From the NCBI GenBank assembly GCA_004375725.1, contig SOKS01000106.1, positions 1 to 36,500 on the forward strand: a stretch of 36,500 nt of DNA, given 5' to 3'. The notes beneath the pieces were generated by a model. It did not search any database. It was not told the DNA's origin and worked only from the letters and a program-made list of their open reading frames with translations. Origin of the DNA: Dehalococcoidia bacterium (GTDB lineage Bacteria; Chloroflexota; Dehalococcoidia; Dehalococcoidales; RBG-16-60-22). This document shows positions 1 to 36,500 of this stretch, piece after piece. The translations under genes and the position numbers were made by a program. Within the stretch, counting starts at the first letter, position 1. The number at the start of each line of letters is the position of its first letter.

Positions 1-963
1 GGCATCCAGCCCACCGGTGACCTGCATATCGGCAACTACCTCGGTGCCATCCAGCACTGGGTGAAGACACAGCATGAATATGACAGCATTTTCTGCGTCG
101 TTGACCTCCACGCCATCACCGTCCCCCAGGAGCCCAGGGTACTGAAGGCCAAGATACGGGAGGTGGCGGGGCTGCTCATTGCGTCTGGAATTGACCCCGA
201 AATAGCCAGTGTCTTCGTCCAGTCCCACGTTCACGAACACAGCGAGCTTACCTGGATTCTCAACTGTTATATCCCGATGGGCTGGATGCGGCGCATGACT
301 CAGTTCAAGGAGAAATCGCAGAAGCAAAAAGAAGAGGTCAGCACCGCCCTCTTTGACTATCCAGCGCTGATGTCGGCCGATATACTGCTCTATAATACGG
401 ATGAGGTGCCGGTGGGGGAGGACCAGAAACAGCACGTGGAGCTGGCGCGGGATGTGGCGCAGCGCTTCAACTCCGTCTATGGCGAGACGTTTACCGTGCC
501 GAAGGCCGTCATCGCCAAGGCGGGCGCCCGCATCATGGGCCTGGACGACCCGACGCAGAAGATGAGCAAGAGCGAGGAGCAGTCGGGGCGTGCCATCAAC
601 CTGCTCGACCCCCCGGATGATATACGGGGTAAAATCATGCGGGCGACCACCGACTCCCGGCGCGAGATTCGCTTTGACGAAAACCGTCCCGGCATAAATA
701 ATTTGCTCGTCATCTACGAGCAGTTCACCGGGCGGGGCAGGGAAGAGATTGAGTCCCGGTTTGAGGGCAAAGGCTATGTGGACCTGAAGCGTGAACTGGC
801 CGAGGTGGTTGTCGAAGGCCTGCACCCGGTGCAGTCACGCTATCGTGAGCTGACCGCTGACCCGCAGCACATCGATACCCTGCTGGCTGAAGGAGCCAAC
901 AAGGTAAGGCCAGCCGCCGAAAAAACCCTGGCGCTGGTCAGGGATAAGGTGGGGATTGGCTAA
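1..963 (+). CDS. trpS: Tryptophan--tRNA ligase (5' end truncated by window edge)
   Basis: Frame 1 is open from nt 1 and reads GIQPTGDLHIGNYLGAIQHW (class I HIGH-type motif) upstream of the GTG at 61 used by the ORF track. A KMSKS motif is present (QKMSKSE). Stop TAA at 961-963. Confidence 0.93.
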   Translation, partial: GIQPTGDLHIGNYLGAIQHWVKTQHEYDSIFCVVDLHAITVPQEPRVLKAKIREVAGLLIASGIDPEIASVFVQSHVHEHSELTWILNCYIPMGWMRRMTQFKEKSQKQKEEVSTALFDYPALMSADILLYNTDEVPVGEDQKQHVELARDVAQRFNSVYGETFTVPKAVIAKAGARIMGLDDPTQKMSKSEEQSGRAINLLDPPDDIRGKIMRATTDSRREIRFDENRPGINNLLVIYEQFTGRGREEIESRFEGKGYVDLKRELAEVVVEGLHPVQSRYRELTADPQHIDTLLAEGANKVRPAAEKTLALVRDKVGIG

Positions 964-974
964 TACCGTTGGCC

Positions 975-2432
975 TTATCCTTTGATAACCCCGATTGGCC
1001 TGGTTCTGGCCACGATTTTCGAGATACCGGCATTGTGGGCGACGCCTACCACGGAGGAAACGTCTTTGTAGGCCGAAGGGGCCTCCTCGGCAAGCCCGGC
1101 AAGGCTGCCTGCCCGTATCGTTATACCGCGGGCTTGCAGCGACTCAAGTACATCTCTTCCGCTTTGATGCCTTTTGGCGGCCGACCGGCTCTGCAACCTG
1201 CCGGCACCGTGGCAGGTGGAGCCAAAGGTCTCCTTCATCGCCTGTTCCGTACCCACCAGCACGTAGGAAGCCCGTCCCATGTCCCCGGGAATGAGCACCG
1301 GCTGACCGATTTGTGCGTATTTACCGGGCACTTCGGGATGGCCGGCGGGGAAGGCCCGGGTGGCTCCCTTGCGGTGCACGCAGAGCTTCTGCTTCTGGCC
1401 GTTTACCTGGTGTTCCTCTATCTTGGCGATATTGTGGGCGACATCGTAGATGAGCTCCAGACCAGCATCAACTTCTTTTATTCCCAGCACCCGGCAGAAC
1501 GCCTCTCTCACCCAGTGGGTGATGCACTGGCGGTTGGCCCAGGCGTAGTTGGCGGCGCCGCGCATTGCTGAGAGGTAAGCCTGTCCTTCCGGCGATTTTA
1601 CCGGACTGCAAGCAAGCTGGCGGTCAGGAAGGTCAATGCCATATTTGGCCATTGCCCTGACCATCTCCTTGATGTAGTCAGAAGCCACCTGGTGGCCCAG
1701 GCCGCGCGAGCCGCAGTGAACGTAAAGCATCACCTGGTCGACCTCATTGATGCCCATAGCCCTGGCAATGTCCGGCTCGTGGATTTCATCCACCAGCGCC
1801 ACCTCGAGGAAGTGATTGCCCGAGCCCAGCGTTCCCAGTTGGGGGAGGCCACGCTCTTTGGCCCGCCCGCTGACACTGGCAGGTTCCGCTCCGGCCATCT
1901 CGCCATTTTCCTCGGTGCTATCAAGGTCATCCGGTCGACCGTACCCGTGTTCCACCGCCCAGCGAGAGCCATTTCTCAGCACCTCATTGAGTTCTCCGCC
2001 CTTCAACCTGATCTTGCCCTTTGAGCCCACGCCAGAGGGCACGCTGTTGTACAGGGCATCCATCATTTGCTTCATTTTCGAGCTGACTTCGTCCTTCATC
2101 AGGTTGGTACGCAGGAGGCGCACACCGCAGTTGATGTCAAAGCCAACGCCTCCCGGCGAAACCACGCCGTCGTCCACTCTCATTGCCGCCACCCCGCCGA
2201 TGGGGAAGCCGTAGCCCCAGTGGATATCGGGCATGGCCAGCGAGTGGTTCACGATGCCGGGCAGGAAGGCGACGTTGGCCACCTGCTCCAGGGCCTGCTC
2301 CCCCCGGATTTGCTTCATCATATCGGCGTCGGCGTAAATGATGCCGGGCACGCGCATGCCCTGCTTGTAACTTTTCGGTATTCGCCAGCGATAGTCATCG
2401 ATTTTTTCCAGCGGTCCATTCCATGTCGCCAT
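975..2432 (-). CDS. rtcB: RNA-splicing ligase RtcB (3'-phosphate/5'-hydroxyl RNA ligase)
   Basis: 485-aa ORF with RtcB hallmarks HWGYGFPIGG, GSGNHFLEV and HCGSRGLGHQ. ATG at 2430-2432 is preceded by GGAGGTG. It lies immediately downstream of archease. Confidence 0.93.
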   Translation of the reverse strand: MATWNGPLEKIDDYRWRIPKSYKQGMRVPGIIYADADMMKQIRGEQALEQVANVAFLPGIVNHSLAMPDIHWGYGFPIGGVAAMRVDDGVVSPGGVGFDINCGVRLLRTNLMKDEVSSKMKQMMDALYNSVPSGVGSKGKIRLKGGELNEVLRNGSRWAVEHGYGRPDDLDSTEENGEMAGAEPASVSGRAKERGLPQLGTLGSGNHFLEVALVDEIHEPDIARAMGINEVDQVMLYVHCGSRGLGHQVASDYIKEMVRAMAKYGIDLPDRQLACSPVKSPEGQAYLSAMRGAANYAWANRQCITHWVREAFCRVLGIKEVDAGLELIYDVAHNIAKIEEHQVNGQKQKLCVHRKGATRAFPAGHPEVPGKYAQIGQPVLIPGDMGRASYVLVGTEQAMKETFGSTCHGAGRLQSRSAAKRHQSGRDVLESLQARGITIRAGSLAGLAEEAPSAYKDVSSVVGVAHNAGISKIVARTRPIGVIKG

Positions 2433-2443
2433 CCTGTCACCTC

Positions 2444-2854
2444 CTACACATCAAGGATAACCTGTACCCGGTTGTTCTCCCGGTCGACCTTCATCATGTG
2501 ATAGGTCGCTGATTTCACCCCCGTCTTCAATCGATGGCGGGAAGGGTCATACTTTTCGCCGTAGCAGATGGCCTTCAAACCGGAACCATCGAACCGTTCC
2601 ATATCAAATCGCTTCAGCAGCAGCATCTCAACGTCAAAGACGTAGAGCAGATAGTTGAGCCACTCGAAGAGCAGAGCCTCCGTGTCATCTTCTTTCAGTT
2701 CTATCTGGCGGGACTCTTTCTCCTGTACCCTGCCGAGGTCAGCCATAATTGAGAAGAGGCCGTAGGCGGCATTGGCAAACGCCTCGGCCAGATCATGCCC
2801 GTAGGCGACCAGTCCCATATCAGCCGTATGCTCGATAAGCTCAAATCGTTTCAT
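2444..2854 (-). CDS. Archease (RtcB activator/chaperone)
   Basis: MKRFELIEHTADMGLVAYG... is a typical archease N-terminus. I place the start at ATG 2852-2854 (residue 32 of the 167-aa ORF-track ORF). The upstream 31 codons look like non-coding leader and contain a TATAAT box. Stop TAG at 2444-2446 overlaps the rtcB RBS. Confidence 0.85.
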   Translation of the reverse strand: MKRFELIEHTADMGLVAYGHDLAEAFANAAYGLFSIMADLGRVQEKESRQIELKEDDTEALLFEWLNYLLYVFDVEMLLLKRFDMERFDGSGLKAICYGEKYDPSRHRLKTGVKSATYHMMKVDRENNRVQVILDV

Positions 2855-2876
2855 TTCTGCTCTCCGCACAAGTAAT

Positions 2877-2905
2877 ATTATACCGCATAGCCGTGTCGCT
2901 ATAAA
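2877..2905 (-). promoter_or_regulatory. Candidate sigma70-type promoter for archease-rtcB (TTTATA-N17-TATAAT)
   Basis: On the minus strand there is a perfect TATAAT (2877-2882) with TTTATA 17 nt upstream (2900-2905), about 25 nt ahead of the archease ATG. Sequence match only. Confidence 0.4.
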
Positions 2906-2918
2906 TGGGGATATATTC

Positions 2919-2947
2919 TTGAATAAAAGCCGAATCCCCTGTATCAT
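2919..2947 (+). promoter_or_regulatory. Candidate sigma70-type promoter for ahcY-metK (TTGAAT-N17-TATCAT)
   Basis: TTGAAT at 2919-2924, a 17-nt spacer and TATCAT at 2942-2947. AAGGAG RBS at 2968-2973 and ATG at 2983. Sequence match only. Confidence 0.4.
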
Positions 2948-2970
2948 TAATTAACGTGGCATTTTTTTGA

Positions 2971-4245
<1,275 letters not shown>

Positions 4246-4277
4246 GTTGGATTTCATTTATAAGCATGGAGGAAGAA

Positions 4278-5486
4278 ATGCCCAGTAGTTTTGCGAGTTC
4301 ACCCAAATACCTGCTGACATCGGAATCGGTTACCGAAGGACATCCGGATAAAATTTGCGACCAGATATCGGACGCCGTTCTGGACTCAATAATGAAGCAG
4401 GACCCGTACGGTCGGGTGGCGTGTGAGACAGCGGTGACCAATGGCCTGGTCTTTGTCCTGGGAGAGATTACTACCGACTGCTACGTGGAAGTTCCGCAGA
4501 TAGTACGGCAGGTGGTTCGTGATATCGGCTACGTTCGCCCCGAATACGGCTTTGAGTACCAGTCCTGTGGTGTGATGGTCTCGATAAATGAGCAGTCGCC
4601 GGACATTGCCGGTGGTGTGGGCAAATCGCTGGAAGCCAAGAAAGGTTCTACCGACGAACTGGACCAGGTTGGGGCGGGTGATCAGGGAATGATGGTCGGC
4701 TTTGCCTGCACCGAGACCCCGGAACTGATGCCAATGCCGATTTCACTGTCGCATAAACTGTGCCGGCGACTGGCCGAAATAAGAAGAAACGGCACGCTGC
4801 CCTACCTGAGGCCTGATGGCAAATCGCAGGTTACCGTGGAGTACAATAACGGCAAGCCAGTTCGGTTAACCAATGTGGTTATTGGTGCTCAGCACAATCC
4901 TGAGCCATCTCAAGAACAGATTCGTCAGGATATCATCGAGCATGTGATTAAGAAAGTGGTGCCGCCATCACTACTGGACAGGGAAACCGAGTACTATGTT
5001 AATGCCACCGGCCGGTTTGAAATCGGCGGGCCGGTATCTGACACTGGCTTCACCGGTCGGAAGATACTGGTCGATACCTATGGTGGCATTGCCCGGCACG
5101 GCGGCGGCGCCTTTTCCGGGAAGGACCCGACCAAGGTTGACCGTTCGGCGGCATATGCCGCGCGCTATGTGGCCAAGAATCTGGTGGCGGCGGGGCTGGC
5201 GGAACGACTGGAGATTCAAGTCTCTTATGTCATCGGCGTTGCCCACCCGCTTTCCATTTCCATTGAGACCTTCGGCACGGGTAAGGTCGGCAATGAAGTG
5301 CTTCTCGGCCTGGTCAATAAGCACTTTGACCTGCGGCCAGGCGCCATCATCAAGTACTTGAACCTGCGCCGTCCTATTTACCGCCCGACCGCCTGCTACG
5401 GGCACTTCGGCCGGGACGACCTTGACCTCCCCTGGGAAAAGACGGATAAGGCGGAAATACTGAGAAGAGAGGCGCTGGGTAAATAG
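4278..5486 (+). CDS. metK: S-adenosylmethionine synthase
   Basis: [29 protein letters not shown] and [16 protein letters not shown] motifs. I prefer ATG 4278 (GGAGG at 4268-4272, 5-nt spacer) over the ORF-track ATG 4266. Confidence 0.93.
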
Positions 5487-5515
5487 GATTGAGGAAGGAG
5501 TGGAGGTAGCTCAAA

Positions 5516-6532
5516 ATGATTGTTGAGATGCAGCGGGGCATCGACGTCGAGCAGGTTGACAGTGTGGTGCAGCGTGCCAAGTCGCTCGGCTTTCAGGTAC
5601 AGCTGAACATGGGCACGGACAAGGTAGTCATTGCCATACTGGGCGGCAATACCGGGCAGGTACCGACGGATACCTTTGCGGTTCTCCCCGGCGTGGAAAG
5701 CGTCACCCGTATCATGAAGCCGTACAAGCTGGCTTCCCGGGAGTTTAAAGGTGAGGACAGCCTGGTAAACGTGGGCAAGGTGCAGATCGGCGGGAAACGT
5801 GTTGTGGTCATGGCCGGTCCCTGTGCGGTGGAGAATGAAAAGCAGCTTATGGAAGTGGGCAAGGCAATCAAGGAAACGGGAGCGGCGGTGCTGCGCGGCG
5901 GAGCCTTTAAACCGCGTACTTCGCCGTTCAGCTTTCAGGGATTGGAAGAGGCGGGGCTGGAACTGCTGGCCAAGGTGAGGCAGACCTTCAACATACCGGT
6001 GATAACCGAGGTAGTTGACCCGCACGATGTTGAGCTGGTGGCCAAATCGGCGGATATCCTTCAGGTCGGTTCCCGCAACATGCAGAATTTTGCCCTGCTG
6101 ACCGAGGTGGGGAAGAGCAAACGCCCGGTCATGCTGAAGCGCGGCTTTTCCAGCACGGTTACAGAATGGCTGACTGCCGCCGACTATTTGCTGGCCGAGG
6201 GGAACAGCCAGGTCATTCTCTGCGAGCGCGGTATCAGGACATTTGAGGACAGCATTCGTTTTTCACTGGATATTTCCTCCATCCCGGTGATAAAGAAGTT
6301 CAGTCACCTGCCATTGATTGTTGACCCGAGCCATGCCACCGGGCACTACTCGCTGGTGCCAGCAGTCGCCAAAGCAGCGGTGGCGGCAGGTGCCGATGGA
6401 ATCCTCATTGAAGTCCATCCCAATCCCAAGGAAGCGCTGGTGGACGGCCTGCAATCTCTAACTATTTCCGACTTCACCCGGCTGATGGCAGAGTTGAAAT
6501 CGATTGCCAAATCAATTGACAGATATATATAA
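5516..6532 (+). CDS. 3-deoxy-7-phosphoheptulonate (DAHP) synthase, type I-beta with N-terminal ferredoxin-like regulatory domain
   Basis: 338 aa. The catalytic core has GPCAVE and KPRTSPFSFQG. It is preceded by a ~65-aa domain (MIVEMQRGIDVEQVDSVVQRAKSLGFQV...) resembling the Thermotoga-type regulated DAH7PS architecture. Confidence 0.85.
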   Translation: MIVEMQRGIDVEQVDSVVQRAKSLGFQVQLNMGTDKVVIAILGGNTGQVPTDTFAVLPGVESVTRIMKPYKLASREFKGEDSLVNVGKVQIGGKRVVVMAGPCAVENEKQLMEVGKAIKETGAAVLRGGAFKPRTSPFSFQGLEEAGLELLAKVRQTFNIPVITEVVDPHDVELVAKSADILQVGSRNMQNFALLTEVGKSKRPVMLKRGFSSTVTEWLTAADYLLAEGNSQVILCERGIRTFEDSIRFSLDISSIPVIKKFSHLPLIVDPSHATGHYSLVPAVAKAAVAAGADGILIEVHPNPKEALVDGLQSLTISDFTRLMAELKSIAKSIDRYI

Positions 6533-6548
6533 TCAGGCCGGTTAATCT

Positions 6549-7229
6549 ATGATGGAAAAGGTTATCGTATCCTGGAGTGGGGGCAAAGACAGCGCCCTCA
6601 GCCTGTATGAAATACAGCGAGGCGGCAAATATCAGGTTGTGTCTTTGCTAACCTCGATAAATGAGTACCACGATCGGGTGAGCATGCACGGTGTACGCCG
6701 AGAAATGCTGGAACGGCAGGCGCAGGCGCTGGGGCTACCCCTGATAAAGATACTGCTACCCAAGGACTGTGCAGAAGAGGAATATGAATCCCGCTTGATG
6801 GATATTCTGAGCAGGGTGAAATCAGACGGTATAAACCAGGTGGTTTTCGGTGATATCTTCCTGGAGTGGATAAAGGAATATCGCGAAAAAAACCTGAGCA
6901 AGGTCGGGATGACGCCCATTTTACCCATCTGGGGGCGCAAAACTGATGAGCTTACCCGTTCATTCATCTCTCTGGGTTTCAAAGCGGTGCTCACCTGTGT
7001 CAATACCAAGATGATGCCGAAGCATTTCCTGGGCAGGGTGATCGACAGGCGTTTCCTGTCCGAGTTGCCGCCGGGTGTTGACCCCGGTGGTGAAAACGGT
7101 GAGTTCCACTCCTTTGTTTTCGCCGGGCCGATATTCCGGGAGAGCATACCGTATGCTCTGGGCAGAACCGTTTCCAGGGACGCCTACAGTTTTCGTGATG
7201 TGCTGCTACGGGAGGGATGGCGCGAATGA
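6549..7229 (+). CDS. Dph6/MJ0570-family ATP pyrophosphatase (adenine nucleotide alpha-hydrolase superfamily), function unknown in bacteria
   Basis: N-terminal PP-loop VSWSGGKDS. The ~225-aa length and ...GENGEFHSFV... match the diphthine-ammonia-ligase-like family (COG2102-type). Confidence 0.7.
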   Translation: MMEKVIVSWSGGKDSALSLYEIQRGGKYQVVSLLTSINEYHDRVSMHGVRREMLERQAQALGLPLIKILLPKDCAEEEYESRLMDILSRVKSDGINQVVFGDIFLEWIKEYREKNLSKVGMTPILPIWGRKTDELTRSFISLGFKAVLTCVNTKMMPKHFLGRVIDRRFLSELPPGVDPGGENGEFHSFVFAGPIFRESIPYALGRTVSRDAYSFRDVLLREGWRE

Positions 7230-8656
7230 AAAATGAGATAACATTCGGTACCGATGGCTGGCGGGGCATAATCGCCAGGGATTTTACCTTTGCTAATGTG
7301 CGGATTTGCGCGCAGGGAGTCGCCGACTACCTGAAACAGTCGGGGATGGCCAGGCAGGGGTTGATTATCGGCTATGACACCCGTTTTGCTTCCGAGGACT
7401 TCGCTGCTGCCGCCGCCGAGGTGACGGCCGCGAGTGGCATCAAGACGTACCTGTGCGATAAGGCAACCCCGACCCCCGTTGTCAGCTACGGAGTGCTTGC
7501 CAAAAAGGCGGCTGGTGCCATCATCATCACGGCGAGCCACAATCCGGGTATATGGAATGGCTTCAAGTACAAGGACCAGTATGGAGCCAGTGCGCCGGAT
7601 AACGTTACCGATGAAATAATGAAATCCATCGACTGGACACTGGCCAAAGGGGAGCCAAAACAGATGCCACTGGAAAAGGCGGTGGAACAGGGGCTGGTGG
7701 AACGCACTGATTTGGCGAAAGTCTATCTCGAACAGGTTGACCGGCTTGTTGACTTGTCCGCAATACGGGAGGCAGGATTTAACATAAAGATAGATTCCAT
7801 GTACGGCGCCGGGGCGGGCTATCTCAAAGGAATATTGCAGGGCGGCAGCACCAGGGTAGCCGAGCTCAATGGCGGGCGAAACCCGCTTTTTCCGGGTATG
7901 GTACGACCCGAGCCAATCGCCATCAACCTCAAGAGGTTATCGACACTGGTCAGGGAGCAGGGGGCCAGCGTCGGCCTGGCGACGGACGGTGATGCCGACC
8001 GCGTGGGCATAATCGATGAGAATGGCGGCTTTCTCACCCAGCTTCAAGTATTCGCCTTGCTCTGTCTCTACCTCCTGGAGGCGCGGGGAGAAAAAGGGCC
8101 TCTGGTCAAGACGCTGACCAGCTCAAGCATGATTGACCGATTGGGTGAATTATATGATGTGCCGGTATTTGAGACGGCGGTGGGTTTCAAGTACATAGCC
8201 CCGATTATGCAGGCCGAAAACGCAGTGATTGGCGGTGAGGAGAGCGGTGGGTACGGCTTCCGCGGCCACGTAGCCGAACGTGACGGTATCCTGGCGGGTC
8301 TCTATTTTCTCGACTTCATGGTCAGGACGGGGAAAAAACCTTCAGAGCTTCTGGCCTATCTCTACAGCCAGGTGGGGCCACACTATTACCAGCGTATAGA
8401 TGCCGAGTTTCCCGAAGCGGAACGCCAGACGATTATAAATCGACTGCGTGACAACCCTCCGGAGTCAATTGAAGACGTGAAAGTCAGTAAAATAGATACC
8501 GCCGATGGCTTCCGGTACATCCTGGCGGATAACAGCTGGCTGCTGATACGGTTTTCTGGCACGGAGCCGGTGCTCCGTATCTACGCAGAGAGCAGCTCTG
8601 ATGCCAGGGTGGAAAAGCTGCTGGAAGCGGGGAAGAAGCTGGCTGGCGTAAAATAA
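7226..8656 (+). CDS. Phosphoglucomutase/phosphomannomutase family protein
   Basis: TASHNP phosphoserine loop, GLATDGDADR metal loop and GGEESGG sugar loop. I place the start at ATG 7226, which forms an ATGA overlap with the upstream stop, with GGAGGG at 7211-7216. The ORF-track ATG 7217 has no spacer to that RBS. Confidence 0.88.
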   Translation: MKNEITFGTDGWRGIIARDFTFANVRICAQGVADYLKQSGMARQGLIIGYDTRFASEDFAAAAAEVTAASGIKTYLCDKATPTPVVSYGVLAKKAAGAIIITASHNPGIWNGFKYKDQYGASAPDNVTDEIMKSIDWTLAKGEPKQMPLEKAVEQGLVERTDLAKVYLEQVDRLVDLSAIREAGFNIKIDSMYGAGAGYLKGILQGGSTRVAELNGGRNPLFPGMVRPEPIAINLKRLSTLVREQGASVGLATDGDADRVGIIDENGGFLTQLQVFALLCLYLLEARGEKGPLVKTLTSSSMIDRLGELYDVPVFETAVGFKYIAPIMQAENAVIGGEESGGYGFRGHVAERDGILAGLYFLDFMVRTGKKPSELLAYLYSQVGPHYYQRIDAEFPEAERQTIINRLRDNPPESIEDVKVSKIDTADGFRYILADNSWLLIRFSGTEPVLRIYAESSSDARVEKLLEAGKKLAGVK

Positions 8657-8696
8657 AAGCAGTAGAATACGTCATATACTGACTTCTGTATAAAAA

Positions 8697-8719
8697 GAGA
8701 GGGGCAAAGAGCCCCTCTC
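8697..8719. terminator. Intrinsic terminator hairpin between convergent pgm-like gene and rpsI
   Basis: GAGAGGGGC (8697-8705), loop AAAGA, GCCCCTCTC (8711-8719). On the minus strand it is followed by TTTTTA, so it fits best as the terminator of the long ribosomal transcription unit. It may also act bidirectionally. Confidence 0.75.
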
Positions 8720-8747
8720 ATATTTATTAATACCGCTCGTGTGTCGC

Positions 8748-9146
8748 TTAACGCTTGGTGTACTGAGGTGCCTTGCGCGCCCGTCTGAGCCCTGGTTTCT
8801 TCCTCTCCTTCACCCGTGGGTCGCGGGTGAGTAAACCGTACTGGCGCAGGATGGACTTGAGGCTTTCATTCGACTCCACAAGAGCGCGCGCGATACCGAG
8901 AGAGATAGCTCCGCTCTGGCCGGTGATGCCGCCGCCATTCACCTTGATCATGGCATTAAATTTGCTCAGGCTTTCCGTGACCAGAAGAGGTTGCAGTATG
9001 GCGCGGCGGTGTTCCAGGCTGGGGAATAACTCTTCATAGGGCACACCATTGATGATTATAGCGCCGTTACCGGGCATTATTTTTACCTGAGCCACAGACG
9101 TCTTTCTGCGTCCGGTACCGTGAAAATAAGATTGTTTTGCTGCCAT
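8748..9146 (-). CDS. rpsI: 30S ribosomal protein S9
   Basis: 132 aa with N-terminus ...YFHGTGRRKTSVA and the typical C-terminal ...RRARKAPQYTKR. Follows rplM. Confidence 0.95.
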   Translation of the reverse strand: MAAKQSYFHGTGRRKTSVAQVKIMPGNGAIIINGVPYEELFPSLEHRRAILQPLLVTESLSKFNAMIKVNGGGITGQSGAISLGIARALVESNESLKSILRQYGLLTRDPRVKERKKPGLRRARKAPQYTKR

Positions 9147-9158
9147 TTAGCTTACCCT

Positions 9159-9605
9159 CTACTCTCCTGTCTTTGACTCGGTGCTGGATGATTGGGCTAC
9201 CTGCGCGGAATGCGGGTGCGAATCACCGGGATAGACTCTGAGTTTTTTCAATATCTGGGCACCCAGTCGTGTGCGTGGCAGCATGCCCTTAACGGCATGC
9301 TCAACGACCCGTGCTGGATTGTCCTGCATCATTTTTTCCAGCGATATGCTCTTGAATCCCCCGGGATAACCGGAATGCCGGTAGTAATGCTTCTGCTTCA
9401 GCTTATTGCCCGTGACCTGTACTTTTTCGGCATTGATTACGATAACATGGTCGCCGGTATCAAGGTTGTAACTGAAAGTTGGCTTGTGTTTACCCATGAG
9501 CAGGCCGGCGGCTTCCGTGGCCAGCTTGCCCAGTGTCCTGTCTGAAGCGTCAATCACGTGCCACTTTCGCTCAATGTCTTTGATTTTGGTGGTGTAGGTT
9601 TTCAA
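9159..9605 (-). CDS. rplM: 50S ribosomal protein L13
   Basis: KTYTTKIKDIERKWHVIDA... is an L13 N-terminus. I place the start at TTG 9603-9605 with GGAGG at 9616-9620. The TTG overlaps the truA stop TGA (9602-9604) as TTGA. The ORF-track start at 9653 would lie inside truA. Confidence 0.9.
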   Translation of the reverse strand: MKTYTTKIKDIERKWHVIDASDRTLGKLATEAAGLLMGKHKPTFSYNLDTGDHVIVINAEKVQVTGNKLKQKHYYRHSGYPGGFKSISLEKMMQDNPARVVEHAVKGMLPRTRLGAQILKKLRVYPGDSHPHSAQVAQSSSTESKTGE

Positions 9606-10375
9606 TTGCGCAGTTCCTCCCAGGAATGTGGATATTTCACCCGCATCAGGCACAGCCCGTGGGCAGGAGCGGTTGGCCTCGCCAGCCCGGGCGTCCTCGC
9701 TTCTAATATACTACGAAATTCGTCAACTGTCATCTTTCCCAGCCCAACCCTGATGAGCGCCCCCATGGTATTCCGTACCTGGTGGGGCAGAAATGAGCTG
9801 GCAGTGATGCGGAAAGTAATCAGGTCGCCGTCCTTTATCACATCAGCCTGATAGACACGGCGCACCGTGCTCTTTATCCGGCTTTCCAGAGCCGTGGCGA
9901 ATGAAGCAAAATCATGCTCACCGATGAGGTGCTGACAGGCTTCATTCATCGCCGCCGTGTCCAGCGTGCCCGGAACATGATGGGCAAAGCGATGCTGGAT
10001 AGGGGAGCGGGCGGTCCGATTCAAGATAAGATAGTGGTACTCCCGGCTCACCGCATCGCGGCGGACGTTGCAAGCATCGCTTACCCTGAAGGCGTCTCTC
10101 ACGGCAATGTCTTCAGGCAGGTAGTGGTTCAGGCCACTAACAAAGGCGTGTTCGGGCAGCGATGAGACGGTGCGGCAGCTCACCACCTGCTCTCGGGCGT
10201 GAACGCCGGTGTCGGTGCGACTGGCCGCCAGCACGCGGAGCTTTTCTCCGGTCAGCTTCAGCAAGGCCGACTCAATCTCGCCCTGAACGGTGGGCTGACT
10301 GGCCTGCAGTTGCAAACCGTAGTAGTTTGTGCCGTCATATTCCATAATCAGTACCATCTTGGTGCGTTCTGCCAA
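9602..10375 (-). CDS. truA: tRNA pseudouridine(38-40) synthase TruA
   Basis: 257 aa with the catalytic motif ASRTDTGVHA. Sits between rplQ and rplM, as in Firmicutes-like arrangements. Confidence 0.9.
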   Translation of the reverse strand: MAERTKMVLIMEYDGTNYYGLQLQASQPTVQGEIESALLKLTGEKLRVLAASRTDTGVHAREQVVSCRTVSSLPEHAFVSGLNHYLPEDIAVRDAFRVSDACNVRRDAVSREYHYLILNRTARSPIQHRFAHHVPGTLDTAAMNEACQHLIGEHDFASFATALESRIKSTVRRVYQADVIKDGDLITFRITASSFLPHQVRNTMGALIRVGLGKMTVDEFRSILEARTPGLARPTAPAHGLCLMRVKYPHSWEELRN

Positions 10376-10411
10376 GCTGACAACCCCTTATTGTCGTAAT
10401 AGTGACGGTGG

Positions 10412-10765
10412 TCACTCGACCAGTGAAAGCTGCACCATGGGTGCGCCGTCTCCAAGTCTGGGACCTATCTTAGCGATGCGAGTGTAACCACCGGGTCGCT
10501 CAGCGTATCGTGTGGACAGCTCGGAAAAAACCTTGTCCGCCACATCTTTGTCATATAGGAACGACAGTGCCTGACGAAATGAGCTCAGATCACTTACCTT
10601 GCCCAGAGTAATCATCTTTTCGGCGAGACCGCGTACTTCTTTCGCTTTGGTCTCGGTAGTAACGATTTTCTCGTATCTGAGCAGGTCGGTCACCAGGTTA
10701 CGGTACAGTGCTTTGCGGTGACTGGTCGTCCTGCCTAATTTCTTTCCCGCTACGTTATGCCTCAT
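10412..10765 (-). CDS. rplQ: 50S ribosomal protein L17
   Basis: [24 protein letters not shown]... is the canonical L17 N-terminus. Follows rpoA. Confidence 0.95.
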
Positions 10766-11801
10766 CTTCTGTTTCTCCGGATTGCGGTTCGGTTTCTTCT
10801 GACGTGTCTATCGTCGCGTCTGCTTCTTCTGGTGACGCTTCCTCCGGCGATGTTTCTTCCTTAAGTCCAGCCGGCGGTGAGAGGGACAGCCCCAGTTCTT
10901 TCAGTTTCTCCTCTATCTCACGAAACGATTTCTGGCCGAAGTTGCGCAGCCGGAGGAGATCCTTTGACTTTTTGCTGATGAGTTCGCCAACCGTGGCAAT
11001 GCCGCCACGCCTGAGGCAGTTCATCGTCCGTACTGAGAGGTCCATCTGCTCCACAGGCAGGTTGTATTTCTCATCGGGTATGGAAAGGCGAATGAGCTGC
11101 TCTTCAGCTTTCATCTGAGATACCTTGACGTACTCAACGAACGGATTGAGCTGCTCGACCAGGATACTGGCAGCTCGGCTGATGGCATCAACCGGACTTG
11201 TCGTACCATCGGTCCACACTTCCAGAATCAGTCGCTCGTGGCTGGTATCACGCCCGGCGTGAACCGGCTCGGTGGTAAAGTTGACATTGCGTATCGGGGA
11301 GAAGATGGCGTCAACGGGTATTGTCCCCACCGGCATGCTATCATTTGACTCGGCGGTTCGGTAACCCTCGCCCAGTTCGATGTCAAACTCCACATAGAGT
11401 TTGGCGTCCGGTGAATCAAGTGTGACCAGATTGGTCTCCGGATTGGTAATTTCAAAGTCGGTCGATGGTTTGATATCTGCGGCGCAAACCTGGCCTTCAC
11501 CCTGTATATCCAGGACCATTTTGCCGGGCTGACCGGAAAGCGGCTTTATCCGCATCGCCTTGACGTTCAGTAAAAACTCGGTGACATCTTCCTTGGCGTG
11601 AGGAATGGTAGTAAATTCATGCCTGATGCCTTCAACCCTGACCTGCGTCACCGCCGCACCGGGGAGATAGCCCAGCAGTACGCGACGCAGGGCATTACCA
11701 AGAGTAACACCAAAGCCGCGCTCCACCGGCTCAGCGGTGAACCGGCCGAAGTTGTCCTCACTCTCTAAACAATCGATTTTCGGGATTACTAGACGAGACA
11801 A
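10755..11801 (-). CDS. rpoA: DNA-directed RNA polymerase subunit alpha
   Basis: 348 aa. The N-terminal domain has ...[26 protein letters not shown] and the CTD has [23 protein letters not shown] start at 11799-11801 with GGAGG at 11811-15. An acidic ~35-aa tail overlaps the rplQ start by 11 nt. Confidence 0.95.
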
Positions 11802-11822
11802 AAGTCTCTACCTCCTTGCTCT

Positions 11823-12449
11823 TTATCGCGAGTAATGTTCCACAATTGTCTTGCCGTTAAACGCGGCCTCAGTATCTTCAGGTGTGGGCAGGGAAACCAT
11901 CTGTCCCACCAGCTCTTTCTTATCCAGGCTCAACCAGCCCGGCACTGTCTTGGACTCGATTGTCTGCGCGAGCTGTTTGTAATATTCCGATTTGGCACTT
12001 TCCTTCCGCCAGCCAATGGTGTCCCCTTCTTTGACCAGCGCCGAGGGGACATCAGTCCGGCGATCATTGAGCATAATATGTCCGTGGCGAACCAGCTGGC
12101 GCGCCTGACTGCGTGAGTCAGAGAAGCCGAGGCGATACACGATGTTGTCCAGCCGTCTCTCCAGCAAGGTGAGCAGGTTATCGCCGGTTACCCCCGCCTG
12201 TCTCTCCGCCTCGGCGAAGATTCTGCGGAACTGTCTCTCCAGTATACCATAGCTGTACCGGGCTTTCTGTTTCTCACGGAGCTGCATGCCGCGGTCGGAT
12301 ATTCTCTGCCGCCTGCGGAACTGCTGTCCCGGGTGTCTGGGCCGCTTCTCCACACCGCACTTGGGTGTAAAGCACCGATCGCCCTTCAGGAAGAGCTTTA
12401 CGCCGCTGCGGCGGCACATCCTACATACTGCGCCAGTGTATCTTGCCAT
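11823..12449 (-). CDS. rpsD: 30S ribosomal protein S4
   Basis: [26 protein letters not shown]... is the S4 N-terminus, with four Cys (C-x2-C ... C-x4-C) and an S4 RNA-binding domain. Confidence 0.95.
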
Positions 12450-12461
12450 TTTTCCTCTCTT

Positions 12462-12854
12462 CTACACTCGTCGTCTTTTTGGCGGGCGGCAGCCGTTATG
12501 GGGGATGGGGGTAACATCTTTGATGCCCGTAATGTAAAGACCTGAACTCTGCAGTGAGCGAAGAGCGGCCTCACGGCCACTGCCCGGGCCCTTCACATAG
12601 ACCTCAACCTGACGCAGGCCATGCATCATAGCCTTGCGTACCGCCTCGCGAGCTGCCATCTGAGCGGCGTAAGGTGTCCCTTTGCGGGAGCCCTTGAAAC
12701 CGGACGTACCGGAACTCCCCCATGAAATCACGTTGCCTGCAGGGTCGGTAAGGGTAATAATGGTATTATTAAAGGTGGACTGAATGTAAGCCTTCCCTGC
12801 CGGGATATTCTTCCGTTCCCGTCGCCTTGTCTTTGCTCGCTTCTTCTGTGCCAT
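12462..12854 (-). CDS. rpsK: 30S ribosomal protein S11
   Basis: 130 aa with ...[30 protein letters not shown]... and a C-terminal ...[13 protein letters not shown]. Confidence 0.95.
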
Positions 12855-12884
12855 AGGATAACTCCTTATCTTACCTAATGCTAA

Positions 12885-13274
12885 CTATTTCTTGGCCATG
12901 CCTCTTCTCAGGCCTCTGCCGGCTACCGTCTTGCGACTACCGCGCCGGGCGCGGGCATTGGTTCGGGTACGCTGTCCTCTCGCCGGCAGGTTGAAGCGAT
13001 GCCGGCTGCCACGGTAACTGCCGATTTCAATGAGGCGCTTGATGTTCAGCTGAATCTCGCGTCTGAGTTCACCCTCTACCCGGTATTGCTTGTCAATAAC
13101 CTCGCGGAGGCGATTGACCTCATCTTCGGTAAGCTCACTCACCTTGGTATCCGGGTTTATGTTGCTCTGGGTCAGAATCTTACGGCTCAGGTGAGGGCCA
13201 ATGCCATAAATATACTGCAGAGATACCCAGGTGTGCTTATCTCTTGGTATGTCCACTCCAGCAATTCGTGCCAT
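12885..13274 (-). CDS. rpsM: 30S ribosomal protein S13
   Basis: [26 protein letters not shown]... is the canonical S13 N-terminus. Confidence 0.95.
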
Positions 13275-13286
13275 TCTGCTCTCTCC

Positions 13287-13400
13287 TTATCCTTGGCGCT
13301 GTTTATGCTTAGGGTTGGAACAGATAACCCTGACCACCCCGTGCCGTTTCACTATCTTGCACTTGTCACAGCGTACTTTAACTGATGCCTTTACTTTCAT
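13287..13400 (-). CDS. rpmJ: 50S ribosomal protein L36 (zinc-binding C-type)
   Basis: Not in the ORF track (37 aa). Hand translation of the minus strand gives [37 protein letters not shown], with ATG at 13398-13400 and TAA at 13287-13289. It occupies the expected infA-rpmJ-rpsM position. Confidence 0.9.
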
Positions 13401-13418
13401 TAGTCCCAATCTTTCATC

Positions 13419-13637
13419 TTACTTGAAGCGGTATACTATCCTGCCACGGCTGAGGTCGTAGGGTGAAAGCTCAACCAGTACCCTGTCCCCGGGCAGGACC
13501 CGGATGTAGTGCATTCGTATCTTGCCGGAGATATGGGCCAGCACGAAGTGCCCATTCGCCAGCTCGACACGAAACATCGCATTCGGTAACGCTTCCGATA
13601 CTGTTCCTTCAACTTCAATTGTCTCTTTCTTAGGCAT
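13419..13637 (-). CDS. infA: Translation initiation factor IF-1
   Basis: 72 aa: [30 protein letters not shown]...[16 protein letters not shown] (S1-like fold). Confidence 0.95.
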
Positions 13638-14388
13638 ATACTTCTTCGGTTAGTACCTCCGGTTGGCTGTCAGTAATGGCAATGGTATGTTCGAAGTGTG
13701 CCGAAAGGTTGCCATCAGCTGTCAGTACCGTCCACTGGTCGTCGCCAACACGGGTGCGCCAGTCGCCAATATTGACCATCGGTTCCAGGGCAAGGATCAT
13801 TCCCTTTTTCAGCACCGGGCCTGAATTGGGCGGGCCGAAATTGGGTATCTGCGGCTCTTCATGCATGTCACGGCCAATGCCATGACCCGTGTACTCCCGA
13901 ACTGCGGAATAACCTCTTGATTCGGCGTAGTTCTGTATGGCATGGGAAATATCGCCGAGCCTGGCTCCATCACGGGCGGCTTTAATCCCAGCTTCTAGAG
14001 CGCCTCTAGTAGTATCAATTAATTCTTTAGCTTTCTTACTTATCCGGCCCACGCCAACGGTTAACGCAACATCACCCTGGAAACCATCGAAAATGGCGCC
14101 GAAATCAAGAGAAACGATGTCGCCCTCGCGGAGCACTCGTTTTCCCGGTATGCCGTGCACAATCTCTTCGTTTACGGAAACGCAGAGGTTGGCCGGAAAG
14201 CCACGGTAACCCTTGAACGATGACCTGGCGCCACACTTCTCCAGCTCTTTTGCCGCTATGATGTCCAGCTCTTTTGTTTCCATTCCCGGTCTGATTTTTC
14301 CCACCATTATTTTTAATATCATCGCGACGATTTTACCGGCCCGGCGCATGGCCGCGATTTCCTTTTCAGATTTAATAATAATCGTCAT
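13630..14388 (-). CDS. map: Type I methionine aminopeptidase
   Basis: 252 aa. Metal ligand context [36 protein letters not shown] and SAHFEHT. ATGA overlap with the adk stop. Confidence 0.93.
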
Positions 14389-15050
14389 CGAGTGACCAGC
14401 TTCTCCTCGGGAAGAGCCGATACGATTCTTCGTGTCACCTCTTCCATGCTGCCCTCTCCGGCAACTTCTGATAGCTTACCCTGACGGCGGTAATAGTCAA
14501 TGAGCGGTGCCGTCTCGGCAAAATATACGCCAAGTCGCTTCTTAACCGTTTCCGGTTTATCATCGGGGCGCTGGTAGAGTTCACCCCCGCACTTGTCGCA
14601 TTTCCCCGCCACTTTGGGAGGGGAATTAACCATATTGTATACCGCCTGGCACTGCCGGCAGAGCCAGCGGGCGCTCAGTCTCCTTATCAGTTCTGCTTCG
14701 GCTGCCTTGATATGAATAACTTTGTCAATTGTTTTCCCCGGCTCGCTCAGGGCACTGTCCAGTGCTTCCGCCTGCGTCAGGTTGCGGGGGAAACCATCCA
14801 GGATGACCCCTTTCTCGCAATCAGGCGCCGAAAGCCGTTCCATGACCATCTGGATGGTTATCTCGTCGGGAACCAGTACCCCCCTTTCCATACAGGCCTT
14901 CGCCTGCTTTCCCAGTTCCGTTCCCTGCTCCAGCGCCTGCCGGAACAGGTCACCGGATGAAATATGGACCATATTCAATTTCCGGGCGACCATCGAGGCC
15001 TGCGTTCCTTTGCCGGCCCCGGGTGCTCCCACAAAAACTATATTATACAA
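14385..15050 (-). CDS. adk: Adenylate kinase (zinc-lid type)
   Basis: P-loop GAPGAGKGTQ. The lid has CRQC...CDKCG (4-Cys). Confidence 0.93.
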   Translation of the reverse strand: MYNIVFVGAPGAGKGTQASMVARKLNMVHISSGDLFRQALEQGTELGKQAKACMERGVLVPDEITIQMVMERLSAPDCEKGVILDGFPRNLTQAEALDSALSEPGKTIDKVIHIKAAEAELIRRLSARWLCRQCQAVYNMVNSPPKVAGKCDKCGGELYQRPDDKPETVKKRLGVYFAETAPLIDYYRRQGKLSEVAGEGSMEEVTRRIVSALPEEKLVTR

Positions 15051-15059
15051 CTTTTACCC

Positions 15060-16370
15060 CTATCTTATAAAGCCCTCATAGCGCCGCATCACGAGCTGCG
15101 CCTCAAGCTGCTTCATGGTGTCCAGTACTACGCCCACCATAATGAGCAGTCCCAGGCTGGAGAGCTGGATTACCTGGATATTGGTTATCTGCTTGGCGAA
15201 GAAGGGCATGATCGCCACGCAGGCAAGGAACAGGGCACCACCCCAGGTGATGCGGTTGATGACGCCATTCAGGTAGCTCTGAGTGTTCTTACCCGGCCGG
15301 ATGCCGGGAATAAACCCTCCCTGCCGCTGCAGAACTCCCGGTAAGTCCTGCTGCTGATAAATCACCATGGTGTAAAAGAAGGCAAAAGCGACTGCCATGG
15401 CAAAGTAAAACCCCCAGTAAAACAGCCCCATGGGCAGGGCAGCATTCGGGTCAAATAATCTCATAATCCAGTTGGCGAAATTGGGGTCGCTCGGGTTGGC
15501 AAAGTAGCTGGCAACGATTCCCGGGAACAGGACAATGGACATGGCAAAGATGAGTGGGATCATGCCGGCCGCGTTCACCCGGAGCGGGATGTGGGTGGTT
15601 CCGGCCTGACGGTACATGCGCCCGCTGCGGAAAACGCTCTTGGCGTACTGTACCGGAATGCGGCGGTGCGCCTCGGTGAAGATGACGATGACCATAATGG
15701 TGATAACCACGATAAGTAAGTAGGCGGACAGGCCAGCGAAGTTCTCTCTGGCCAGGAAACCCTGACCGATCATTTGCGGCAGCTGCGACACAATACCGCC
15801 AAAGATAATGATTGATATACCGTTGCCAATGCCATATTCCGTAATCAACTCACCAAGCCATACCAGAAACATGGTTCCGGCTACCATAGCCAGTACCATC
15901 GATGTCATTGATAGCGCAGCTGAGCTGGAGAGGACTCCCTCGCGCTGCAGGTAGACAAGCTGTCCGTAGCTCTGGACGGCGGCCAGCGGTACTACCAGCC
16001 AGTGGGTAATGAGATTAATCTTATTTCTTCCCGCTTCACCCTCTCGGGAAAGGGCTTGAAGGCGTGGTATCACCGGCACCAGGAGCATCATGATAATGGA
16101 CGAGGTGATGTACGGGTAAACGCCCATCGCGGCTATGCTGAGCCGTCGCATGGCACCGCCGCTGAACATGTCCAGCATACCGAGCAGGGCATTGCGTTCA
16201 AAAAGTGCCTGTAAAGCGGTCTGGTCCACTCCCGGAATGGGCACGTGGGCGATAAAGCGGAAGATGACCAGAATGCCCACGGTGATAAGGATGCGGCGCC
16301 TCAGGTCCGGCAGGCTGAAAGCATCCAGCATTGCCTGGAATAAGCGTGGCTTACTTGACCTGGCCCGCAT
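15060..16370 (-). CDS. secY: Preprotein translocase subunit SecY
   Basis: 436-aa polytopic membrane protein in the rplO-secY-adk position. ATG 16370 is preceded by GAGGAGGTG and overlaps the rplO 3' end by 20 nt. Confidence 0.93.
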
Positions 16371-16815
16371 ATTCCACCTCCTCGGCTTTCCCTCCGGCAG
16401 CCTCTATCTTGGCTTTTGCCGCTGCGGAAAACTTGTTTGCCCTGACGGTAACAGCATGACCGACCTCACCAGTGGCCAGAATTTTTACCGGATGCTTTAA
16501 CGTTTTAACCAGGCCCGCCGCATGCAGCTTTTCAGGCGTAACCTCGCTGCCTTCCTCAAATATATTCAGCTTATCCACATTAACGATGCTATACTCTTTG
16601 CGAAAAATGTTGACAAAGCCGCGCTTCCGGGGCAGGCGTTTGATCAAGGGCAACTGCCCGCCCTCAAAGCCCGGACGCATCTTGTGGCCGCTGCGGGACT
16701 TCTGACCGTTCAGGCCGCGCCCGGCATAGGTGCCGTGGCCACTGGCATTACCGCGCCCCACTCTCTTTGGTGCTTTCCTGGAGCCCGGCGGTGGCGCGAT
16801 GTTATTTTGCCTCAC
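16351..16815 (-). CDS. rplO: 50S ribosomal protein L15
   Basis: 154 aa with ...[27 protein letters not shown]... GTG start at 16813-16815. Confidence 0.93.
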
Positions 16816-16993
16816 TGGTTTCCTCCACCTTGACGAGATGTCTTACCTTATTGATCATACCCCGCAGGGACATGGAATCATCGTGAACGACACTCTGGTT
16901 CAGCCGGTGAAATCCAAGCGTGGTCAGGGTGCGCTTTTGAGATTCATTATAGCCAATGCCGCTCTTTATCCAGGTAATGCGCAGTTTAGGCAC
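16802..16993 (-). CDS. rpmD: 50S ribosomal protein L30
   Basis: [38 protein letters not shown]... is L30-like. I place the start at GTG 16991-16993, an 8-nt overlap with the rpsE end. The longer 90-aa ORF-track version runs through rpsE. Confidence 0.85.
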
Positions 16994-17522
16994 TTGATTC
17001 CGCCCCCTCTTCAACGGCCTTTGCCTTGCGTCTGGCGACCTCTTCCTTCGGGTCCCTGAGCTGGCTGAGGCCAAGCATCGTCGCCTTGGCCACGTTAATA
17101 CGGTTGTCGCTGCCCAGGGACTTGGTCAGGATGTCCTTGATGCCACAGGCCTCAAGGACGGCACGAACACTTCCGCCGGCAATGACGCCGGTGCCCGGAG
17201 CGGCCGGTTTGAGCATCACCCTGGCGGCGCCATACTCAGCGAGAATTTCATGTGGTATGGTACCCCCGTCCATAGATACCCTAATCAGGTTCTTCTTCGC
17301 AGCGGTACCGCCTTTGTTTATCGCCGCTGGTACCTCGTTGGCTTTGCCAATGCCCAGCCCGACATGACCATTCCCGTCACCGGTGACCACCAGGGCGCTG
17401 AACCGGAGACGTTTCCCTCCCTTCATTACCTTGGCCACCCGGTTGATATACATGAGACGGTCATTCAGGACCAGGTCGGCAGCGTCTATTCGGCTAATCA
17501 TTTGATTATATTCTTCGGCCAT
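16986..17522 (-). CDS. rpsE: 30S ribosomal protein S5
   Basis: 178 aa with ...[36 protein letters not shown]... Confidence 0.95.
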
Positions 17523-17534
17523 TTTAATATTCCT

Positions 17535-17900
17535 TTAAAATTTCAAACCACCTTGCCGGGCGGCTTCGGCCAGAGCTTTAATCCTTCCGTGGTACTTATA
17601 GCCACCCCGGTCGAAGGCAACTTCTTTGATACCTTGAGCTATAGCTTTTTTCGCGAGCGCGGTGCCAACCAGCTCTGCCCGGCCTGTTTTCGCTTTGCCA
17701 TCTATCTCAGTTCTTGTTTCCGGGTCAAGGGTTGAGGCCGCAACCAGTGTATGCCCTTTTGTGTCATCGATGACCTGTGCGTAAATATGGTTCGGGCTGC
17801 GGAACACACAAAGTCGGGGCTTGCTGGGAGTGCCCTTTATTTGCGCTCTTATCCTTTTATGGCGCTTGTATCGTGCCGCTCTGGTTGTTATTTTGGTCAT
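17535..17900 (-). CDS. rplR: 50S ribosomal protein L18
   Basis: 121 aa with ...[18 protein letters not shown]... and ...[26 protein letters not shown]. Confidence 0.95.
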
Positions 17901-17902
17901 GG

Positions 17903-18454
17903 CTACTTCTTTCCGACAACCTTGCCGGCCTTACCCGGCTTAAGGTGGACCTTTTCTCCGGCGTATCTGATCCCTTTGCCTTTATAGGCATCAGGAGGGC
18001 GAATTCTCCTGATTCTGGCTGCCATCTCACCCACCGCTTCCTTATTGATTCCGGAAACCTTGATACGAGTGTTTCCCTCAACAGAGAGGGTGATTCCCGG
18101 CAGCGGTTCCACTTCAACGAGGTGCGAATAGCCAACGCGGATCACCAGTTTTTCTCCCGCTTTCTCCGCCCGGTAGCCCACCCCTACGATTTCCAGTTGT
18201 TTTTCGAAGCCGCTGCTCACGCCGGTCACCATATTATTGATGAGACTCCGTGCCAGACCATGCTGAGAACGGTGTTCACGGTTGTCACTGGGCCGGGTCA
18301 CCATGAGCGTGTTATCCTGCTGGGCAATGGCTATCTCAGGGTTGATGTCGCGGCTGAGCTCGCCTTTCGGGCCGGCCACTTTCACCCGGTTTTTATCAAT
18401 TGTTACCGTTACCCCCGAGGGTACGGCTATTGGCATCCGTCCTATTCTTGACAT
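17903..18454 (-). CDS. rplF: 50S ribosomal protein L6
   Basis: [33 protein letters not shown]... is the canonical L6 N-terminus. Confidence 0.95.
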
Positions 18455-18476
18455 GTGATGTCACTCCGTTTCCTGA

Positions 18477-18875
18477 TTACCAGACAAAGCAAAGCAGTTC
18501 CCCCCCGATTCCCTGGCGCCAGGCTTGATGACCGGCTTTCACACCCTGAGAAGTGGAGACAATGGCAATGCCCAGTCCGCTCAAGACGCGGGGTATTTCC
18601 TTCCCCCCGAGATAGACTCTCAGTCCGGGTTTGCTTACCCGCTTCATCCCGCAGATAGCTGGCTTATTATGGTCATAGTATTTCAACTGGATTTTAATCA
18701 CCCGCTGCGGCTTTCCCCGGACCACCTCATAATCGGTGATAAAACCCTCTTCTTTCAGAATTCGGGCGATGGAGAGTTTCAGCCGTGACGATGGCACCAG
18801 CACATTATCATGCTTGGCCATCGTGGCGTTCCGTATTCTGGTTAACATATCGGCAATTGGGTCAGAAACAGTCAT
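18477..18875 (-). CDS. rpsH: 30S ribosomal protein S8
   Basis: [17 protein letters not shown]... is the canonical S8 N-terminus. Confidence 0.95.
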
Positions 18876-18893
18876 ATCATCCCCTCGATTTTT

Positions 18894-19079
18894 CTACCAG
18901 CTTGACTTTCTCACTCCTGGAAGCTGACCGGCCAGGGCCAGTCGGCGAAAACAGATCCGGCACAGGCCAAACTGGCGGATATAAGCCCGTGGCCGTCCGC
19001 ACAGGTGGCAACGGTTGCGCTGCTGTACTCTGAATTTGGCTGGCCTCTGTGCTTTAACTATCTTTGATTTCTTTGCCAT
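18894..19079 (-). CDS. rpsZ: 30S ribosomal protein S14, type Z (zinc-binding, 61 aa)
   Basis: 61 aa with [20 protein letters not shown] (CxxC...CxxC) and a C-terminal ...GVRKSSW. Confidence 0.95.
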
Positions 19080-19081
19080 TC

Positions 19082-19633
19082 CTACTCCGTTCCGTCCTTG
19101 GCGAAAGGCATGCCGAGCAGCTCGATAAGATGCCTGCCTTCTTCATCCGTCTTTGCCGTGGTGGCGATTACTATCTCCAGACCACGCAGTTTCTCTATCT
19201 TATCGTAGTCTATCTCCGGAAAGGCGATTTGCTCTTTCAGGCCAAGGGTATAATTGCCCCGGCCGTCAAAGGCATTCGGAGGAACTCCATAAAATTCCCG
19301 CATCCGGGGTAGAACCGCGTTTATCAGCCTGTCCAGGAAGTCATACATCCGTTCGCCACGCAAAGTTACCTTCATACCGATAGGCATGCCTGCCCGCAGC
19401 TTGAAGTTCGCAATTGACTTCCTGGCACGGGTGATTACCGGGTGCTGCCCGGAAATGGCGGACAGGTCAGCCTCGGCCGACTCCAGGGCTTTGGCGTTCT
19501 GGCTCGCCTCACCGAGGCCGATATTGAGCACTACTTTAATCAGGCGCGGTACTTCCATGACATTACCGTAGCTGTGACGCTCTATCAGGGCGGGCACCGC
19601 TTCTTTCTGGTATTTCTCTTTCAACCGCGACAT
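19082..19633 (-). CDS. rplE: 50S ribosomal protein L5
   Basis: [43 protein letters not shown]... The ATG abuts the rplX stop (TAGATG). Confidence 0.95.
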
Positions 19634-19945
19634 CTAGTCAATTACCTCTTTGCACTTGCGGCAGACCCTTACTTTTTTCCCGTCTTCCAGGGCGGTGAAG
19701 CCCACACGGGTAGGGTGGTTGCACTTTTCACACAGTAACATGACGTTGGAGACATTAATCGGTGCCTCAAGGTCAATGATACCGGCCTGCTTGACCTGTC
19801 CCCGTGCCCGGGAGTGCTTCTTGATGAAGTTGATCCCTTCCACGAGCACCCGATTTTTCTTGGGGTAGGCAAAGCGCACCTTACCTCTTTTCCCCCTGTC
19901 CTTGCCAGCGGTTACCAGCACCGTATCATTCTTTCTTATCTTCAT
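19634..19945 (-). CDS. rplX: 50S ribosomal protein L24 (with CxxC...CxxC zinc-ribbon-like C-terminus)
   Basis: MKIRKNDTVLVTAGKDRGKRGKV... (KOW motif). The C-terminus has CEKCNHPTRVGF...RVCRKCKEV. Confidence 0.95.
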   Translation of the reverse strand: MKIRKNDTVLVTAGKDRGKRGKVRFAYPKKNRVLVEGINFIKKHSRARGQVKQAGIIDLEAPINVSNVMLLCEKCNHPTRVGFTALEDGKKVRVCRKCKEVID

Positions 19946-19957
19946 AATCTCTTACCT

Positions 19958-20326
19958 TCAAAGGACTTCCGGCGCCAGAGAGATTATCTTGGTAAAATCT
20001 TTATCTCTCAGTTCCCTGGCTACCGGCCCGAAGATCCGGGTTCCTCGCGGGTTGTTCTTATCGGTCAGGATTACCGCGGCGTTCTCATCGAACCTGATGT
20101 ATGAGCCATCGGGACGCCGGTAGGGTTGGGCAGTACGCACTATCACCGCCCGCACCACGTCGCCCTTTTTCACGGTGGCGCCCGGAATGGCTTTTTTCAC
20201 CGAGGCGACAATGATATCACCTGCCCGGGCGTATCTCCTCCTCGTGCCGCCGAGCACATTGATGCACATGATTTCCCGGGCTCCGGTATTGTCTGCGGCT
20301 CTTAATCTGGTAGAAGACTGAATCAT
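19958..20326 (-). CDS. rplN: 50S ribosomal protein L14
   Basis: [27 protein letters not shown]... is the canonical L14 N-terminus, 122 aa. Confidence 0.96.
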
Positions 20327-20344
20327 AATATTAAATCCTGACCG

Positions 20345-20626
20345 TTACGCTATCTCCTCCGGTTTAACCTCGGCGACCTCTCCTTTGGTGATTATCTCGG
20401 CAACACGCCAGCGCTTGTGTCGGGAGAGCGGCCGGGTCTCCACAATCCTGACCTTATCTCCTATCCGGCACTCATTTTTTTCATCGTGAGCCAGATATTT
20501 AGTCACCCACGCAATGGTCTTTCGGTACTTCGGAAAGCGTTTGGAGGTGTTGATGGCCACTACCACCGTCTTATCCATTCGGTTGTTAACCACAAGTCCA
20601 GTCCTGGTTTTGCGCTTCTCTTCCAT
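20345..20626 (-). CDS. rpsQ: 30S ribosomal protein S17
   Basis: 93 aa with ...[27 protein letters not shown]...[22 protein letters not shown]. Confidence 0.95.
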
Positions 20627-20630
20627 GACG

Positions 20631-20831
20631 CTACCTTATTCCCAGCTCTTTTTCTTTCAGTATGGTTTTAATCCGGGCAATTCTCTTCTTCACCATCGGC
20701 AGTTCGCGATGGTTCACCAGTTGCTTCGTGGCCAGCCGAAAGCGCAGGTTAAGCAGCTCCTGCTTTGATTCTTCCATTTGCTTTTTCAGGTCTTCCGTGC
20801 TCAGCGCTCTGAATTCATCAACCCTAACCAT
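20631..20831 (-). CDS. rpmC: 50S ribosomal protein L29
   Basis: 66 aa with ...[31 protein letters not shown]. Confidence 0.93.
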
Positions 20832-20857
20832 CGGCCAGTTCCTTTATACTGTTATTA

Positions 20858-21280
20858 CTAGCGGGTGGCGCTTGTCTCCCGCACCACGAATCTGGTGGCA
20901 ATCGGGAGCTTGTGCGAGGCCAGGCGTATCGCCTCTTTGGCCGCTTTTTCATCAACACCCGCCAGCTCAAATAGCATTCTTCCCGTTTTTACCACAGCCA
21001 CCCAGTGGTCGGGACTGCCCTTGCCACTGCCCATACGGGTCTCCGCCGGCTTCTTGGTGACCGGCTTATCCGGAAAAACGCGTATCCAGACTTTACCACC
21101 ACGGCGGATATAATGGGTAATGGCGCGCCTCGCGGCCTCAATCTGTTCCGCCGTAACCCAGGCCGACTCCAGTGCCTGCAGGCCATAATCACCGAAAGTT
21201 GTGGTGTTGCTTACCTGAGCTGTCCCTCTGCGGTGCCCCTTATGGGATTTGCGATATTTAACCCGTTTCGGTTGTAGCAT
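20858..21280 (-). CDS. rplP: 50S ribosomal protein L16
   Basis: [19 protein letters not shown]... is the canonical L16 N-terminus. The start lies 23 nt inside the end of rpsC. Confidence 0.95.
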
Positions 21281-22385
21281 CTTTCTCCTCGTCTTCGGTT
21301 ACGCTGGCCACTTCTATCTCAGCGGCAGTGCCGCTGGTTGTTTTCGTTTTTCGGCTTCGTTTAACGGGCGCCTTCGCCGGTTTCCCCCCAGCCTTCTCTT
21401 TGGCCACTGCCTTGGTGGGTTCTGGTGAAGCTGGCGCTTCCGCTTTTGCGGGCTTCGCGGCTCTGGTGCCTCTTTTGGCTGCCGGCTTCTCTTTTGCAGT
21501 TGCCTCGGTCGTCGCCACAGCCGCGGCCTCAGCCGGTTTCTCCTCTGTTTTTACGGCCGTTTTTCTCTTTCGTGATGGTTTGGCCGGGGTCTCTCCCGTT
21601 TTTTCTCCGGTGACTGCTTCCGTTGCCACTGGAGCTTCCTCTATGGCTTCAGCGGTTACCCCCATCGTCTCCTCTTCCGGCTGGACGGCAGTGGCCGATT
21701 CCTCACCGGCACTGACCGCCATTTCCGCAGGCACTCCTTCAACGGGTGCTTCCTTGGGTTCAGGAAGGATTTCACCTTTGAATATCCATACCTTGACGCC
21801 AATCCTTCCCAGCGTGGTGCGCGCTTCGGTAAAGCCGTAGTCAATATCCGCCCGCAGTGTGTGCAGGGGGACCCGTCCTTCATGCATTGTCTGGCGGCGG
21901 GCGATTTCCGCATCACCCAGCCGACCGGAGCAGTGGACTCTTATTCCCTTGGCGCCAGCCTGCATGGTACGGAAAATCGCCTGTTTCATCGCCCTCCGGT
22001 AGGCGATACGGCGCTGAATCTGCTCGGCAATGGTTCGGGCAACGAGCATGGCATCCAGTTCCGGCTGGCGGATTTCCTGGATATTCAGACGGACCTTCTT
22101 GCCGACGAGTTTTTCCAGGTAAACACTCAGCTCATCAACGCGCTGTCCACCCCGCCCGATGACGATACCGGGACGGGCGGTATAGATGGTAACTGACACA
22201 TCCTTTGCCTGCCGTTCAATCACCACGAGGGAGATTGCGGCATCGGCATACTTGGACTGTATGGCCTGCCGCAGCTTCAGGTCTTCCTGCAGTGACTCGG
22301 CGTAATGCGTATCAGCGTACCATCTGGCCTGCCAGTCCTGTACAATGCCAAGTCTAAAACCTATTGGATGAACCTTGCGTCCCAA
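21258..22385 (-). CDS. rpsC: 30S ribosomal protein S3 with ~165-aa low-complexity C-terminal extension
   Basis: Residues 1-~210 are canonical S3 ([22 protein letters not shown]..., KH domain [14 protein letters not shown], ...[12 protein letters not shown]). The ORF then continues for ~165 more codons rich in A/E/K/P/T before its stop at 21258. Confidence 0.92.
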
Positions 22386-22724
22386 TTATGCCTCCTCATC
22401 GGCAACAATGACCGTTATGTGACTGGAATTTTTCTGTATGGGGCCGATGCGACCACGCGCCCGGGGATAGAACCGTCTGAGCCTTCGTGCTTCATTGGCG
22501 TAAATAGTGATGATTTTCAAATCCGACGGTGTCATCTGGTAGTTATTCTCTGCATTGGACGCGGCGGACTTTACCACTTTGGCAACCACCCGGGCATTCG
22601 GCGACGGAGTAAACTTGAGCAACGTCAATGCTTCGTCCACCGTCTTGCCCCGTACCAGATTGACCATCCGGCGAACCTTACGCGCTGGTATTCCCGTGTC
22701 TTTGGCAAAAGCTCGTACCTGCAT
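22386..22724 (-). CDS. rplV: 50S ribosomal protein L22
   Basis: 112 aa with ...ARKVRRMVNLVRGKTVDEALTLLKFTP... Confidence 0.95.
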   Translation of the reverse strand: MQVRAFAKDTGIPARKVRRMVNLVRGKTVDEALTLLKFTPSPNARVVAKVVKSAASNAENNYQMTPSDLKIITIYANEARRLRRFYPRARGRIGPIQKNSSHITVIVADEEA

Positions 22725-22749
22725 TCTCTCCCTTACCTGTAATAGCCTA

Positions 22750-23037
22750 TTATCTTCTTACCTGGCTTGTCTTCTCTGACCTGGAGACGTGACCGCGGAA
22801 AGTCCGGGTCATGGCGAACTCGCCAAGCTTGTGCCCCACCATGTTCTCGGTGATGAAGATGGGCACGTGCCTGCGGCCATCGTGCACACCGACGGTCAGC
22901 CCCACCATCTGTGGCAGTATGGTGGATGAGCGTGACCAGGTTTTGATGACCGCTTTCTGGCCTGACCTGATGACGGCCTCCACCTTCTTCATAAGTTTGG
23001 CATCAATATATGGTCCCTTTTTTATCGATCGTGACAT
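22750..23037 (-). CDS. rpsS: 30S ribosomal protein S19
   Basis: [20 protein letters not shown]...[25 protein letters not shown]. Confidence 0.96.
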
Positions 23038-23046
23038 TGGTTACCC

Positions 23047-23877
23047 CTACCTACCTTTTCTCCGTTTTACAATCAATTTATCGGACGCTTTTGGCTTGCG
23101 AGTGCGGTAGCCGAGCGCCGGTTTGCCCCATGGTGTCTTCGGGCCGGGCATTCCTATCGGGCTTCTCCCTTCGCCACCGCCGTGGGGGTGGTCACGCGGT
23201 GACATTGCTGAGCCTCTCACCGTGGGCCGCCAGCCCATCAGCCGATTACGCCCCGCCTTACCCAGCTCAATGCTCTGGTGGTCAACGTTGCCCACCTGTC
23301 CGACGGTCGCCATGCAGTCGCCGCGGACGCGTCGCATTTCACCGGAAGGCATGCGTATCAGCGCGTACTCCCCTTCTTTGACCATCAGTTGCGCCGAAGT
23401 GCCAGCGCTCCGCACCATCTGTCCGCCTTTTCCCTTCTCCATCTCAATATTATGGATGAGGGTACCGCTCGGAATGACCTTCATCGGCAGCGCATTGCCC
23501 GGCTTTACTTCGGCATCCGGGCCTGACATGACCGTATCGTCGATGTTCAGCCCAACCGGGGCTATGATATACCGCTTATCTCCGTCAGCGTAGAAAATGA
23601 GCGCAATTCGGGCGGAGCGGTTAGGGTCATACTCAATCGCCGAGACTCTGCCCGGCACGCCGGTCTTATCCCGTTTGAAGTCAATCAAGCGGAGTTTCCG
23701 TTTGGCACCACCGCCCCGGTGGCGAACGGTTATTCTCCCCTGGTTGTTGCGCCCGCCGCGCTTTTTCAGCGTCGAAGTCAGCGATTTTTCCGGTTTATCC
23801 TTGGTTATCTCTTCAAATGTTGCGCCGCTCATTCCCCGCCGGCCGGGCGAGGTGGGGCGGAATACCTTGATGGCCAC
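23047..23877 (-). CDS. rplB: 50S ribosomal protein L2
   Basis: 276 aa: [17 protein letters not shown]... and ...[22 protein letters not shown]. Confidence 0.96.
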
Positions 23878-23899
23878 TCAATATCCCCCTTTTTCCGTT

Positions 23900-24184
23900 C
23901 TAAACACCTTCAAAGAATTCTATTTTGTCACCGGCTCTCAGGGTGACGAAAGCTTTCTTCCAGGGTGGGGTGCTATACATGCGTCTGCCTATTCTTCTTG
24001 TCTTCCCGGAGACCCAGACAATATTCACACCAGACACCTTCACCCGAAACGCTTTTTCCACAGCCTGCTTTATCTGGGGCTTGGTCGCCTCTTTGGCCAC
24101 TTCAAAAGCGTATTTGTTCTGCGCCTGTAATATGGCATTTTTTTCCGTTATCAGTGGGCGTTGTAAAACGTCAGACAGATGCAT
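23900..24184 (-). CDS. rplW: 50S ribosomal protein L23
   Basis: MHLSDVLQRPLITEKNAILQAQNKYAFEV... is an L23 N-terminus. Start placed at ATG 24182-24184, which overlaps the rplD end by 14 nt. The 15 extra N-terminal codons in the ORF track lie inside rplD. Confidence 0.9.
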   Translation of the reverse strand: MHLSDVLQRPLITEKNAILQAQNKYAFEVAKEATKPQIKQAVEKAFRVKVSGVNIVWVSGKTRRIGRRMYSTPPWKKAFVTLRAGDKIEFFEGV

Positions 24185-24824
24185 CCCTGACCTCTTCCAC
24201 CGCTTTTTCTCCCCACAGCTCTTCCACACGGCGTACCGCGGACACCGTCATCAATAGCACCTTGTGGGAGAGGATGTCAAGCACATTAAGCAGGTTTGCC
24301 GGCATTGTCTTGATTCCCTTGATGTTACGCGCGGCCTTTATCACATGCTCCTCCGGCCCGGCCGTTACCACCAGTGCTGAGGAGTCGGCGCCGAGGGCAT
24401 TGAGAATCTGTGTCATATATTTCGTCTTTGGCTCTAACTTCAGTTCCTGTACCACTTTCAACTCTTCATCTTTCACCTTGGACGAGAGAACGCACTTCAG
24501 GGCCAGCTGGCGCATCTTTTTTGGTGTGTCCTGGCGATAGTCCCGCGGCCTTGGCCCGAAAATAATGCCTCCTCCCCGCCGTATTCCTGAACGACGGCTG
24601 CCCGCCCGTGCCTGGCCGGTGCCTTTCTGGCGGAAAAGCTTCCGGGTGCCGCCCTGGACCTCGCTTCTGGTCTTGGTTGAGGCGGTACCCTGACGAGCGT
24701 TCGCCAGCTGCCCGACCATGACCTGATGCACCACACCTTCGTTGATGGGCACGGCAAAGACCTGGTCGCTGATTTCAACCTGGTCAACCACTTCGCCGGT
24801 CAGACTGTAAACTGGGACCTGCAC
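24171..24824 (-). CDS. rplD: 50S ribosomal protein L4
   Basis: 217 aa with ...RQGTASTKTRSEVQGGTRKLFRQKGTGQARAGSRRSGIRRGGG... Confidence 0.95.
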   Translation of the reverse strand: MQVPVYSLTGEVVDQVEISDQVFAVPINEGVVHQVMVGQLANARQGTASTKTRSEVQGGTRKLFRQKGTGQARAGSRRSGIRRGGGIIFGPRPRDYRQDTPKKMRQLALKCVLSSKVKDEELKVVQELKLEPKTKYMTQILNALGADSSALVVTAGPEEHVIKAARNIKGIKTMPANLLNVLDILSHKVLLMTVSAVRRVEELWGEKAVEEVRDASV

Positions 24825-24828
24825 TTCC

Positions 24829-25452
24829 TTACTTCCCCCTCCTCGACTTCTTTATCAGCAGCAGGCCGTTTCGAGCTCCCGGTACGGCTCCACTGATCAG
24901 CAAGAGATTGCGCTCAGGGTCAGCCTGAAACACTTCGAGGTTGCGCGTTGTCACTCGCTTGTTTCCCATCTGGCCGGCCATACGCATTCCTTTGAGTACG
25001 CGTCCGGGCGAGGTACCGGCGCCGACGGAGCCCCGGGCGCGGTGCCGGTCGGATTGACCGTGCGTCTTGGGCCCACCGGCAAAATGATACCTTTTGACCA
25101 CGCCGGCAAAGCCTTTGCCCTTGGATAGGCCGGTGATATCAACCAGGTCACCCGATTTAAAAAGGCTGACATCCATCTTCTGTCCCTCTTCAATTTCCTT
25201 GATATCAGCCAGCCTGAATTCACGGAGATATTTAAAATGGCCAAGTTCCTTAAGGTGCCCGCGCTGCGATGAGTTAAGCCTTTTGGCTTCGCCAAAGCCG
25301 AGCTGAACCGCGTTATAGCCATCTTTTTCCGCCGTTTTAATGCGGGTAACGGTGCACGGCCCGGCCTCAATAGCGGTCACTACTGCCAGCATACCGTCTT
25401 CACGGAATGCCTGGGACATGCCCAATTTTTTACCGATAATTCCCTGTGCCAT
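24829..25452 (-). CDS. rplC: 50S ribosomal protein L3
   Basis: MAQGIIGKKLGMSQAF... and ...GKGFAGVVKRYHFAGGPKTHGQSDRHRARGS... Confidence 0.95.
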   Translation of the reverse strand: MAQGIIGKKLGMSQAFREDGMLAVVTAIEAGPCTVTRIKTAEKDGYNAVQLGFGEAKRLNSSQRGHLKELGHFKYLREFRLADIKEIEEGQKMDVSLFKSGDLVDITGLSKGKGFAGVVKRYHFAGGPKTHGQSDRHRARGSVGAGTSPGRVLKGMRMAGQMGNKRVTTRNLEVFQADPERNLLLISGAVPGARNGLLLIKKSRRGK

Positions 25453-25465
25453 CTTATATACTCTT

Positions 25466-25774
25466 CTATAACTTGATATCTATCTCCACTCCGGAAGGCA
25501 AGTTCAATCTGGTTAAAGCATCGATTGTCTTCGAAGTGGTCTCCAAAATGTCAATGATGCGCTTATGCGTCCGTATCTCAAATTGCTCCTGTGAGTCTTT
25601 ATCAATAAACGGGGAGCGGATAACACTGTACTTTTTTATATGTGTGGGCAACGGTACCGGCCCGACCACCACTGCTCCGGTGCGCTCCACGGCATCGACG
25701 ATCTGAGCCGCCGACTGGTCGACTATGCGGTGGTCAAACCCTTTCAGCTTGATGCGTATTGTCTGTTTAGGCAT
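25466..25774 (-). CDS. rpsJ: 30S ribosomal protein S10
   Basis: [22 protein letters not shown]...GPVPLPT... 102 aa. The ATG lies 1 nt after the fusA stop (TAAtATG). Confidence 0.96.
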
Positions 25775-25775
25775 A

Positions 25776-27854
25776 TTATTTCCCCACTGCCTGTTCGATT
25801 ATTTCTTCAGTCAATCCTGTCGGCAATTTTCTATACTGGTGGAATTCAAGCGAATGTGTGGCCCTGCCCTGAGTGAGTGACCTCAACCTGGTGGCATAGC
25901 CGAAGGTCTCGGCCAGAGGAATCAGGCATTGAATAACGTACACATCACCCTGGGCGTCAATATGCTCGATGTGTCCCCGCTTGGCATTAAGGTCACCGAT
26001 GATGTCTCCCAGGAACTGCTCTGGCGCGACCACTTCCAGCTTCATAATCGGCTCGAGGAGAACCGGTTTGGCTTTCCTGACGCCGTTTCTGAGGGCCAGA
26101 GAGCCGGCCATTTTGAAAGCAATCTCGGAAGAATCAACGTCGTGGTAACTGCCATCGTAGATGGTGGCTTTGATATCGACCACGGGATAACCGGCCAGAA
26201 CCCCGGTTTCCATAGCCTCTTTTATCCCCATCTCAACGGGGGGGACATATTGTCTGGGAATGACGCCACCCTTGAGGGAGTTAATAAACTGGAAACCACC
26301 GCCCCGGTTCATTGGCTCGAGTTCCAGCCATACGTGTCCGTACTGACCGTGCCCTCCCGACTGCCGCACAAATCTGCCCTCCACCTGGACCGGTGCGGAA
26401 ATCGTCTCCTTGTAGGCGACCCGTGGTTTGCCCACCTTGGCACCGACGCCGAATTCGCTTATCATCCGGTTGACGATGACCTCAAGGTGAAGTTCGCCCA
26501 TTCCAGAGATGATAGTCTGTCCCGTTTCCTCATTGTAGGTAACTTTGAAAGTGGGATCCTCTTCGGTCAGTTTCTGCAGGGCGGCGGTCATTTTATCCTG
26601 GTCGGCCCTGCTTTTGGGCTCAATGGAAATGGAGACAACCGGCTCGGGGAATCGGATTGATTCCAGCCGCACCGGCTGTGAAGTATCGCAAAGGGTGTCA
26701 CCGGTGAAGGTATTCTTTAAACCCAGAGTGGCGACGATGGATCCGGTGTCAGCCTCTTCTACCTCCTCACGGCGGTTGGCATGCATCAGGAGCAAGCGCC
26801 CGATGCGTTCCCGCTTGCCTGTGGTTGAGTTCCAAACCTGGCTTCCCGCTTTCATGATGCCGGAGTAGACCCTGAGGTAGACAAGCCTGCCGACAAACGG
26901 GTCGGAAACAACTTTGAAAGCAAGGGCGGAAAACGGGGCTTCATCGCTGACCGGGCGGGTGACCTCTGCTTCCGAGGTAGTATCGATCGCCAGCACCGGT
27001 GGCATATCAGAAGGGGAGGGGAGGTAACTGATAATAGCATCAAGGAGCGGTTGTACACCTTTATTTCGCAGGGCGCTGCCACAGAGAATGGGCACGCCTT
27101 GGTTCGCCAGAGTTATTTTGTGCAGTGCCTGTCTTATCATCGATGGGCTGATCTCATGGCTCTCAAGGTAGGCTTCCAGGATATGGTCGTCATGCTCGGC
27201 CAGCTTTTCAATCAGGGCGTGACGATATTCATCGCAGCGTTTCCGTTCTGATTCCGGAACGGCAGCTTCTTCTGGCTCTGAATCAGGCTTACCATCATAA
27301 TGCCAGACCTTGTTCTCGATGAGGTCGATGACGCCTTCAAATGATTCACCGCTGCCCAGAGGAATCTGGATGGGTAGCGGTTTCGCCTTCAAGCGTTTTT
27401 CAATCATGGAGATGGTACGTTTGAAATTGGCGCCTACGCGGTCCATCTTATTGATAAAGCAGATTCTGGGCACGTGATAACGGTCGGCCTGTCGCCAGAC
27501 CGTCTCTGACTGTGCCTCGACTCCAGCCACTCCGTCAAAGACCACCACGCCGCCGTCCAGCACCCTGAGGCTGCGCTCCACCTCGGCGGTGAAGTCTACA
27601 TGACCCGGCGTATCGATGATGTTGATGCGGTGGTCCTGCCAGTAGCAGGTGGTCGCGGCCGCAGTTATGGTGATACCACGCTGACGCTCCTGCTCCATCC
27701 AGTCCATTACCGCGGTACCGGTATCCACGTCTCCAATCTTGTAGGTACGACCGGTATAGTACAGTATCCGCTCGGTAACGGTGGTCTTGCCGGCGTCAAT
27801 GTGGGCAATAATCCCTATATTTCTGATTTTTTCTAAAGGAAAACTTCTCGGCAT
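25776..27854 (-). CDS. fusA: Translation elongation factor G
   Basis: G domain motifs [17 protein letters not shown] and NKMD, followed by domains II-V. I prefer ATG 27852-27854 ([15 protein letters not shown]..., the typical EF-G N-terminus). The ORF track starts 12 codons earlier at 27890, and that remains possible. Confidence 0.93.
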
Positions 27855-27918
27855 CGTTTTTACCTTTGCTGGATTCGGGTTCTTGGTCATAATCTTCGTG
27901 TTAATGATTGTTCACCTT

Positions 27919-28389
27919 TTACCACCGGTAGTGGGCGAAGGCGCGGTTCGCCTCGGCCATCCGGTGGGTATCTTCTCGCTTCTTAATCGTGACGCCTTCA
28001 CCGCGCAGGGCATCAGCCAGCTCATCAGCCAGTCTTTCCGTCATTGACTTGCCTTTTCTCGCTCTCGCTGATTTCAATAGCCAGTTCAGTGCCAGGAAGA
28101 GACCGCGGTCAGGGCGTACTTCCACAGGTACCTGGTAGGTGGCCCCGCCCACGCGACGCGGTTTGACCTCGAGCAGCGGCGTGGCGTTTTTCACCGCCTG
28201 TTCCAGCGCCGTTACCGGGTCTTTACTCGACCGCTCTTCCAGAATATCAAGTGCCCCGTACACAATAGTTTCCGCAGTCCTTTTCTTACCGCACGTCATT
28301 ACCTTGTTTATCAAAGTGGACACGGTTACATTATGGAACTTCGGGTCCGGTGCTAGCTCTCTTTTTTCCGGTTGGGCACGTCGGGGCAT
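27919..28389 (-). CDS. rpsG: 30S ribosomal protein S7
   Basis: MPRRAQPEKRELAPDPKFHN...GKKRTAETIVYGAL... and ...AFAHYRW. Confidence 0.96.
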   Translation of the reverse strand: MPRRAQPEKRELAPDPKFHNVTVSTLINKVMTCGKKRTAETIVYGALDILEERSSKDPVTALEQAVKNATPLLEVKPRRVGGATYQVPVEVRPDRGLFLALNWLLKSARARKGKSMTERLADELADALRGEGVTIKKREDTHRMAEANRAFAHYRW

Positions 28390-28404
28390 TCTACTCTCCT
28401 ATTT

Positions 28405-28836
28405 TCAGGCTATTTCCGCCTTCTCTTTTACCATCTTGCTGCCGTATTTGCTGCGACCCTGCCGGCGGTTGGCGACGCCGCTGGTATCAAGCGCCCCGCG
28501 CACGATGTGATAGCGGACACCGGGTAAGTCCTTGACGCGTCCGCCGCGAATCAGCACCACCGAGTGTTCCTGCAGTTCATGACCCTCACCCGGGATGTAG
28601 GCCGTTACCTCCATTCCGTTGGTGAGCCTGACTCTGGCTATCTTGCGCAGCGCCGAATTGGGCTTCTTGGGCGTCATGGTCCTGACCTGGGTACAGACGC
28701 CCCTTTTCTGCGGCGAACCCTTGTACTCAATCATCCGGTTTTTCAGCGCATTGAAGGTAAAGCGAAGCGCCGGCGATTTGGTCTTCTTGATGCCCTTTTT
28801 TCGCCCTTTACGTATCAGCTGGTTGATAGTTGGCAA
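28405..28836 (-). CDS. rpsL: 30S ribosomal protein S12
   Basis: [13 protein letters not shown]... and ...[20 protein letters not shown]... TTG start at 28834-28836 with GGAGG at 28843-28847. Confidence 0.95.
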
Positions 28837-28861
28837 CCTTTTCCTCCTGCTTTACAATTTA

Positions 28862-28887
28862 AATGGATGAGCCTTGGCTCATCCATT
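28862..28887 (-). promoter_or_regulatory. 26-nt near-perfect palindrome/hairpin in the rpsL 5' leader
   Basis: AATGGATGAGCC-TT-GGCTCATCCATT has 12-nt complementary arms. As RNA this gives an ~11-bp stem with a 4-nt loop. It sits ~25 nt upstream of the rpsL TTG, between the predicted promoter and the RBS. No U-tract follows on the minus strand. Confidence 0.55.
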
Positions 28888-28958
28888 AATTTGGTGATGG
28901 TTTGAACCCTTCAGTTCAATCCATCAGCTATGGCTGAAATCCAAATATCCAAGAGGAA

Positions 28959-28988
28959 AGTTTACCACAAGTCAAGATTAATTGTCAA
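28959..28988 (-). promoter_or_regulatory. Candidate rpsL (str/S10/spc) operon promoter: TTGACA-N18-TGgTAAACT
   Basis: On the minus strand, TTGACA lies at 28983-28988 and an extended -10 TGGTAAACT at 28959-28967, with an 18-nt spacer. The TTG of the -35 hexamer lies inside direct repeat copy 1. Sequence match only. Confidence 0.45.
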
Positions 28989-29127
28989 ATAGCTACAAAC
29001 AGGCTTGGTGGAACTTATTCGCCGAGCAGGCGGTGCAGTCCTTCCCCATGCTTCCGGCACCACTGATAGATGACCATCAGGTCCCAGCCGATGCAGAAGT
29101 GGCGGACGCCCATCTCTATGAATTCCC
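28986..29127. repeat. Direct repeat copy 1 (142 bp, 100% identical to 30083-30224)
   Basis: Base-by-base comparison gives identity from caaatagctacaaac... to ...ctctatgaattccc. The flanks diverge immediately on both sides (ttgt|caaatag vs aatg|caaatag; gaattccc|ata vs gaattccc|ggg). Confidence 0.98.
29015..29127 (-). pseudogene. Orphan 3'-terminal fragment (last 37 codons + stop) of the HpcH-family aldolase gene
   Basis: Identical to 30112-30224 and encodes ...EFIEMGVRHFCIGWDLMVIYQWCRKHGEGLHRLLGE*. The rest of the gene is absent here. An in-frame ATG at 29156-29158 in the unique DNA creates a 47-codon chimeric ORF. Confidence 0.9.
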
Positions 29128-29318
29128 ATATAAAAATTGGGCAGATATTACCCGCCATAAACCGTCAAAACCTATTACCATATCGCACGTAGAACGTGGC
29201 ACTATGAGATTGCAAAAGACGCATATCGGCAGACCACGTAAGAGAAAACGAATTAGGATTACACCCCCCAAAACCACCGATTACACTAAAGGAAGTGAGG
29301 TTAAGGCGGTGAAATGAA

Positions 29319-29579
29319 TCAGACACCGTATTTATTGGTTAGGTCAAGCAGACCTCTCTTGCCAATACCTGTTTGGTCAGTGCTAAGTATGTCTTGCAGT
29401 GTGCCTTCAGGCAAAGAGGCACGTGTATCAGGGACAAATGTAACTCTAGTGCGGTTGGAGAATGCCTTTCTTAGCGTAATGCCGTGCTTTGTTTTCCTGC
29501 CAATAGTCCACCCATCCTTCTTAAGCAACTTGATTAGTTGCTTGCCTGTGATGGCAGGCAATTTTGTGTATTTAGGCAA
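29319..29579 (-). CDS. hicA: HicA-family (YcfA-like) mRNA interferase toxin
   Basis: 86 aa. LPAITGKQLIKLLKKDGWTIGRKTKHGITLRK...RVTFVPDTRASLPEGTLQDIL matches the HicA pattern (G+elikaLek.GF...R.kGSH......vtvP.h...l..GTL+sIL). TTG start at 29577-29579 overlaps the hicB stop by 8 nt. Confidence 0.8.
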   Translation of the reverse strand: MPKYTKLPAITGKQLIKLLKKDGWTIGRKTKHGITLRKAFSNRTRVTFVPDTRASLPEGTLQDILSTDQTGIGKRGLLDLTNKYGV

Positions 29580-29889
29580 CAGCAGTCAACTCACGAACAG
29601 ACTGGATGTATGGTTGGACGAAGGTTCCAGTACTAACGGGTTTAGCAATTGTAATATCGGATTTAGGTTTCACGTGATAGAATGTTACGTTACGCTCCTT
29701 CAAGAATCTCTCACATTCTCCTACATCCTCAAGAGTATTGAGATGGAGCAATACCGCTTCTTTTATTCTTTTCTCAGCTTCCGAGAGAGTACGCCCGAAT
29801 GTTCCTGTGCTAAGTTCTACACAACGGGCAATCCATCTTCTATCCTTTTTCTCAAATGCAAGCGTCAGAACTATATAGCCCTTATGCAC
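29572..29889 (-). CDS. hicB: HicB-like antitoxin (UPF0150/HicB N-terminal fold)
   Basis: HKGYIVLTLAFEKKDRRWIARCVELSTGTFGRTLSEAEKRIKEAVLLHLNTLEDVGE fits the HicB N-terminal domain pattern. I place the start at GTG 29887-29889, directly behind AAGGAGG (29892-29898). Alternative starts are ATG 29925 or the ORF-track start at 30006. Confidence 0.72.
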   Translation of the reverse strand: MHKGYIVLTLAFEKKDRRWIARCVELSTGTFGRTLSEAEKRIKEAVLLHLNTLEDVGECERFLKERNVTFYHVKPKSDITIAKPVSTGTFVQPYIQSVRELTAVA

Positions 29890-30044
29890 TGCCACCTCCT
29901 TTTTAGATATTTCTCTTTCCTGCATTCTATACTTTGGCGTGGTCTGTTTCGCCAATACTATTGTAACAGGTTGTACCAGTGTGATACAATTTTCCCCGTT
30001 TGTCAATCGCCCAAAGGAATTATTTTGCTACCATATGTAAGCGC

Positions 30045-30075
30045 ATTATATCAAGGATTAAAGAAGGGAAATCAA
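30045..30075 (-). promoter_or_regulatory. Candidate hicBA promoter with extended -10 (TTGATT-N19-TGaTATAAT)
   Basis: On the minus strand, a perfect TATAAT lies at 30045-30050 with TG at 30052-30053 and TTGATT at 30070-30075. It sits just inside the unique segment next to repeat copy 2. A second candidate is TTGTAT-N18-TACAAT, with its -10 at 29960-29965. Sequence match only. Confidence 0.4.
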
Positions 30076-30082
30076 CCAAATG

Positions 30083-30224
30083 CAAATAGCTACAAACAGG
30101 CTTGGTGGAACTTATTCGCCGAGCAGGCGGTGCAGTCCTTCCCCATGCTTCCGGCACCACTGATAGATGACCATCAGGTCCCAGCCGATGCAGAAGTGGC
30201 GGACGCCCATCTCTATGAATTCCC
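30083..30224. repeat. Direct repeat copy 2 (142 bp), overlapping the intact 3' end of the aldolase gene
   Basis: Identical to 28986-29127. Covers 29 nt downstream of the aldolase stop plus the last 113 nt of its CDS. Confidence 0.98.
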
Positions 30225-30903
30225 GGGCTTTTTCGAAATCATCAAGTTCCACACGAGGATGGACGCCCTTTTTGAGCGCAAGTTCGATGATGTCTTTTTG
30301 TTGGCGCTGTATTTCGGGGCTGTGCATCTTTCCCGCCCGGCCTGTATTGACCGAGAAATCGCACGGGCCAAACTGAATCATATCCAGGCCTTCGATTGAA
30401 AGCACCTCGTCCATCTGTTCCACCAGGCTTGCCTTTTCCACCATGATGGCAATGACTGCCTCCCGGAGTGTTCTGACCCAGACCTCGGTGCCAATCTCAA
30501 GGACAAAGCCGGTGATACGGCGTATGACGCAACCCTGAAGGCCATCGTCTTCGGGCGTGGCGGGCCTGACCATGCGGATGCATTGCCTGACTTCATCCGC
30601 AGTGTGGCAATCGGCAAACAGGATGTTCGGGATACCGGCACCGAGCGAACGGCTGGTGATGAACAGTCGCGGGTCCTGCTCCACCTTCATCATGGAGGAC
30701 ATATGGGGAAACAGGTCTACGGCGCGCGCGAAGTTATCAAGCTGGGGAAGGCTCCAGGTGGCATACTGTCCGCTCAACTCGATGTAATCAAAAAGGCCGG
30801 AGTGCCCGATCACCTCAATAATCTCGGGTGATGTGGTGATTACGTGGGTGCCAACGGTTGGCTTTCCCGCGTTCAGAAGCTCCCTCATTCGGTTTTTTCT
30901 CAC
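30112..30903 (-). CDS. HpcH/HpaI-family (class II, pyruvate-specific) aldolase-like protein
   Basis: 263 aa. The N-terminal ...LLNAGKPTVGTHVITTSPEIIEVIGHSGLFDYIEL... and the TIM-barrel-like length resemble the HpcH/HpaI aldolase/citrate-lyase family. GTG start at 30901-30903 follows AAAGGAG. The family call rests on pattern recall, not a search. Confidence 0.6.
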   Translation of the reverse strand: MRKNRMRELLNAGKPTVGTHVITTSPEIIEVIGHSGLFDYIELSGQYATWSLPQLDNFARAVDLFPHMSSMMKVEQDPRLFITSRSLGAGIPNILFADCHTADEVRQCIRMVRPATPEDDGLQGCVIRRITGFVLEIGTEVWVRTLREAVIAIMVEKASLVEQMDEVLSIEGLDMIQFGPCDFSVNTGRAGKMHSPEIQRQQKDIIELALKKGVHPRVELDDFEKAREFIEMGVRHFCIGWDLMVIYQWCRKHGEGLHRLLGE

Positions 30904-30948
30904 CGTAATCTCCTTTGCGACAGCATAATAATTAGGGACTCACCCATT

Positions 30949-31836
30949 TTAGCAGGATTTTGCTCTGTCGTATAGTTCGGCAGCCCGGTAGGAACTCCTG
31001 ACCAGGGGCGACGAGGCAACCTCGGTGAATCCCAGCGCCTGGCCGATGGCTTCATACTCGGTGAATTCCTCCGGAGGTACAAAGCGAATCACGGGATGAT
31101 GTTGAGGGGAGGGCTGGAGGTACTGCCCGATGGTCAGCAGGTCGCAATTCGCCTCTCTCAGGTCACCCATTACCTCGATGACTTCCTCTCTGCTTTCGCC
31201 CAGCCCGAGCATGAGGCCGGACTTGGTCACGGTCTCCGGGTTCAGCTTTTTCACCAGGTACAGGAGTTCCAGCGAGCGGGCGTAATCCGCTCCCGGCCTC
31301 ACTTCGGGGTAGAGGCGGGGCACCGTTTCCACGTTGTGGTTGATGACCTGCGGGCCGGACTCAACCACCATCAAGATGGCCTTTTCTGAGCCGCGGAAAT
31401 CAGGGACGAGGACCTCAACCGTGATACCGGCCGCATTTTCCCGGAGCAGGGTTACTGTTCGGGCAAACTGAGAGGCGCCGCCATCAGGCAGGTCGTCTCT
31501 GGTGACGGAGGTAATGACAACATAGCTCAGCCCGAGTTTTTCAACTGCCTCAAGCAGGTGTTCCGGCTCCGCTTCATCAACGGGACCTGGATGTCCCCTC
31601 TTTACCGCACAGAAGGTGCAGCGCCGGGTACACATGTCTCCCAGAATGAGAAAAGTGGCCGTGCCGGCCGTAAAGCAATTGCCGATGTTGGGGCAGAGGG
31701 CGCTCTGGCAGATGGTGTGCAGGTTAAATCCGTCCAGCAGGTCGTGCATGGATGACATGACGGCAGGGTCGGCGAGCCTCTGCTTAAACCAGGGTGGCAG
31801 TCTTCCTCTCATAATAGCTCTCATCGACTGAGTCAT
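30949..31836 (-). CDS. lipA: Lipoyl synthase
   Basis: N-terminal cluster CPNIGNCF, radical-SAM CTRRCTFCAV and C-terminal ...SSPLVRSSYRA. The exact start is uncertain: ATGs at 31836, 31824 and 31812 all overlap the lipB 3' end. Confidence 0.92.
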   Translation of the reverse strand: MTQSMRAIMRGRLPPWFKQRLADPAVMSSMHDLLDGFNLHTICQSALCPNIGNCFTAGTATFLILGDMCTRRCTFCAVKRGHPGPVDEAEPEHLLEAVEKLGLSYVVITSVTRDDLPDGGASQFARTVTLLRENAAGITVEVLVPDFRGSEKAILMVVESGPQVINHNVETVPRLYPEVRPGADYARSLELLYLVKKLNPETVTKSGLMLGLGESREEVIEVMGDLREANCDLLTIGQYLQPSPQHHPVIRFVPPEEFTEYEAIGQALGFTEVASSPLVRSSYRAAELYDRAKSC

Positions 31837-32482
31837 CTGTGAATTTCAATTCAACCTCAAAAACCTCAGCGAAGTGGGCCAGTAAACGTTCGGTCACCTC
31901 ATCTACTGGCAGCTCACGCCCGAGGAGTCGGGCCATTGAAGTGGCCGTTTTGCTGGTGAAACCACAGGGGTTAATCAATGAAAAGTGGTTCAGGTCTGTG
32001 TTCACATTGAGGGCAAAGCCGTGCATGGTAATCCACTGGCGGATGCTGAGCCCGAGAGCGGCTATCTCCTCATCGTTCACCCAGACGCCGGCGTGGCTGC
32101 GGTCGCGCTCCGACTTTATACCGTAGTCGGCCAGCGTTCTGATGAGCGCTTCTTCCAGGTTGTGGACATACTGGTGGGCGTCCCGGTTCCGCTCTCGCAA
32201 ATCCAGTATGGGATAGCCGACAATTTGTCCCGGGCCGTGATAGGTAACATCACCGCCGCGGTCGGTGAAAATTAAGGACACGCCCGCACCGGCCAGTTTT
32301 GCCGGGGAAACCAGGACATTTTCCAGCTTGCCCAGCTTGCCCACGGTGATGGTGGGCGGGTGCTCCAGCAGAAGCAGCGTATCGGCTATCCGACTTTTCA
32401 ACTTCTCCTGAAGCAGCGCTTTCTGCAGCTCGAACGCCTCGCGGTATTCAATCTGTCCCAGCTGTCGAACGGTACACCACAT
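31784..32482 (-). CDS. lipB: Lipoyl(octanoyl) transferase
   Basis: RGGDVTYHGPGQ, ...EIAALGLSI... and INPCGF motifs. ATG 32480-32482 (GGAG 6 nt upstream) is preferred. The ORF-track GTG 32494 is possible. Confidence 0.9.
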   Translation of the reverse strand: MWCTVRQLGQIEYREAFELQKALLQEKLKSRIADTLLLLEHPPTITVGKLGKLENVLVSPAKLAGAGVSLIFTDRGGDVTYHGPGQIVGYPILDLRERNRDAHQYVHNLEEALIRTLADYGIKSERDRSHAGVWVNDEEIAALGLSIRQWITMHGFALNVNTDLNHFSLINPCGFTSKTATSMARLLGRELPVDEVTERLLAHFAEVFEVELKFTDDSVDESYYERKTATLV

Positions 32483-32502
32483 CCTTTGCTCCACGTGCTT
32501 CT

Positions 32503-33909
32503 CTACCTGTTCTTTGAGGGATAGTGTATTGTCTCGCCGGTGACATCGAGCGCTGCCTCGTGCATGGCCTCGGAGAGTGAGGGATGGGCATGCAGGGTGG
32601 CGACGATGTCCGCTACGGTGGCTTCCATCTTCATGGCAAGGGTAGCCTCGGCGATGAGTTCGGTGGCTCGCGGGCCCAGGATATGAACGCCGAGAATCTG
32701 GCCGTATTTCGACTCGGTAATAATTTTAATCAGGCCGCGGCGCTCGCCCAGTATGGTGGCAATGCTGTTGGCGGCGAAGGGGAACCTGCCAATCTTTATT
32801 TCATACCCCTGCGATTTAGCTTCTTCCTCGGTGAGGCCGACGCTGGCCAGTTCCAGCAGGCTGTGTGTGAAACGCGGCACAACCTGGTAATCAATGGTGG
32901 CGCGGCGACCCATAGCGTTTTCCGCGGCAATAATGCCTTCTTCCATAGCCACATAGGCGAGCATGATGCCGCCGGTGGCATCCCCTGCGGCATAGATACC
33001 CGGAACGCTGGTCTCCATACGCTCGTTAACCTGGATGGCACCCTTGTTTATCTTTACGCCAGCTTCCTCAAGCCCCAGACCATCCGTGCTCGGCCGGTAC
33101 CCCACGGCGATGGCGACCACTTCCGCCTCCAGCTTTTGTTCCGGTTTGCCATCCGAGATGGTGACCGATTTTCCGCCCGCGCTGTCTTCAATCTGCAGCA
33201 CCCTGGTGCCTTCGTATAGCTGCATACCGTCGTCTTTGAGCGCTTTGGCCAGTACGGACGTAAGTTCGGCATCTTCCAGGGGCAGGATATGGGGCAGCAT
33301 CTCCACCACGCTCACCTGGCAGCCCAGCTTGGCCAGAATGGTGGCCATCTCTATGCCGATAACGCCGCCGCCAATCATTATCATGCTTTTCGGTACGCTT
33401 TCCAGGTTAAGGATTTTCTCGGCGTTGATTATGCCGGAGGGGCTGTCCGCGCCTGGAATGGGCAGCGATATCGGCTTGCCGCCGGTGGCCAGTATTATTT
33501 TCTGGGCCTGAATAACCTGTTTCTGCCCATCTCCGCTCTCGATTTCCACCTGTTTGGAAGGCAGTAGTCTGGCACGACCCTTGACGACTTCTATTTTGTT
33601 CCCTTTGAGCAGGCTCTCTACGCCTGATACGTGTGTCTTGATTACTGTATTCTTGCGCGCCTGCATCTTAGCCAGGTCAGCGCTGACATCCCGCGCCATG
33701 ATGCCAAACTGCTCAGATTTCTTCATGATTCCGTAGAGCTCGGCGCTGTGCAGCAGTGTTTTTGATGGTACGCATCCCCGGTTGAGGCAGGTACCGCCCA
33801 GTGTCTCCATCTCAACAACGGTAGCCCGGCCGCCAAGCTGTGCCGCCCTGATGGCGGCTACATAGCCCGCCGGTCCGCCACCTATAATGACCAGCTCTCT
33901 CTCTTCCAC
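32503..33909 (-). CDS. lpdA: Dihydrolipoyl dehydrogenase (E3)
   Basis: FAD motif IIGGGPAGY, redox-active disulfide GGTCLNRGCVPSK, a second dinucleotide fold IGGGVIGIE, and C-terminal interface HAHPSLSE. Confidence 0.93.
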   Translation of the reverse strand: MEERELVIIGGGPAGYVAAIRAAQLGGRATVVEMETLGGTCLNRGCVPSKTLLHSAELYGIMKKSEQFGIMARDVSADLAKMQARKNTVIKTHVSGVESLLKGNKIEVVKGRARLLPSKQVEIESGDGQKQVIQAQKIILATGGKPISLPIPGADSPSGIINAEKILNLESVPKSMIMIGGGVIGIEMATILAKLGCQVSVVEMLPHILPLEDAELTSVLAKALKDDGMQLYEGTRVLQIEDSAGGKSVTISDGKPEQKLEAEVVAIAVGYRPSTDGLGLEEAGVKINKGAIQVNERMETSVPGIYAAGDATGGIMLAYVAMEEGIIAAENAMGRRATIDYQVVPRFTHSLLELASVGLTEEEAKSQGYEIKIGRFPFAANSIATILGERRGLIKIITESKYGQILGVHILGPRATELIAEATLAMKMEATVADIVATLHAHPSLSEAMHEAALDVTGETIHYPSKNR

Positions 33910-33956
33910 TAAATACCTCCGGTAAAAATATATAGCTGATTCGGCTCTGGTCAGCG

Positions 33957-34295
33957 CTACGTTGCCAGGTCGTCAACCGCCTGCTGCACCAGCTGCAGAT
34001 AGGCCAGAGACGGCCCGCCGCCCATCTGCACCGCCACCCAGCCGGCTTCCATGACCTGTTCCTTGGTGGCACCGTGGGCCAGTGCGCTCTTCACGTTGGC
34101 CGCGATGCACCAGTGGCAGTGTTCGGCAACGGCGATGCCCACGGCAATGAGGTACTTGTATTTTTGGTCCAGCGCGCCCGGCGCTTTGGCTGCCTGGGTC
34201 AGTGCGGCGAAGCCCTGCCTCTGCTGAGGCCACTCCTTTTGCCAGCGCGCCAGGTTGGCTTCAAATTCCTGCACGACTTCTTTCATGTTTTCCAT
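33957..34295 (-). CDS. Carboxymuconolactone decarboxylase (AhpD-like) family protein with CxxC
   Basis: 112 aa. ...LDQKYKYLIAVGIAVAEHCHWCIAANVKSALAHGATKEQVMEA... fits the CMD/AhpD-core pattern with a CHWC pair. Confidence 0.75.
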   Translation of the reverse strand: MENMKEVVQEFEANLARWQKEWPQQRQGFAALTQAAKAPGALDQKYKYLIAVGIAVAEHCHWCIAANVKSALAHGATKEQVMEAGWVAVQMGGGPSLAYLQLVQQAVDDLAT

Positions 34296-34330
34296 TTTGC
34301 TCTACTCCTCCTGAAAATATAGCCATGTAA

Positions 34331-35575
34331 TCAGGCTAAAAGCAGTGTCGGGTTTTCCAGGGCACTGAGCAGGCTGGTTAAAAACCTGGCTGCCACGGCG
34401 CCGTCAATAACCCGGTGGTCGTAGGTCAGGCTGTAGGTCATTATCGGTCTGGCCACAATCTGTCCATCTCTGACCACGGCCCGGTCGGTAATCGCTCCGA
34501 CGCGCAGGATGGCCGATTCCGGCTGGTTGATGATGGCGGTCTCAAAGGTCCAGCCGCTGCCGAGCGTGCCCAGATTGGTCAGCGTAAATGTGCCACCGTT
34601 GATCTCATCACTGCTCAGCTTGTTCTCCTTTGCCTTCTCGACAAGTGTCTTTATCTCTTTGCTTATCTCCACCAGCGACTTACGGTCGGCGTGCTTCACC
34701 ACCGGGACAATCAATCCGTCTTCCAGCGCGGTCGCCACGCCCATATTGATATCTTCCCAGACTTTAATCTCTTTATCGACAATGCTGGCGTTGACCTTGA
34801 GGTGGTCGCGGAGTATACGGGCGATGGCAAAGACGAGAATGTCGGTGTAGGTAATGCGGGTACCGAGGGTGCTTTCCTGTGCTACCAGGTTGTTGCGCAG
34901 CCTGGCAATCTCGCCCATATCGATTTCACCCATCGTGGTGAGCTGGGCTGAAACAGAAAGGCTGTGATGCATGCGCTCGGCGATGGTGCCCCGCATCCCG
35001 GTGAGCGGTATGGTCTGCTTTACCCTTCTTTCTCCCACGGCTGCAGGCGGTGCTGGTGCCGCCTCTTTGACGGCGATTGCTTTTTCAATATCCTCGCGGA
35101 CAATTCTGCCGCCCGGCCCTGTGCCCGCCACCCGGGTGATATCAACGGCATGTTCCTCGGCCAGTTTTCTGGCCACCGGCGAGATGCGGACACGCCCTTC
35201 TTCTCCGGCGGCGGGGACTACTTCTTTGGCTGGTGCCGCCTCGGCCTTGGGAGTCTCAGCGGCCGCTGGTTCAGCTGCCTGCGCTGCTTCGGCTGGCTTC
35301 CCCGCAGGTGTCTCTTTCTGTAACTTGGCCAGCTCTTCTTTGCTTTCCGCGAGCATACCGATAACCTGCCCGGCGGGAGCTGTCTCCCCCTCGTTCATCA
35401 TGATATGGAGGAAGCCGCTGACCGGGGATTCAACATCGGTCCTGACCTTCTCCGTCTCGATAACCACCACTAGCTGGCGTTCTTCCACCCGGTCTCCTTC
35501 CTTGAACTGCCATTCAATGATGGTGGCATCGGCCACGGCCATGCCAACACGTGGTATTTTAATTTCTGTGGCCAT
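34331..35575 (-). CDS. Dihydrolipoamide acyltransferase (E2) of a 2-oxoacid/acetoin dehydrogenase complex
   Basis: Lipoyl domain with IETEKV, an Ala/Pro linker, the peripheral-subunit-binding domain ISPVARKLAEEHAVDITRVAGTGPGGRIVREDI, and catalytic DHRVIDGA. Start placed at ATG 35573-35575 (MATEIKIPRVG...). The 25 extra ORF-track codons overlap the upstream gene. Confidence 0.92.
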   Translation of the reverse strand: MATEIKIPRVGMAVADATIIEWQFKEGDRVEERQLVVVIETEKVRTDVESPVSGFLHIMMNEGETAPAGQVIGMLAESKEELAKLQKETPAGKPAEAAQAAEPAAAETPKAEAAPAKEVVPAAGEEGRVRISPVARKLAEEHAVDITRVAGTGPGGRIVREDIEKAIAVKEAAPAPPAAVGERRVKQTIPLTGMRGTIAERMHHSLSVSAQLTTMGEIDMGEIARLRNNLVAQESTLGTRITYTDILVFAIARILRDHLKVNASIVDKEIKVWEDINMGVATALEDGLIVPVVKHADRKSLVEISKEIKTLVEKAKENKLSSDEINGGTFTLTNLGTLGSGWTFETAIINQPESAILRVGAITDRAVVRDGQIVARPIMTYSLTYDHRVIDGAVAARFLTSLLSALENPTLLLA

Positions 35576-35594
35576 CTCTTTCTTCTCCCATAGC

Positions 35595-36500
35595 TTATTT
35601 TCGGAAAAAGCCCTGTTCTGCCGCAGCACGGATGGTTTTTTTGACGTCAACTACCGGTGGGCCATCAGGCTGAAGTTTTATTTTGGTCTGGTCGGTATCC
35701 TTGACCGTGACTTCTCTTTCTCCATCCAGCGCGATGACCGAGGGCTTCAAATTTACCGCAACTTCCTCGCCTGGTTCAAGCAGCTTCCATTCTGCGATGC
35801 CGACCTCGCAGATAACGCCGGGCAGCACGGCGGCTTTTACCTTGAGGTGGCCATTGCCCAGCCTCAGGTACATTCCCCGAGCATCGTCAGGCCCGACAGG
35901 GAAGAGGTTTCCCCCGATGGCCGTCATGCCCAGATTGGTTGGTTCCGCTCTGGTACAGATTATCTGCCTGACCTCTGATAGCTCCCAGATGGCCCGGGCA
36001 CCGACGAATAGCTGATCTAACACTACCGCGTCAATCAGTGCCATGTCAATTTCCCGGCCATTCTGGATGACGGCGAGACGTTTCTGGGTTTTAATTACAT
36101 CTTTGCCATCAACCAGCTTCCGGGCAGTTATGCCGGCGGCAAGGCCGGCGGTGGTGGCTTCCACCATCTCTGGAAAGACATTGTTGGTGCCGGTAGAAAT
36201 TGGGACCAGTGGAATACGGCCACTTTTTTTGGCCACGTCACGGTTGGTGCCGTCTCCACCCAGAGTAACAATGCACCCCATCTCCTGTTCGCCCATCAGC
36301 TCCGCAGCCCGGGTGGAATCCTCGCTGGTATAGCTGAGCGGCATATCAATTACGGATACTCTGGCGTCCAGCTTCTTTCTCCCGATGCCGTCCAGCGCTC
36401 TCTGCCCGAGCCCATAGTAATCGGGCATAATCAGGATTTCATCAACTCCGATGGCGTCAATGCCCATGATAATCCGGCGCAGCTGATTGGTCTTTTCGTT
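35595..36500 (-). CDS. AcoX-like ATP-NAD kinase/diacylglycerol-kinase-fold protein (5' end probably beyond window)
   Basis: GGDGT motif (IVTLGGDGTNRD) and ...PISTGTNNVFP... resemble acetoin-catabolism AcoX / NAD kinase-like proteins. The frame stays open from 36467 to the window edge (NEKTNQLRRII-MGID...), so the true start is probably upstream. Confidence 0.7.
   Translation of the reverse strand, partial: NEKTNQLRRIIMGIDAIGVDEILIMPDYYGLGQRALDGIGRKKLDARVSVIDMPLSYTSEDSTRAAELMGEQEMGCIVTLGGDGTNRDVAKKSGRIPLVPISTGTNNVFPEMVEATTAGLAAGITARKLVDGKDVIKTQKRLAVIQNGREIDMALIDAVVLDQLFVGARAIWELSEVRQIICTRAEPTNLGMTAIGGNLFPVGPDDARGMYLRLGNGHLKVKAAVLPGVICEVGIAEWKLLEPGEEVAVNLKPSVIALDGEREVTVKDTDQTKIKLQPDGPPVVDVKKTIRAAAEQGFFRK

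Follow-up and report, generated by a model that had tools for sequence, protein, structure and literature searches.

A hicB-hicA toxin-antitoxin cassette within a 142-bp duplication of an aldolase gene end matches insertion with long target duplication in an uncultured Dehalococcoidia species

The 36,500-nt stretch of Dehalococcoidia DNA analyzed here (the window) contains an HpcH/HpaI-family aldolase gene (PF03328; 30112..30903, minus strand) followed by rpsL (28405..28836, minus strand), the first gene of a ribosomal protein cluster. Between the two lies a 955-bp foreign insert (29128..30082, minus strand), bracketed by two copies of a 142-nt direct repeat, which a repeat search found to be 100% identical at a spacing of 1097 nt, as the sequence-only reading had reported, and which form the sole long repeat pair in the whole window. 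Copy A (30083..30224, minus strand) is the native aldolase 3' end, made up of the last 113 nt of the gene (30112-30224) and 29 nt of intergenic DNA (30083-30111), and copy B (28986..29127, minus strand) is an orphan that repeats these 142 nt right next to the rpsL promoter region. The predicted rpsL promoter (28959..28988, minus strand) is a consensus match consisting of TTGACA, an 18-nt spacer and TAAACT preceded by TG, and its -35 hexamer straddles the end of copy B, in keeping with the earlier placement of the insertion immediately 5' of this promoter. Since the duplication takes in the stop codon of the aldolase gene and extends to the -35 region of rpsL, both the aldolase gene and the promoter are left intact, suggesting a low cost of insertion. 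An insertion directly before the promoter of the main ribosomal protein cluster is thus tolerable, the duplication preserving both neighbours. The aldolase sequence is encoded identically on 16 contigs.

The insert contains the hicB-hicA pair and a C-terminal transposase remnant of ∼63 codons, and differs in composition from its surroundings (GC 42.5%, compared with 55.0% for the window). No terminal inverted repeats were detected at its ends by the repeat search, and no recombinase gene is present in the insert or in the neighbouring genes, as had been noted from the sequence. The window contains no tRNA gene and no match to Rfam families. A terminator-like hairpin followed by a T-run (29140..29156, minus strand; consensus match) lies at the downstream end of the insert. 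All genes at the locus are on the minus strand; the transposase remnant is on the plus strand.

The hicB-like antitoxin gene (29572..29889, minus strand, GTG start) encodes a 105-aa protein and is also called at this length in L011 and L012; a longer ORF starting at 30006 is probably not used. It is followed, with an 8-nt overlap, by the hicA-like toxin gene (29319..29579, minus strand, TTG start), encoding an 86-aa protein. HicA matches Pfam HicA_toxin (PF07927) at 29.9 bits (gathering cut-off 27), and its top PDB sequence matches are the HicA entries 6g26 and 4c26 (E 0.03). An exact-protein look-up of the 86-aa HicA gave no match, and the TTG-start gene is left uncalled by gene callers in this species. 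Members of the HicA family are RNases, not DNases. HicB has no Pfam match above threshold (only DUF7387 at E 0.01), and neither protein has a match in NCBIfam. Several of the HicB homologues (n=86) are labelled 'RNase H-like HicB family nuclease' by JGI, and when a HicB family profile was compared with the PDB, three HicB entries ranked first (E 0.015-0.037). The AlphaFold model of HicB (pLDDT 80) has HicB 6g1c/6g1n as its best Foldseek match (probability 1.0, target-normalised TM-score 0.68), and the modelled C-terminal part is a single strand followed by disorder, with no Pfam match to an RHH or HTH DNA-binding domain. The HicB assignment, including the HicB N-terminal (partial RNase H-like) fold, is therefore made with moderate confidence. 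The cargo, judged from its sequence, is a HicB/HicA type II toxin-antitoxin pair as proposed earlier, with toxicity and neutralization as predicted activities. Upstream of hicB lies a non-coding 5' leader (29890..30082, minus strand) with a promoter-like TTGACA at 30006-30001, which is invariant in an alignment with four related cassettes; the relative L134 has the same leader, to within ∼47 nt of the left edge of the insert.

The remaining part of the insert (29128..29317, plus strand), earlier described as ∼190 bp of unassigned DNA, turned out to be the 3' end of a truncated DDE (rve-type) transposase gene. It is oriented convergently to hicA, and its truncation coincides exactly with the boundary between insert and copy B. 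Its DNA is 86% identical to the related contig L014, where it extends further upstream as ...LLLDGWLVHYNYLRPHDALDDKTPAELAGIDFPYKNWADITRH... and has a match to Pfam rve_3 (E 2.6e-7, 30.7 bits). The right junction thus appears not to be an element end, as it cuts through a transposase remnant that continues in L014. At this one junction, with L014 at 86% identity standing in for the donor, the donor-like and target sequences share the 5-nt microhomology GGGAA (7/8 positions in GGGAAnTC). The sequence-only reading had called for a search for a parent element carrying a recombinase. No true donor of the 955 bp was found, the closest relatives having 86-89% DNA identity (L014, L134, L026, L135), and the cassette has no match in plasmid, phage or IMG/VR collections.

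An empty site had been predicted from the repeat structure, and at least eight conspecific contigs (98-99% identical; L001, L003-L010) have it, carrying a single 142-nt copy, with the aldolase gene followed by rpsL 178 nt on. On each of these contigs the BLAST segments have an overlap of exactly 142 nt, which fixes the limits of the insertion. The occupied site is found in four assemblies: the window, L002/L011, L012 and L013, the last of which, a Logan unitig (k=31) derived from a further run, spans both insert/repeat junctions. Copies A and B differ by 1 nt in L002/L011 (a SNP in copy B) and by 2 nt in L012 (in copy A), so that repeat-copy identity across occupied assemblies is 98.6-100%.

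Between occupied strains the divergence of the insert is 0-0.21% (0-2 nt/955), compared with 1.3-3.4% for the flanks, which indicates that the insert is young and has crossed strain backgrounds, and bears out a recent event, one of the possibilities proposed earlier. The occupied strains do not form a clade. The window and L012 have a private haplotype in common, from 30829 to 28819. In L011 the insert lies on the common, empty-type haplotype, the switch lying no more than 207 nt from the insert on the upstream side and 309 nt on the downstream side. All sequences compared are metagenome assemblies or MAGs, and a 142-nt repeat is just the kind of place at which contigs from different strains can be joined into chimeras, so L011's haplotype switch could be an effect of assembly.

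Cassettes closely related to this one (HicB 80-89% identical) occur at unrelated loci and not at the aldolase gene. Together with the deviant GC content, these unrelated contexts suggest a foreign origin. Flanking direct repeats surround 8 of 50 dereplicated related loci, compared with 0 of 296 shifted control windows (Fisher p = 1e-7), with lengths of 107, 100, 99, 64, 48, 37, 22 and 21 nt. The repeats are locus-specific, built from local gene ends or promoters, and their copies have diverged. The ends of the insert are not conserved among related cassettes, and the repeat/insert junctions share no k-mer beyond null expectation that would indicate a common motif or core. Many relatives have an inverted hicA that converges on hicB. 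A second pair of occupied and empty sites was not obtained for these loci: the flank gene of L075 led to L136, which is not syntenic, and the flank gene of L099 has no close relative. Because the empty site was obtained only at the aldolase-rpsL locus, the term 'target duplication' is applied to the relatives on the basis of their repeat content. This family-wide excess of long, locus-specific flanking repeats supports the case made from the single locus.

We favour, as the probable explanation, that a horizontally acquired hicB-hicA cassette and a dead transposase fragment were inserted without a recombinase of their own, as an insertion with long target duplication. In this pathway, the cassette, together with a fragment of a neighbouring transposase gene, would have entered the chromosome of one lineage of the uncultured Dehalococcoidia species, and the insertion event would have duplicated 142 bp of the target. 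The duplication may have arisen through illegitimate, microhomology-guided joining of the foreign DNA, either by a replication template switch in which the chromosome was re-entered 142 nt behind the exit point, or by joining of the two ends to sister chromosomes at staggered positions. Homologous recombination, with the flanks or the 142-bp repeats as the homology, could then have spread the unit among conspecific strains, perhaps also by way of a 1097-bp circle that looped out and re-entered in Campbell fashion. Post-segregational toxicity of HicA would select against deletion between the repeats, by which the insert would otherwise soon be lost. Such counter-selection might account for the finding that the cargo within long target duplications consists of addiction modules, namely restriction-modification systems and, in the present case, a toxin-antitoxin pair.

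A more far-reaching version of this proposal, which we put forward tentatively as a possibility, is that the hicB-hicA family is a minimal mobile addiction element without an enzyme of its own. Its long and variable target duplications would be made by host replication or repair; it would be retained since HicA punishes repeat-mediated loss; and it would loop out as a ∼1 kb circle or undergo tandem amplification, re-entering conspecific genomes by homologous recombination. Kobayashi's group has reportedly proposed that restriction-modification systems have a life cycle like that of a virus. If the proposal holds, the hicB-hicA family would have such a life cycle without the need for a DNA-cleaving cargo, and addiction modules would in general be marked by long target duplication.

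Campbell-type integration by homologous recombination is rather unlikely as the explanation of the locus, though more probable than the other alternatives. Here a ∼1.1-kb circle carrying hicBA and one 142-bp aldolase segment would recombine with the chromosomal copy through the RecA-type machinery of the host, yielding exactly the structure observed, and 142 bp of perfect homology is sufficient in length for RecA-type recombination. In L011 the haplotype is of the empty type apart from the insert, with no crossover outside the repeat regions, which is consistent with this route, as is the related cassette L061, a 934-bp closed cycle comprising the cassette and one host-like segment, with 99-nt identical ends. 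However, L011 may be chimeric, L061 may reflect a tandem array or a loop in the assembly graph, and reads shorter than 142 nt cannot separate the circle junction from the chromosomal arrangement. The circle must, moreover, already hold host sequence, so the model explains spread from strain to strain and not the founding event.

The sequence-only reading had favoured a CIME-like or decayed site-specific mini-element, in which the repeats are attL and attR and the aldolase 3' end is the target of a tyrosine or serine recombinase provided in trans. The regeneration of the 3' end of the target gene, as with many integrative elements, and the precise empty sites are features that such an element would leave, and the insert's occurrence on two haplotypes of the flanks, which change over at the repeats or close to them, could mean independent integrations. 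The absence of a recombinase from the insert and its neighbourhood argues against it, as do the closely related cassettes elsewhere, which have different repeats or none. The repeats, from 21 to 142 nt, have no common core, and the ends are not conserved, one of them lying at a microhomology inside the truncated transposase gene. With no tRNA at the locus, and the cassette missing from phage, plasmid and IMG/VR records, the attL/attR interpretation was not borne out and is improbable.

Less probable still is an ancestral insert, or old fixed duplication, with the empty sites arising as secondary deletions. Recombination between the 142-bp direct repeats would recreate the empty allele exactly, but 12 related species have the same short aldolase-rpsL gap at this conserved junction and lack the insert, and the foreign GC content, the near-identity of the insert between strains with diverged flanks and the 98.6-100% identity of the repeats all argue against great age. 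An assembly artefact, by chimeric join or false duplication, had been raised as a concern; the window and all its relatives are metagenome-derived, but an artefact has almost no probability, as both junctions are common to three independent assemblies from different projects, the unitig from a further run covers both, the copies differ by 1-2 nt in two assemblies, and related loci have diverged repeat copies.

Other candidates were set aside. A transposon or integron cassette was rejected in view of the lack of terminal inverted repeats, a duplication of 142 bp far beyond any fixed transposase stagger, and a transposase present only as a truncated remnant. An att site was rejected for want of a junction motif or core above null, and tRNA-linked integration because no tRNA was found.

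Insertion with long target duplication is known from restriction-modification systems (Nobusato, Uchiyama, Ohashi & Kobayashi 2000, Gene 259:99; Furuta, Abe & Kobayashi 2010, PMC2853133). The hallmarks of this class are an empty site in a relative, a repeat of more than 30 bp, the absence of a mobility gene, repeats spanning start or stop codons, and deviant GC content (PMC2853133; PMC3874152). The criteria of Furuta 2010 also include repeats that align with one copy in the empty genome and are variable in length, an insert of less than 20 kb, and the absence of a tRNA-type att site, and restriction-modification cargo was the search criterion of the published surveys (PMC2853133). All of these features except the restriction-modification cargo are found at the hicBA locus, which thus matches a long-target-duplication insertion with a different cargo, an RNase-type toxin-antitoxin pair, in a mode of insertion that is rare, mechanistically unsolved and previously associated mainly with restriction-modification. 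No description of a classical type II toxin-antitoxin pair inserted with long target duplication emerged from the literature searched. According to a published suggestion, the cargo itself must break DNA for the mechanism to work, which cannot hold here, where the toxin family cleaves RNA. The RNase, not DNase, nature of HicA makes addiction, or a host repair or replication pathway, a likelier common feature than DNA cutting by the cargo. The movement of toxin-antitoxin systems without plasmids, phages or integrons is largely unexplained, and here occupied and empty alleles are available inside one species. With a type II toxin-antitoxin pair joining restriction-modification systems in one unexplained insertion class, a vague observation of 25 years' standing becomes testable.

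Among known systems, the locus most resembles the long-target-duplication insertions, with a small addiction-type unit lacking a recombinase, repeats of tens to hundreds of bp that vary with the locus and are over-represented in the gene family, one copy in the relative with the empty site, a spanned stop codon with the target gene intact, and deviant GC content. It differs from the published cases in its cargo, HicB/HicA with a toxin of an RNA-cleaving family instead of a restriction enzyme, and in its host, the Dehalococcoidia (Chloroflexota) not being represented among the published cases consulted. With integrative elements (those using tRNA or protein-gene att sites, CIMEs and mobilisable islands) it shares direct repeats that copy the 3' end of the target and precise empty sites, but it lacks an integrase, a conserved att core, a fixed target among relatives and conserved ends. 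Campbell-type integration leaves the same final homology-insert-homology structure and could account for the strain-to-strain spread and for L061, but as a founding event it would require pre-existing host homology in the incoming DNA. The cassette itself resembles canonical HicAB of Burkholderia pseudomallei (6g1c, 6g1n, 6g26) in its HicA_toxin domain, its modelled HicB N-terminal fold, its overlapping co-oriented genes and its own putative promoter. It departs from canonical HicAB in having the antitoxin gene first, a HicB of only 105 aa without a recognisable RHH or HTH domain, weak similarity to characterised members (E ∼0.02), and an inverted hicA in many relatives.

The locus is a recent insertion of foreign DNA, made with a 142-bp target duplication and carrying no recombinase, that is polymorphic in the species and follows a pattern recurring in its cassette family. 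It belongs to an uncultured bacterium of the Dehalococcoidia (Dehalococcoidales). All genes of the insert region lie on the minus strand: in reading order, lipB (32494-31784), lipA (31836-30949) and a HpcH/HpaI-family aldolase gene (30903-30112) directly before the insert, and after it rpsL (28836-28405), followed by rpsG, fusA and the ribosomal protein cluster. A repeat search of the 36.5-kb window yielded a 142-nt perfect direct repeat (28986-29127 and 30083-30224, spacing 1097 nt) and no second long repeat. The copy at 30083-30224 consists of the 3'-terminal 113 nt of the aldolase gene and 29 nt beyond its stop, while that at 28986-29127 is an orphan; the sequence-only reading was accurate on the repeat limits, the aldolase-3'-end content and the orphan left copy, judged by the repeat search and gene calls. 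The duplicated 142 bp run from within the aldolase gene and take in three bases at the start of the predicted rpsL promoter (28988-28959, minus strand; TTGACA, an 18-nt spacer, and TAAACT after TG), so that the aldolase gene stays intact on the upstream side of the insert and the predicted promoter is rebuilt on the downstream side. This promoter and the terminator-like hairpin that closes the insert (29156-29140, minus strand) are predictions from consensus matches, which are no proof of function. A 47-aa chimeric ORF (29015-29158, minus strand), annotated as a gene in the occupied contigs L011 and L012, begins in the insert, runs into the orphan aldolase fragment and ends as the aldolase C-terminus; it probably arose incidentally from the duplication. 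Further along, rpsJ and rplC come immediately after fusA, and tuf is absent from between them (24829-27890), in this species as in its relatives.

The insert (29128-30082, 955 bp) has a GC content of 42.5%, compared with 55.0% for the window. In minus-strand reading it opens with a 193-nt non-coding leader containing a TTGACA (30006-30001) that is invariant among the related cassettes compared, followed by hicB (29889-29572, 105 aa) and hicA (29579-29319, 86 aa), which overlap by 8 nt. The HicBA assignment made from sequence alone is supported by profile and fold matches. HicA matches Pfam HicA_toxin (29.9 bits, threshold 27), and its best PDB matches are HicA proteins. For HicB, a homology search returned 86 homologues, several labelled "RNase H-like HicB family nuclease" by JGI; three HicB crystal structures rank top when the family profile is compared with the PDB (E 0.015-0.037), and the best folds for its AlphaFold model (pLDDT 80) are the HicB structures 6g1c and 6g1n (match probability 1.0). 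The remaining ~190 nt (29128-29317, plus strand), present as first described, had been called unassigned and can now be assigned to the C-terminal tail of a DDE transposase (translation PYKNWADITRHKPSKPITISHVERGTMRLQKTHIGRPRKRKR...): in the related contig L014 the same frame extends upstream (...LLLDGWLVHYNYLRPHDALDDKTPAELAGIDF-PYKNWADITRH...), and this upstream stretch matches Pfam rve_3 (E 2.6e-7). The cassette therefore took with it a defunct fragment of an insertion sequence that had lain beside it, and the insert contains no working mobility gene.

An exact-protein look-up of the aldolase matched 16 contigs. Among the ten matches listed, eight (L001, L003-L008, L010) carry the empty site that had been predicted, with one 142-nt copy; they are 98-99% identical to the window, and the distance from aldolase stop to rpsL start is 178 nt, exactly 1097 bp less than in the window. 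In a further contig, L009 (GCA_004196295.1, SDBS01121816.1), the 3' end falls exactly on the last base of the repeat (window 30083), an end point that may reflect assembly-graph branching from occupied and empty alleles coexisting in one sample. In 12 related species (aldolase 74-90% identical), the aldolase gene adjoins rpsL across an equally short spacer that holds no insert, and the empty state is ancestral. The occupied allele is present in the window, L002/L011 (ERZ23486233), L012 (GCA_030588685.1) and L013, a k=31 Logan unitig in which 30 nt of repeat end precede the 955-bp insert and 30 nt of repeat start follow it. Mismatches between the two copies of the repeat number 1 nt in L011 and 2 nt in L012, and the duplication is therefore real and not a product of assembly. 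In L012 (4540-4681; window 30170-30171) the functional aldolase copy has a private GT-to-AC change (V245T) and the orphan copy keeps the common sequence; the copies are thus not being homogenised in this strain.

Across its 955 positions the insert shows 0-2 differences between the three occupied assemblies, and their flanks differ by 1.3-3.4%; together with the existence of the empty site, this bears out the earlier proposal of a recent insertion. The occupied strains are not mutual closest relatives, L011 being nearer to the empty-site contig L001 than to the window or L012. Tabulated variable sites give the window and L012 a haplotype around the insert, from 30829 to 28819, that is private to these two. 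The insert of L011, with two SNPs that are both also found in L013, sits on the common empty-type haplotype, and the switch falls no more than 207 nt before and 309 nt after the insert, within the repeats or adjacent to them. This pattern would mean either that the unit crossed strain backgrounds by recombination near or within the repeats, or that the L011 assembly is a chimera of strains, joined by way of the 142-nt repeat.

Related cassettes occupy different sites. They lie between unrelated genes in L014 (HicB 89% identical), after another gene in L134 (87%), between a 345-aa ORF and the uvrB promoter in L026 (82%), and between a GyrI-like gene and a phosphoribosyltransferase gene in L016-L025 (80%). 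The end points of homologous DNA vary by locus: L134 has the leader in common with the window insert and not the transposase remnant, and L014 a longer piece of the remnant and not the leader. Comparison of the donor-like L014 (...TTATAAGGGAAGTCTATCC), the target (...AAAGCCCGGGAATTCATAG) and the product (...TTATATGGGAATTCATAG) places the right join inside a common GGGAA (7/8 positions of GGGAAnTC), within the transposase remnant. For the right junction, with L014 as donor-like relative, this appears to be the signature of an illegitimate, microhomology-guided join and not of an element end. No motif shared above chance was found at insert ends or repeat/insert junctions across related loci, and searches of the window gave neither a tRNA nor a match to any known RNA family. 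The sequence-only reading of the repeats as att sites of a CIME-like unit is rejected, and was wrong on its main point, because the relatives have unrelated loci, variable ends and different repeats with no common motif, the window has no tRNA, the insert and its neighbouring genes include no recombinase, and the right junction falls inside a gene remnant.

The pattern of flanking repeats was followed in 80 metagenome loci with HicB relatives by matching the 600 nt that precede hicB against the 600 nt that follow hicA; dereplication gave 50 testable loci. Flanking direct repeats scored at least 18 in 8/50 loci and at least 30 in 4/50, compared with 0/296 shifted pseudo-cassettes on the same contigs (Fisher p = 1.1e-7); the control maxima were 14 (inverted orientation) and 25 (mismatched locus). 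The repeats measure 107 nt with 5 mismatches in L075 (a gene 3' end and the next promoter), ~112 nt in L124 (120-1299), 99 nt in L061, 64-74 nt in L099 (a ribosome-binding site and the first 16 codons of a gene), 48 nt in L069, 37 nt in L126, 22 nt in L026 (the -35 region of the uvrB promoter) and 21 nt in L132. They are made of local host sequence and differ at each locus. From this content we infer that they are target duplications, the empty site having been found for the window locus only. The counts are evidence that, at the sequence level, the whole cassette family tends toward flanking by such repeats.

Several loci show further features. In L124 (120-1299), the upstream repeat copy is preceded by a degenerate hicA-start fragment (ATGAAATAT...), a hint that cassette units once stood here in tandem and were in part deleted. 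L061 (1-1033) is a 1033-nt contig with identical 99-nt ends, equivalent to a 934-bp closed cycle of the cassette and one host-like promoter/gene-start segment; its origin could lie in excision as a circle, in amplification in tandem or in a loop of the assembly graph. Beside hicBA in L026 (1475-1862), an unrelated 80-aa ORF (1526-1768) is flanked by a 34-nt direct repeat (91% identical) that duplicates the ruvA 3' end, apparently another small insertion that duplicated its target, close to the first. Type II toxin-antitoxin pairs normally form one operon, and convergent hicA/hicB genes are unusual. In L087 (2989-3569), hicA is on the opposite strand and converges on hicB, as in L055, L057, L062-L064, L067-L069 and ~40 other loci; this arrangement occurs in more than half of the metagenome relatives (HicB 52-65% identical), with gene ends 2-12 nt apart.

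Host replication or repair would have produced the duplication. In one scenario, a nascent strand departed from the chromosome 29 nt beyond the aldolase stop, used the foreign DNA as template and returned to the chromosome 142 nt behind its exit; in another, both ends of a fragment were joined to sister chromosomes at staggered points. Later spread between strains would have used homologous recombination via the flanks or repeats. A 1097-bp loop-out circle re-entering by single crossover would suffice for this, and the Campbell-type step considered earlier is possible as a route of spread. The 934-bp cycle of L061 hints at loop-out circles or tandem arrays. The 142-bp direct repeats should readily delete the insert, and stable HicA with labile HicB would penalise its loss; such a penalty would explain addiction modules as cargo of long duplications. 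The HicA family are mRNA interferases, and DNA breakage by the cargo is therefore unlikely as the common factor.

"Insertion with long target duplication" was named by Kobayashi's group, with cases in Helicobacter pylori (Nobusato et al. 2000, Gene 259:99), and generalised as a class by Furuta, Abe and Kobayashi 2010 (PMC2853133). In the latter account the insert is <20 kb, without another mobile element and deviant in GC, and the duplication is >30 bp and corresponds to one copy in a relative whose site is empty; the repeats often extend over a start or stop codon, which keeps the target gene whole. Flanking repeats were in significant excess around the gene class, and a life cycle of insertion, amplification via the repeats and release was proposed. 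Among papers in the library searched that name both this insertion class and "toxin-antitoxin", none was found to describe a classical toxin-antitoxin pair inserted with long target duplication; most concern, by title and abstract, restriction-modification systems or DNA methyltransferases. The window locus has all the structural features of the class and differs from the published cases in its cargo, HicBA; the insertion class is already known, and the cargo is the novelty.
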